64,000 nt of DNA from Eledone cirrhosa. Taxonomy: Eukaryota. The notes under the pieces were generated by a model. The model saw only the letters and a list, made by a program, of their open reading frames with translations, did not search any database and was not told where the DNA came from. The stretch lies in the NCBI GenBank assembly GCA_964016885.1, contig OZ024741.1:49724001-49788000 (forward strand). The letters run 5' to 3'. This document shows, piece after piece, positions 1 through 64,000 of this stretch; position 1 is the stretch's first letter, and each line of letters starts with the position of its first letter. The position numbers were made by a program, and so were the translations under genes.

Positions 1-434
1 TGGAAAGCAAGTGTGGTTTCATGTGTGGGCAACTGGTGAACATTTCCGTTTTTGCATTTAGGCAGGTTTTTGGTGATTTAAGGTTCTGTAAAATCCAATA
101 TTTTTCACTTATGCAGAGTGTGCATCTTCTTGTTCCTCTTGCATATTCTTTAGATTGGTTCAAAATTGACCAATCCAATTTATATTGGATACCTTGGTCT
201 TTCAAATCCCATATTCTGCTAGCCAGAGCTGTTGTGAATCTTTTTTCTGGATGTCGGAAAGATGCGACATGTGAGTAATAACGCGTTTTGAATTTGTCTT
301 GTGTCATACCCACATATCGTTCGCTGGTGGCTGGTTGGTTGTTGCTGATGGTTGTCACTTTAGCCGCATATACAATGGCTTTGGTGTTGCATTTACCTTG
401 TAATGGGCATTCACTTTTGACTCTACAGGAGTCA
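1..434 (-). mobile_element. Penelope-like retroelement fragment: C-terminal GIY-YIG endonuclease coding region, 5'-truncated, runs off the window start
   Basis: Manual minus-strand translation is stop-free: SCRVKSECPLQGKCNTKAIVYAAKV...ERYVGMTQDKFKTRYYSHVASFRHPEKRFTTALASRIWDLKDQGIQYKLDWSIL...YARGTRRCTLCISEK...LNAKTEMFTSCPH. It has the VY/YVG GIY-YIG core, an R..H motif and the Cys-rich flanks typical of PLE endonucleases. Absent from the ORF track. Confidence 0.85.
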
Positions 435-448
435 AAATATATATATAT

Positions 449-900
449 ATCATCATCACTGTTTAATATCTGATTTTTCATGCTAGCATGGGTTAAATGA
501 GTTGTCCTGTTGTGAGACAAGCCAGATTAGACAACTATATCTTGCTCATACAGAACTGATTGGTTTCTCCAGCTGGATGCCCTTCCTAATGCCAACCACA
601 TTTACAGGGTAGACTGGGTGCTTTTTTGTTGTGGCACCAAAACAACCATATTTACAGTGAGTACTGGGTGCTTTTTGCCATGACACCAATATGATCACTA
701 AACAATGTAGGCTGGTTGCTTTTTGTAGTGACACCAATATGATCACTTTACAGTGTGGGCTGGGTGCTTTTTGTTGTGACACCAAAACAACCACTTTGTA
801 GTGTGGGCTGGATGCTTTTTGTCGTGACACCAAAACAACCACTTTGCAGTGTGGGCTGGGTGCTTTTTGTTGTGACACCTACACAACCACTTTACAGTGT
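449..900 (-). mobile_element. RTE-tailed repeat module (family C) with about six 48-bp internal repeats
   Basis: (CAT)n tail, CATGCTAGCATGGG, CAGCTGGATGCCCTTCCTAA motif, then repeated ACTTTACAGTGTGGGCTGGGTGCTTTTTGTTGTGACACC units. Confidence 0.8.
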
Positions 901-1208
901 AGATTCACGAGAATTTTCTGCATGAAGAACATAAAATTAAGTGCAGGCTACTGGTGAACCACGAATAATTACTAATCAAGTGTAAACATGTATGTTTATA
1001 TGTGTACATGCTTGTGAATGTGTAAAGTTAAGTTTTGGCAACACCAGAAGTTGTTGATATAAAATAATGATTTAAATGTTTAATATTTTTATGTATGCTT
1101 GTTTATAAGTAGTAATTTAATATTTATGTGTTGATCAAGTAAAGTAGTAAAATTCAAAATGTTTTTTTTTTACTGCCTTTGCTGTGTGTCGTGTCAGTTG
1201 TTATGAAG

Positions 1209-1515
1209 GTGCATGGCTTTGTGGTTAGGGTATTCAGCTCAAGATTGTAAGGTCGTGAGTTTGATTCCCGGCAACGCACTGTGTCCTTGAGCAAGACACT
1301 TTATTTCACATTGCTCCAATCCACTGAATTGGCAAAAATGAGTTGTACCTCTAATTCGAAGGGGCGGCCTTGTTACATTCTGAATCTCCCTGAGAACTAT
1401 GTTATGGTTACACATGTTTGTGGAATGCTTAGTGACTTGCACGTTAATTTCATGAAAAGGCTGTTCAGTTGATCAGATCAACTGAAACACTCATTGTTGT
1501 AACCAACAGAGTACC
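1209..1515 (+). mobile_element. tRNA-derived SINE (family A, subtype shared with 46243-46562)
   Basis: Degenerate A/B-box head, core TGTGTCCTTGAGCAAGACACTTTATTTCACATTGCTCCA; colinear with 46243-46562. Confidence 0.8.
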
Positions 1516-2624
1516 ACTACTACTGTTAAGCTTTAATTAAAAAGTTACAATGAAATCTCTTGATTATAGAAGGAATTGTCATATATTTTATGTTAAAATA
1601 ACTGTTATTGTCACATCAACAGTTATCTTTTGTGAAAGATTAAAAAAAAAATAGTAAGACAAACTTCACACCAAACATTTGTAATGTGGATTCTAACAGC
1701 TCCATCTGATGCCGATTTTAGAATTTGGGTCAAGAATTTCTTGTTTTATTCCAGCCTACGATGTAGGATCATAGAAATGAGGTCTGTTCTTGTATAAGAA
1801 ACATCTGTTATTTCTAATACTCCCTACATTAAATATGTTAACACCATCTTATGTCTATTCACATTACTTTCAAATGAATGTTTCGCTTACTTTTTAACAA
1901 TCTTTCTTTAAAACAGTCTGATGGAAAACATTGCATAGTACACTAATTAAAAAATGTTCTGCTGTACAATATAGTATTTTGATAGTATACAGCTTATAGG
2001 GGAACATGACAGATAAATAGGTTTCATGGTATATATAAAATTAATTTCACATCTTTTTTCTTTTTTTGCGTGGGGGTTAAATATACTGTATGACTAAATT
2101 GTGGAAAGTGTTTGTTATATGGTTGTGTAGGTGCAGGTATAGTTGTGTAGTTAAGAAGTCTGTTTTGCAACAGCATGGTGTTGGGTTCAGTCCCCACAAG
2201 CCACATCTTTTTGTTGTTAGGTTTATTAAGTGACAAATAACAACAAAAATTTACTGATGAAAAGATTAATACTGATGGTATTCAATTTATGTAGGAGTTG
2301 ACTGTGACTTCAAATTTTACTTCTCTAGGCTTCTTCAAACAGATTGTGTATAAATCATGAGACAGAACTTTAAGTTAGAGTCAACTTATAGATATAGAGA
2401 TGTGTCAGATCCCGACCACAGTGCCAAGTGATTTCAGCTTGTCAGGCTTGTTGACCACACAAGCTGAAGCCACTTGGAGCCATGGTCAGGATTTTACACA
2501 TCTTTATACCCACTTTACATTTCCCCATGTATCGAGTACTCACATGATTAGTGGTCTCCTCGGTCTCAGCACCAGAGACTCTATCTATATATCGATAGAT
2601 AGATATGCATCACCATTATCATTA

Positions 2625-3115
2625 CTGTTATACATATGTTTGTCCGTGGTTGCATGGGTTGGACAGGTTTTTTTCCAGTACAGCATCCCTCCACTTGTTG
2701 CAGTCACTTGTAATCTATGTGAGCTTCAGTAATTTGAGATTTGGTCTTCCTTCTACTGGGATTTCTTGGCACTTCTTCACCCAACAATCATCATCCATCT
2801 GCATCACATGTCCCTACCAGCACAGTCCTCTCCCCTGCACACACTACCTGATTATTCCTCCATCTTCTACCCAGCTTTTCTCTCAGTTCATCCATGCTTT
2901 GTTGTTCATACAAATTAACATTACTCATCTACTGAAGCATGTTCACTTCAATTCTCTTCAGCTTTCACATATCCTTTGCATTCACTACCCATTTTTCACT
3001 ACCATGCAACATCACACATCACACACAGGCATCATGCAACCGACCTTTCATTTGTAGAGAGAAATATTTTGTTGTCAAGAGAGCTAGTAAATCCCTCAAC
3101 CTTTTCTATGCTTGT
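2625..3115 (-). mobile_element. Decayed RTE-clade LINE 3' fragment
   Basis: Similar to 40378-41160 and 50209-51325 (e.g. GGCACTTCTTCACCCA, CATCACATGTCC, CACTACCATGCAACATC). Confidence 0.75.
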
Positions 3116-3299
3116 TACCATATTTATATATATATATATATATACATTTGTATGTGTGAGTGCTTATCTATATTTATAAAGAGAAATCTTGAAAAGAAAG
3201 AAATGTTCAGGAATGGCGATGCCCCAGCATGGCTTCAGCCTCTTGGCTGGAACACATAATAGAGTAATGTTACCTACCTTGTACAAATATACATAAATA

Positions 3300-4085
3300 C
3301 ATCTGTGAAAGTAGCAATTTCATGTAATAGTTGTTTGATAAATAAATAAATATATCCAGTCTATAAAACTGTTGCCCATATCACTATGTAGATGGAAGTA
3401 TTTGCTGTTTATTTCTCACAACTAATCACCTTGTTTGATATATTTTCCTGGAAATAACAGATGGTGTGAGGAGGATGGTTGCATTGTATGTCAAATTTCA
3501 GAAGAATACTGATTTTGTTCACCAGATAGAGATTTTTTATTCTACATAAAATTGAGGCTATGTAGTGAATGTGTCTTAGACATGACATTGAAACGGTCAT
3601 AAAATCAAATAATCTCCAGTATCTTGGTAGCTATGGGGGAGCAAATGATTCATTGGGTGTGTAACATGAATTTGAAGGCTAAACTGGGTTCAAGTAAGTT
3701 GAGGAAGAAATTGAATATCAAAGCATTAGATAGTTTATCGAAGGGTGGTGGCTTTTTATAATTATTCAGTTGAATAAGTTTTACAACTCTTTCTAGAGTG
3801 ATGAGGTCATTGTTATTGATGTCAAGGTTGATGTTCAGCTTAACATTCTGTTGGTTGATACTTGTAAACAAACAATCAACAAAGATGTACTAGTGCAAGA
3901 TTTTCAAAGTGGAACATAATAAAAATGAAAAGAGGCAGGTGTTTTGCATGAGCTCGAGTGATAGAGGTATGTGGCTTGCTAGTTCAGAGAAGCAGAGGTT
4001 ATTATAGTTGTGGTAGAAGAAGAAACAGTACATCTCTGTTGTCTGGTTGTTGCAGTTTGTTGATGAGTGAGTTTTTGCCAACAAG
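3300..4085 (-). pseudogene. Possible highly decayed Penelope-like reverse transcriptase relic
   Basis: Scattered minus-strand motifs in the expected order: LAKTH (cf. GLPKTHK), FVDCLFTSI (cf. FDVxSLFTNI), MGNS (cf. MGSP). Many stops and frameshifts. Confidence 0.35.
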
Positions 4086-6450
4086 TTGGAGAGCCATTTT
4101 TTAAAATCATCATTTTACATTGATTTTTCATGCTGGCATGTGATGGGATATTTATGTTTGTAGCAGCAGTACTCTCTGGATTGCACTTGTGCTTCATATG
4201 GCATCAGCAACTGAGGGCTGATGTATTTTAAGAATTGTAAGTGCATAAAGATGGTTTCATATAGTATAGAAATAAGGTTAGAAAGACATAGGGAGATATA
4301 TTTACATATGACTATATAAAATTACAATTTATAGTCAGGATAATAATGATTACTGTTATATTTATTCAATCTATGCTAATATGTAAAGATTGATGTTTTA
4401 ATAATGATGAATTATGAACATTCATGTCTATTAATGTATAGACTAATATTTACAACTGACCAAATGTTACAATACAATATTGTAATCTGGTTATGTTTGT
4501 GATGTGTTAGAAAATGTTGTACACAAAGCCTTTGTTGACTGGATTAATTAAATATTGGTTTACATGTTTCTACTCTATGCTCATAATCCTCGCAAGCTTA
4601 CCCTACTACATTAGACAGGAAACAACACCTGTATTGCCACATCAATTATGTTAGAATTTCTTCTTTGGTATATTTTCTCTGCATTTATTTTTATCCTTTT
4701 CATGCCAGCTTCTGTTTAATTTTGTTGTTTATATTTTTATATATTATAACCAATCTCTCTCTCTCCTTCTACCACCCTCTGTCTTTTACAAAAAAAAGTC
4801 ATAATTCATTATAATCATCATGTTATGTTTGTTTTTCTGTGCTTGCGTGTGTTGGACTGGTTTATTCCAGTGCAGTAACTCAGTACATGTAGCTCATTGG
4901 CAGTTCTCATATACTTATTATGTGAACCAGGTAACATTCTTGTGTATGTCTTATAAAAAAAAAAATGAAGACAAAATGTTTAAGTACCTTTAAATGACAA
5001 CACTCTTGTCCTTTGGGACAATAGACCAATAATTAGAATAAAGGTTCCTGGTTCAATTTCTGATCTAAGAAACATTGTGCTGACAACTCTTCTAAGGTGA
5101 GGAAATAGTATGAAAATCAGAAACCCCAAAACATCATACTTTTCTTCCTTCTCATTCTCATATAGCAGAGAGGGCTCTTTAGTTGAAACAATAACTGACA
5201 AACTCTCTAGTGTCATGAAAAATGCACCCAGTACATCCTGTAATGTGGTTGGCAATATGAAGGACACCCAGCTGTAAAAATCATGCCAGAAAGGGTCAAG
5301 ATGACTTTTCAGTTGTTAACAGCATGACATCCTCTCTAGTGTTGGTGATCTATACATCTCTGTAAAGTGGTTGATGAATGGCAGGGCATCGAATCATAGA
5401 ATGCCTGCCAAACAATAGCTTGATGTCAGCCTTCCTCTCTCATTCAGCAATACTCCACTCATCCACCGAACCATTCTCATTTCTACTCTGCCCAGCTTTC
5501 TGAGGTCAAATCATGGTGATATCATTGGTCATTGTGTACATATATACACACACGTGCAGATACCCCCTCTTGCCACATATATATATACACATCAAACGCC
5601 ATTATTAATATACCTTTACACTGTAAATGTGGTTGGCATTAGGAAGGGCAAACCAAGCCAGAGCCAGTTCTGTCTAAGCAAGACACAATCATGTGATCTA
5701 ACTTGTCTCACAATGGGACAACACATCTAACCCATGGTAGTATGGGGAAAATTTGACGTTAAATGATGATGATGATATATAAACTTATACACATATACAT
5801 ACATGTGCCTAATACACATGTACACCACCACCCCCACATTTACCAACTAGTGTCACTAAAGTAGAGAAATGCAAGCTTGTGTTTTGAATTTCAGATACTC
5901 ATTATTATTTTTTTCATCTGAGCAATGTAAAATAAAATTCTTTGCTCAAGAACACAGCTTGCCACTAGAAATCGAACTCATGACCTTACAATCATTAACC
6001 AAACACCTTAACCATTAAGCCATGTAGCTACACACTCATCACACACTAGTTTAGAATAGGTACATCATAAAAAGTGATTAAAGCATAGGAAAGTGGATGT
6101 AAAAATGATGAAAATATATTGGGACAACCTATAAATAACACAGCTTTTTATACTTCTATTTTCAAAAATTAAGATAAATTGCACTTTTCAAAGCTTGCAC
6201 TAAAAATGAGGACAAGATGAATTTAATACCTGCTTTTATAGCAAGTTTATGCATGTGTTTATCCTCATCCCTCTGGCTTTTATTGCATGCAATTAAAAAA
6301 ATGTCTTATTTATGGGATTACTCTATATATATATAAAATTATTAATTAGAATATGTGTTAGTTTATCACCAACACTTTTGTATGCAGAGTAGAACACTCA
6401 ATGAAGTACACAAGTGGATCTGTTTACTCCAGAGTATAATTATAATTCAG

Positions 6451-6740
6451 AATCGTTGTTATATATATTTCAGTGATAACTGTTATGCAACAGTTAGCTA
6501 GAAGTTAAACAGAAGAACATAATGAAGAAATAAAACTTACTTCTGTTGTTTCAATTCATTGATATGCCCCGGGCTGATACTTGGTGTTGCTTTCTTTGAG
6601 AAAAGTGCATATCAATGAATTGAAACAACAGAAGTAAGTTTTATTTCTTCTTTATGTTTCTCTGTTTAACTTCTAGCTGTCTGATGAGGTTATAACTGTT
6701 GCATAATGGTTATCACCGAAATATATATAACACAGCGATT
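6451..6740. repeat. Fold-back inverted repeat (arms 6451-6567 and 6607-6740, ~39-nt loop), probably Penelope-like pseudo-LTR ends
   Basis: AAACTTACTTCTGTTGTTTCAATTCATTGATATGC is inverted as GCATATCAATGAATTGAAACAACAGAAGTAAGTTT; pairing extends to AATCG/CGATT. Confidence 0.9.
6676..6736 (+). ncRNA. Minimal type I hammerhead ribozyme motif (slightly degenerate copy)
   Basis: GCTGT-CTGATGA-GGTTATAACTGTT-gcat-AATGGTTATCACC-GAAA-TATATA-TA-(ac)-ACAGC: both catalytic core boxes, 13-bp stem II, palindromic stem III, stem I GCTGT/ACAGC. Confidence 0.7.
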
Positions 6741-7532
6741 ATAAATAAATGAAGGGAATTATAACCCATTGACTGGGTTGGGAGACCACATCTCACTCAA
6801 TATGTTTCATTTTGGGGGGATGGTTTGTACAGCTGGATGCCCTTCCTTACACCAACTACATTACATAGGGCACTGGTACATTTTTTTTCATGTCACTAGC
6901 ACTAAAGAAATGTCTGTCCTTTATATAACTAAAGTGTCTTCTCTACCCTGCTGTTACTGTTGGAATGTCAACCACTCTATGGTGTATAATAAATGCATTT
7001 TATCATCATACTAGAGAAGTCACATCAAGATCAAGTGTGAAAATAGAAAGGGTATTTGTAACTAAGGGAGAAAGAAATATATGTGGGTGAGATGAGTGAT
7101 GGGAAGGTATGGAAGGGAGAAAAGAGAGTGTGTAGAAGCTACATGTTAGTTGTTGGTAGAAGATTGATTAAATAAGAGCAGAAGTGTAAAGAGGAGAAAG
7201 ACTGATGGCCAGTTATAGAAAGCGACAGAGAGAGGACAGAGTATGGTGATTATCACTGATGTCTATCTATCTATCCTTATGGAGGGATGTCAATCTTCAA
7301 GATGCAATGGAAGCAACTCATCTAGAAAAGTATCCACTCAAAAATATAATTTATAGAGGGCACTGTGTGTTGGTTTTTGTTGTTTATTTATCTTGATAAA
7401 TATTTGGATTATCTGTCATTGGTAGATTAGCTGAAATGGTTGAGTGCCTCACTAAATTTCTGCAGCATTTTCATATTTTTACTTTAAACACTTGAGTTTA
7501 TCCTTCTGGAGTTAATAAACCAACTACTGTGA

Positions 7533-7943
7533 TTTACATTACTGTATATATGCTATTGTATTTTCACAGAAAAGGCTTTATCTAACATAATTACCTTATA
7601 TGATATTGAATCTCTGAGATTTTGATATTATTCAATTTGAGAACAATACCTTAACGTTGGTATGAGCGGCCAGTTATGACTGGTTTGAACAGAAAGAGGT
7701 GAGAAAATTCTGGCCGGTCATGGCCGGTTTAAATGCTAATGGGTTAAACTGGCTGTATCCAACCAACATTCTCTCACCTCTTTCTGTTTAAACTGGCTGT
7801 AACCAGCCACTCATACTAATGTTAAGGTATTGTTCTCAAAATAAATAATATCAAACTCTCATAGATTTGATATTATGGGAGGTAAAGCCTTTACTGTGAA
7901 AATATAATAGTAAATATAGTGTAATATAAATGTTAAAGGGTTA
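7533..7943. mobile_element. Two head-to-head copies of piggyBac-type MITE family D
   Basis: 7533-7747 is the reverse complement of family D; 7748-7943 is a forward copy ending AAATGTTAAAGGGTTA; they join at TTAA. Confidence 0.85.
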
Positions 7944-8125
7944 TTCTATTAACTATACTCCTCTCTTACCAATTGTTGGCAGTTTGCCATTGTTAGACAT
8001 GAATATCAGTAGAACTATACTTCATAGAATAAAGCTAATATCAATCATTATTATATTCATTTGTAATATATGAATATTTAGCAGTGTAAAGGGCATTCAC
8101 TGTATAAACAATCTATACCGTTATA

Positions 8126-8323
8126 CAAGGGTCAGCAGAAAAGTTCATAGGCTGATGAAGACACTCTCATGGAGTGACTAAATGAGATTTATTTTTCAAA
8201 ATAGGCCCTAGAAAGAAACAATGCAGTTATTAATAAGAAGAGTTGAAATTAAAGCATGCAAGATTTCACAGCTCTAGCATCACTTGTTCATAGTAGGCCT
8301 ATGAACTTTTCAGTCGACCTTCA
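8126..8323. mobile_element. Tc1/mariner-type MITE (family F)
   Basis: TA flanks; ~30-bp TIRs CAAGGGTCAGCAGAAAAGTTCATAGGCT / GGCCTATGAACTTTTCAGTCGACCTTCA; other copies at 26313-26492, 33447-33628, 57996-58184. Confidence 0.8.
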
Positions 8324-8493
8324 TATTAAAACCATTTCACTTATGTAAGAGAAAAAAAATGGTATAAAATATAAAGATAAGCTTTTTGTAACTTTCATTA
8401 CCAAGAAATTGTTATGACTTTAAAAACATATTTAAATCTCGCTGTATCTTATGAAAGGTATTAAACCATCCCATTTTATTAAATCTGGCTTTA

Positions 8494-8683
8494 GGGTGAT
8501 GGATTGGCAGAATCAATAGCGCTGAGCGGTATAGTTACGTTCCGTGTTCAAATCCCACCGAGGTTAGCTTTTCCTTTCATTCTTGCAAGGTCGATAAAAT
8601 AAAGTACCAGTCATGCACTGGGGTCGATTTAATCGACTTTCCCCTCCCCCCAATTGTTGGCCTTGTACCTGAATCAGAAACCA
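8494..8683 (+). mobile_element. tRNA-derived SINE (family B) with target-site duplication
   Basis: B-box GTTCAAATCCC, GTCGATAAAATAAAGTACCAG core; TSD TTATTAAATCTGGCTTTA at 8476-8493 and 8684-8701. Confidence 0.88.
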
Positions 8684-9897
8684 TTATTAAATCTGGCTTT
8701 ACAATTGCTATGATTAATATATTCTGGACAGAAGATAACAAATAACATATGTTGTAGTTATTTATTTTTATTTTTTTATTGAGAATTTACTTAGTAATTA
8801 AGTGCACAGGAATAAATATGATCATTTAATTAGATAGAGGGAAAAGACTGATTAAATTGTCATTATATACCAACTGGAATAGTAGAGAATATTATAACAT
8901 TGAAAGAGGAAACAAAATACAAAAGATAAGTAATATTTATTAAAGAGATAAAATTGTTTGATTCACTATATGTCTTTGATTGTTTTATGTTATATTTGTA
9001 TTCAAGGTCACTGCATTTTAATTTCACATTTAATAGAATTTAGTTGTGATAGAAGAAAAAGAAAAATTATTTAAAGTTAGTATTAATTTGCTTCAAAAAT
9101 CATGATTTATAGCATTTGACTAATTTTTGTTTTGTTTTTAAATATATTTTCCAATGACCCTTGGTGGTGTGACCAATGACTTGCTTAGTGTTGAGTTGAT
9201 GGGGTTTTTTTTTGGGGGGGGGGGGGGGGGGGTTCTCGCTTAGATTGTATATTTTTGTGTATCATATTTATAAGGTTCCTAGGAATAATTAATTGATTAT
9301 ATGTATCGACTGATATTTTAAATTAAAGTTAAAAATTGTGTGCTTTATTAGCAGAAATCATTATAAATATTTATTTTATTCTAATAATTTGACATTGTTT
9401 TTCAGTTTTATTTTTAAATTAATGATATTAACTTTTTGAAAATTCTCCTAATATATAGTTGCTGTCAAGATAGACATTGAAGAAATACTCATTCTAATCT
9501 TCTGGCTTAAAGATAATCTTGACATATTGTTAATATGGTGGTAGTTGTAGCTTTGTACATTTGTCTACTCTATGTAAATACAGTTTAACTGAAATAGGCA
9601 TAACGCTGTCATTTGATATTTATCCTCACCCTCACCAGTTTAAGGTCTCTGTATATGTTTTGCTTTTGATTTTCAAGTTGACATGGGTTGTATAGATCTG
9701 CAGTGCAGAGTCTCTGTTTTATTAATCAATTCATATAGTCCCCCTGTCTATATAAAGAGAACACCCTATTATCTACTAAGGAAGGTCTTTATATTTCTTT
9801 ATTTTCTCTCAAAACCTTAGACACCCTTATTTTCATTACATTTAGCAATAAACCAAAACTTTTACATTTATCAGTTTAAGAAGTTTATTACCTTTAA

Positions 9898-10105
9898 CCC
9901 TTTAGCATTTAAACTGGCCATTTTCGGCCAGAATTCTCTCACCTCTTTCTGTTCAAACCAGCCATAACTGGCTGCTCATACTGACGTTAGGGTATTATTC
10001 TCAAAATAAATAATATCAAAATGTCGAAGATTCAATATTATGTGAGCTAAAGCCTTTACTGCAAAAATAGAATAGTAAATATAGAGTAATGTAAATGCTA
10101 AGGGG
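9898..10105. mobile_element. piggyBac-type MITE (family D)
   Basis: TTAA on both sides; TIRs CCCTTTAGCATTTA / TAAATGCTAAGGGG. Confidence 0.9.
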
Positions 10106-11169
10106 TTAAGCAGTCATTACCCATCATTTGTGTGAATCTTCAGTTGCTGGCTGTAGTGGCCACTACTGTATAACTCTTGGCCACTACTGTATAACACTGA
10201 CTATATACTATTTAGATTTCTAACCTACTCCCTTCTTTTGTGCTAACCAAGGCTATTCCCCAAAACAATTTCACTTTTTTAATTTCTGTTAGTGATTACT
10301 ACATATACTTTGACCATGTTTCTTCTCTTTGGCTGAAACCTACCTTTCCAGTGAGCATTGAATTCTTTTATAATGAAGTCAGGATCTAGGATGATGAGAA
10401 GAGGGGCAAAAGAAAGCACTTTTACATTAACCCCTTGCTCAAATTCTGCCAGTCCTTGATGCCCTTCCTATCATCAACCACTTTGTAGCATGTACTGAGT
10501 ATGTTTATCATGTAGAACAGCAACACTCTGGAGGCTGTCATATCCTTTGAAAAATATTCAGCTTATCTTAGGTTCTGTGAGTTTCTCATGTCAGGATGGA
10601 TATCCAAGAATTAATATCATTGATTTAGTAAGATTTTTTAAATTACTATTGTTATTATCATTACTATCATTATTATTGCTAATATTATATATATAGTAAA
10701 ATGTAGGCTTTTAACGTGCTAAGTTTTGGGATCTGGTTTTAAATTTTGGTTGAAATTATTTTTATATGAGGGGAGAGTCATGTTCTAATATTGCCAGAAA
10801 ATATAGTAAAACTCACTGTTTGGTTGAGGTTGGTTTTCACTGCAGTATATTTTTTTTAATATTTGATCATTATAAAGGCTTTACAAAACTTCACTCCCCT
10901 CTCTTTTATAAGTCTAAGGGTCTTGTGTCTATGTAAAAAAAAATCAATATTGTTATAGAAATTTTATATAACTGAAGGCAAAACAAGTGAATAATCTTTC
11001 AATTTTTAAAAAATATTGCACGTCTGTATTCTGCCAATTTTGTTTCTTATTCTCTTTCCTGTCCATTTACCTGTCTAGCTTATACCTCTCTCTCTCTCCA
11101 CATTTTCTCTATCTCACCTTTTTGTATTCTTGCCATATTTCTATTCATGTTCTTCTCACACCTTTGTAC

Positions 11170-11755
11170 AAATATTTTCATATTTCACATTCTCTCTCTC
11201 TCTCTGTCCATATATTTTCATATCTCTCTCTCTCTCTGTCCATATATTTTCTAATTTCTTTCACTCTTTCCATATATTTTCATATTTGACACTCTCTGTC
11301 TTATCTCCATATATTTTCACTCTCTCTCTCTCTCTCTCTCCATATATTTTCATTTCTCACACTCTCTCTCGACTTCTCTCTGTCCATACATTTTCATATC
11401 TCACACACTCTCTCTCTCTCTCTCTCTCTTATATCCATATATTTTCACTCTCTCTCTCTCTTTTATGTCCATATATTTTCACTCTCTCTCTCTCTATGTC
11501 CATATATTTTTCTATATTTGTTTTTGTTGTTCTACTCTTTGATTGTGTCTTGTTTATGTTTCTACCCTTTTCCAGTTCAATTTTAAGTTTTATATATATT
11601 AAAATAATGTCTGTCACCATTATCATCGTTGTCATTAACATCATTATCATTATTGTCATCATCATTATCATCATTGTCTTGTTATTTTCATCATAATCAT
11701 CATCATCATTGTCATCATCATCATCGTTGTCATTCTTACCACCATCATCATCATC
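11170..11755. repeat. CT-rich minisatellite (CCATATATTTTCA+(CT)n units) followed by a (CAT)n/(TAT)n tract
   Basis: Repeated units visible at 11170-11515; CAT-rich tract at 11618-11755. Confidence 0.9.
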
Positions 11756-12217
11756 AATTCTGTAGAGTTGTTATTGGTCCTTCACATAAACTATACTTTC
11801 TTACATGAAAACTTTAAAGAATATTCTCTGATTAAATAAAATTATAATTTGAGTCTTTCAACAATATTCAAATTTTTGTTGCCTTGAATTCAATCAAATA
11901 GTTTTGGAACATGAATGTTAAAGAAATGTTTAGAATTCTTTATATTATGATAATATTACTTTACCAAAATATCAGATATGTCATACAATAGTGTGTGCTT
12001 TGTGTGTGGAAATATAATTCTCTGTAAGTATTTCAATGGGGGCATGCTATATTGATGTAGAATGAATGTGTGAAAGACAATATGAAATGCTTGAGGAAAA
12101 TTTCACTTATAAACTAGCTCTAATTTTTTTTTTATGTTTTCTAAATAATCATCAACAGCTTTTAATGATAACATTCTTCTAAGAGGAAGAGTATTCATTT
12201 ATAAAGTGTAAAAGGGT

Positions 12218-12838
12218 TGTGTAGGTGTCATGACAAAAAGTACCCAGTCCACACTGTAAAGTTGTCATGTAAGTGTCACAACAAAAAGCACCCAGTCCAC
12301 ACTGTAAAGTTGTCATGTAAGTGTCACAACAAAAAGCACCCTGTACTCACTGTAAAGTTGTCATGTAGGTGTCACAACAAAAAGCACCCAGTCCACACTG
12401 TAAAGTTGTCATGTAAGTGTCACAACAAAAAGCACCCTGTACTCACTGTAAAGTTGTCATGTAAGTGTCACAACAAAAAGCACCCTGTACTCACTGTAAA
12501 GTTGTCATGTAGGTGTCACAACAAAAAGCACCCAGTCCACACTGTAAAGTTGTCATGTAAGTGTCACAACAAAAAGCACCCAGTCCACACTGTAAAGTTG
12601 TCATGTAGGTGTCACAACAAAAAGCACCCAGTCCACACTGTAAAGTTGTCATGTAGGTGTCACAACAAAAAGCACCCAGTCCACACTGTAAAGTTGTCAT
12701 GTAGGTGTCACAACAAAAAGCACCCAGTCCACACTGTAAAGTTGTCATGTAGGTGTCACAACAAAAAGCACCCTGTACTCACTGTAAAGTTGTCATGTAG
12801 GTGTCACAACAAAAAGCACCCTGTACTCACTGTAAATG
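12218..12838 (+). repeat. 48-bp minisatellite, ~13 copies, inside a family C element that extends to 12986
   Basis: Unit TGTCATGTAGGTGTCACAACAAAAAGCACCCAGTCCACACTGTAAAGT; followed by GGTTGGCATTAAG...CCCATGCTAGCATAGAAAA...(GAT)n. Confidence 0.95.
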
Positions 12839-13989
12839 AGGTTGGCATTAAGCGGGAATCCAGGCTGGAATCAGTTATGTATGAGCAAGACATGGTAACC
12901 TACCTGACCTGGCATTCTTCACAACAGGACAACTCGTCCAACCCATGCTAGCATAGAAAATGGGTGCTAAATGGTGATGATGATGATAGCCTTCTCCTGC
13001 TACTGCAATGGCTCTTTGAATACTTTCTCTACTTTGACTCACTCCACCTACTCATCTCTTCTCCTCCTCCTGCCACCTTTATTGTGCCTCACCTCTCAGA
13101 TCATGCACTAATCCCTTTGCCTAGTTTTCCAGAACTGCAAACATTTTTTCTTGCAGACCTCATTAGATCACAACAAACTCACCAGTTCTCCTCTCGCTTC
13201 CTTTGATTAACTATGAATATAAATCAATATCATCATATATATATAAATATAAATCAATATATATATATATATATATAAACATCCCAATCAGATATGTAGA
13301 ATGCTGGATCAAACTAATATTTTCAAAGGCACTGATAATACACTCTTACTGATAAATATATATAGGGTAGTGTTATATTACATAACATTACACTCTTTTA
13401 TAATCAGCTGAGCTCTCAAAATAATTCATAAACTCTGTTCATGTAACATGAGCAGGGGCATGGCTATCTGTTTATGGCACTTTGGCTTAGTCTGCTCTAC
13501 TATAGCCTTGGGTTCATCAAAACCTTTTCAATGAAATTTGCTAGGCAGAAAATGTGCAGAATTTTCTATTCTTTCATATTAGACTTAATCCATTGCTTTT
13601 TTTAATACTCCTTTCTGGCCTTCTGGTAACTTTAGTGGAGTACATTCTGTTGCAGCATTCAGGCTAGATTTCTGGTCATCTGAAGATAACCTCCTCTGCC
13701 TTTCAGTTTAGAGACTGTAACTACCACATATACTGGAATATCTGCCAAGGAATATGTGAGCAAAAAATCAATGGTAAAATGAGAGGTTGGCTTTATATAC
13801 ACCATCTAAACAATGTGTTGATTAGCTGCCTTGGTTTATAAATGGGGTTTGGATTTTCACCTTTCTCAGACATAAAATAGGAAGGTTAGCTTATTCAGAT
13901 CAGCTTATATTCAAGTAAATAAATAGATACATACAATAAATCTTCACACATACATACTGTTACTTTCTCTTCAATATATTCGACAATGT

Positions 13990-14340
13990 TCTGTAGTGGT
14001 CTGTGACATGGTATGATGGTGTGGTGTGGTGGTCTGTGACATGGTATGGTGTGGTGTTCTGTGATATGGTATGATGGTATGGTGTTCTGTGACATGGTAT
14101 GGTGTGGTGTTCTGTGACATGGTATGATATGGTGGTCTGTGACATGGTATGGTGGTGTGTAGTGGTGTGTGACATGATATAGTGGTAGGGTGTGGTGATC
14201 TGTGATGTGGTATGGTGTGGTGTGTTGGTCTGTGACATGGTATGGTGGTCTGTAACATGGTATGGTGGTATTGGGTTGTGTAGTGATGTGGTATGGTGTG
14301 GTGTGTTGGTGTGTGACATGGTATAGTGGTATTGGGTTTT
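13990..14340. repeat. Degenerate minisatellite built on TGTGACATGGTATGGTGTGG
   Basis: About 13 variable-length units. Confidence 0.9.
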
Positions 14341-15285
14341 GTAGTGATTTGGTGGTATTTGTAGATTTACATTTGCATATTTGCATACTGTTATATATAT
14401 GAAGTTAAGGGCTGAAACACTTGCTTGAGGGAGCTGGGTTCTTCTCTAAAGACCTTCTGCTGTCCAGCTCTCCTGAGAGTTTCTTACCACTTCTTACCAC
14501 TATAGTAGCAATACAATATTGCTACTACCACATAATCCATAAATATATAAATATTAACATACTGTTATCTATATGTACACATACAATATTGCGACAACTG
14601 CATAATCCATAAATATACAAATATCAATCTTTTCATAAACTTTGTTATATTCATAATTCTAAACTATCATATGTTAATAATTTGTATTATAAAATATACA
14701 CATTTTCCTAAGCATGGAAAGTTTTATGGGTTTTTTTACAGACTTCAATGCTATTTAGACATAGAAAGTGTGTATTCAACATGTGTTACATATAACCTAC
14801 ACTGTTTATACATTCTGTACTGTAATTTAGACTTCTTAAATTTATTTTAAACTTTAGACTAAGTGATCCACAAGAAAGTAGAACACTAGTTTTAATGTTG
14901 GACCATGAATTACATTAAATCTAAATCAGGTGCTAGCTATGATATCCAACCACTTAGTTAATTTCCTGGAGTTTACTGACCTTGGACCAAATAAAAGGAT
15001 TAAACATTTGAGCTGTGAACCATATGATACTTGACCTGATATCATTAAGTACCAAGTGTAGCATTCTAACCAACTGAACCAATGCTACAAGACATTTCCT
15101 ATTAATTCTCTGGAGCGGCAGTAAAATGAAGTGATGGGGCTTTCTGCTATAGGTACTATGTATCTACGATAACTGGGTTGAATTATCCTTTTAAGTGGAC
15201 ATCTGGAAGATAACTCAGATTTCAACATTGTTAATAAAATTATCTTTATCAACATCACAATGACCACCATCAATTGCTTTGCAAG

Positions 15286-15535
15286 TGGAGGCACATGGCC
15301 TTGTATTAAGGGTGGTAGACTTACAATCATAATGTCATAGGTTTGATTCCTGAACTGGGTTGTATGTTGTGTTCTTGAGCAAAACACTTCATTTCATATT
15401 GCTTCAGTATACTCAACTGAAAATGAGTACCCGCAATAGGTCTGGATTTAACCTTGCGATGATCTGGCGTCCTGTTCCTTCAAGCCATGGAAACCAGGAT
15501 AAGCACCAGCCTGATGAACCTCAGGCAGGAGACAT
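15286..15535 (+). mobile_element. tRNA-derived SINE (family A)
   Basis: GGAGGCACATGGCC head, GGTTTGATTCC B-box-like, TGTGTTCTTGAGCAAAACACTTCATTTCA core. Confidence 0.82.
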
Positions 15536-15658
15536 TCAGAATAGCTTTGCAACTGTTTATTTTCTATTAGCTTATCTTTAACTGGTTTTCAACCATGTTA
15601 ATGTGTACAAATATTTGCTTCTCTTATTTTTATTAGTCAGTGAGAATTGTCATATTAA

Positions 15659-15885
15659 CCCTTTTGGTACGAATCTACCTGAAACCAGCCCTGGGTCTAT
15701 GATACAAAGCTATTTATTTTTAAGTTTTAATATTCATTTTAAAACCTTCCATCATAATTTTATGCAAGCATCTTTGTAAAGTTGTGCTCCAAAGACCAGC
15801 ATAATAATGAGAAAGTTAGTTATATTCTTTAGTATTTTCAAAATGATCAGCAGTGTCTTTCATGAGAAATATGGAAACAGAAGAG
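15659..15885. mobile_element. piggyBac-type MITE (family E)
   Basis: TTAA-CCCTTTTGGTAC...GAAACAGAAGAG-TTAA; related copies at 31661-32318, 42889-43085 and ~53735-53965. Confidence 0.7.
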
Positions 15886-15889
15886 TTAA

Positions 15890-16103
15890 CCCTTTAGCAT
15901 TTAAACCGGTTGTATCCGGCCAGAAGTGTCTAACCTCTTTCTGTTCAAACCAACTGTAAGTGGCTGCTCATACTGATGTTAAGGTATTGTTCTCAAAATA
16001 AATAATATCAAAACCTCATAGATTTGATATTATGTGAGGTAAAGACTTTACCATGAAAATATAATAGTATATATATATAGAGAGTAATGTAAATGCTAAA
16101 AGG
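15890..16103. mobile_element. piggyBac-type MITE (family D), sharing TTAA 15886-15889 with the family E copy
   Basis: TTAA-CCCTTTAGCATTTA...TAAATGCTAAAAGG-TTAA. Confidence 0.9.
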
Positions 16104-16864
16104 TTAAACCTATTTTTAAGAGTCTGTTTCTTAAATTCCACCGAGTAACTGGGATATATGCTAGAATAACATAGATTTAAATAAACTACAAATATATGTT
16201 GTATATAACAGCCTCTATGTTTTGTAGCAGTGAGTTAAATATCTGGTGTCTTTTAGTGCACACATACACACACAACCCTCACACATGCACACCCACACAT
16301 GCATAGACCCATCACACACACATATACACACTCACACACATACACTAACACATATACACCCACACACATACATACACACACACACACCTTAAATGTAAAG
16401 GTTATTTGAAATAGCAGATTTTTAAATGTTGATCTTTACTAATTATATACCTATAACAATTATATAATGTCTTATCTCTTCTCTTCACTTTTCCCATGAC
16501 CCTCCAGAGTTGCGGGGGCGTTGCTTTGCATTGTATCTTGGGCAAATACAGTCCAACAGGGCTCATTTTCCGAGCTGGACTACAACTGATATCCTCCTAC
16601 TATGGGATTTGCTCCGGTCAGGGACATGTGACCATTGTGTTTCTTCTAGGAAATATATCCACCCTGGTCATTGATTCCAACGACAGAGAAATTCCTCTGC
16701 CCAATGATATCATGTTGGCATCACTCCCTGTCAGCTGAAATGGTCTACCAGAGTGCAGCAGTAGGAGTCAGATGTGATAGTTTTAGGGGGTAGGTAATGA
16801 CCAATGAGCCTGTCCACTCCCAGGTACTGCAGCTGTCAGACATCAACATTACTACCTCTACCTA

Positions 16865-17300
16865 AAGTCTGTCCCAAGCCATGAGGCTCATCGGGCCAGT
16901 GGTTATCCCAATTGTGTGGCGTGCAGTGGCTGAGGGTACAAGACTTCCCCCTGGACAGGACGCCAATTATTCACAGGGTTAACCCCCCCCCCCCTATTGT
17001 TGATACTCATTTTCAGCTGAGTATACTGGAGCAATGTGAAATGAAGTGTTTTGTTCAAGAACACAACAGAAAACACAACTGAGTATACTGGAATCAAACT
17101 CACAGCATTATGATTGGTTTGGCAGTATCGGTAGAGTTACAGGCCTTTATGATCTGAGTTCAAATCCCGCCGAGATTAACTTTGCCTTTCATCCTTACGG
17201 GTCGATAAAATAAAGTACCAGTCACACACTGGGGTTGATTTAATCGACTTTCTTCTCCCCAAAAAATTGATGGCCTTGTGCCTATATAAGCAACCATTAT
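16865..17300. mobile_element. SINE A (minus, 16865-17110) with an adjacent SINE B (plus, 17119-17300)
   Basis: Reverse-complement A core GGAGCAATGTGAAATGAAGTGTTTTGTTCAAGAACACA; B core GAGTTCAAATCCCGCCGAG...GTCGATAAAATAAAGTACCAG. Confidence 0.82.
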
Positions 17301-17782
17301 GATTATTAATCATGCATCCTTACCACCTACACCCCAATATTGAAATAACATTTCTCAAATCCGTTTATTCTATTTTCAAAGCAACAGTAGATAGTGCCAT
17401 GTCCAATATTCAAATAACATTTCTTTCAATTGTTTAACTCTCTTTGAATGTTTCAAAGATTTTATTTTTTTTAGTCTCCATTTTGATATCAAAGAGGCCT
17501 ATGCAATGCTTTATTTTAACAGTGTCACAATATGTTATGTTTTGTGGTTTGATGTTTCATGAATCAGTGGTTCAGTAGGTGCATTTTAGTTTTCATATTG
17601 ATCAAATATACATTATATGATATATCTAGAAAATATGAAATCTGTTGATGTCTATGTGTATGAAGGAGAAAACATTTTTTTATCCTGGTTGACATGTGGT
17701 TAGACGGTACAGATACATACGTTTTTTTTGTAAATTTGAACTCTACTTCTAACTGCTTTGTTGTTGTTTTTTCTCGTTTTAG

Positions 17783-17941
17783 GTGGACACATATATTTCA
17801 GAAAAGTGGATTAACTGAGATCTCTGTACAAATTGCTGTAAATTCTTCTACAGAGATTCTTTATTTGAAAAGTGCTATATATATTGATGAGCCTCTAAAA
17901 AGTCTTGCACTTCACGGACCAACACATGTTAATTCATTCAA
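17783..17941 (+). CDS. Polycystin-1-like (PKD-domain) gene, first exon detected in the window (159 nt, phase 2-2)
   Basis: Acceptor TTTTTTCTCGTTTTAG, donor AA|GTAAGT; encodes WTHIFQKSGLTEISVQIAVNSSTEILYLKSAIYIDEPLKSLALHGPTHVNSFK (PKD C-terminal half plus linker); phase matches exon 45323. Confidence 0.82.
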
Positions 17942-18835
17942 GTAAGTTATTTTTTGTTTGTTTGTTTGTTTTTTTTTTTGTTGTTGTTTTTTTTTGTTTT
18001 GTTTTTTGTCTGCCTCATATACCCTAATCTTTGATTAGAGCAAATAATTTAAATCGCAAATTGAAAATATCACAGCTTCATAACCCTCTACATCAATAAT
18101 GTAATTTTATGTGCCAAATGATTACAATTCCTTCTGTACTAGGGTGCTTAAAAACTAAGATGTGTATCACTGTAAGAATAGATTTTATTTTGAAAACTCT
18201 TTATCTGTTAATAGAAACATACATTGCAAATGGCTGGAAATTATATTTAATTAATAGGTTGTTAATTAAATATGTAAGCATGTATTATATTTATCTCTTC
18301 TGAATATATGATCACGAATTAATAGGCCCATATCTCTTTAGAAAGAGAGAGGAACTTCAGATTTCTTGGATTAAAGGTTTCAAATCTTTTCACATATGTT
18401 CCCTTTTAAAAACCAGATTTACTTCAATTTTTATTGTCGATATTGTCAAAAATTTTGATTAACTGATCTTATTGCAGTTATCTCCATTGTATTTAAATTT
18501 TAAACATCCGTAGAAGTTTTTGTCTATTAATTACTTAATTTTAGATGATCCAAGATGTTCAACTTGTTATGTTACATATGAGCCACCCTACTGTATTTAG
18601 TTTTCTCCCCTGCAGAGTATTTTCCCCTAACTATATTGTTTAGCTGACAACTCTCTCGTATTACAGTGTCAATTTACCAACTCCATCTCATCCCTCCTAA
18701 CATTTACCAACTTCTTTCTCTATTACATTTCCCTATATCTCATCCCTAACATTTACCAACTCCCTTTCTCTATTACATTTCCCTATATCTCATCTCTAAC
18801 ATTTACATCCATATTGCTATGATAACATAGATTAA

Positions 18836-19002
18836 CCCTTTAGCATTTAAACCAGCCGTATCTGGCCAGAATTCTCTCACCTCAAACCGGCCATAACTGG
18901 CCACCCATACTGATGTTAAGGTATTGTTCTCAAAATAAATAATATCAAAATCTCTTCAATATAATATAATAGTAAATATAGAGTAATCTAAATGCTAAAG
19001 GG
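18836..19002. mobile_element. piggyBac-type MITE (family D, internally deleted)
   Basis: TTAA flanks at 18832 and 19003; TIRs CCCTTTAGCATTTA / TAAATGCTAAAGGG. Confidence 0.9.
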
Positions 19003-19129
19003 TTAAAATATCCTGCAACTTATAAGTTTGCTTCACTGTTGGATATTCTTTCTTGTGCTAAACTCTTAAATATCAGATAGAAATGATTATATTTCCAGCA
19101 AATAGGACAATGGATGATGACATAATAGT

Positions 19130-20610
19130 ACAACACCCAACTAGAAGTGTTATTATATCTATTTATAGATCTCAATATCTCAGTCTTGAATTCATATGTG
19201 AATGAGGTTGGTAAAATATATATATGAGTTGTGAATGGAGTGTGGTCAATTATACATACTTCAGTTTACCTAGCTGGAAAATGAATACAAATCTAGGTTG
19301 TGCAGCTGTGAAATTACTAATTTGGTACCATGCATATTAAAATGTTGCCATTTATATATTTTAGATATATGACAAAATCATTAGTTTTGCTTTTAGATTT
19401 ACAATAAATATTGGTAACTGAATTAGAAAATACACTCATACACACCTCCACCCACCTGTGTATATGAGTTTCAATCACCAATATATATTGGTGAAAAAGT
19501 ACTTTTCAAACAAAACCCACTAAATTATTGATGTTCCCTTGTCACTCATGACATCAGAAATATAGTGAACTAGTGATTGGCCTGTAGTGACCTACATTCC
19601 GCGGGCTCACATACATTCTCTGTGCGTGATTTGACTCAGTTCAGCCAATCAGCGCCAGTAGAAGAGGATGTATCCCTACGCGCCCTGAGGAAGAAATTCC
19701 CCACAAAGATTTGAAGAATCTCTCTCTTGTACCAGAAACTTCGAACCAGCAACACGCATAATGTAACGGTGAGATTTTGCACCCTAGCCTCGCCGGCTTA
19801 ACGGCGCAATGGCACATTCCCTTTTGTAACCTCTTTTTATCTGTAACTTCAACCATATAAGTTAACAAACATTGTTTGTGCTACATCAAAAATAAACATA
19901 CATTTCATCTCTAATTACTGCTGTTGAAATCATTATTATGTTACTCGTGTCTCAATAACATCTATAATCCATGCTGCTGGAATTGGCGACCTGACGAAAG
20001 GAATATTGTAAATAGATCGAGGGACCTTCCCTCACGTCTATGTCAACAAGATAATCCAACGAGGATACTATCACTTACCACACTGGCAACTCACAACCAT
20101 CAATCATCTACCCTGTTAAAGTGGCGACTACTCTATAACCAATCCTGTTAAAGGCCCATTGGAAACTTATCACCAATGATATTACTGATATTACTGTTCA
20201 CAAAATGCGATATAAAATAAGCAATTAGTTGAATGGAACAAATTGTCTACTAGACAAGACCTTAATCTATCACAAATTTATTCAGGATCAACATTCCTTC
20301 TAATTTTTCTCAACCAAAACCAATGTCTGGAACATTTGATGCTCAGAGCAAAATTATTGTAAATTCAAAGCCACTGTGCATCAACATTTCAAAGATATTG
20401 ACAATATTTTAATATGCACGGCACCAAATTAGTAATTACACAGCTGCACAACCTAGATTTGTATTTTCCAGCTCGGTAAACTGAAATATGTATAACTCAG
20501 CACACTCCATTCCAAACTCTTATATATTTTACCAACCACATTCACATTTGAATTCAAGACCGAGATATTGAGATCTATAAATAGATATAACGCTTCTAGT
20601 TGGGTGTTGT
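19130..20610. repeat. ~220-bp inverted repeat pair (19130-19350 / 20400-20610)
   Basis: ACAACACCCAACTAGAAG...ATACAAATCTAGGTTGTGCAGCTGTG is inverted as CACAGCTGCACAACCTAGATTTGTAT...CTTCTAGTTGGGTGTTGT. Confidence 0.9.
19583..20155 (+). mobile_element. Probable LTR (19583-20082) with a PBS-like leader remnant
   Basis: CpG-retaining island; starts TGTAGT, AATAAA at 19891, ends ACCACA followed by cTGGCAAC (TGG primer-binding-site-like). No gag/pol or TSD seen. Confidence 0.45.
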
Positions 20611-20970
20611 GCTTCTGCACAATTCCCATGTACCAAATTCTACTCACAAATATAAGGCACAATGGTTTTGAGGCTGTCACTTTATCATAAATTCAAACCT
20701 TTTACCATTATTATGTTATGTTCTTATGTTTTCCTCTGTCTGTCTTGTTGACAACAGGACACTCAAGGTATTTGGGGTTAGCCATTGAAAGGATATCTAA
20801 CAGTATACGATAGGTTTAGACTTGCAAAACCCTACAACAAAGTAGTATCTTCTTCCCCAACACATGTAAATATTTAAAAAATACCTGTAGATAAGTTAAA
20901 ATAGAAGTAAAATCCTGAACCCTGTAGCAATTTAAGAGAAAAGATCCACTTGGTTGATGCATAGTCTTGT

Positions 20971-21243
20971 GGAGGCACATGGCCTAGTGGTAAAGGTGTT
21001 GGTCTCACGATCATATCATGGTTCGATTCCTGGGCTGGGTTGTGTGTTGTGTTCTTGAGCAAATCTCTTCATTTCACATTGCTCCAGTATACTCAGCTGA
21101 AAATGAGTACCAGCAATAGCTGAGGGTTTAACCCCACAATGAACTGGCATCCTGTCCAGGGGAAAGTCTTGTACTCTCAGTTGCTTCACACCACGAAAAT
21201 GGGATAAGCACTAGCCTCTTGAGCCCCCCAGACTTTAGACTTA
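20971..21243 (+). mobile_element. Full-length tRNA-derived SINE (family A) with TSD
   Basis: A box TGGCCTAGTGG, B box GGTTCGATTCC; 12-bp TSD GATGCATAGTCT at 20956-20967 and 21244-21255. Confidence 0.92.
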
Positions 21244-22039
21244 GATGCATAGTCTAACCAGCTGTTAAGTATAGTACACATTTCCTATATAGTAGCAGTG
21301 TGTCTAACTCAAGAGAAATCACTGTGGAAGTTTGCCACAAGCTATATCTATGAAAGGAAGGGCCACTTAAAATGATCTTAATCTGCGAACCCATTTGGAT
21401 TATATTTAACTATAGGTTATTTTAACTGAAAATGAAATAGGAAACAAAAAAAATATAGTAACACTCCGCCTCATTATCATTATCATCAATTGCCAAAGCT
21501 TATTCTTATATGAAAATGCTGGCACAGAAACATTAACAGAAATGAAGACTATAGATATATTAATGTTGATGATGAGGAGGATGCTAAAGGCTAATGCACA
21601 GTGGTGATTGTGGCGGTGGGGATGATGATGAAGATGGCGACAATGACAATAACAACAAAGATTGCAATGTTTCATTGATAACTTCATGCTTCTTTCCATG
21701 TTGAAAGAATTACTGTTCATTCAGCACATATTCTATAGAATCTGAAATTATTTGGTTTCAAATTTCTTAAGCTAAAGTTCCATTCAGTGGGATACTAATT
21801 TTAGGACACTATCAGGAAAGTGATCAGTTGCAGCATGAGTAAACATGAAAGCTCCTATCATATTCATTCCTACTCAAATTTAGAAGTAGGTTTCATACCT
21901 TGTCTTGGTCAACATCAAATCTTTATCTCCTAATATACTGCTGGCTAAATGGTCGATAGTTTATGTCATATCAAATTTAGAAGTAGGTTTCACTGGTCTT
22001 GGTTAACATCAAATCTTCATACCCTAATATCTATATAAA

Positions 22040-22392
22040 ATCTGCCTCAGGCCCGAAGACTCATCAGGCTGGTTTATGATGGCTGACAAATTTAAGCAAT
22101 CTAAAGTCTGACTTGATACCTGGAGGCTCATCAGGCCAGTACTTATCCAGATTTCTATGGTATGAAGTGACTGAGAGTACAGTACGCTCCCCCTTTCCTG
22201 GACAGGATGCTAGTCCATCACAAGGTTAAACTCCCAGCTATTGCAGGTACTCATTTTCTGCTATGTGTACTGGAGCAATGTGAAATGAAGTGTTTTGCTC
22301 AAGACACAACACATAAGCCAGTCCAGAAATCAAACCGATGACATAATGATCATAAGTCCAACACACTTACCACTAGGCCACACTTCTCCACA
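22040..22392 (-). mobile_element. SINE family A (minus) with a duplicated 3' end
   Basis: Reverse complement of 20971-21243; CTCATCAGGC appears twice. Confidence 0.8.
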
Positions 22393-22525
22393 TATACCCC
22401 TAATATACTGCTGGCTAAATGGCCAATAGTTTATGTTATAACAATGATTTGGTGCTGTACAATGTCCTATTGAGAACCATATATCCAAATATATTTGGGT
22501 CCTGATGGTTTTCCTTATCTCTGTC

Positions 22526-22692
22526 ATCATCATCATCGTCATTTTACGTCCATTCTTCCACGCTAGCATGGGTTAGACGGGTTGTCCTGTTGTGGGCAGT
22601 GTCCGGTCGGCTGACCTTGTCTTGCTCATACGAGAACTGATTCTGGCTTGATTTCTACAGCTGGATGCCCTTCCTAACACCAACCTCATTTA
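22526..22692 (-). mobile_element. Family C RTE-tailed module, 5'-truncated
   Basis: Closely similar to 43221-43400 and the reverse complement of 41535-41700. Confidence 0.85.
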
Positions 22693-23429
22693 TATACATA
22701 AATGCTGTGGTAGTGGTATAGCTCACAGCTCAATACTCTTTTATTGTCAAGCTAACTTTACTTGGATCATCATTTTGTATGCAAAAGCAGCTTTACCAAC
22801 CTCAGTTACTGAAGTATTGACTGGAAGGAAATGAACATTTAAAATTCTATCATCAGTATTTGTATTACCAATCATCAACTATATATAACACAATTGATCT
22901 GTGGATTACAGAATCCAATGTTGTTAGGGATGTAACTAATAATTTATTTTGTTTCCACATAGACTAGTAGTTTAGGATCATTGGAAATGTTAATTTTTCA
23001 CTTAACCTTTTTGATACGACCAACCTGCCTGAAACTGCTCTGGTTTTAAGGTATAGAATTACTCATTTTAAAATGTTCATACTTTATATTAACCCTTTCG
23101 ATATCAACCTGCTCTAAAATATTTTGATCTAATAACACCCACTCACTCGAAATGACCTGCACCCATTTAAATGAGAATATTTCAAATCTTGTTACTGTCT
23201 GTGATAACATGTGACTTTGCTAGATAAACAATTGTCAGAGATATTTCAAAACATTTTATCACAAAATTTGTGCTCTCTGATTCTTTGGATATTTTCTCCA
23301 CACTGTAATTTGAAAATCTTCTGTGGCTGTTTTCCATAAAAAACAAAAATGGATAACAGCTTCCCATTCACAAACAGTGACACCAAATTTGAAGGTTTTA
23401 TGAACAAAAAAAAAAGAGAAGCTGAAAAC

Positions 23430-24255
23430 TGAATTAAGACTGTAAGCAGAACCAAATGGAAAATTTTGGATCGGATATTTCAATTACAGATAGTGAGAGT
23501 GAACCTGATCATAGTAACAGCAGTGATACAGATAAGGAAAGTGATATTTTCCGAGAAGAATAGAGTGAATGTTTGGAAGAAAATACTCTTCAAAATTTTT
23601 CTGAAGAGACAGGACTTAATTGCAGTCTTCCTGGTAATGCAAAAACTGTGGACTTTTTTTTTTTTTTTTTTTCCATTTGAAATATTCCAGGCCATAACTA
23701 CAGAATATAAACAAACTGAAGAGAGAGATTGGTTATGGTTTTCTACATGCTTGGAAATTCAGGCATTTTTTCCATAAATATTATAATGGGCATTACAAAG
23801 CTATCCAGGATTACCAGCTACAGTATGTGGCGATATATACTATGACCCCTTATTTAAAATATCTCTTCTGAACTGTGTCCCAAGTAGATCTTAAATCTTA
23901 CTATCAACCAGAAAAAAAAGACCCAATCTATTGAGAAAGGGCTAGTGGCGTATAAAAGTTGGATATGTTTTAACCCTTTAGCATTTAAACCGGCCATATC
24001 CTGCCAGAATCCTCTCAGCTCTTTCTGTTCAAACTGGCTGTAACTGGCTGTTCATACTTATGTCAAGTATTGTTTTCAAAATATATAATATCAATATCTC
24101 ATAGATTCAATATTATGTGAGATAATTATGTGAGGTGAAGCCTTTAACCATGAAAATATAACAGTAAATATAAAGTAATGTAAATGCTAAAGGGTTAAAC
24201 AATATATACCAGGCAAACCCACAAAATGGTGGTTCAAATTCTGGAAACTGTATTA
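23430..24255 (+). pseudogene. Decayed piggyBac (PGBD/DDE_Tnp_1_7-like) transposase interrupted by a MITE
   Basis: Acidic N-terminal DSESEPDHSNSSDTD; W..TCLEIQAFF...IIMGITKL; removing the MITE restores SIEKGLVAYKSWICFKQYIPGKPTKWWFKFWKL (cf. SIDExMVxFKGR..KQYIPxKPxKWGxK). Confidence 0.78.
23974..24194. mobile_element. piggyBac-type MITE (family D)
   Basis: TTAA at 23970-23973 and 24195-24198; perfect 14-bp TIRs. Confidence 0.92.
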
Positions 24256-26312
24256 AAATGCTATAAAAATTAGAATACCCCCCTCCCCCCAATTTTACAT
24301 ATCACAGTTAGCTTGGCACAAGTAATTGGAATTCAAAAGTTATAGACAGATATTAAATTCAAAAATTCTAACCATCTTAAAATTAAAAAGCCCAGCTGAG
24401 GGTACAAATACATTGCACACACATACGCTCACACAAAACACACACACATACGCTCACACAAGTATAGCTAATCTTGGAATGCTCATCACTATAGCATTTC
24501 ACCAGCCCCTTCCTTCCTCAATCATTACATAAATGTGTGTGCGTGTGTATGTAATAATTTTGTATAATGTGTCTATTTATGATTATGTATGAGTAGATAT
24601 ATGTGTGTGTGTACTTCTCTTGTCTGTGTATCTATTTATGTATTTATATGTAGTTGTGTGTGTATGTAACTAAAGCATAATATATGGACGAAATACACCA
24701 AGAATTATAATAAGATGATTCTGCAGAATATATTTAAAAACAAGTTTGTTAATTCAAATTTTTATATCTTTCCCAGTTAAAACATCATTGTGAAAATTTG
24801 TAGTATTAGAGTAATGACTTTAGTTTATAATGTGTTGCTGTTTCGTTCTTTTCAAAGAACAGATTACTAATGCAGTTTCTTGTGGTACAGGATTTTAAGA
24901 GTTAAGTCAGTCACTTTCAGATTTCCATTTAGTTAATGTAGAGTTGGAGTAATTGTGCAGCTATGTTTGAGAAATGCTGTAAATATGTGAATGTGGTTTC
25001 ATCTACAGATGAAAATGTAGCCTTCTTGTGGAGGTTTTGTCAGTTTGTGAGGATATAAATTAAAACACTTTTAGTTACAAATGGGATCTTTAACTCTACA
25101 AAATACTTCAGCAATGCTGGTATAGTCACTACCTCCGTCTCTCTTGCTCTTCCCATTTCTCACTATTATGAGCAAATGGTGGCCGTGACAGACAGAATAG
25201 AGGTGTTTCCCTGGAGTATGGTGAAGGAGACTCGTTTGAAAAGCCATTCCAACTTGCAAGGCTCACACCTGTGGGTAGCCAACTCTATGCAGATGGTTGT
25301 GAGTAGGGAGGTGGTTCTAGGGCCAAGGACACCAGAAGTCTCGACTGCTAAATGGATACTTGTAGTACACCAAACAGGAGATTTTCAGGTTTAAGAAGTG
25401 TTGTTAAACTCTAACATATACTTGGGAATCTGTCAGGTAGTTTGATAGCCATCATTTTGTATTGCTTCTTAAGGAGGTGTTAAGTATTATGTTTATACCT
25501 GGTTAGTGGTAGCTGGGATAATGTGTTTAATGTTGTGATTTTCTTTCATGTGTTTATTTTTTTTTTAAAGCTGACATGTGGTCTTTCTCTAAGGTTTATG
25601 AGTTGTGTGGCAGTTAAGTATAATTGAAATGAGAAATAGTTGAATATATGTTATCAAAGATAAAATTTTCTGCTTTTTTGTGTGTGGGGTGGGGTAGTTG
25701 GGGTGGTGAATGAGACAGGGTAGTGGTGATGGATCTGTATAATACTAATATAGTTGGCAGCTTTTTTTTGAATTGTTATAATTTTTCCCAATTTCTTAAT
25801 TCTGTGTTGCTATGAGTAATTATTATTTTATTCACAGTTTCATCATTTAACATCTATCTTCCACACTAGCATGGATTGGACAGGAATTGTCTCACTTGAG
25901 GCAATATTGGTCGGGTGACCATGTCTCGCTCGTATAGGACTATCTGGCAGGTTTTCTATGGCTGGATGCCCTTCCTAACAGTTGTATAAATAACATTACA
26001 AATATGTTTTAAATATATACATAAATAACATTACAAATATGTAAATATTATAAATTGCTTGCAGTTCGTTCAGAAGAATATTATAAGTATAATGTTGTTG
26101 ATAAACACATAAAAGAGAGAAATAAAGAGAGGAGGGAGGTGCAAAAACAAAAAACTTAAAGATAAGTGTAATAGATCCTTCTAATTCTAGGTGTATGTTG
26201 GGGGGGGGGGGGGGGGGGCAACTTGATCTTTTATGTTTCGGATTTTCCTACAAGTTTCTTCTATCTGATGGTAGGACAATATTAAAAAATAATCCACCTG
26301 GAAAAGTGTATA

Positions 26313-26492
26313 CGAGGGTCAGCTGAAAAGTCCTTAGGCTGACCAAGATACTCTCATAGAATGTGACCAAATGAGGTTTATTGTTCAAACAATGCAGTTA
26401 TTAATAATAAGAGTTGAAATTAATGCATGCAAGATTTCAAAGCTCTAGCATCATTCCTTCATAGTCAGCCTATGAACTTTTCAGCACCATTG
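26313..26492. mobile_element. Tc1/mariner-type MITE (family F)
   Basis: TA-CGAGGGTCAGCTGAAAAGT...GTCAGCCTATGAACTTTTCAGC. Confidence 0.8.
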
Positions 26493-26654
26493 TATCTTGT
26501 ATTTTATGTGGGTTTTGGTGACTAGCTTAAACATTTTTGGGATAGAGTTTATTTGCCACTAGTTGAAGTTATTTTGGTGATATGAGATGTTTTGTGGCCA
26601 TTAATATTTAACTGCTTATTTTATGGTTTGTATATATATATATATATATATAAT

Positions 26655-26877
26655 TACCGTATATACTCAAATATAAGCCAATACAAATATATGCCAAACC
26701 TACTATTTTATGTTGTGAGAAATGGGCAAAAATCCAAACTATTTATATAGAATTTGAAGTTGATGAAAATTATCAAAATATTAACCCCAAATATAAGCTG
26801 ACCTCCCACCCTCTATCATCGATTTTTTTTTTTTTTTTTTGTCATATTCATTGGCTAATATTTGAATATATATGGTA
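26655..26877. mobile_element. TA-flanked MITE (family H, Tc1/pogo-like)
   Basis: TIRs TACCGTATATACTCAAATATAAGCC / GGCTAATATTTGAATATATATGGTA; related pieces at 13760-13920 (minus) and 54991-55146. Confidence 0.7.
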
Positions 26878-29265
26878 CATTTTTGCTACACATATGTTTA
26901 AGGTTAGGCCTAAGACAAGCCAAATATTTCACAAGCAGCGCTGTTTTGTTTTAACAAATTAAGCATTCATTTATAATATATGAAAGTTGACCTAAGAGAG
27001 CTTAAATGTCTATCTATATTATTACTTCTCCCATATGACTCTGCTACTGATTAATTTCTCAAATTCTCTGATATATTATTTAATTCAAATTATTGACATT
27101 GCTAATGTTTTTCAATAACCTTGGTTCTTCCTATTTAAGCAGTCTTTTTGACACAGAAATAGACAATTATTTGCATAGTGTTGGTGTCATGATAAAATGC
27201 ACTTGGTTGAGTCTGGGACAGTTTATAAGCAAGACCTTCAGCCCATCTTTGAGGACAGCCGCCTCACTGAAGACCCATCTAACCCTTGCCAGCAGGGAAA
27301 ACAGACGTTAAATGTTGGTGATGATGATGATGACGATGCACAGGTGTTTTCATTTATCATTGTAACTGTGGTCATTATGTTTCTGTGGAAGTTAGGATTG
27401 AAATGATTTCTGTTTTTAAGATGCTAAGGAAAGTTGTTGGGTAGATTAACCCTTTAACATTTACCGTACTCTATATATATACGATTATATTTTCAACATC
27501 AATATGAGTGACAAGTTACGGCCTGTTTGAACAGAAATAGAGAACTTTGGCCAGTTTAAATACTAAAAAATGTTGCATTGAGCCAGTTGAAGATACCTTG
27601 TTAGTGTAATGGTAATAGTAGTAATAGTGTTAGTGTAGTGGTAATAGTGGTAGTGTAGTGGTAATAGTAGTAGTGAAGGAGACTATATATGATTCTCTTA
27701 GTATTTTCAAGTCATGTATTCAAAGTCAAAGTCACTAGCAACTGAAATAAATGAAACATATTTTATCATATTTCAAACCATCAATAACATTACTTCTGTT
27801 AAATGTTTTATGACTATTTTCCATATTAGTTGAATCATCTGCCAACAAAGGAGCTGCTAAAACATGCCTTACAAACTTAAACAAAAAAAAGACCAGATTA
27901 GATAATGTATTCCTGGATGCAGAATACCTGAAACAGGCAGGATGATTATTGAGGTTGAAATGCTTTTGATTATATAGATCTACTCATTCGGAGTTGACCT
28001 GGGGTTAAACAAGAAGTTCACTGACTTATCAGAATGAATATTATCACATTTATTTTTTTTTTAATAGCAAATATCCATCACTAAATGGGAGCCATTTTTA
28101 GATTGGCTAATCAAATAAGCTGCCATATTTGGCACCACAAGACCGTAATTGTGACAACATTTGGCTACATAAACTTTTGATCACCATTTTATGATCTTCA
28201 CTGTTATACTTTCTTACTTTTCACAGCCTACATATCCTTTTGAACTACTAAAACACTCCTTTTACTATAAATATACCTCACAGCTATCTTCATATTTGTG
28301 ACAATTCTTACAAAGAAACCTCTCTCAAACTCCATCACATGGCTATAACAGATCTTGCAACTATCACCCCCTCTCCATTATTATATAACTCCAGCTATGC
28401 CACTAGACCTTTTACAATCAGCTCATCCCACCTTATACAACTTGTACATCTCTTCATTTTAAAATAGTGTTATACAAATGAAATATTAAACTAATCATTT
28501 TTAAGGTTATTCACTGCAATAGTAGTAGGAAACATGTGCCAAAAATTAGGGTAACCTTCTTGGCAGACTTCACTACAGATATTATTGCTTTTTCTCTAGC
28601 TGAAAATCCATAATATTGATGATGAGGTTGATAATAATAATAACAACAACAAAAACAACAATAACAATAAAATAATGATAATAATATCGGCAATAACACT
28701 GATAATTATGGTAATAATAATGACAGCAATAACAGTGTTTTCCAATAAGTTCTGTCACCTAGGTGATTTATGTTAATAAAATACTAGGTAAGTGAATAGT
28801 GTTTTTATTTGAGTTTCCTTTGTCTCTCCAGATGCTTCAAGAATTTATTTTTATGCTAGTAGTTGGGAAAAATTGATTTTTTTTTTTCTTTCTTTCTTTT
28901 TTCTTTCTTTCTTTCTTTCAAAAGACTGGCTGTATGATGCTCTGATGCATGTGTGATATTCTATAAGGTTGTAGAGTTTGGCAGGAAAAATAGATTTTCA
29001 AAGCTTGGAATAAATGAAATAAATGTATATTTAATGTGAATTATAATTGGTTGACTAGGTTTGGATAAACTTAGAAGGCAGCTAGAAATCAAATATGCAA
29101 ATATTGTTTGCAAGAAAGATGTTTTAAGTGGTCTAGGGTGAAAATATGTAAAATATTCTAAATAACTTAAGTCACTTGATGGTTGCTTTTGTTTGCTTTT
29201 TATAGGTGAACAAAGTGGACTCGAAACAAAATATTCTAGACTGAACAGGAAATTTTATTTATCTT

Positions 29266-29848
29266 TGGCAGTATTGGTAGAGGGTTGGACACCATGCTTT
29301 CTAGCATAGTTACGTCCCTTTACAGTTTGAGTTCAAATCCCGCCGAGGTTAACTTTGCCTTTCATCCTTACGGGGTCGATAAAATAAAGTACCAGTAATG
29401 TACTGGGTAATTGCTGGCCTTGTGCCTAAAGTAGAAATAATTATTTTAGGGCGGCGGATTGGCAGTATCGGTAGAGGGTCGAACGCCATGCTTTGATGCA
29501 TAGAGTTACGGCCCTTGCCATTCTGAGTTCAAATCCCTCCGAGGTTAACTTTGCCTTTCATCCTTACGGGGTCGATAAAATAAAGTACCAGTAATACACT
29601 GGGCATTTGCTGGTCTTGTGCCAAAAGTAGAAACAATTATTATTATTATTGGCAGTATCGGTAGAGCGTCGGACAACATGCTTTTTGTCACAGAGTTATG
29701 GCCCTTTATATTCTAAGTTCATATCCCACTGAGGTTAGCTTTGCTTTTCATCCTTATGGGATCAATAAACTTTAGTACCAGAAATGCACTGGGGTTAATT
29801 TAATCAACTTCTCCAAAATTGTTGGCATTATGCCTAAATTAGAAACCA
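29266..29848 (+). mobile_element. Three tandem copies of SINE family B
   Basis: Copies start at ~29266, 29449 (full GGCGGCGGATTGGCAG head) and 29649, separated by (ATT)n tails. Confidence 0.9.
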
Positions 29849-30435
29849 CTAGCAGTGGTACCCGGCGTTGCACGGGATAAGGTATTTTGAAACGCGGGCC
29901 GCCAACAGACCTAATCGTGGAAAAACTGCATGCCTGGACAATATGTAAAGAAAATAAACTGAATACTCTGATGGCTGGATAATCTTTAATATTTTACTCG
30001 ATGAAGCAGGAAAAATGCAGGTTTTCACCTAATGCAGGCCCTAGGGGATCAAGAAAATGAATTTTTTTATGTGCATATGCCTTGAAATTTCGGGAAAATC
30101 AGCTAGACGTAACGCCTCAAAAAAGCTCTAAAATGCTGAAAAAATGAAGTTTTTCACCTAATGCGGGCCCTAGGCTATAAAACAGTTGGATTTTCTTTGC
30201 TTACGGTATGAGGAAGAGACTGACTAATACATAGTTAAAATTTCAAGGAAATCCGTCTGATGTAACACTTCAAAAAACCCCTAAAAACCTGAAAAAACGC
30301 AGTTTTTCACCTAATGCGGGCCCTAGGGGACCAAAAAGTGAAATTTTGTGCATAACATTCCCTGAAACATAAGTAATACACATGTAAAGTTTGAAAAAAG
30401 TCGGTTGGGTATTTCTCGAGTTTTAGGGATTCAAA

Positions 30436-30481
<46 letters not shown>

Positions 30482-31259
30482 TCCTCAGGGAAGTGACGTA
30501 GTGCAGACAGTCAGACATACAGACAGATATTATAAGGGTGCAACGTTATATGTATGTATCTATCTAAAAAGAGAAAGACTAAGAATTATTGAGAGAGATT
30601 GCTAAATCGCCTAATGTGGTCCCTAGGGCATTGAAAATTTGAAATTTATTTTGCTCAGAACACTTCCTGAAACATAAGTATTACATGTGTAAAGTTAGAA
30701 AACAGTTGGTTGGGTGTTTCTCGAGTTTTAGGGATTCAAACTCACACACACACACAGACAGACATCCTCAGTTTTATATATATAGACTAGCAGAAAACCG
30801 CCCTACTGGTGGTTTTCTGCTAGTATATATATATATTACACACACAGAAATGTATATATATTTCTGTGTGTATATATATATATACATTACACACACAGAA
30901 ATGTATATATATTTCTGTGTGTATATATATATATATTACACACACACAGAAATGTATATATGTTTCTGTAGCACTCCTCAATTCCCCCCTCTCTCCCTCC
31001 CGCTATCCCCCTCTTGTAGTCTGTCTCTTTCTTTCACTCTCACTCTCTCTCTACGCGTGCGCAAAAAACATTCGCACGCGCGCACGTGTTTTAGCGTCTA
31101 TTCACTCTCTCTCTCTCCCTCCCGCTATCCCCCTCTCGTAGTCTGTCTCTTTCTTTCACTCTCACTCTCTCTATGCGTGCGCAAAAAACATTCGCATGCG
31201 CGCACGTGTTTCCACTGTTGGACAGACAGAGAAATTGCTGGTTATATATTATAAGGAGA
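29849..31259 (-). mobile_element. Composite non-autonomous Helitron (two head-to-tail units: 29849-30786 and 30787-31259)
   Basis: Minus-strand 5' ends TCTCCTTATAAT and TCTATATATATAAAA; 3' end CCCGTGCAACGCCGGG hairpin plus CTAG; inserted between A and T of the SINE tail AAACCA|TTATT with no TSD. Confidence 0.85.
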
Positions 31260-31732
31260 TTATTATTGGGGTAATTGTTGGCCTTGTGCCAAAATAGAAA
31301 CAATTATTATTATTATTATTATTATTTGACTATTTATCACAACCAACTTTGATGTCACTTTGGGTCAGTTATTTTAGGGAATACCAGGCATCAACTAGTA
31401 ACCTTGGGTAACTCCAACTATGTATATCATTCCTTGTCATTTCACTACTGCTGGTAGTCCAAAACCTTTCTCAATATTCAGACTGTTCCTAATAGGTATG
31501 ATTTCTGTAGTGGTTCAATCCTTGTTATTATTATTATTATTATTCACATTTCAATTTTACACAGAAAGCTGGTGAAATGTTTTTTTATAAATTTTGACAT
31601 TTCCATGTAGTTAGAAAAATTGTTTTTAATGTTGTATATGTGTCTTACTTCTAGCTACAACCCTTTAGATACTAATCTGCTTGAAACATCCCTTAGTGCT
31701 CTGATATGAATCTGTTTATTAAAATGTTTATA

Positions 31733-32137
31733 CAGTAAGTCCCCAACTGACGATCGAGTTACGTTCCAAGAAGCTGTTCATTAGTTGATTTGTTTGTAAG
31801 TTGATCGTCTAACACAGTATATACCAGTAAGCCCATATATGTTACATTGATACTGCAAGTTTCCATGTGAGTGATATATATATATATATATATACATATA
31901 CATTATATAGAGGTATATATAACAATATAACATGTAATAATGAATTTAAATACTGTAAAGCTAATGACAATAAATTGTGTAAGAAAGCGGTTCAGTTGTG
32001 TAGTGGAAGAGTGCACGCACACCATCAAGTGGCAAACACACAAACTTCAACCTGTGAATTTCAAATTCAGACAAAAATTTGTTTTTCTTCTTGAGACTGT
32101 TTGTATCTGCAGAAGTGTGTAAGGTGAGGACTTATTG
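31733..32137. mobile_element. pogo/Tigger-like MITE nested in family E MITE 31661-32318
   Basis: TA TSD; TIRs CAGTAAGTCCCCAACTGAC / GTAAGGTGAGGACTTATTG. Confidence 0.7.
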
Positions 32138-34475
32138 TATTTATCTCAAAGACCTTTCATCATATATTTATGTAAGAACTTTTGAGTTTAGATCCAAACA
32201 CTAAATTAAAAATAATGAGAAAGTTAGTTATTTTACTAAAGCCCTTGAAATTCTTGATTATTTTCAAAATTATTTAAAATTATAAGCAATGTCTTTCATT
32301 AGAAATATGACAAAAGGGTTAAAGATGAACAGAAATTATAGTCAGCTAGATAGACTGAATCAAGCAGAATTATGTAACTAGCCTAGTACCAAAGAATAAT
32401 GGCCTCTTGTCAGATAAATATATTACTTATCTTCTTGGTCATTAATCTACTCTAGTAATGTCCTAGTGGTTAGTAATTTAGTTCAGTAATCTCTTAGTGA
32501 TTAGTAATTTAATACAATAATCTCCTAGTGGTCATTAATTTAGTACAGTAACCTCAGTGGTCAGTACACTAATCTAAAAGCTATTCTATCTCATATTATT
32601 TCATATCATTAAAGACATTAGATGAAATCATTAAAGCTGAAGTAATAGTGAAACATTTTGTTTCCTTCGTGTTAGTGTAGTTTAAATCTATATGATGCTG
32701 TGATAGAGGAGGATATGAATTGTTGCACATGATGATTGATGTAATTATAATAACCTGTTCTCAAAGCTATTTTTACAGCATAATAGCAAATTATTCTAAA
32801 TGTAACTAACCAAAATGAGAAAGAAAAATAACCTGATTTGATTTTTTTTTTTTTCCTCTTCAAATGTTGGATAGCATAAGATCAGAGCTGTCACTAAATT
32901 TAGACTTCTGATGCAAAGCATCTTGATACAAGAGTTGGCTTCAATTCAAAACCGATCAGTATTATTGGCAATCTCAGAGCAAATAGAAACTAACTGCTCC
33001 CTGTCATATCAGCCATTGCCAACCAGCTGGAATTTGGGCATAAAGCCAATCAAAGAAAGTGATGTAAATTCAATGAACTCTCTAGCTTACAACTTTAGGA
33101 GGAGGAGAACAGCCATTACCAATTGTTCATTGACATTGCAATTCTATATTTATCCAATGTTTCTGTTCTAGATTTTAAACAAATAAAATAAATACGACTG
33201 CTTTTAGCCAAAAGAGAAGACAGGATACATTCTTTTGAGTCCATAAACTCAGATTTTGTAATCTGAAATTCTGTTTGTTCTAATAGTCTATGTTGAAACT
33301 ATAAACTTTACACTTCATTAGCTTGAGTAGTGTGTTTGTTTGTTGTTTATCTCCTGGTCATTTCAATCATAAATTTTACATCTTTTCATTAGTCAAATTT
33401 TAGGCAATTAAATATTGTTCAATTAATCACTAATACCACACACTACTAGGGTCAGCTGACCAAGATACTCTCATGGAATGACCAAATGGGGATTGATTTT
33501 TCAACATAGTCCCTAGAAAGAAACAATGCAGTTATTAATAATAAGAGTTGAAATTAATGCAGGCAAGATTTCACAGCTCTAACATCACTCCTTCGTAGTC
33601 AGCCTATGGACTTTCCAGCCGACCCTCGTATATCGGACGTGATATATTTGTTTTCCATAGCATTAAATGGAGCTGCTACTTCTCTGAACTGAGAAGACAG
33701 GATACATTCTTTTGAGGATGGTTGGGGAGATGTGTTGAAAGAACATTCCAGTTCACGAGGCACACACCTGCAGGTAGTCAACTCCGTGCCAATGGTGGTG
33801 AGTAGAGAGGTGGTCCTAGGGTTAAGGACACCGGCAGTTTCCACTCCTTGGTTGTGAAGTGTACTCTTTAACCACTCAGCCATGCCTGCACCAATGAAAG
33901 ATAAATGAAAATAAACTAAACCATCTTTCCCAAATATGGAACAAATGTAGTACCCTCATATTAACCAGGCGCTGTACTCTCAAGTCCCAAATACTAGGGG
34001 GAGGGGGTAAGCAGGGGGAGTTGGAATAAGCTGGGGGATTAGAAAATCGGTAATTTTTCTAGGTTGCCATTGACTTTTTTAAAAACCAGAATTAGTCGTT
34101 TAGTTTACATAGAGACCCTAATCCATGCTATTTATTTTATAACATATGGGATTTCTAGTAATGCTCATTTTTTTTTTTGTCATTTTAATATTTTTTAATG
34201 TCTAAAGAAAATTAATTGTCACAGAAATGCTACCAAATGCTACCAAATAAAATTTCAGTGGAGATAGATTAGCAAAATTCAATAAGTGGGAGGATTATTT
34301 GAGACCCAAAAGTATGGAGAGTTTGTTTTTTTTTGTTTTGTTTTTTTCTTCTAATTAGACTAATTGCTGTCTGGGATATATTAGATTCTCAAATAAAAAT
34401 TGCAACAGAATAGCTCATCCCTGACAATGCACCTAAACACACAGGTGAATGTTCTTGCACACACACACACACATG

Positions 34476-34514
<39 letters not shown>

Positions 34515-34580
34515 TCTTACAAACACACTCACTTGTTCTTACAAACACACACACATACAACTGAACTGTAATTTATTAGC

Positions 34581-34791
34581 AGCATTTAAACCAGCCTTAT
34601 CCGGCCAGACTTCCCAGACCTCTTTCTGTTCAAACTGGCCATAACTGACTGCTCATACTGATGTTAGGGTATTGTTCTCAAAATAAATAATATCAAAATC
34701 TCAGATTCAATATGTGAGATAATTATGTGAAATAAAGCCTTTACCGTGAAAATATAATAGGATATATGAGAGTAATGCAAATACTAAAGGG
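34581..34791. mobile_element. piggyBac-type MITE (family D, left TIR eroded)
   Basis: Colinear with 23974-24194; ends AAAGGG-TTAA. Another copy (minus) at 43728-43940. Confidence 0.82.
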
Positions 34792-36310
34792 TTAAATCAC
34801 CCCACCATTGAAAATGAAATATCCTTGTGTGAAAAATAAACGTTCCATTAAACGTCTTAACTACAACCCTTACATGGTTCCTTGGTGGACAAATACTGCA
34901 TTGATAGAAGATAAACTGATCTGTATAAATTATCTATGTTATTTGTATCCGCTTTAATCTCATTAATATAAACCAGTTCTGTGTTCAGAAGGTAATGAGA
35001 CCTGTACATCAAGTTGTATATTAGTTGTATGTATGTGTGTGAGTGTAAATGTGTGTGTGCATGTGTGTCTGAATGTGTGCAAATGTTGGTGTGTATTTGT
35101 GTGTGTGTGTGTATTCATGTTGTGTGTGTGTATTAATGTTTCATTGTTTTTTATAAGTATATAAATGTCAACTAACATTTACGAATGTGAAGGCGTACAT
35201 ACACACACACGCACACGCGCTTGTCATAATAATAAAACACAAGTGACAAGTGTCACATGATAACCACTTTCTGCTAGATTTGTCTGTGAAAAGGGAATTT
35301 GATATTTTTCTTTTTACCTCTCTCTCCCACACACAGCTTTTACAAGATTGTCAGCAGTGAGAACAACAGCTATATACACCTACCTATGTATCTATCTTCA
35401 GACTATAAAAACAACATCTATCTACCTACTTGTCAACCTAACTACCTATCTCTTTATCTCTGTATCTGTCAATCTGTCTGGTTAGTTGTCTATCTGACTA
35501 TCTACCTACCTACCTGTCTCTACCTTTCTATCTATTTATGTCTATCTTTCTACCTACCTACCTATTTATCTATCTACCAACCTACCTACCTACTTATATA
35601 TCTATCTATCAATCTGTATCATCATCATCACTGTTTTTAAATCTGTTTTTCCACACATGCATGGGTTGGACAGATCCTTTTCAGAACAGCATCTCTCTGC
35701 TTACTGCGTTCCTTTGTCATCTCCTTTGTGAGTCTCAGCAATTTGAGATCATTCTCACCACCTTTGCCCAGGTCTTCCTTGTTCTGCTTCTCCTGTGGCT
35801 TCCCTCCAATGGGATTTCCAGCACTTCTTCATGCAGTGATCATCTTCTATGCACATCACATGTCCATGTCAACAAAGCCTTCTCTCTTGCACACCACTTG
35901 GGATTATCTACCTACATATTTGTATATCTATCTACATACCTACCTGTCTGTCTATCCCTGTTTGATTGCCAATCTAAAGTTATGTGTTTATGTATATTTA
36001 CCAATATATCTATCTTCGGACAAAACCAACAACAACGACAAAGCACAAATCCCAACAGCAGGTCAAAGGTAGCTAGATAGATAGATAGATTCAAAATCAT
36101 CATAATTTGATGGATATATTTTTGATAATGATTAAAGAAAATTATTGTAATTTAAATTAATGTAAAATGAAATATGGTGATGGCCAGAGTAACATGGGGG
36201 AGGAGGTTAAGGAAAATTGAGGATTCAAATATCTTTACATAGAATGTTGTAATGTAAGAATTATTAAATTGAATATTTTTTTTACTATAAACCTATTTTT
36301 ATGGGTACTA

Positions 36311-36382
<72 letters not shown>

Positions 36383-36529
36383 TTAAGAAACTAAGTCTTA
36401 CAATTGAAATGAAAAAGGGTCGAAAGGGCTGGCACTATTTTACAAAACAATGGACATGAACAACTCAAATTTTATATGAAAGTTCAACTTTTTTTGTTTT
36501 TTTGTTTGTTTGTAAACACAAATGTGTGT

Positions 36530-36860
36530 AATTTGTAGGTTGTGGGTGTATGTGTGTACATAGTTTGTAGGTTGTGTGTGTGTATATAGCTTGTAGGTTG
36601 TGTGTGTGTGTGTGTAAATTGCCGATTCTGTGTATGTATATAGCTTGTAGGTTGTGTGTATGTGTGTATGTGTATATATAGTTTGTAGGTTGTGTGTCTG
36701 TGTGTATAAGTTGTAAGTTCTGTATGTGTATATATAGTTTGTAGGTTGTGTGTCTGTGTATATATAATTTGTAAGTTCTATGTGTGTATATAGTTTGTAG
36801 GTTCTATGTGTATATGCAATCTGTTTGTTCTGTGTGTTTGTATAGTTTGTAGGCTGTATG
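36530..36860. repeat. Minisatellite TAGTTTGTAGGTTGTGTG(TG/TA)n
   Basis: About 10 variable units. Confidence 0.85.
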
Positions 36861-37100
36861 AGTGTTATTTTTTGTCTACATCATGTCACTATGATGATGG
36901 TGTTATTACACCACTCACTCTTCATATTGAGTGTGTGTGGGTTCAATATCTGTTTCTTGTCTGTATATTATTCCCTTTTATCTATAGAATGTTTTTACAA
37001 CAAAGTGACCAGCTACTGGTGCTTGGCTGATTTAAAACTCATGCCCCACCCCCACCCCTTTTTTTTTACATAAAATGTTTTTTTCAATATTTCTCCAAAT

Positions 37101-37501
37101 TGAGAGATCACAGATCTGATACTATCTGCATGTGGTTAGAATGTCTCAAGAAGGAATCCTGGACAGATTTGTAGCTCAGAGATCAGGGAGTCACTCCAGA
37201 TAGAACTGCTACTTCCCGGAAATGAGAGATCACAGTTTCGATATTATGGGCATGTGGTTAGAATGTCTCAAGAAAGAATTGCTGGACAGATTTTATGGGC
37301 AAAACTAACTGGCAGGAGACCCAGGGATAGACCCTAAGCAAGATGGTTGGATAACATCCATGAGCTTGGCTGGTCACACTTGGAGATCCAGTCAGATCAG
37401 ATGGAGACATTTGCTTCTGACAGGACCTGCTGGAAGGAGTGTTTGAGGACTCTGCCCTCACGACCATCTCACGAATAAGAGAGTGATCAGGAAGAAGAAG
37501 A
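37101..37501 (+). mobile_element. RTE/Expander-like LINE 3' end with (GAA)n tail and a partial upstream duplicate
   Basis: 37225-37480 translates RSQFRYYGHVVRMSQERIAGQILWAKLTGRRPRDRP*ARWLDNI...DRTCWK; 37101-37172 repeats its start. Confidence 0.78.
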
Positions 37502-39039
37502 GATTTAGCCTGTTACACATCAATGTTTCTCACTTACTGGCAACTGATCAAACACGCATACACAATGGTACAAGCTTTAAACTTTTTTATTTAAGGCTTT
37601 TCAGCAATTAACTGAAATTTTACCAAACTAAATTTTATGAGCTTGAACTAGAATTATTAAAGTTTCTTCATATGATATTATAAAGTTAAAACAAAGCTAT
37701 GTTGTCTTAAAGAACAGTGAATTAAAGTTACTCAAAATCCTTATATTTTTGATAGTTTGGGAATGAATCTGTTCGTCTGAGCCTTGGTGTTATGTTTGAG
37801 CACATATTACGAGTCAAAAATTAATGTGGTGTTATGAGATATTTTTTGTTAGCTTAGTGGTAAGAAACTCTCAGGAGAGCTGGACAGCAGAAGGTCTTCA
37901 GAGAAGAAATCCCACCCCACCCCTCAAGCGAGTATTTCAGCCCTTAACTTCTTACTTTCTAAGGGGGCTGGGCCGTATCCAGGCCATGACACCTGGGTGC
38001 CCTTCTGCTGACATTTAGCCATTCAGAAATCGGAGACTTGCTGTGTATTTAGACAGTAAGGAGATTTGATCTAGCATGAGCTACTTTCCATTGCCTCTGT
38101 TTTCAAACTTATATTTAAATGCTTTCTTAAATTGGAAAATAATGTTGGCAGTTGTGGTAGTGGTGAGATGCCAATGACAGTTTGGCTACACAGACTAGGC
38201 ACACACAGCCCAAGTGCTGGAGTTGTCACTAATGTATATGTCATCATCATTTAATGTCCATCTTCGCTGCTAGCAAGAGTTGGATGAGTTTTCGTAGACT
38301 GAGTCAGTACTCAAATGGAGCTACTGATCTCTCAGATGGGCTGGGGCCCTGCATCTCACTTAGGTTCCTGCACTCTCCCAAGTGCATTTTATCATGACAC
38401 CAGCACTAGGCAGGTTGTCATGTCTTTGACACATCTGAAATGTCCTCCCAACCCTTTGTTTAGCTGGTTTTCTATATCTTATCACCAGCCACTTTGCAGA
38501 GTGTACTGGGTGTGTTTATTATGTAGATCACCAATACTAAAGAGGATATTGTGCCTTGGCACAACTGAAGAGCCCTCTTGACGTTTTTGTGACACACCTT
38601 CCTATTACCAAGCACCTTACATAGTGTGATGGGTGTATTTTTTATAGCAGTCATTGTAGAGCCCTTCCTACTGTATGGGGAGGTGAAGGAAGAGGAGGAT
38701 GACTGACAAATATGATGTTATGGGTGTATAATAAGTATGGTGGGATTTGACTGGGTGATAATTAGGAAAAGAGGAGCTGACCTCCAATATCATGGAGAGG
38801 GTACTGTGATAACAGCTACAAAAGGTTATGATTGATGTGTCAGGATTTTAGAGATAGTGGAAGGGGGGCATGCTTGGGGTGAGTATCAGTGATAGTGAGA
38901 GTAGCTACTAAGGAGTGATAGTGAAGGGAGAGGCACATGGGAGGGTCAAAAAGGTATGGTCACATTTTAGGCTGGTAGACAGCTTTTGTCTTCTTCAGTA
39001 CATCATGTCACCAATTTTCACAGTGCTTTGTAGTTTTTG

Positions 39040-39565
39040 TTGCAAGGTTCAACTTCTTAGTTGGTCTTCACTACCTCATCCCATGTCTTCCAGGATCTTT
39101 TTCATGAGTCCCAACCACTGAAATCTCTATACATTTATTTATATAGCTGTCATCTCCCATATGCATCACATGACCATACCAGCTCAGTCCTCCCTATTAC
39201 GCATTACATCCAATCCCTCTTAGGCAAAGTTTTTCCTTCTGTTTACTTTTGCTACATCATTTCAGGCACACCAACATTACATTACAGCATACTTGCTTCA
39301 TATCTTTCTAGCTTTCTCAGGTTACCTGCAGACAAGGTTTATGTCTCATTGTCATGTAATATTGCAGTTCACATGCAAGCATTATGCAGTCTACCCCTCA
39401 CTCTGAAAGAGAAGCCCTTTATTGTCAGCAGAGGTACCAATTCCCTAAATTTCTTCTAGCCTGTTTTTCCCTTGGTTATCATACTTTCAGAGTATCCTCC
39501 CCTACAGCTGATTAGGTCATCTAGGTAACAAAAGCTGTCAATAACATCTAGGTTGTCACCCTGGC
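39040..39565 (-). mobile_element. Decayed RTE LINE fragment
   Basis: Similar to 50340-50790 (CATATGCATCACATGACCATACC; CTAGGTAACAAAAGCTGTC). Confidence 0.7.
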
Positions 39566-40377
39566 AACATACATGCACACACATATACATATACACAGGT
39601 CAGTCATGGCTGTGTTGTTAAGACATTTACTTTGTAATAACTTCTCTGACTGATAAACTGCCTTATGAGTAGATTTAGGAGATAGCAACTGTAAAAAGCC
39701 TGCTGTCATCATCATCATCATCATCATATATCTACTTTCCATGTTAGCATCGGTTGGCTAGGTCATTACAATCTGAAACTAGTTGGGGAACCATGTCTTC
39801 ACTCTTCATCATCATTATATGCCTGCTTTCTATGCTGGCATGGGTTGTGATGGTTCGTGACCAGATGTTTCATGTTTGATTCAGTTTCTATAGCTGGATG
39901 CCCTTCCTAATGCCAACCACTTTACAGAGTGTACTGGGTGAATTTTAAACAAGGCCACATCTAAAACCTGATACTTGCTCTTTCATGGTAGAATGATCCC
40001 TGCTATCAGCAAGCAACATATAGCTTGCCCTACCCTCTCATCTTACATTCACATTCTTGTCATTACAGTCTGATCAAGGACACTATGAGCACCCTAGTGT
40101 TGAAATGAGGTAGTGTTGGTGCCATGATAAATTGCACCTAGTCTACCCTGTAAAGTGGTAATCCTGATGCTATGATAAAATGCACTCAGTCCACCCTGTA
40201 AAGTGGTAGTGCTGATGCCACAATAAAATGTACCCAGTCCACCCTGTAAAGTGGCAGTGCTGGAGTCATGATATACTCCCATTACTCACTGTAAACTGAC
40301 TGAGAGTATCCTGGTCAGCCTATGAATTTTCAGCTTACCCATGCATATGCATATATATATATAATGTATATACATAT

Positions 40378-41160
40378 CATCATCATCATCATCATTTTAC
40401 AGCAGCTTTTCCCTGCTTGCAAGGGTGGGACGGGTCTTATTCAGCACAGTATCTCTCCACTTGTCACGGTCCTTCGTCATCTCCACCGTGAGCTTCAGCG
40501 ATCTGAGGTCTGTTCTCACCACCTCCGCCCATGTTTTTCGTGGTCTACCTCTACCACGTCTTCCTTCAACTGACATTTCCTGGCACTTCTTCACCCATCG
40601 GTCATCCTCCATGCGCATCACATGTCCATACCACCTCAGTCTCCTCTCTCGCACACTACATTCTATCCCTCTCAGACACAGTTTCTCTCTCAACACATTT
40701 ATGCTGAGTCGTTCACGCACATTTATACTGCACATCCAATGGAGCATGTTTGCCTCATTTCTCTCCAGCCGTCGCATATCCTCTGCAGTTGCTGCCCATG
40801 TCTCACTACCATGCAGCATCGCGCTCCTCACACAGGCATCATATAACCGGCCTTTCGTATGCAGGGAGAAACCCTTCTCGTCAGCAGAGGAAGCAGCTCC
40901 CTAAACTTCTTCCAACCCGTCCTTATTCTAGATACTAAGGCCTCGGAACCCCCCCCCCCCTCCCATGCTAACCTGATCTCCTACGTACCCTATCCACCAC
41001 TTTTATAGCACCCGCCTCCATTTGAAAAATGTGTCTATCAATGCGACTTCTACTGTCTAATTTCCCTGTACATCTACTGCATACGTATTTCTCCCTACCT
41101 CTTAGTTTGCCTGCTATCCCACTACATCTCTTGTGTACCCAGGATCTGCATTGTGTGCAT
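40378..41160 (-). mobile_element. RTE LINE 3' fragment with a short tail
   Basis: SAMLHGSETWA...RERRLRWYGHVMRM...GRGRPRKTW...KTRPTLASREKLL*, directly followed by (ATG)n tail. Confidence 0.92.
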
Positions 41161-41342
41161 TTATATATATATATATAATTATTTAATATAAAAATGTCTT
41201 CTACAGGACTAGAGATGTTTCATTTATATGAATTCAGCGGGACTGTAGTTTCCCCTCATTTATCTACTCGGGATCCATATATATCATCATCATCATCGTT
41301 TAATGTCCATCTTCCACACTAGCATATATATATATATATATA

Positions 41343-41700
41343 TATCGCGTCACGCAGTAATACAGAAGACCCCCCCCCCATGGGTACAAGCCGAACCTGA
41401 AGCATATAGACAATATGCCCCCACCCCCTCCCACTGCAAAGTGGTTGTGGAGGTGCCACGGCAAAAAGCACCCAGCCCTCACTGTAAAGTGGACATGTAG
41501 GCGCCACGGAAAAAAAGCACCCAGCACTCACTGTAAATGAGGTTGGTGTTAGGAAGGGCATCCAGCTGTAGAAATCAAGCCAGAATCAGTTCCCGTATGA
41601 GCAAGACAAGGTCAGCCGAGCGGACACTGCCCACAACAGGACAACCCGTGTAACCCATGCTAGCGTAGAAGAATGGTCATAAAACGGTGATAATGATGAT
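41343..41700 (+). mobile_element. RTE LINE extreme 3' end plus family C module
   Basis: Begins with ORF-end remnant RHAVIQKT, then two 48-bp-type units, GGTTGGTGTTAGGAAGGGCATCCAGCTGTAG and the (GAT)n tail. Confidence 0.85.
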
Positions 41701-41919
41701 ATAAAGCCACTATGATTTATTTATATACTTTTGTTGTTATACCCTGCATATCTATATAAATATGTATTTACGTTTCTGTTGCTTTAGTCTATTTTATTAT
41801 AGCTTCAGTCGAATAACAGTGAGCATGATGAATACAATCCTGGCCACTTTTACTGGTTTTACAATTGCTCCTGATCTTGTTAACATTAATAATATCTTAG
41901 TATCATTATTTCATCATGC

Positions 41920-42068
41920 TTTGACGTATAGAGTTACGTCCCTTTACGATCTGAGTTCAAATCCCGCCGAGGTTAACTTTGCCTTTCATCCTTACGGGGT
42001 CGATAAAATAAAGTACCAGTAATACACTGGATAATTGCTGGTCTTGTGCCTAACGTAGAAACAATTAT
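41920..42068 (+). mobile_element. SINE family B, 5'-truncated
   Basis: Near-identical to 53560-53697. Confidence 0.88.
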
Positions 42069-43220
42069 TTCATCATTATAACCATAATCGATATTGCTAT
42101 TGCTACTTCATGATCTTTTCTACACATCCACTTAAGAAATTTATGGATACCTCCCATAGTTTTCATTGATGTTAACATTTATTATTGAAATATTCATTAG
42201 CTAATTATACATTTGTGTAAGTGTATAATTTGTATAAACAACCTGAGTCTTCTGAAAATTCAACAGAATTCAGTTACATTACTCTATGATTTATACTACT
42301 AACACACCATAACTATATCATGTCTGAGAAGCCAAATAAGGGAGTCTCTGTGTTAAATATAGTAACCAAATATCTTCCAAATTGTACCTTACTTGTTTAT
42401 TTGCATTTTTTATCTATCTATTTATTACATTTATTTATTTGAATATTTATTTATATGTTTTATCTATTTATACACTTATTGATGAAGCTCATTAATTTTG
42501 CCTGCATCAGCAATTTATTGGGCAACAATGGGAATATGTTCTATTTACAGTTACTTAAACTGAAGTGCATGTGATGTATTAATGTGGTGTGGTAAATAAA
42601 TATATATATACACACCAGGTCTGAACACAATGGAACCAAACTCTCATTGCCTCTGTCTCTCCCACTCTCCCATCTCTCACTATTATGAGCAAATGGGGTC
42701 CCACGTGCTGGCCACCTCACAGCCCCGGCAGACAGAATAGAGAAGGTGTTTCCTCAGAGGATGGTGAGGGATATGTGAAGTGTATATTTAATCCAAGATA
42801 TGTTGTTAGAATAGAAGGCAACATAGTATGTCCTTCACTCTTTATTTTAGTACTCTAATTCCTTACTCATTTACATTGCTTTATTAAGCCCTTTCATGCC
42901 AACCTACCACAAACTACCTCTGGTTCTGTGAAGCAAAACCATTTTAAAGAGTTCCTATTTATTTCTTTATGTTTTTATAAAACCTATCTTAATAATGGAA
43001 TCATTTATGATTTTAGTAAACCTGTTCAAATTCTTCACAAAATAATTAAAATGCACTAACTTTTATTAGAAATATAATAAAAGGGTTAAACCAATACTTT
43101 ATTGATACTTTATTTTAACAGCCCCTTGAAGATGAAAGAAAAAAATTAAGGTCAGCGGAGTTTAAATTCCGAGTCTAAAGGGCTGTAACTAAATATTATA
43201 GGCATTTTTCTGATACTCTA

Positions 43221-43490
43221 ATCATCATCATCATCATCATCATCACCGTTTTACGTCCGTTCTTCCACGCTAGCATGGGTTAGATGGGTTGTCCTGTTGT
43301 GGGCAGTGTCTGGTCAGCTGACCATGCCTTGCTCATACAGGAACTGATTTGGCTTGATTTCTACAGTTGGATGCCCTTCCTAACACCAACCTCATTTACA
43401 GTGAGTGCTGGGTGCTTTTTCGTGGCACCTACACGTCCACTTTACAGTGTGGGCTGGGTGCTTTTTTGCCATGGCACCTCCACGACCACC
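43221..43490 (-). mobile_element. Family C module
   Basis: Inverted copy of 41440-41700. Confidence 0.88.
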
Positions 43491-43988
43491 TAATGATTCT
43501 GCCTATCCATATCTATAATGCCTTTGATCATTAGTCTGTTTGATGAGAGGTGATTTGGAACTAAACAACATACCAAGCTTGGGAACAATTATCAACAAGA
43601 TTCTTGCCAATAAAACATGTATGTTGTTAACACCGACATTTTTTTTGTCTGTGAATTGTGTTCAAGACCTGCCCTCATTTTCTGTTTTGAAATGCTTCAC
43701 TTACTTCACATATTAGAAAATACTTAACCCTTTATCATTTACATTACTCTATATATACTATTGTAATTTCATGGTAAAGGCTTTACCTCACATAATTATC
43801 TCACATAATATCGAATCTATGAGATTTTGATATTATTTATTTTGAGAACAATACCTTAACATCAGTATGAGTGGCAGGTTACATCTGATTTGAACAGAAA
43901 GATGTGAGAGAGTTCTGGACAAATACAGCCGATTTAAATGTCATAACTTTTTAGTTACTCTCTTTGAGTTGATATTCCATTTTATTAA

Positions 43989-44023
<35 letters not shown>

Positions 44024-44154
44024 AGCTTATTATAGCTTATTACTTTGACCATCATCACAACATCAGCAACATCATACTTTCATTTCCATATAAACTTTCA
44101 CATTCTTATTATCAAAAGTCTCCCCCACCACCATCACAGCACTATGGAGAAAGA

Positions 44155-45201
44155 CAGTAGGCACCTCTAACAAAAATACACCCCGTCCCACTACCCCCAC
44201 CCCATCCACACCACCCCTTCCTATGTAAAGTTATGTTGGTACCACAACATCCAGTCCGAAACAAATGAGGTCGTGTAGGTGTCACGACAAAAAAACACAC
44301 AGTCCACGCTGTAATGTGGCCGTGTAGGTAACACGGTAAAAACCTCCCAGTCCACACTGTAAACGTGGTTGGTGTTAGGAAGGGCATCCAGCCGTAGATA
44401 ACCCGCCAGACAGTCCTATACGAGCAAGACAACCAATCTTGCCTCAAGTGGGAAAATTCCTGTCCAAACCCATGCTAGCGTGGAAGATGGATGTTAAACG
44501 ATGATGATGATGATGATGACAGCTGAGTTGGGAATAGATAAATATTACAAATTCAAGATATTAGGGAGTTTGTATGCACAGTCAGTCTTTAGTGAACAGT
44601 GTGGTAGTCCATAAACAGTTTGTCAAGTATGATCTGACTGATGATGATGATGACACAAATTATGACATGATGATAGGTTTTTAGAATGATAGAGGTATGT
44701 TTGTTTGAATACTAATTTTCAGTTATATATGGTGTCACAATAAAAAGTGCCCAGCCCACACTGTAAAGTGGTCATGTAGGTGTGTCACAAGAAGCACCCT
44801 GCATATATTGTAAAGTGGTTGTGTAGGTGTCACGATAAAAAGCACCCTGCACACACTGTAGAGTGGTTGTGTAGGTGTTATGACAAAAAGCACCCAATGC
44901 ACACTGTAAAGTGTTGTCATGTAGGTGTCATGACAAAAAGCCCCTGATCCACCTGTGAAGTGGACATGTAGGAGTCACGACAAAAGCTCCCCACCCACAC
45001 TGTAAAGTGGTCATATAGGAGTCACAACAAAAAGCTCCTAGTACACACTGTAGATGTGGTTGGCATTAGGAAAGGCATCCAGCTGTAGAAACCAAGCTAA
45101 AATCAGTTCCATGTGAACAAAGCACAGTCCTCCGACCTCACAACAGGACAGCTTGTCTAACCCATGCTAGCATGGAAAATGGACATTAAATGATGACGAT
45201 G
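44155..45201 (+). mobile_element. Two family C modules (44155-44520; 44731-45201 with ~7 48-bp units)
   Basis: Both end CCCATGCTAGC..GGAA.ATGGA..TTAAA.GATGA; 44155-44520 is colinear with the reverse complement of 49247-50185 minus the tandem expansion. Confidence 0.85.
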
Positions 45202-45322
45202 TTATGTCTACAATTAACAGACTTTGTGAAACCTTTTGTATTAAAGATGTTTTTCCTCTTTAACTATAATTATAGTTTGTCTTCTTAACCAACATTATTT
45301 TTACTTCGGTTTTTCTTGGCAG

Positions 45323-45467
45323 GAATTCTACATGGGAGGCTGTCTTTAGAGGTAGCCGATATAATCTATTTTACTGGAATATCACATATTCAAGTGATGA
45401 CGATGATCCAATTCTCTATTTAAGTGATGACGATGAACCAATTCTCTTTACAACCAGCGACCCAAAA
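45323..45467 (+). CDS. Polycystin-1-like gene exon (145 nt, phase 2-0)
   Basis: Acceptor TTTTTCTTGGCAG, donor AAA|GTAAGT; encodes (K)NSTWEAVFRGSRYNLFYWNITYSSDDDDPILYLSDDDEPILFTTSDPK; phases match both neighbours. Not in the ORF track. Confidence 0.82.
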
Positions 45468-45569
45468 GTAAGTTCACTATTTTAAGTTTTCATATCAATT
45501 TTCTCTGATTTTCTAAAGTTCAGAATTATAATTATAAACTGATTTATTCAGTCTCATATCTTTAGCTTA

Positions 45570-45847
45570 TGAAGGCATTTGGCCTAGAGGTAAGGCTGTT
45601 GGACTTACAATCATAATGCCATGGGTTTGATGCCTGGACTGAGTTGTGTGTTGTGTTCTTGAGCAAAACATTTCATTTTACATTGCTCCAGTATCAGCTG
45701 AAAACAAGTACCAGCAATAGCTGGGAGTTTAACCTTGTGATGGACTGGTGTCCTGTCCAGAGAGGTGTCTTGTACTCTGTCACTTCATGCCACAGAAACT
45801 GGGATAAACACTGACCTGATGAGCCTCAGGGCTCAGACAGACTTAGA
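45570..45847 (+). mobile_element. SINE family A
   Basis: Colinear with 20971-21243. Confidence 0.85.
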
Positions 45848-47532
45848 TATCCTTATCTTGGTTGTTATAACCACTTTTCCAAAGCCTTCTTCTGGTATTT
45901 GTTGTTTTTACTAATGTTCTCAGAATTTCAAGCTGAACACTTTATTCAAAGTATAGGAATAGATTATTCTCATTCCATTGTCAATGTCTAGGATATCCTT
46001 CCATTAGATAATTACTTACTGGTGAAGACATTTGTTTGTTCTGCTTAAAGTAGTTTATATAGACACACTAACTCAAGAGTTGATTTCATGAACAGTAGGT
46101 AGACTAGCACACTTAACCAATGATTATGCTATGTCATTGCCTCTGGCATAACTATATGATGGAAATTAGAAGTTTTTAGACCTAATTTTTTGATGGTCTT
46201 AGGTTTTATGTTCTTTCTTTCTGAATTAAAGACTTCCATTGAAGTCATGTGGTTTTGTGGTTAGGGGTATTCAGCTCACGATCATAAGGTTGTGAGTCTG
46301 GTCCTTGATGGTGTGTTGTGTCCTTGATCAAGACACTTTATTTCAAATTGCTCCAGTTCAATCAGCTAGCAAAAATGAGTTGTACCTGTAAATCGAAGGT
46401 CCAATCTTGTCATATTCTGTGTCACACTGAATCTCCCTGAGAATTACATTAAGGGTATGCATGTTTGTGGAATGCTCAGCCACTTGCACATTAATTTCAT
46501 GAGCAGGCTGTTCCATTGATTGTATCAACAGGAACACTTCTCATCATAACCAATGGAGTGCCATCAAAGACTCTCATGATATCCATATCTCTGCTAGATC
46601 TTCTGAGAAGGTTATTGAGGCTTTAGCATATGTTCTGATTGTTTCAATCATTATATCTTCAGTCATTGGAAGAAGGTCTGAAGTGCAATGGCTATAGTGA
46701 TTAAAGAAACAAATATGAGGACACTAGTCTGAATAAATCAGTTCATAATATACCAATTTTATTTCACAAAATTTGGATTGTCCTACTTTTCATTTCGATA
46801 GGTTGAACAGTTGTGTAAAGCAACTGTTGAAGGAATGTTGAATTACTTTAGTTTTATTATTCTATTCCTCTGCCTTAGTGTGTTGTTTGTTGTATCATGA
46901 ATAAAGGCATGATATATTCTTTAAGTTGACTGATTCCTCGTATACCCAGTTCATCCATGTTTTGTCATTTATGCATATTAATGTTACACATCTAATGGAG
47001 AATGCTTGCTACATTTTTCTCCAATCACCACATATCCTCTGCATTCACTTCCCATGTCACACTATTATACACCACAATCTCACACCGGCATCATAAAATC
47101 TACCTTAGCTCAAAGAAAAAAATCTCCTTTTCATAAAAAACACAAAAATGCTTTTACAGTTTTTCCGCGGGGTGCAGCCAAAACAACGCCTCGCCTCAGG
47201 TATAGAGCCTATCACCCTCTCTCATTCCCTCCTTTCTTCCATGGCCTTATAGTTCTTGTGTTTTCCCTACTTTTCCTCTCATGGCATTTATAGCCATATC
47301 TCCTTCTTTACCCTTCCCTCTTCTGTTCATTACTTGCTGTTGTTTTTATCTCTTTTTTCTTTGTTTTTCTTTTTCTTTCATATACAAAGTGAGAGTATAA
47401 TTTAAAACATTTGGAAAATTTGAATGTTTCTATCAGTTGTTCAGTTTTTCATTTATTAATATTAACTCAATGTGTGATTCCTACATTTGTTTACTTTGCA
47501 ATATATATGTGTGGATGTGCGTGCATGCGTAT

Positions 47533-47922
47533 ATCATCCTCATCATCATCATTTTATGTCCGCTTTTCCCTGCTTGCAAAGGTGGGATGGGAACTGATTC
47601 TGGCTTGATTTCTACAGCTGGATGCCCTTCCTAACACCAACCTCATTTACAGTGAGTGCTGGGTGCTTTTTTTCTGTGGCACCTACACGTCCACTCTACA
47701 GTGTGGGCTGGGTGTTTTTTCTTTTTGCCGTAGCACCTCCACGACCACTTTGCAGTGGAATGATATGGACCCCAGTCCCTATCATCTCATTTCTACAGCT
47801 GAGTAAATTGGAGCAATGTGAAATAAAGTGTCTTGCTCAAGGAAGCAACATATCACCCGGTCTGAGAATTGAACTCACAACCTTTCGATTGCAAGCCCAA
47901 TGCTCTAACCACTAAGCCATGC

Positions 47923-47990
<68 letters not shown>

Positions 47991-48262
47991 ATGTGTGTGC
48001 ATGTATACATATATATGTGTCACGACAAAAAACACACAGTCGACGCTGTAATGTGGCCGTGTACGTAACATGGTAAAAAGTTCCCAGTTCCACACTGTAA
48101 ATATGGTTGGTGTTAGGAAGAGCATCCAGCCGTAGAAAACCTGCCAGACAGTCCTATATGAGCGAGACACGGTCACCCGACCAACCTTGCCTCAAGTGGG
48201 ACAACTCCCGTCTAACCCATGCTAGCGTGGAAGATGGACGTTAAACGAAGATGATGATGATA
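47533..48262. mobile_element. Cluster: family C (minus) joined to SINE A head (minus, 47785-47922), (TA)n, family C (plus, 48016-48262)
   Basis: Diagnostic motifs of each family are visible. Confidence 0.8.
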
Positions 48263-48319
48263 TCATCATTTAATATCCATTTATATGTGTATCTGTGTGT
48301 GTGTATATATATATATATA

Positions 48320-49118
48320 TCATCATCATCACTGTTTTACAACCATTTTTCCATGCTAGCATGAGTTGGATGAGTTGTTCTGTTGTGACCAAGGCCTAGG
48401 TCACGTGACCATGTCTTGCACATACAGAACTGCTGCACATACAGAACTGATTTTAGCTTGGTTTCTACAGCTGGATGCCCTTCCTAACACCAACCTCATT
48501 GACAGTGAGTACTGGGTGGTTTTTGTAGTGATGCCTACACAGCCACTTCACAGTGTGGACTGGGTGCTTTTTGTCGTGACACCTACATGACCATTTTACA
48601 GTATGGGCTGGGCGTTTTTTGCCATACATGACCACTTTACAGTGTGGTCTGGGTGCTTTTTGTTGGGACACCTACACAATCACTTTACAGTGTGGGCTGG
48701 GGGCTTCACTGGATATATACTTCAGGCCTGTCTTCATGGGAGATATATGGGAGGGTGAAGTGGAGTGGTGCATATTGTATATATGCTTCAGCTCTGGCCT
48801 GTGACCATGGGAAGTTAGGTCTTCTGTATTACTGTGTAACTCTAGAGATCTCAGTCCTGTGTCATTGCTTTTGAGAGGTGCAATTGGGCAAGATCAGCTT
48901 TTATCACCCCCATCCCAAAGCTTTCATCGGCTTTGAGTGCTCTGCACCTTTTTATGCAGCTGTCATCCTTTATATGCATCACATGTCCATACCAACGCAC
49001 TCTCCTCTCCTGCATCTGAATCCTTTTATGCCTAGTTTCTCTCTGTTTGTTTATGCTTTGCTGTTCTTGTATATTACTATTACACATTCATCGGAGCATG
49101 CAAGCTTCATTTCTTTCC
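48320..49118 (-). mobile_element. RTE LINE 3' fragment continuous with a family C 3' module
   Basis: ERRVRWYGHVMHIKDDSCIKRCRA...LHLSKAMTQD, then VIQKT remnant, 48-bp units and the (GAT)n tail. Confidence 0.85.
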
Positions 49119-49120
49119 AA

Positions 49121-49169
<49 letters not shown>

Positions 49170-49186
49170 TTCTCTCTCTCTCTCTT

Positions 49187-49246
<60 letters not shown>

Positions 49247-49249
<3 letters not shown>

Positions 49250-51320
49250 TCATCATCATCATCATCATCAGGTTTAGCGTCCGTGTTCCACGCTTGCATG
49301 GGTTTGGACGGGGGTTTTCCCACTTGAGGCAAGAGTGGTTGTCTTGCTCGCATAGGACTGTCTGGCAGGTTTTCTACAGCTGGATGCCCTTCCTAACACC
49401 AACCACATTTACAGTGTGGGGCTGGGAGGTTTTTACCGTGTTGCCTACACGGCCACATTACAGCGTGGACTGTCTGGCAGGTTTTCTACAGTTGGATGCC
49501 CTTCCTAACACCAGCCACATTTACAGTGTGGGGCTGGGAGGTTTTTACCGTGTTGCCTACACGGCCACATTACAGCGTGGACTGTCTGGCGGGTTTTCTA
49601 CAGCTGGATGCCCTTCCTAACACCAACCACATTTACAGTGTGGGGCTGGGAGGTTTTTACCGTGTTGCCTACACGGCCACATTACAGCGTGGACTGTCTG
49701 GCAGGTTTTCTACAGTTGGATGCCCTTCCTAACACCAGCCACATTTACAGTGTGGGGCTGGGAGGTTTTTACCGTGTTGCCTACACGGCCACATTACAGC
49801 GTGGACTGTCTGGCAGGTTTTCTACAGTTGGATGCCCTTCCTAACACCAGCCACATTTACAGTGTGGGGCTGGGAGGTTTTTACCGTGTTGCCTACACGG
49901 CCACATTACAGCGTGGACTGTCTGGCGGGTTTTCTACAGCTGGATGCCCTTCCTAACACCAACCACATTTACAGTGTGGGGCTGGGAGGTTTTTACCGTG
50001 TTGCCTACACGGCCACATTTACAGCGTGGACTGTGTGTTTTTTTGCCGTGACACCTACACGATCTCATTTGTTTCGGCCTGGATGTTGTGGGACCAACAT
50101 AGCTTTACATTGAAAGGGGCGGTGTGGATGGGGTGGAGGTGGTGGGACGGGGGGGGGGGGGGGGTTGATAGAGATGCCTACTGACTATAGTAGGTTTTTA
50201 CTTTGTATTTAGGTAAGGCGGGTCTTCTCTATTACTGAGTACCGCCAAAGGTCTCGGTCCAGTGACATTGTCTTGGAGAGGTGTAAGCGTGTGAGGTCGG
50301 AATTTATCAGCTCGTCCCATGTTTTTCTGGGTCTGCCTACTCCGTGGCTACCGTCTATCTTTATTGCCCTGCACTTTGTTATACAGCTGTCGTCTTTCAT
50401 GCGCATCACGTGACCGTACCAACGTAGCCTTCTCTCGAGTAAACAACATCTGATCCCTCTTATTTCTAATTTTTTCCTTAGTTCGTTTATGCTTTGCCGT
50501 TCACGTATATTACTATTGCACATCCAGCGGAGCATGCAAGCTTCGTTCCTCTCTAGTCTGCGTATATCCTCTGCACACAATGCCCAGGTCTCACTGCCAT
50601 GCAGCATTGCTGTTCGTATGCAGGCATCGTATAACCTGCCTTTCATTTTTAGGGAGAACCCTCTAGCGGCTAATAGTGGTATAAGCTCTCTGAACTTTTT
50701 CCATCCAGTTCTGACTCTAGCTACTGTACTTTCAGAGCACCCTCCCCCACTGCTGATTTTGTCACCCAGGTAACGGAAGCTGTCCACTATTTCTATAGAA
50801 CCCTCTGCGCAGTTGAAGGAGCTAGTATTTTGTGGGCACTTGCTGCTACTTATTGCACCAGAGCACCGGCCACATGTAAAATCTATGTTCTTAGTTAGCT
50901 TACCTGTGATCCCACTACATCTTTTATGCACCCATACTTTGCATTTGGGACATAAAATGGAGTTTCTACCTATGCCTTTCCTACACACTGAGCATGGCCA
51001 TTTCCCAGATGGGACTGCCGCCTTATTTTCTTTCCTACAAACTAGAACTTTAGTCTTAGCCAGGTTAATTTTAAGGCCTTTTGATTCTAGGCCGTGCTTC
51101 CATGTTTGGAATTTCTTCTCTAGTTCGGTCATTGATTCAGCTATGAGCGTTAGATCATCTGCGTATAGGAGTTCCCATGGGCAGCCGGTCTTGAACTCCT
51201 CTGTTATAGCCTGAAGGGCAATAATAAATAGTAGGGGGCTAAGAACAGAGCCCTGATGGACACCAACTTTTACGCTAAACTCTTCACTATATTCGTTGTT
51301 AATTCTAACCTTACTGACTG

Positions 51321-51325
<5 letters not shown>
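49247..51325 (-). mobile_element. Young 5'-truncated RTE-clade LINE (RT C-terminal half plus long 3' UTR)
   Basis: Stop-free frame 51325-50209: VGVHQGSVLSPLLF...LLYADDL...FRYLG...LHGSETW...RLRWYGHVMRM...GRPRKTW; 3' UTR is a family C module ending in (GAT)n. Confidence 0.95.
49355..50033. repeat. 112-bp tandem repeat, 6 near-identical copies, in the LINE 3' UTR
   Basis: Unit starts GGACTGTCTGGCAGGTTTTCTACAG; ORF-track starts recur every 112 nt. Confidence 0.95.
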
Positions 51326-51351
<26 letters not shown>

Positions 51352-51443
51352 TATGTGTGTGTGTGTATGTATATCATAATCATTTAATATCCATTTGTGT
51401 GTGTATCTATGTGTAAAATTAAATGAAACTCTGTATTTTTCAG

Positions 51444-52006
51444 CTTTCTTCTCATCTCTATGATGGGACCTACAATGTATCTGTTCTTGCGAAAAACAGT
51501 ATCAGTAGACAAAAAGCCTCCATGACTGTGAAGTCATTTTATCCAGTGTTAAAAGTTGAGCTGAGCACCATATATGGCTTTGCTAATGAATCGGTGCATA
51601 TTCCTTTCTTTGTGCATGGTGGCATTAATATCTTGATTGATATCAATTTTGGAGATGGCAAAGAAAGATCATTTACAAGTGATGATTTGAATCAATTACC
51701 TGAATACTACTACTATGGACCTAATACTTACACTGATTCACTGCATGATATTATCTTGAAACATCTCTATACTACTCCTGGACAATATCAACTTGAACTG
51801 AGTGCCTACAACAAAATATCAAGAGTTAAACGTAAAGTCACCGTGGTGATTGAAGAAGCCATTACTGGTTTCAGGATTGAAACAAATTCTTCACGAGTTA
51901 TCTCATTGGATGAGTCTGTAACTGTATCTGCCTATGTTGACACTGGTAATAACCTTACCTTTAGTTGGGAATGTTCTGATGATTGCTACATAGTCAATTT
52001 AAACAG
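51444..52006 (+). CDS. Polycystin-1-like gene exon (563 nt, phase 0-2), about two PKD domains
   Basis: Acceptor TATTTTTCAG, donor AG|GTAAGA; motifs GTYNVSVLAKNSIS, INFGDG, HLYTTPGQYQLELSAYNKIS, TGNNLTFSW. Confidence 0.93.
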
Positions 52007-52967
52007 GTAAGAGCTACTAACATCTGCTTTCGTTAACCTTTCAAATGTGTAATTGAATAAAACATTTCTTTCTAGATGACTGATGTTCAACATGAGTTTC
52101 TATAGGGATTATTGGTGATGGTGGTTGTGGTGGTGGTGGTGGTGGCAGTGGTGGGTAGTGATGGGGTGGTTGTGGTGGTGACGGGGGGTACTTTTTACAA
52201 AGGTGTTATATATGTTTGTTTTTATCTAAGTAGAGCTGCCAAATGAAAAAGACTTAAAACGAAATAGAAATGCCAGGTCAGGTGACCATGTTTTGCTCAT
52301 ATAGAACTGCTTTTGGCTTGGTTTCTACAGCTGGCTACCCTTCCTGATGCCAACCACATTTACAGTGTGGGCTGGGTGCTTTTTGTTGTGACACCTATAT
52401 GAAGTGTTTTGCTCAAGAACACAACCCAGGAATCGAACCCACAACATAATGATTGTCCAACACCCTTACCACTAAGCCACACACCTCCACAATCAGTGAT
52501 TAGGAGCTGTTATTACCTATTAAGTGAACATCTTTTCATGGATGCATTTTCATGTGTTTATATCCATATTTATTAGCAGCACTCTAGTAGTGCAAAGTAA
52601 CTAGTCCAGATTGAAGTAGAAGAATCTTAATTTTTCTGAAGTAATTTGGTCTTTGTTAGGAATGATTTTATAGAAAAAAAAATGATTTGTTGCTTAAAAT
52701 ATATAAATGTAACCAAAATAGTAATGTTATTGTGCTTTATTATACCTACATTTTCTAATGCATAAAAGAATATAGATAGAAAATAAATTGCAAGCAAGGA
52801 AGAACAGAATAGAAAATATATTTTGTTACTGTATTGATAGCAATTCAGTGACAGTAGAAAAAATTCTTCTAATTGTATGATTACAAGTACACAGCTTCAA
52901 TGTCTTTGTGAGTCTCTTGGGAAAGTATTTAACATGTGGTGCTGTAAATACATATATACATATACAC

Positions 52968-53190
52968 TAGCTCCGAATATAATGGAACCAAACTCCCACT
53001 GTCACTACCTCCGTCTCTCCTACTTTCCCCATTCTCTTTCTATTATGAGCAAATGGGGGCCCATGCGCTTGCCACCCCGGCAGACTAGCCACCCCAGCAG
53101 ACTGGCTGCTCCGTGGCCCTGGCAGACAGAATAGAGAAGGCATTTTCCCAGAGGAGACACAGTGGAAGAGCCATTCCAGCTTGTGAGGTT
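52968..53190 (+). repeat. Unclassified interspersed repeat (family I)
   Basis: CTATTATGAGCAAATGG and CAGACAGAATAGAG are shared with 25125-25265 and 42620-42775. Confidence 0.7.
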
Positions 53191-53508
53191 AAATGGTCAT
53201 TATTCTGCTTGTTTTCCTCCCTCCTAACTTCATGTTGAACAGTATGAAAATATCCCAAGTGTAAAAATACATACTCCAATAATCTAAAAAATTGTCTAAA
53301 TTTATAGAAACTGCTCCATGCTGGCATATGCCATGTAAAACATCCTTAAAAGAAAGTTGTAGAGGAGGGGGGGAAAGTTTTCAAGCCTTCAAGTAATATA
53401 CCAAATAGCAATGAATTCTGTTTTAATCTCATCTGTATCAATAACATGAATTTTTTTTGGAAAGTCACTTGCTGATATCAATATAGGTAACATTATTGTA
53501 TTGGTATT

Positions 53509-53691
53509 ACGGTGGATTGGCAGTATCAGTAGAGGGTCGGACGCCATGCTTTCTAGCATAGTTACGTCCCTTTACGATCTGAGTTCAAATCCCACCGAGG
53601 TTGACTTTGCCTTTCATCCTTACGGGGTCGATAAAATAAAGTACCAGTAATGCACTGGGTAATTGCTGGCCTTGTGCCTAAAGTAGAAACA
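53509..53691 (+). mobile_element. SINE family B with TSD
   Basis: 17-bp TSD ATTATTGTATTGGTATT at 53492-53508 and 53692-53708. Confidence 0.92.
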
Positions 53692-54058
53692 ATTATTGTA
53701 TTGGTATTGATTTTATATTTAATTTGAATTTTTAGTTACCAACTCGGCCAAAACCAGCTCTGGTTCTTTAAAATAAAACCACCTATTTTAAAGGTTTCCA
53801 ATTTAAATTAAAATCTTTCAAAATAATTTTATATAAGAGCCTTACATCTTACAAGTTACTATCTTAATAATGAAATAATTAATCATTTAGCAAATCCCTC
53901 AAAATTCTTCAATAATTAATTAGAATAGAGTGTATTTATTTAGAAATGCAGTCATGAAAGGGTTTTATTTTATTTATTTATTTATTTATTTTTATTTTTT
54001 TTTAGAATGTGTCTCATTTTGAGTTTTGTTTGTAATATTCTTTTCTTCTTTGATTTAG

Positions 54059-54295
54059 TGACAGCCAAAGTAGTACCGCTGTATTCAAATTCATAACAGC
54101 TGGTCAAGAGTATGATATATGGGTATCAGTGGTCAACTTTTGGAAAGAATCAAAAGAATCCTTACAACTACCATTTAAATTTGCTCCAGTTCAGAGGATT
54201 ACCAATGTTGTTATCTTCCCTGTGATGGGCAAATATGGTGCACCATTGTACCAGAATCCAGTTCAGGCCACTTCAAAGATTGCCTTCCAAGCAAA
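54059..54295 (+). CDS. Polycystin-1-like gene exon (237 nt, phase 2-2)
   Basis: Acceptor CTTTTCTTCTTTGATTTAG, donor AA|GTAAGT; encodes (S)DSQSSTAVFKFITAGQEYDIWVSVVNFW...PVQRITNVVIFP...KIAFQA. Confidence 0.88.
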
Positions 54296-55434
54296 GTAAG
54301 TGTTATTTTTTCTTATGTCATCATTATTGTAAATAAATGAGTATTCTTGCAATATTAAAGTATTTCTCTGGTATAATGGAGTATAGTATATTTTATTGTA
54401 ATAGAGTTTTGTAGTTTGAGTGGTTCTAATATTTTTTCTACTCTTGGCACAAGGCCAGCAATTTGAAGGGAAGGGGAAAACCAATTAAATCGACCCCAGT
54501 GCATTACTGGAACTTTATCTTATTGACCATATAAGAATGAAAGCCAAATCTTGGCTTCTGCCTCAAATTTATAATTTATTCTAATAATTTCATATTGAAA
54601 TGTTGGCTGTTTATCTTATTCCATTCATAAGATGTGAATTCTTGTTCAGTAGCAGATCAACTATGATCTGGTTGACATATGCAGATCAGATATGAGTTCA
54701 GGTATTGACTATTGATTAAAAAGTAATAGTATCAAAAGATATCAGTGACATTTTGTTGTGCTCTTTTAAGCAAGGCACATTACTGTATAATAATCCTTAC
54801 TGAAAATATTTGTCAGTCTTGGTCTTGCTGTTGAATGAAAAAAATTAACAAAGAAATCCAGCAATGTCAAGAATTTGCATCATTAATTCAAATTAATTTC
54901 AAAACTATCCAGTCAAGCATAGATGCGATTGTAAAAGCATGATTCAAAACCACAATTATTTTGGGAAATGGGAGGGGTTTTTTTCTAATATACCGTATAT
55001 ATTCGAATATAAGCCAACACCCCCACTATTTTATGTCTGAGAAATAAGTGAAAATCCAAACCCCATTTATAAACTGAGGCAGTTAATCAACACATTGTTT
55101 AGATGGCATATATAATCCAACCTCCCATTTTACTGTCAAATTTTATATCATCATCACCATTTAACATCCATTTTTCCTTGCTTGCATGGGTCAGATAGGT
55201 CTGCATCAAGAGACAAGTCTGGCCAGGATTGGCCATGCCATACCTTGCTCTTTACGGGACTGTAAATTTGGCCGGGGTTTCTACAGCTGGATGTCCTTCC
55301 TAACACCAACCACATTTACAGTATATACAATATATATTTTACAGTTTCTTCATTATATATATTTTAATACATTCTTATTCAGTAACATTTTATTCTTATA
55401 TCCCCCCCCCCCCTCCATCTTTTTTTTATTATAG

Positions 55435-55562
55435 TTGTACTGGTTCAAATGTCACATTTGTGTTTGATTATGGAGATGGTGATGATGATGACACTGTACT
55501 GGGTGTCAACAGCTTCAGTAACAATGTCCAAAATGCTATATCATACAAGATTTTTAATAAAG
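55435..55562 (+). CDS. Polycystin-1-like gene exon (128 nt, phase 2-1)
   Basis: Acceptor TTTTTTTATTATAG, donor G|GTAAGA; encodes (N)CTGSNVTFVFDYGDGDDDDTVLG...ISYKIFNK, with the PKD signature FDYGDG. Confidence 0.9.
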
Positions 55563-56267
55563 GTAAGAAGAAAAGTTACTGTTCAGTTATTTCCTGAAGC
55601 ATTCTTAGAATGACAAAACTGATGCAAATGTGTGTGTATGTGTATGTTCATTTTATTAAGGGTAAATAGTGAGTCTAGTTACTCTGGAGTTTGCATGTTT
55701 TATAGACAGGCGAAACTTCTGAGTAAAGCCTCCACTAAAGGCACCTAAGGGCTAGGTGGTGATGTTAAACTGGACAATGGATTAAATCTATCATATAAGT
55801 TGGCCAGAATGGAATTTAAATTCAGAAAGAAACAAATACTGCAAGGCATTTCATTTAACACTTTAACAATCCTACCAAGCTGTTGCCCTGGACTGGTACA
55901 TTATTTTATCTACCAAAGGATAAAAATCAAAGTTGACCTCAGTGGGATTTGAATTTAGAAAACTGGAACAAATACTACAAGGCATTTTGTCATACACACT
56001 AATGACTTTGTCAGTTTGATGCCATAACATCAGAACATCAGAAAAAAATCAATAACATTTCTAATTCTAACCATTTAGTAGAAGCATTTTAATAGTTTTA
56101 ACGTGAGACAAGTTGGATAGACTACTAGATCTTGTCTCAGTATAAGAAACAATTATCAATTCTGATTTAGATCTGCTTTACCTCACATTGCTAATTTATT
56201 TTGAACTACATGACTGCTACAGCTTTCTAAATCCCAGATTTCTTGATCATCATATTATGATCATTAT

Positions 56268-57433
56268 ATCGAAAGGAGGGCTGGGGATGCCATGGCTAAT
56301 GATGCGTAAACACGCATTAAGGCTACGGCACCTCTACGTATTCCTCACCGGACAACCGGTGTGGGCCTCGTTTGTGAGACGAACCTTTCCCAGACTCGTC
56401 TCACTCACCGAGCTGCAATCCTGGGTCAAGCAAAGACCGAGAAAACTGGGCGCCTGGCACACTGAGTGTGCCCAGGCGCTCACCGCCCTCTGGCAGGCGG
56501 ATCCGGTTATCAGTGGAGACTCCACCGCAACATTCTATAGAGGACTGGTACGCAGCAGGTGCGACGACGCCCTTAGAGAAGCCCTAGACATGGAGGAGGA
56601 CGAACTGGCCAGCCTGTTCGGTAGGACATTCAGCCCGGGACCTATGGACAACTTCCAGAAGTCCCTGGCCTGGCAGTGCTACCGAGGGGCTCTACCCGTT
56701 CGAGAAAAGCTCTACAGACACGGGCGCCCGGGTAGGGACCCCACCAAAAAGATCTGTCCCAGATGCGTGTGCGACGAGGAAACCGTTGCACACGCATTGG
56801 TACACTGCTCGGGCGTAGCCGATCTGTGGGGCTATGTCGAACAACTGCTGTCAAAGGCGGGACCGATCCAGTTGACCACCGAGTCTATTGTAATGATCAA
56901 GCTGCCTCCCCCCTTCAAAAATGAAGGAGAGGCGGTGTTTCTGTGCGTAATAGCCATGGTGAAAGAAGTTGTATGGTGGACGCGTCTGAAAGGACTGAGG
57001 TCAGGCACCTTTCTCGCTGGCCAACAACTGGTCCGTTTCTTCCGATATCATTTCGGAAGAAGGATCAGGATGGAGAGAGAGGTGCTCCACCCCAGTCGTT
57101 TCTATGAAAGGTGGGTGAAAGTGGCGAGAATGGCCCGTGTGAATGGGCCTTCTCTTTACATAAGCCTGTAGGTGTAAAGGAGGAAGGAATGAGGGAGCAC
57201 CTCCTCTCTGTGCTCCTGAGGAGAAGGGTTGCTCACTTTTTTCGGGGGTGTGTGCGACCCCCCAAGGCGCCTCCTCTCTATTGAGGATTTTGTTATAATT
57301 TTATTTTTTGTTATATTTTATTTTATTTTTATATATTGTTATTGCCTCCTCCCTATTGAGGACGCCTTGTTTTGTAAACTGCCCCCATTGTACTTGTCCC
57401 ACTTTTGATGCCCTGGTGGCAAATAAAAGAAAC
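56268..57433 (+). mobile_element. 5'-truncated Tx1/L1-clade LINE (ORF2 C-terminus with zf-RVT zinc knuckle, plus 3' UTR)
   Basis: GC-rich island; GGLGMP...W..YRGALPVREKL...CPRCVCDEETVAHALVHC; stop at 57171; AATAAA at 57422. Confidence 0.9.
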
Positions 57434-57442
57434 ATATATATT

Positions 57443-57620
57443 TGGCAGTATCGGTAGAGAGTCGGACGCCATGCTTTCCAGCATAGTTACGTCCCTTTAA
57501 GATCTGAGTTCAAATCCCGCCAAGGTTGACTTTGCCTTTCATCCTTACGGGGTCGATAAAATAAAGTACCAGTAATGCACTGGGTAATTGCTGGCCTTGT
57601 GCCTAAAGTAGAAACAATTT
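57443..57620 (+). mobile_element. SINE family B
   Basis: Near-identical to 53518-53695. Confidence 0.9.
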
Positions 57621-58329
57621 ATATATACAAATATAGTTTATTTGATGAAAAATTTCAGCTGTGATATTTTCATTGATATGCCTTTTCAAATAATCATCTG
57701 ACTGAAGCAATACAGCATCAGTCTGCATTTGGATTCCTTTAAACTCTTATATTTCTCTGATTTTGATATAATAAGTACTGAATGTAGACTAACTATATAA
57801 TGTAATGATTTAATGGATAATAACTTCATTTTATTTTCTTACACTGCTAATGAGATATATATAAACAAAATATACAAGACTATGATTTGCTAAAGAGGTA
57901 TGGGTAAGGTGAAACTATGTCTGGAGTTGTCTCTCATGCTTGCCAGAAGTGTGAAAATAATATTTTTTCTTCACTGCCTATTTAGTTTTAGTTAACTGAA
58001 AAGTTTATAGGCTGACCAAGATACTCTCATGGAATGACCAAATGGGGTTTATTTTTCAACATAGTCTCTGGAAAGAAACAATGCAGTTATTAATAAGAAA
58101 AGTTGAAATTAATACATGCAAGATTTCACAGCTTTTAGCATCACTCCTTCATAGTCAGCCTAAGAACTTTTCAGCTGGCCCTCATATGTGTGTGTGTATA
58201 TATATTTATATATATATATAATAATCATCATAATGTCTATTTTCAATGCGTGCATGAGTTAGGAACATTGTCATTAACTTTATTTTATATTTTGAAATAA
58301 ATGTTTCATAACCTTTTTGTTTATTTTAG

Positions 58330-58557
58330 AGGGAATTTATTCCATCAAACTGACTGCCAGAAACCCCTTGGGAAATGTAACTGTAGACATGGCAGAACTG
58401 TTTTATGTCCAGTATCCACCTGAAGATGTCAGGATTAAAATGGCAAATACTAATTACTTGTTTGGCTATAACATCACCTTCCAAGGTTCTCTCGGATCAG
58501 GGACAAATGTTTCTTTTGACTGGGACTTAGGAGACCAAACAGAATTAATAAATGCAG
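58330..58557 (+). CDS. Polycystin-1-like gene exon (228 nt, phase 1-1), last exon detected in the window
   Basis: Acceptor TTTATTTTAG, donor G|GTAAAA; encodes (E)GIYSIKLTARNPLG...VQYPP...GSGTNVSFDWDLGD. Confidence 0.92.
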
Positions 58558-60400
58558 GTAAAAAACTTATCTATATTTATAACTTTTTTTTCCATTTACT
58601 TATTTGAGAAAGTGGAGTAATATCTAGTCCATAGTTTTCATCAGTTTTTCTATTCTTTCAGATAAGGATATGTGAGTTGAGATAGTGTAGACAGATATTT
58701 ATTTAATCAAGTTTTTGCAGCTTTCTTGTTTTACAGAAAAACATAAGGGGCGAAGGGTCAGTGCATGCGTTATAGAATCTTGAGTTGATCAATTGCGTCG
58801 GTTGAAGCAAGCAAAATTTTGGCTGCTTACTAAAACGTAGACACACACACATACACACAAACACACGGCAGCTTTGGGGCAAGCAGAATTTTGACTGCTT
58901 ACTAAATAGACACATAAAAAGATAACACACACACACACACTAGATAACACTACATGCTGCTTTGACCGGGAGAGTCATTTAGAGGGAATGGGGGGGGGGG
59001 GGGGGGGGTAAGGCTGCACAGCCCCACTTTCTGCCATGGCGATTGGACTGCATGCCCTGCTTTCCAGGTTACCCTTCGCCACTGAAAAACACATGTGGGA
59101 AGTGAGTTCCAGCAAGACAATGCAATTCTGTACAAGATTTAGACAAAAATTATTAGTACAGTGTGTGATGAGAAAACATGCATGTTAATTTATATAATTT
59201 GATAATCTTTCAGCAGTCCATTACATAATCTGTTTGCTCTTCTATGTTTAGTATATGCTACATGTGTAGGTAATATGAAAATAGAGGGACAAAAGTGTTA
59301 CCAGAACTGTTAGAATAGGAAGAGGCTCTAAACTTACACATTATTGTAACTATGACATTGTGTATTTAAAACATCCTGCTCAGCTTCCTTCAGTCTAGAT
59401 ACATATTAGAAAAAGGTAATTAGAACTAGAAGCAGTATCTGGCCACAAAACACCGCTTTTGTAGTTATACACTATCAGTAAAACAAGGAGATGAAAACGT
59501 TTTAATGCTAACATAAAATAATTATTTCTACTTTTAGCACAAGGCCAGCAATTACCCAGTACATTACTGGTACTTTATTTTATGCTAACATAAAATAATA
59601 TTTGTAAATAAATGATTATTTTAAAACATAAATATGAAGAACTGTGCTACTATTCAAAAGGTTGACCACACCCAGTCAATGCAATAATATTGTATCGCTG
59701 CTCTTCATTGTTATATTAAAGTGTAATCTACAATGTCAACAATAAAAAATATGTGGCCATCTTAGATATGAGAGCAGTAGTTTGTATTTTTGAGCCCTGT
59801 GAAGTCTTTACAATTGTCCTGGCTGAAATAGTTAAATTCTTGCAATAATTATGTGAGCAGAATGTCACAGTCTCTTTTAAATTTGAAATGCTTAAAATAT
59901 GAATCTTCTGGAAATCATTGCTACCATAAGCATATTGCTTCTATTATTTTGTGGGGTGCAGACATTCATAATTTTCTGACAAAAATGACAAAATTTTCTG
60001 TCAACAATGTTTTGGAGGTGCACCTGCACCCCATGCATCCCCAGCAATATGCCACTGATTGCTATAGACAGTAAACTGTAACATATGTAATAATGAGGAT
60101 CTTTATATATATATATATATATATATTTATATTGAGGTTTGCTTAAGAGAAATTGTATCATGATGTTTCTCTTTGAATGAAGTTTTAATGTAATAAAATG
60201 TTTCTAAATTGTCAGATCCTCTGTGAGGATCTGACAATTTTGGTTTTCATTGAGGGAGAAAAAAAAAGGTTAAATTCTAGTGGAAATATTACTGAGGTTG
60301 GATTTTAAAAATATAGAAGCTCTTAGGTAACATAACTTTATATGGTGATGTAGGATAGAGTATATTACAAACTAAAGATATATGCTGGCATGATCAGTTA

Positions 60401-63400
60401 AACTATAATATTGTCATCTATGGTACAGTATAGTACAGCTTACTACAATATTATCGTCTATGTTACAGTATAGTACAGCTTACTATGATATTGTCATCTA
60501 TGGTACAGTATAGTACAACATACTATAATATTATCATCTATGGTACAGTATAGTATGGCTTACTATAATATTGTCATCTATGGTACAGTATAGTACAACA
60601 TACTATAACATTGTCATCTATAGTACAGTATAGTACAACATACTATGATATTGTCATCTATGGTACAGTATAGTACAGCAAACTATAATATTGTCATCTT
60701 TGCTACAGTATAGTACAACATACTATAATATTATCATCTATGGTACAGTATAGTATGGCTTACTATAATATTGTCATCTATGGTACAGTATAGTACAACA
60801 TACTATAACATTGTCATCTATGGTACAGTATAGTACAACATACTATGATATTGTCATCTATGGTACAGTATAGTACAGCTTACTATAATATTGTCATCTA
60901 TAGTACAGTATAGTACAGCTTATTATGGTACAGTATAGTACAGCTTACTATAATATTGTCATATATGGTACAGTATAGTACAGCTTACTATAATATTGTC
61001 ATCTATGGTACAGTATAGTAGAGCTTACTATAATATTGTCATCTATGGTACAGTATAGTACAACATACTATGATATTGTCATCTATGGTACAGTATAGTA
61101 CAGCTTACTATGATATTGTCATCTATGGTACAGTATAGTACAACATACTATGATATTGTCATCTATGGTACAGTAGAGTACAACATACTATGATATTGTC
61201 ATCTATGGTACAGTATAGTACAGCTTACTACGATATTGTCATCTATAGTACAGTATAGTACAACATACTATAATATTGTCATCTATGGTACAGTATAGTA
61301 CAGCTTACTATGATATTGTCATCTATGGTACAGTATAGTACAACATACTATGATATTGTCATCTATGGTACAGTAGAGTACAACATACTATGATATTGTC
61401 ATCTATGGTACAGTATAGTACAGCTTACTACGATATTGTCATCTATAGTACAGTATAGTACAACATACTATAATATTGTCATCTATGGTACAGTATAGTA
61501 CAACATACTATGATATTGTCATCTATGGTACAGTAGAGTACAACATACTATGATATTGTCATCTATGGTACAGTAGAGTACAACATACTATGATATTGTC
61601 ATCTATGGTACAGTAGAGTACAACATACTATGATATTGTCATCTATGGTATAGTATAGTACAGAAAACTATAATATTGTCATCTATGGTACAGTATAGTA
61701 CAACATACTATAATATTGTCATCTATGGTATAGTATAGTACAGCTTACTATGATATTGTCATCTATGGTACAGTATAGTACAGCTTACTATGATATTGTC
61801 ATCTATGGTACAGTATAGTACAACATACTATGATATTGTCATCTATGGTACAGTATAGTACAGCTTACTACGATATTGTCATCTATAGTACAGTATAGTA
61901 CAACATACTATAATATTGTCATCTATAGTACAGTATAGTACAGCTTACTATGATATTGTCATCTATAGTACAGTATAGTACAACATACTATGATATTGTC
62001 ATCTATGGTACAGTATAGTACAACATACTATGATATTGTCATCTATGGTACAGTATAGTACAACATACTATGGTATTGTCATCTATGGTACAGTATAGTA
62101 CAACATACTATAACATTGTCATCTATGGTACAGTATAGTACAACATACTAGGATATTGTCATCTATGGTACAGTATAGTCCAAGATACTATGATATTGTC
62201 ATCTATGGTACAGTATAGTACAACATACTATGATATTGTCATCTATGGTACAGTATAGTACAACATACTATAACATTGTCATCTATGGTACAGTATAGTA
62301 CAACTTACTATGATATTGTCATCTATGGTACAGTATAGTACAGCTTACTATAATATTGTCATCTATAGTACAGTATAGTACAGCTTACTATGATATTGTC
62401 ATCTATAGTACAGTATAGTACAACATACTATGATATTGTCATCTATGTACAGTATAGTACAGCTTACTATGATATTGTCATCTATGGTACAGTATAGTAC
62501 AGCTTACTATGATATTGTCATCTATGGTAAAGTATAGTACAGCAAACTATAACATTGTCATCTATGGTACAGTATAGTACAACATACTATAATATTGTCA
62601 TCTATGGTACAGTATAGTACAGCTTACTATGATATTGTCATCTATGGTACAGTATAGTATAACATACTATAATATTGTCATCTATGGTACAGTATAGTAC
62701 AACTTACTATGATATTGTCATCTATGGTACAGTATAGTACAGCTTACTATGATATTGTCATCTATGGTACAGTATAGTACAGCTTACTATGATATTGTCA
62801 TCTATGGTACAGTATAGTACAGCTTACTATGATATTGTCATCTATGGTACAGTATAGTACAGCTTACTATAATATTGTCATCTATGGTATAGTATAGTAC
62901 AGCTTACTATGATATTGTCATCTATGGTACAGTATAGTACAACATACTATAATATTGTCATCTATGGTACAGTATAGTACAACATACTATGATATTGTCA
63001 TCTATGGTACAGTATAGTACAACATACTATGATATTGTCATCTATAGTACAGTATAGTACAACTTACTATGATATTGTCATCTATGGTACAGTATAGTAC
63101 AACATACTATAATATTGTCATCTATGGTACAGTATAGTACAACATACTATGATATTGTCATCTATGATACAGTATAGTACAACTTACTATGATATTGTCA
63201 TCTATAGTACAGTATAGTACAACTTACTATGATATTGTCATCTATTGTACAGTATAGTACAGCTTACTATGATATTGTCATCTATGGTACAGTATAGTAC
63301 AACATACTATGATATTGTCATCTATGGTACAGTATAGTACAACATACTATAATATTGTCATCTATGGTACAGTATAGTATAGCATACTATGATATTGTCA

Positions 63401-64000
63401 TCTATGGTACAGTATAGTACAACATACTATAACATTGTCATCTATAGTACAGTATAGTACAACATACTATAATATTGTCATCTATGGTACAGTATAGTAC
63501 AGCTTACTATGATATTGTCATCTATGGTACAGTATAGTACAGCTTACTATGGTATTGTCATCTATAGTACAGTATAGTACAGCTTACTATAATATTGTCA
63601 TCTATAGTACAGTATAGTACAGCATACTATGATATTGTCATCTATAGTACAGTATAGTACAGCTTACTATAATATTGTCATCTATAGTTCAGTATAGTAC
63701 AGCTTACTATAATATTGTCATCTATAGTACAGTATAGTACAGCTTACTATGGTATTGTCATCTATGGTACAGTATAGTACAGCTTACTATGGTATTGTCA
63801 TCTATGGTACAGTATAGTACAACATACTATAATATTGTCATCTATGGTACAGTATAGTACAACATACTATGATATTGTCATCTATGGTACAGTATAGTAC
63901 AGCAAACTATAATATTGTCATCTATGGTACAGTATAGTACAGCTTACTATGGTATTGTCATCTATGGTACAGTATAGTACAACATACTATGATATTGTCA
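60401..64000. repeat. 40-bp satellite/minisatellite array, ~90 copies, runs off the window end
   Basis: Unit TATTGTCATCTATGGTACAGTATAGTACA(GCT/ACA)TACTAT(G/A)A. Confidence 0.98.

Follow-up and report, generated by a model that had tools for sequence, protein, structure and literature searches.

Results

A Head-to-Head Fold-Back between Distant PKD-Domain Exons

The 64,000 nucleotides of Eledone cirrhosa DNA analysed here (hereafter the window) contain a fold-back in which two truncated copies of a repeat face each other. A first-pass annotation had placed this element at 6451-6740; that interval holds the core region, but the element is larger and extends left to about 6345 and right to about 6774. 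Its parts are listed with the basis of each delimitation in brackets.

6324-6335, no strand: (TA)6 run adjoining the long 3' end and probably the microsatellite targeted (TA runs border family 3' ends)
6345-6595, minus strand: left arm, a 5'-truncated 3' end of a Penelope-like element (PLE; alignment to a real copy, L038)
6345-6446, minus strand: "tail" of about 95 nt, overlooked in the first-pass annotation and confined to copies with a long 3' end (family 3' ends)
6455-6496, minus strand: left hammerhead remnant, with inner stem II, GAA, ATATATAT, A and ACAAC
6594-6595, no strand: head-to-head junction, a 2-nt overlap between the arms (alignment)
6594-6774, plus strand: right arm, a 5'-truncated PLE 3' end without the tail (alignment, family 3' ends)
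6676-6736, plus strand: type I hammerhead motif with a 5-bp stem I, CUGAUGA and a stem II mismatched at pair 4
6676-6680, plus strand: right-arm stem I 5' strand, GCTGT (sequence and alignment)
6681-6687, plus strand: right-arm CTGATGA core (sequence and alignment)
6688-6717, plus strand: right-arm stem II, 30 nt (sequence and alignment)
6718-6720, plus strand: right-arm GAA (sequence and alignment)
6721-6728, plus strand: right-arm ATATATAT (sequence and alignment)
6729, plus strand: right-arm A17 (sequence and alignment)
6730-6731, plus strand: right-arm AC duplication at the predicted cut site, foreign to the family motif (family comparison)
6732-6736, plus strand: right-arm ACAGC, 3' of the extra AC (sequence and alignment)

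The right-arm motif is completed by GAA and a palindromic AUAUAUAU helix III, and cleavage is predicted after A6729. The 13-bp stem II of the initial description exists, but as three pairs, a mismatch and then nine pairs. In the left arm the core and the 5' strand of stem I are deleted, with 15 nt missing between 6497 and 6496. What remains are the direct junction and the inner stem II, just as had been read from the letters; a public contig, possibly from the assembled sample, crosses this deletion with zero differences. This arm begins about 161 nt upstream of the predicted cut site, continues as far as the long 3' end and has a second internal deletion of about 40 nt. The right arm has lost 20 nt after 6603 and ends 43 nt past the predicted cut site, so that the tail is present on the left arm only.

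The fold-back is real: the arms are 93% complementary, both over 80 nt (6488-6567/6607-6686) and over 40 nt (6457-6496/6693-6732), and a 301-nt region folds into a single long hairpin (-162.9 kcal/mol, z -26). By itself, the right arm folds no better than shuffled sequences (z -1.1). Rfam miRNA models match the window arm at scores short of the gathering threshold, an effect of the long hairpin.

How secure is the motif? The bare core pattern occurs once in the window against 1.94 expected, which is not significant. The significance of the motif comes from the family, because the sequence obtained by merging the two arms, without the AC, has 72 exact matches in the genome against none for a reversed control. 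The merged motif of the first-pass annotation, including its type I topology and palindromic helix III, is accordingly that of a real family. The window copy is likely dead, as had been suspected, with a left arm lacking the core, a right arm carrying the AC duplication and arms that mask each other in the long hairpin.

PKD-domain exons lie on the plus strand within the window, at 51423-52007 and 58296-58604, and outside it, at G000:C2:49617847 (about 112 kb upstream of the locus) and at 49797730 (just downstream of the window); they likely belong to a polycystin-1-like gene, or to tandem paralogues, spanning the region. No nearer host exon was found among 65 open frames scanned, which yielded these two PKD exons and transposon frames. 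From the position and strand of the exons, it is plausible that the fold-back is intronic and in sense orientation to the host PKD gene.

Other repeats are present in the window. The endonuclease end of another Hydra-type PLE family occupies 2-526 on the minus strand (38% identical over 138 aa to the ORF of L131, a sister element described below), and a second, unrelated fold-back lies at 7532-7931 (142 nt at 78%, 60 nt at 83%). Copies of a very abundant short repeat, presumably SINE-like, are found at 5228-5287, 5626-5650 and 6817-6876; summed contig depth near 6818-6871 is about 180,000, as opposed to 10 in unique flanks. Non-LTR retrotransposon frames are present at 50212-51501 (minus strand, RT with PHD finger), 40400-40900 (minus strand, a related C-terminal piece) and 56146-57168 (plus strand, zf-RVT), and tandem arrays at 12205-12948 and 49356-50181 give rise to repetitive open frames.

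A Dispersed Family with a Conserved Hammerhead Motif

The region is a dispersed repeat, with 1825 first-look candidates in the 3.0-Gb genome, 40 of which were scored. A sample independent of the ribozyme was drawn with a 33-nt anchor located downstream of it (286 matches, control 0); 90 loci among the first 100 matches listed provided 93 anchored copies. Motif geometry is ungapped in 50 of the 93. Among these 50, 26 have T-A as their inner stem I pair, 14 have C-G and 10 something else; position 17 is A in 37, T in 13 and never G, and stem II pair 4, for which a G had been guessed, is C opposite C in 40. The order CUGANGA/GAA/UH holds for the family and fails in the window copy, owing to the AC duplication and the lost left-arm core.

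Covariation in stems I and II had been put forward as a check. Within the family, 41 of the 50 copies were compared, after removal of eight with a truncated 5' half and one duplicate; 91% of cells pair, and a two-sided change is seen in 1 of 19 pairs. Within-family covariation is thin, because this single changed pair represents one subfamily split and not 14 events. Across families the picture differs. CTGATGA followed by GAAATATATATA 22-32 nt on has 26,119 genomic matches (control 12), and CTGAAGA in the same arrangement has 13,873 (control 18); together, these exact patterns comprise 39,992 related motifs (control 30), although the AT helix is required by the search pattern, and its universality among the PLE motifs here therefore does not follow. 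Sixty loci, the first 30 listed for each pattern, include at least five stem I types. At least four of five stem I pairs are kept in 56 of the 60, compared with 1192 of 2620 cross-type pairings, and sliding the register gives means of 2.1-3.1 pairs. Stem II swaps at pair 3 (G-C 34, T-A 23), pair 5 (A-T 42, G-C 11) and pair 6 (T-A 32, C-G 23), whereas pair 4 stays C·C in 57 of the 60. Across families, both helix I and helix II covary.

The proposed Rfam check gave a different outcome: hammerhead models had no match at E<=10 to either the window arm or one intact copy. Annotation relying on Rfam would thus overlook about 40,000 motifs of this type in the genome.

Motifs Assign the Parent to the Hydra Clade of PLEs

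Walking upstream from the family 3' end, a decayed endonuclease is reached at 1.6-2 kb. This remnant has a CxCx5C linker, YIG, CxxC and CxH, and in at least nine places (L091-L094, L096, L294, L301, L303 and L315) it is found upstream of, and on one strand with, the family 3' end. The endonuclease piece has 28,358 first-look candidates in the genome, 150 of them scored. L329, with a decayed RT-endonuclease ORF, aligns over 1126 nt at 78% identity with L327, a locus bearing the family hammerhead. No unbroken copy from RT through ribozyme was found among the family copies examined, and the link is made by overlap.

Sister families preserve the complete arrangement. In L131, an 847-aa frame contains YRDD, DKT and YIG, an N-terminal RRMRWR is encoded in another frame, and a direct repeat lies on both sides. 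Direct pseudo-LTRs surround a Hydra-type ORF in L131 as well as in L333, L334 and L335; in each of the latter three, two intact same-strand motifs 3.7-4.1 kb apart flank the ORF, and two of these loci have a third, inverted motif upstream. Three sister families are thus represented by full-length copies in which the ORF lies between two same-strand hammerheads. L333 (682-5585 of G000:C1:18349200-18355400) is a very young full-length sister PLE, with inverted and direct pseudo-LTRs (99.7% identical), three identical hammerheads and an ORF with one frameshift. The L131 ORF has long low-complexity, frame-keeping insertions between the RT thumb and the endonuclease, at about residues 445-575 and 645-700, which resemble in-frame inserts described in rotifer PLEs.

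These elements show the layout of an EN+ PLE. RT shares a single ORF with a C-terminal GIY-YIG domain (L329 and the remnants; sister L131). Pseudo-LTRs are seen in the sisters, and the family itself has inverted pairs; a tandem pseudo-LTR copy was found only in sisters and not in the family. The optional 3' tail is present at one end, at about 95 nt rather than 30-40. Features of the Hydra clade are likewise found: DKT in L131, L329 and L333, with an RWR variant of RWK in L131 and L333; CxCx5C, and CxxC and CxH flanking E and N, in the translations of L069, L061, L329 and L131; absence of CCHH, as judged by eye; and insertion into (TA)n, with 49 of 93 copies flagged as having a TA run at the 3' end and further runs lying a few nucleotides beyond the reference 3' end. 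Pfam had no match for the 90-aa endonuclease piece or the 847-aa sister ORF, and PDB none for the sister ORF, by sequence or by a 70-sequence profile. Homologues match weakly, GIY-YIG above the cut-off (P0001) and RVT_1 below it (P0045); the best named homologues of the sister ORF come from a bivalve and an argonaut. Judged from sequence, then, the family is the 3' end (pseudo-LTR) of a protein-coding Hydra-clade PLE, the clade being assigned by motifs. The early link to PLE pseudo-LTRs and an inverted terminal copy is upheld. What had been called a non-coding retroelement family derives from a coding RT/GIY-YIG element, of which it is the truncated 3' end.

Two 3' Ends and One Tail per Pair

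The 3' ends of the 93 anchored copies are bimodal: 54 lie 50-69 nt past the predicted cut site and 33 lie 140-150 nt past it, the latter being the reference limit for 3'-end mapping. They mostly run into TA runs, and the difference between long and short ends is the tail. Since both positions lie past the ribozyme, the RNA that was reverse transcribed must have been uncut there.

Head-to-head pairs account for 32 of 87 anchor-picked loci and for 6 of 30 loci with intact motifs. Among 200 motifs listed, 39 of 48 close neighbour pairs are head to head, four are tail to tail and five run in the same direction. Most copies are short and non-coding. Together with the many head-to-head pairs, this might suggest a non-autonomous, retrozyme- or MITE-like unit that spreads through ribozyme-cut circular RNA, as the first-pass annotation had inclined to believe. 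Such a unit is contradicted on several counts, and we consider it highly improbable. The 5' ends are scattered, with the longest copies extending to the endonuclease, each fold-back has a junction of its own, and the copies terminate 60 or 155 nt beyond the cut site rather than exactly there. Tandem copies, whose presence had been suggested as a check, are missing, in that none of 30 intact-motif loci has a same-strand neighbour within 1.5 kb, and retrozymes are described as tandem repeats of 150-450 bp (PMC7229834), unlike this family.

If the pairs derive from a PLE, how do two inverted arms arise at one site? We assembled 132 distinct loci from the repeat, merged-motif and anchor searches, including some found with the fold-back itself as query, and 45 of these are head to head. 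Thirty-seven pairs combine a long with a short 3' end, eight are short and short, and none is long and long, whereas independent arms would give 21.8, 15.6 and 7.6, respectively (p 3e-6). The window follows this one-tail rule. Of the 37 long-short pairs, 17 have a tail-less arm that exceeds its partner in the 5' direction by more than 25 nt, 14 have a tailed arm longer by that margin, and six have neither. Each arm of those 17 pairs consequently has sequence that its partner lacks, because the tail-less arm extends further 5' and the other has the tail. Later deletions at the central palindrome could mimic this asymmetry.

One tail per pair suggests priming from both ends of a DNA break, and the pair counts speak for two primings, each at its own DNA end and with its own start site. 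Alternatively, a single strand of the same element may fold back on a palindrome and be copied. Self-priming of this kind, on an antisense template, has been proposed for rotifer PLEs, in which a tail on one inverted pseudo-LTR was already described (PMC3846280). It would account for those junctions that lie on near-palindromes, for the six of 37 pairs that are symmetric within 25 nt, and for the similarity of the arms, which are on average 90% identical, compared with 87% for the median other copy, and are more alike in 26 of 29 pairs. A copied arm cannot exceed its template, yet this is what the 17 pairs with a longer tail-less arm and a tailed partner would demand; moreover, junctions are mostly direct or short overlaps. 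We regard self-priming as unlikely, while giving it more weight than any other rival considered here, and prefer priming at both ends of the break. Homogenisation of the arms was also considered and rejected: the similarity between arms matched or exceeded that to the best other copy in just 3 of 29 pairs.

A Predicted Dimeric Hammerhead

Two intact family motifs have a double hammerhead as their co-folding optimum, at -30.6 kcal/mol, compared with -23.6 kcal/mol for two monomers; the gain is 7 kcal/mol, and closing helix III in a monomer costs 2.8 kcal/mol. The co-fold has the architecture of the dimer model put forward by Cervera and de la Pena (2014, PMC4209133). In full-length transcripts, cleavage by the family hammerhead is predicted to require a dimer, so that the earlier suggestion of dimeric cleavage stands as a prediction. 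With the AC duplication of the window copy, the predicted dimer has three unpaired nucleotides at the cut site.

Do genomic copies record cleavage? The 5' ends of 19 of the 93 anchored copies lie within 10 nt of the cut site, compared with 5-13% in the next 20-nt windows. Of the 19, nine begin within the AT run and three represent internal deletions. We do not count this mild enrichment as evidence for cleavage, because microhomology to (TA)n explains it. None of the 93 copies has its 5' end exactly at the predicted cut site, and the genome therefore shows no cleavage footprint. Truncated 5' ends cluster a second time at an ATATG near-palindrome, some 165-185 nt upstream of the predicted cut site, where TA runs are often the joined sequence.

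Conceivably, the motif is kept mainly as a signal for protein binding or folding, self-cleavage being weak or dispensable. The missing footprint would fit, as would conservation of the non-catalytic C·C mismatch. So would published accounts in which cleavage of an anole PLE RNA needed protein, was dispensable for insertion in vitro and left no reads ending at the cut site (PMC11167929, in the experiments described), and in which minimal PLE hammerheads were poor cutters in vitro (PMC4209133). Against such a role, the motif varies at just those positions that catalysis leaves free (N7 as T or A, H17 as A or T, with no G among the 50), and stem I, which spans the cut site, covaries, as fits selection for cleavage. 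We consider a predominantly non-catalytic role improbable and retain cleavage by the dimer as the working prediction.

Discussion

Taken together, we are confident that the locus consists of two head-to-head, 5'-truncated 3' ends of a Hydra-clade PLE, a likely dead product whose hammerhead is predicted to act only as a dimer. The features described for Hydra-clade PLEs by Craig et al. (2021, PMC8557442) are closely matched: a C-terminal GIY-YIG domain, RW(K/R), DKT, the CxCx5C linker, CxxC and CxH around E and N, (TA)n targets, a hammerhead near the 3' end and an inverted 5'-truncated copy (Penelope-13_HM). That set includes Hydra-1_Obim of Octopus bimaculoides, the motif of which differs from ours, and, among the Hydra hammerheads of its table S2, in the part available, none has a AUAUAUAU helix III or the 30-nt C·C stem II. 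The elements here also differ in their 3' UTR (1-1.6 kb), in units of 3.7-4.1 kb as opposed to under about 3 kb, in the tail (about 95 nt, not 30-40) and in the RWR of L131 and L333, where RWK is given for Hydra PLEs.

The minimal PLE hammerheads of Cervera and de la Pena (2014, PMC4209133) are alike in being type I motifs in pseudo-LTRs, with a long helix II, a 5-bp helix I, a palindromic helix III and a dimer architecture, and in occurring mostly as solo truncated copies, with opposite-strand pairs 100-700 bp apart. Poseidon, a PLE from Anolis carolinensis (Frangieh et al., 2024, PMC11167929), likewise has a tail bracketed by two internal RT start sites; its targets are AT rich and its RNA template is uncut, and both DNA strands are cut and extended in vitro. 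Poseidon belongs to another clade, its ORF begins within the hammerhead rather than about 170-270 nt downstream, as here, and its start sites are not assigned one per arm in the passages that describe them. The non-LTR retrozymes of metazoans (Cervera and de la Pena, 2020, PMC7229834) share a type I hammerhead, many copies and low GC; as described there they are non-coding head-to-tail repeats of 150-450 bp, whereas our family has a coding parent and lacks short tandem copies.

How might such an element insert? We envision a scenario whereby two same-sense hammerheads in a full-length transcript would pair via AUAUAUAU and swap their stem I strands, perhaps with help from the element protein. 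The RT/endonuclease would cut (TA)n DNA, and reverse transcription would begin internally in the RNA, roughly 60 or 155 nt downstream of the ribozyme, on a template uncut at that point. Most likely, both ends of the break would be primed, one per start site, and both cDNAs would stop early and then be joined 5' to 5' by microhomology. The motifs in the window cannot form a dimer, because they face opposite ways, and read-through RNA at this locus would form a long hairpin concealing the remaining damaged motif.

Hammerheads, inverted pseudo-LTRs and tails of PLEs have been published before; the family adds its scale, a C·C mismatch and an AU helix that are both conserved, and the one-tail rule (one arm tailed in 37 of 45 pairs, both in none), of which the last is new. 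Neither the two-ended model nor an octopus hammerhead count was found in the literature covered, which is mostly open access. We tentatively propose two-ended PLE integration, with long and short start sites, together with a hitherto unrecognised AUAUAUAU/C·C hammerhead class of at least 40,000 copies, common to the Hydra-type families of this genome.

The window locus itself is an ordinary dead repeat. The family data bear on how PLEs make tailed inverted ends and on what PLE hammerheads do. The one-tail rule and the two-way asymmetry of the arms amount to a testable insertion model, and the young full-length sisters, such as L333, provide natural dimer constructs. If the proposal is true, some copies, diverged by less than 1%, would be ready substrates for testing the roles of PLE ribozymes. 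The numerous head-to-head pairs may constitute a source of double-stranded RNA wherever they are transcribed.
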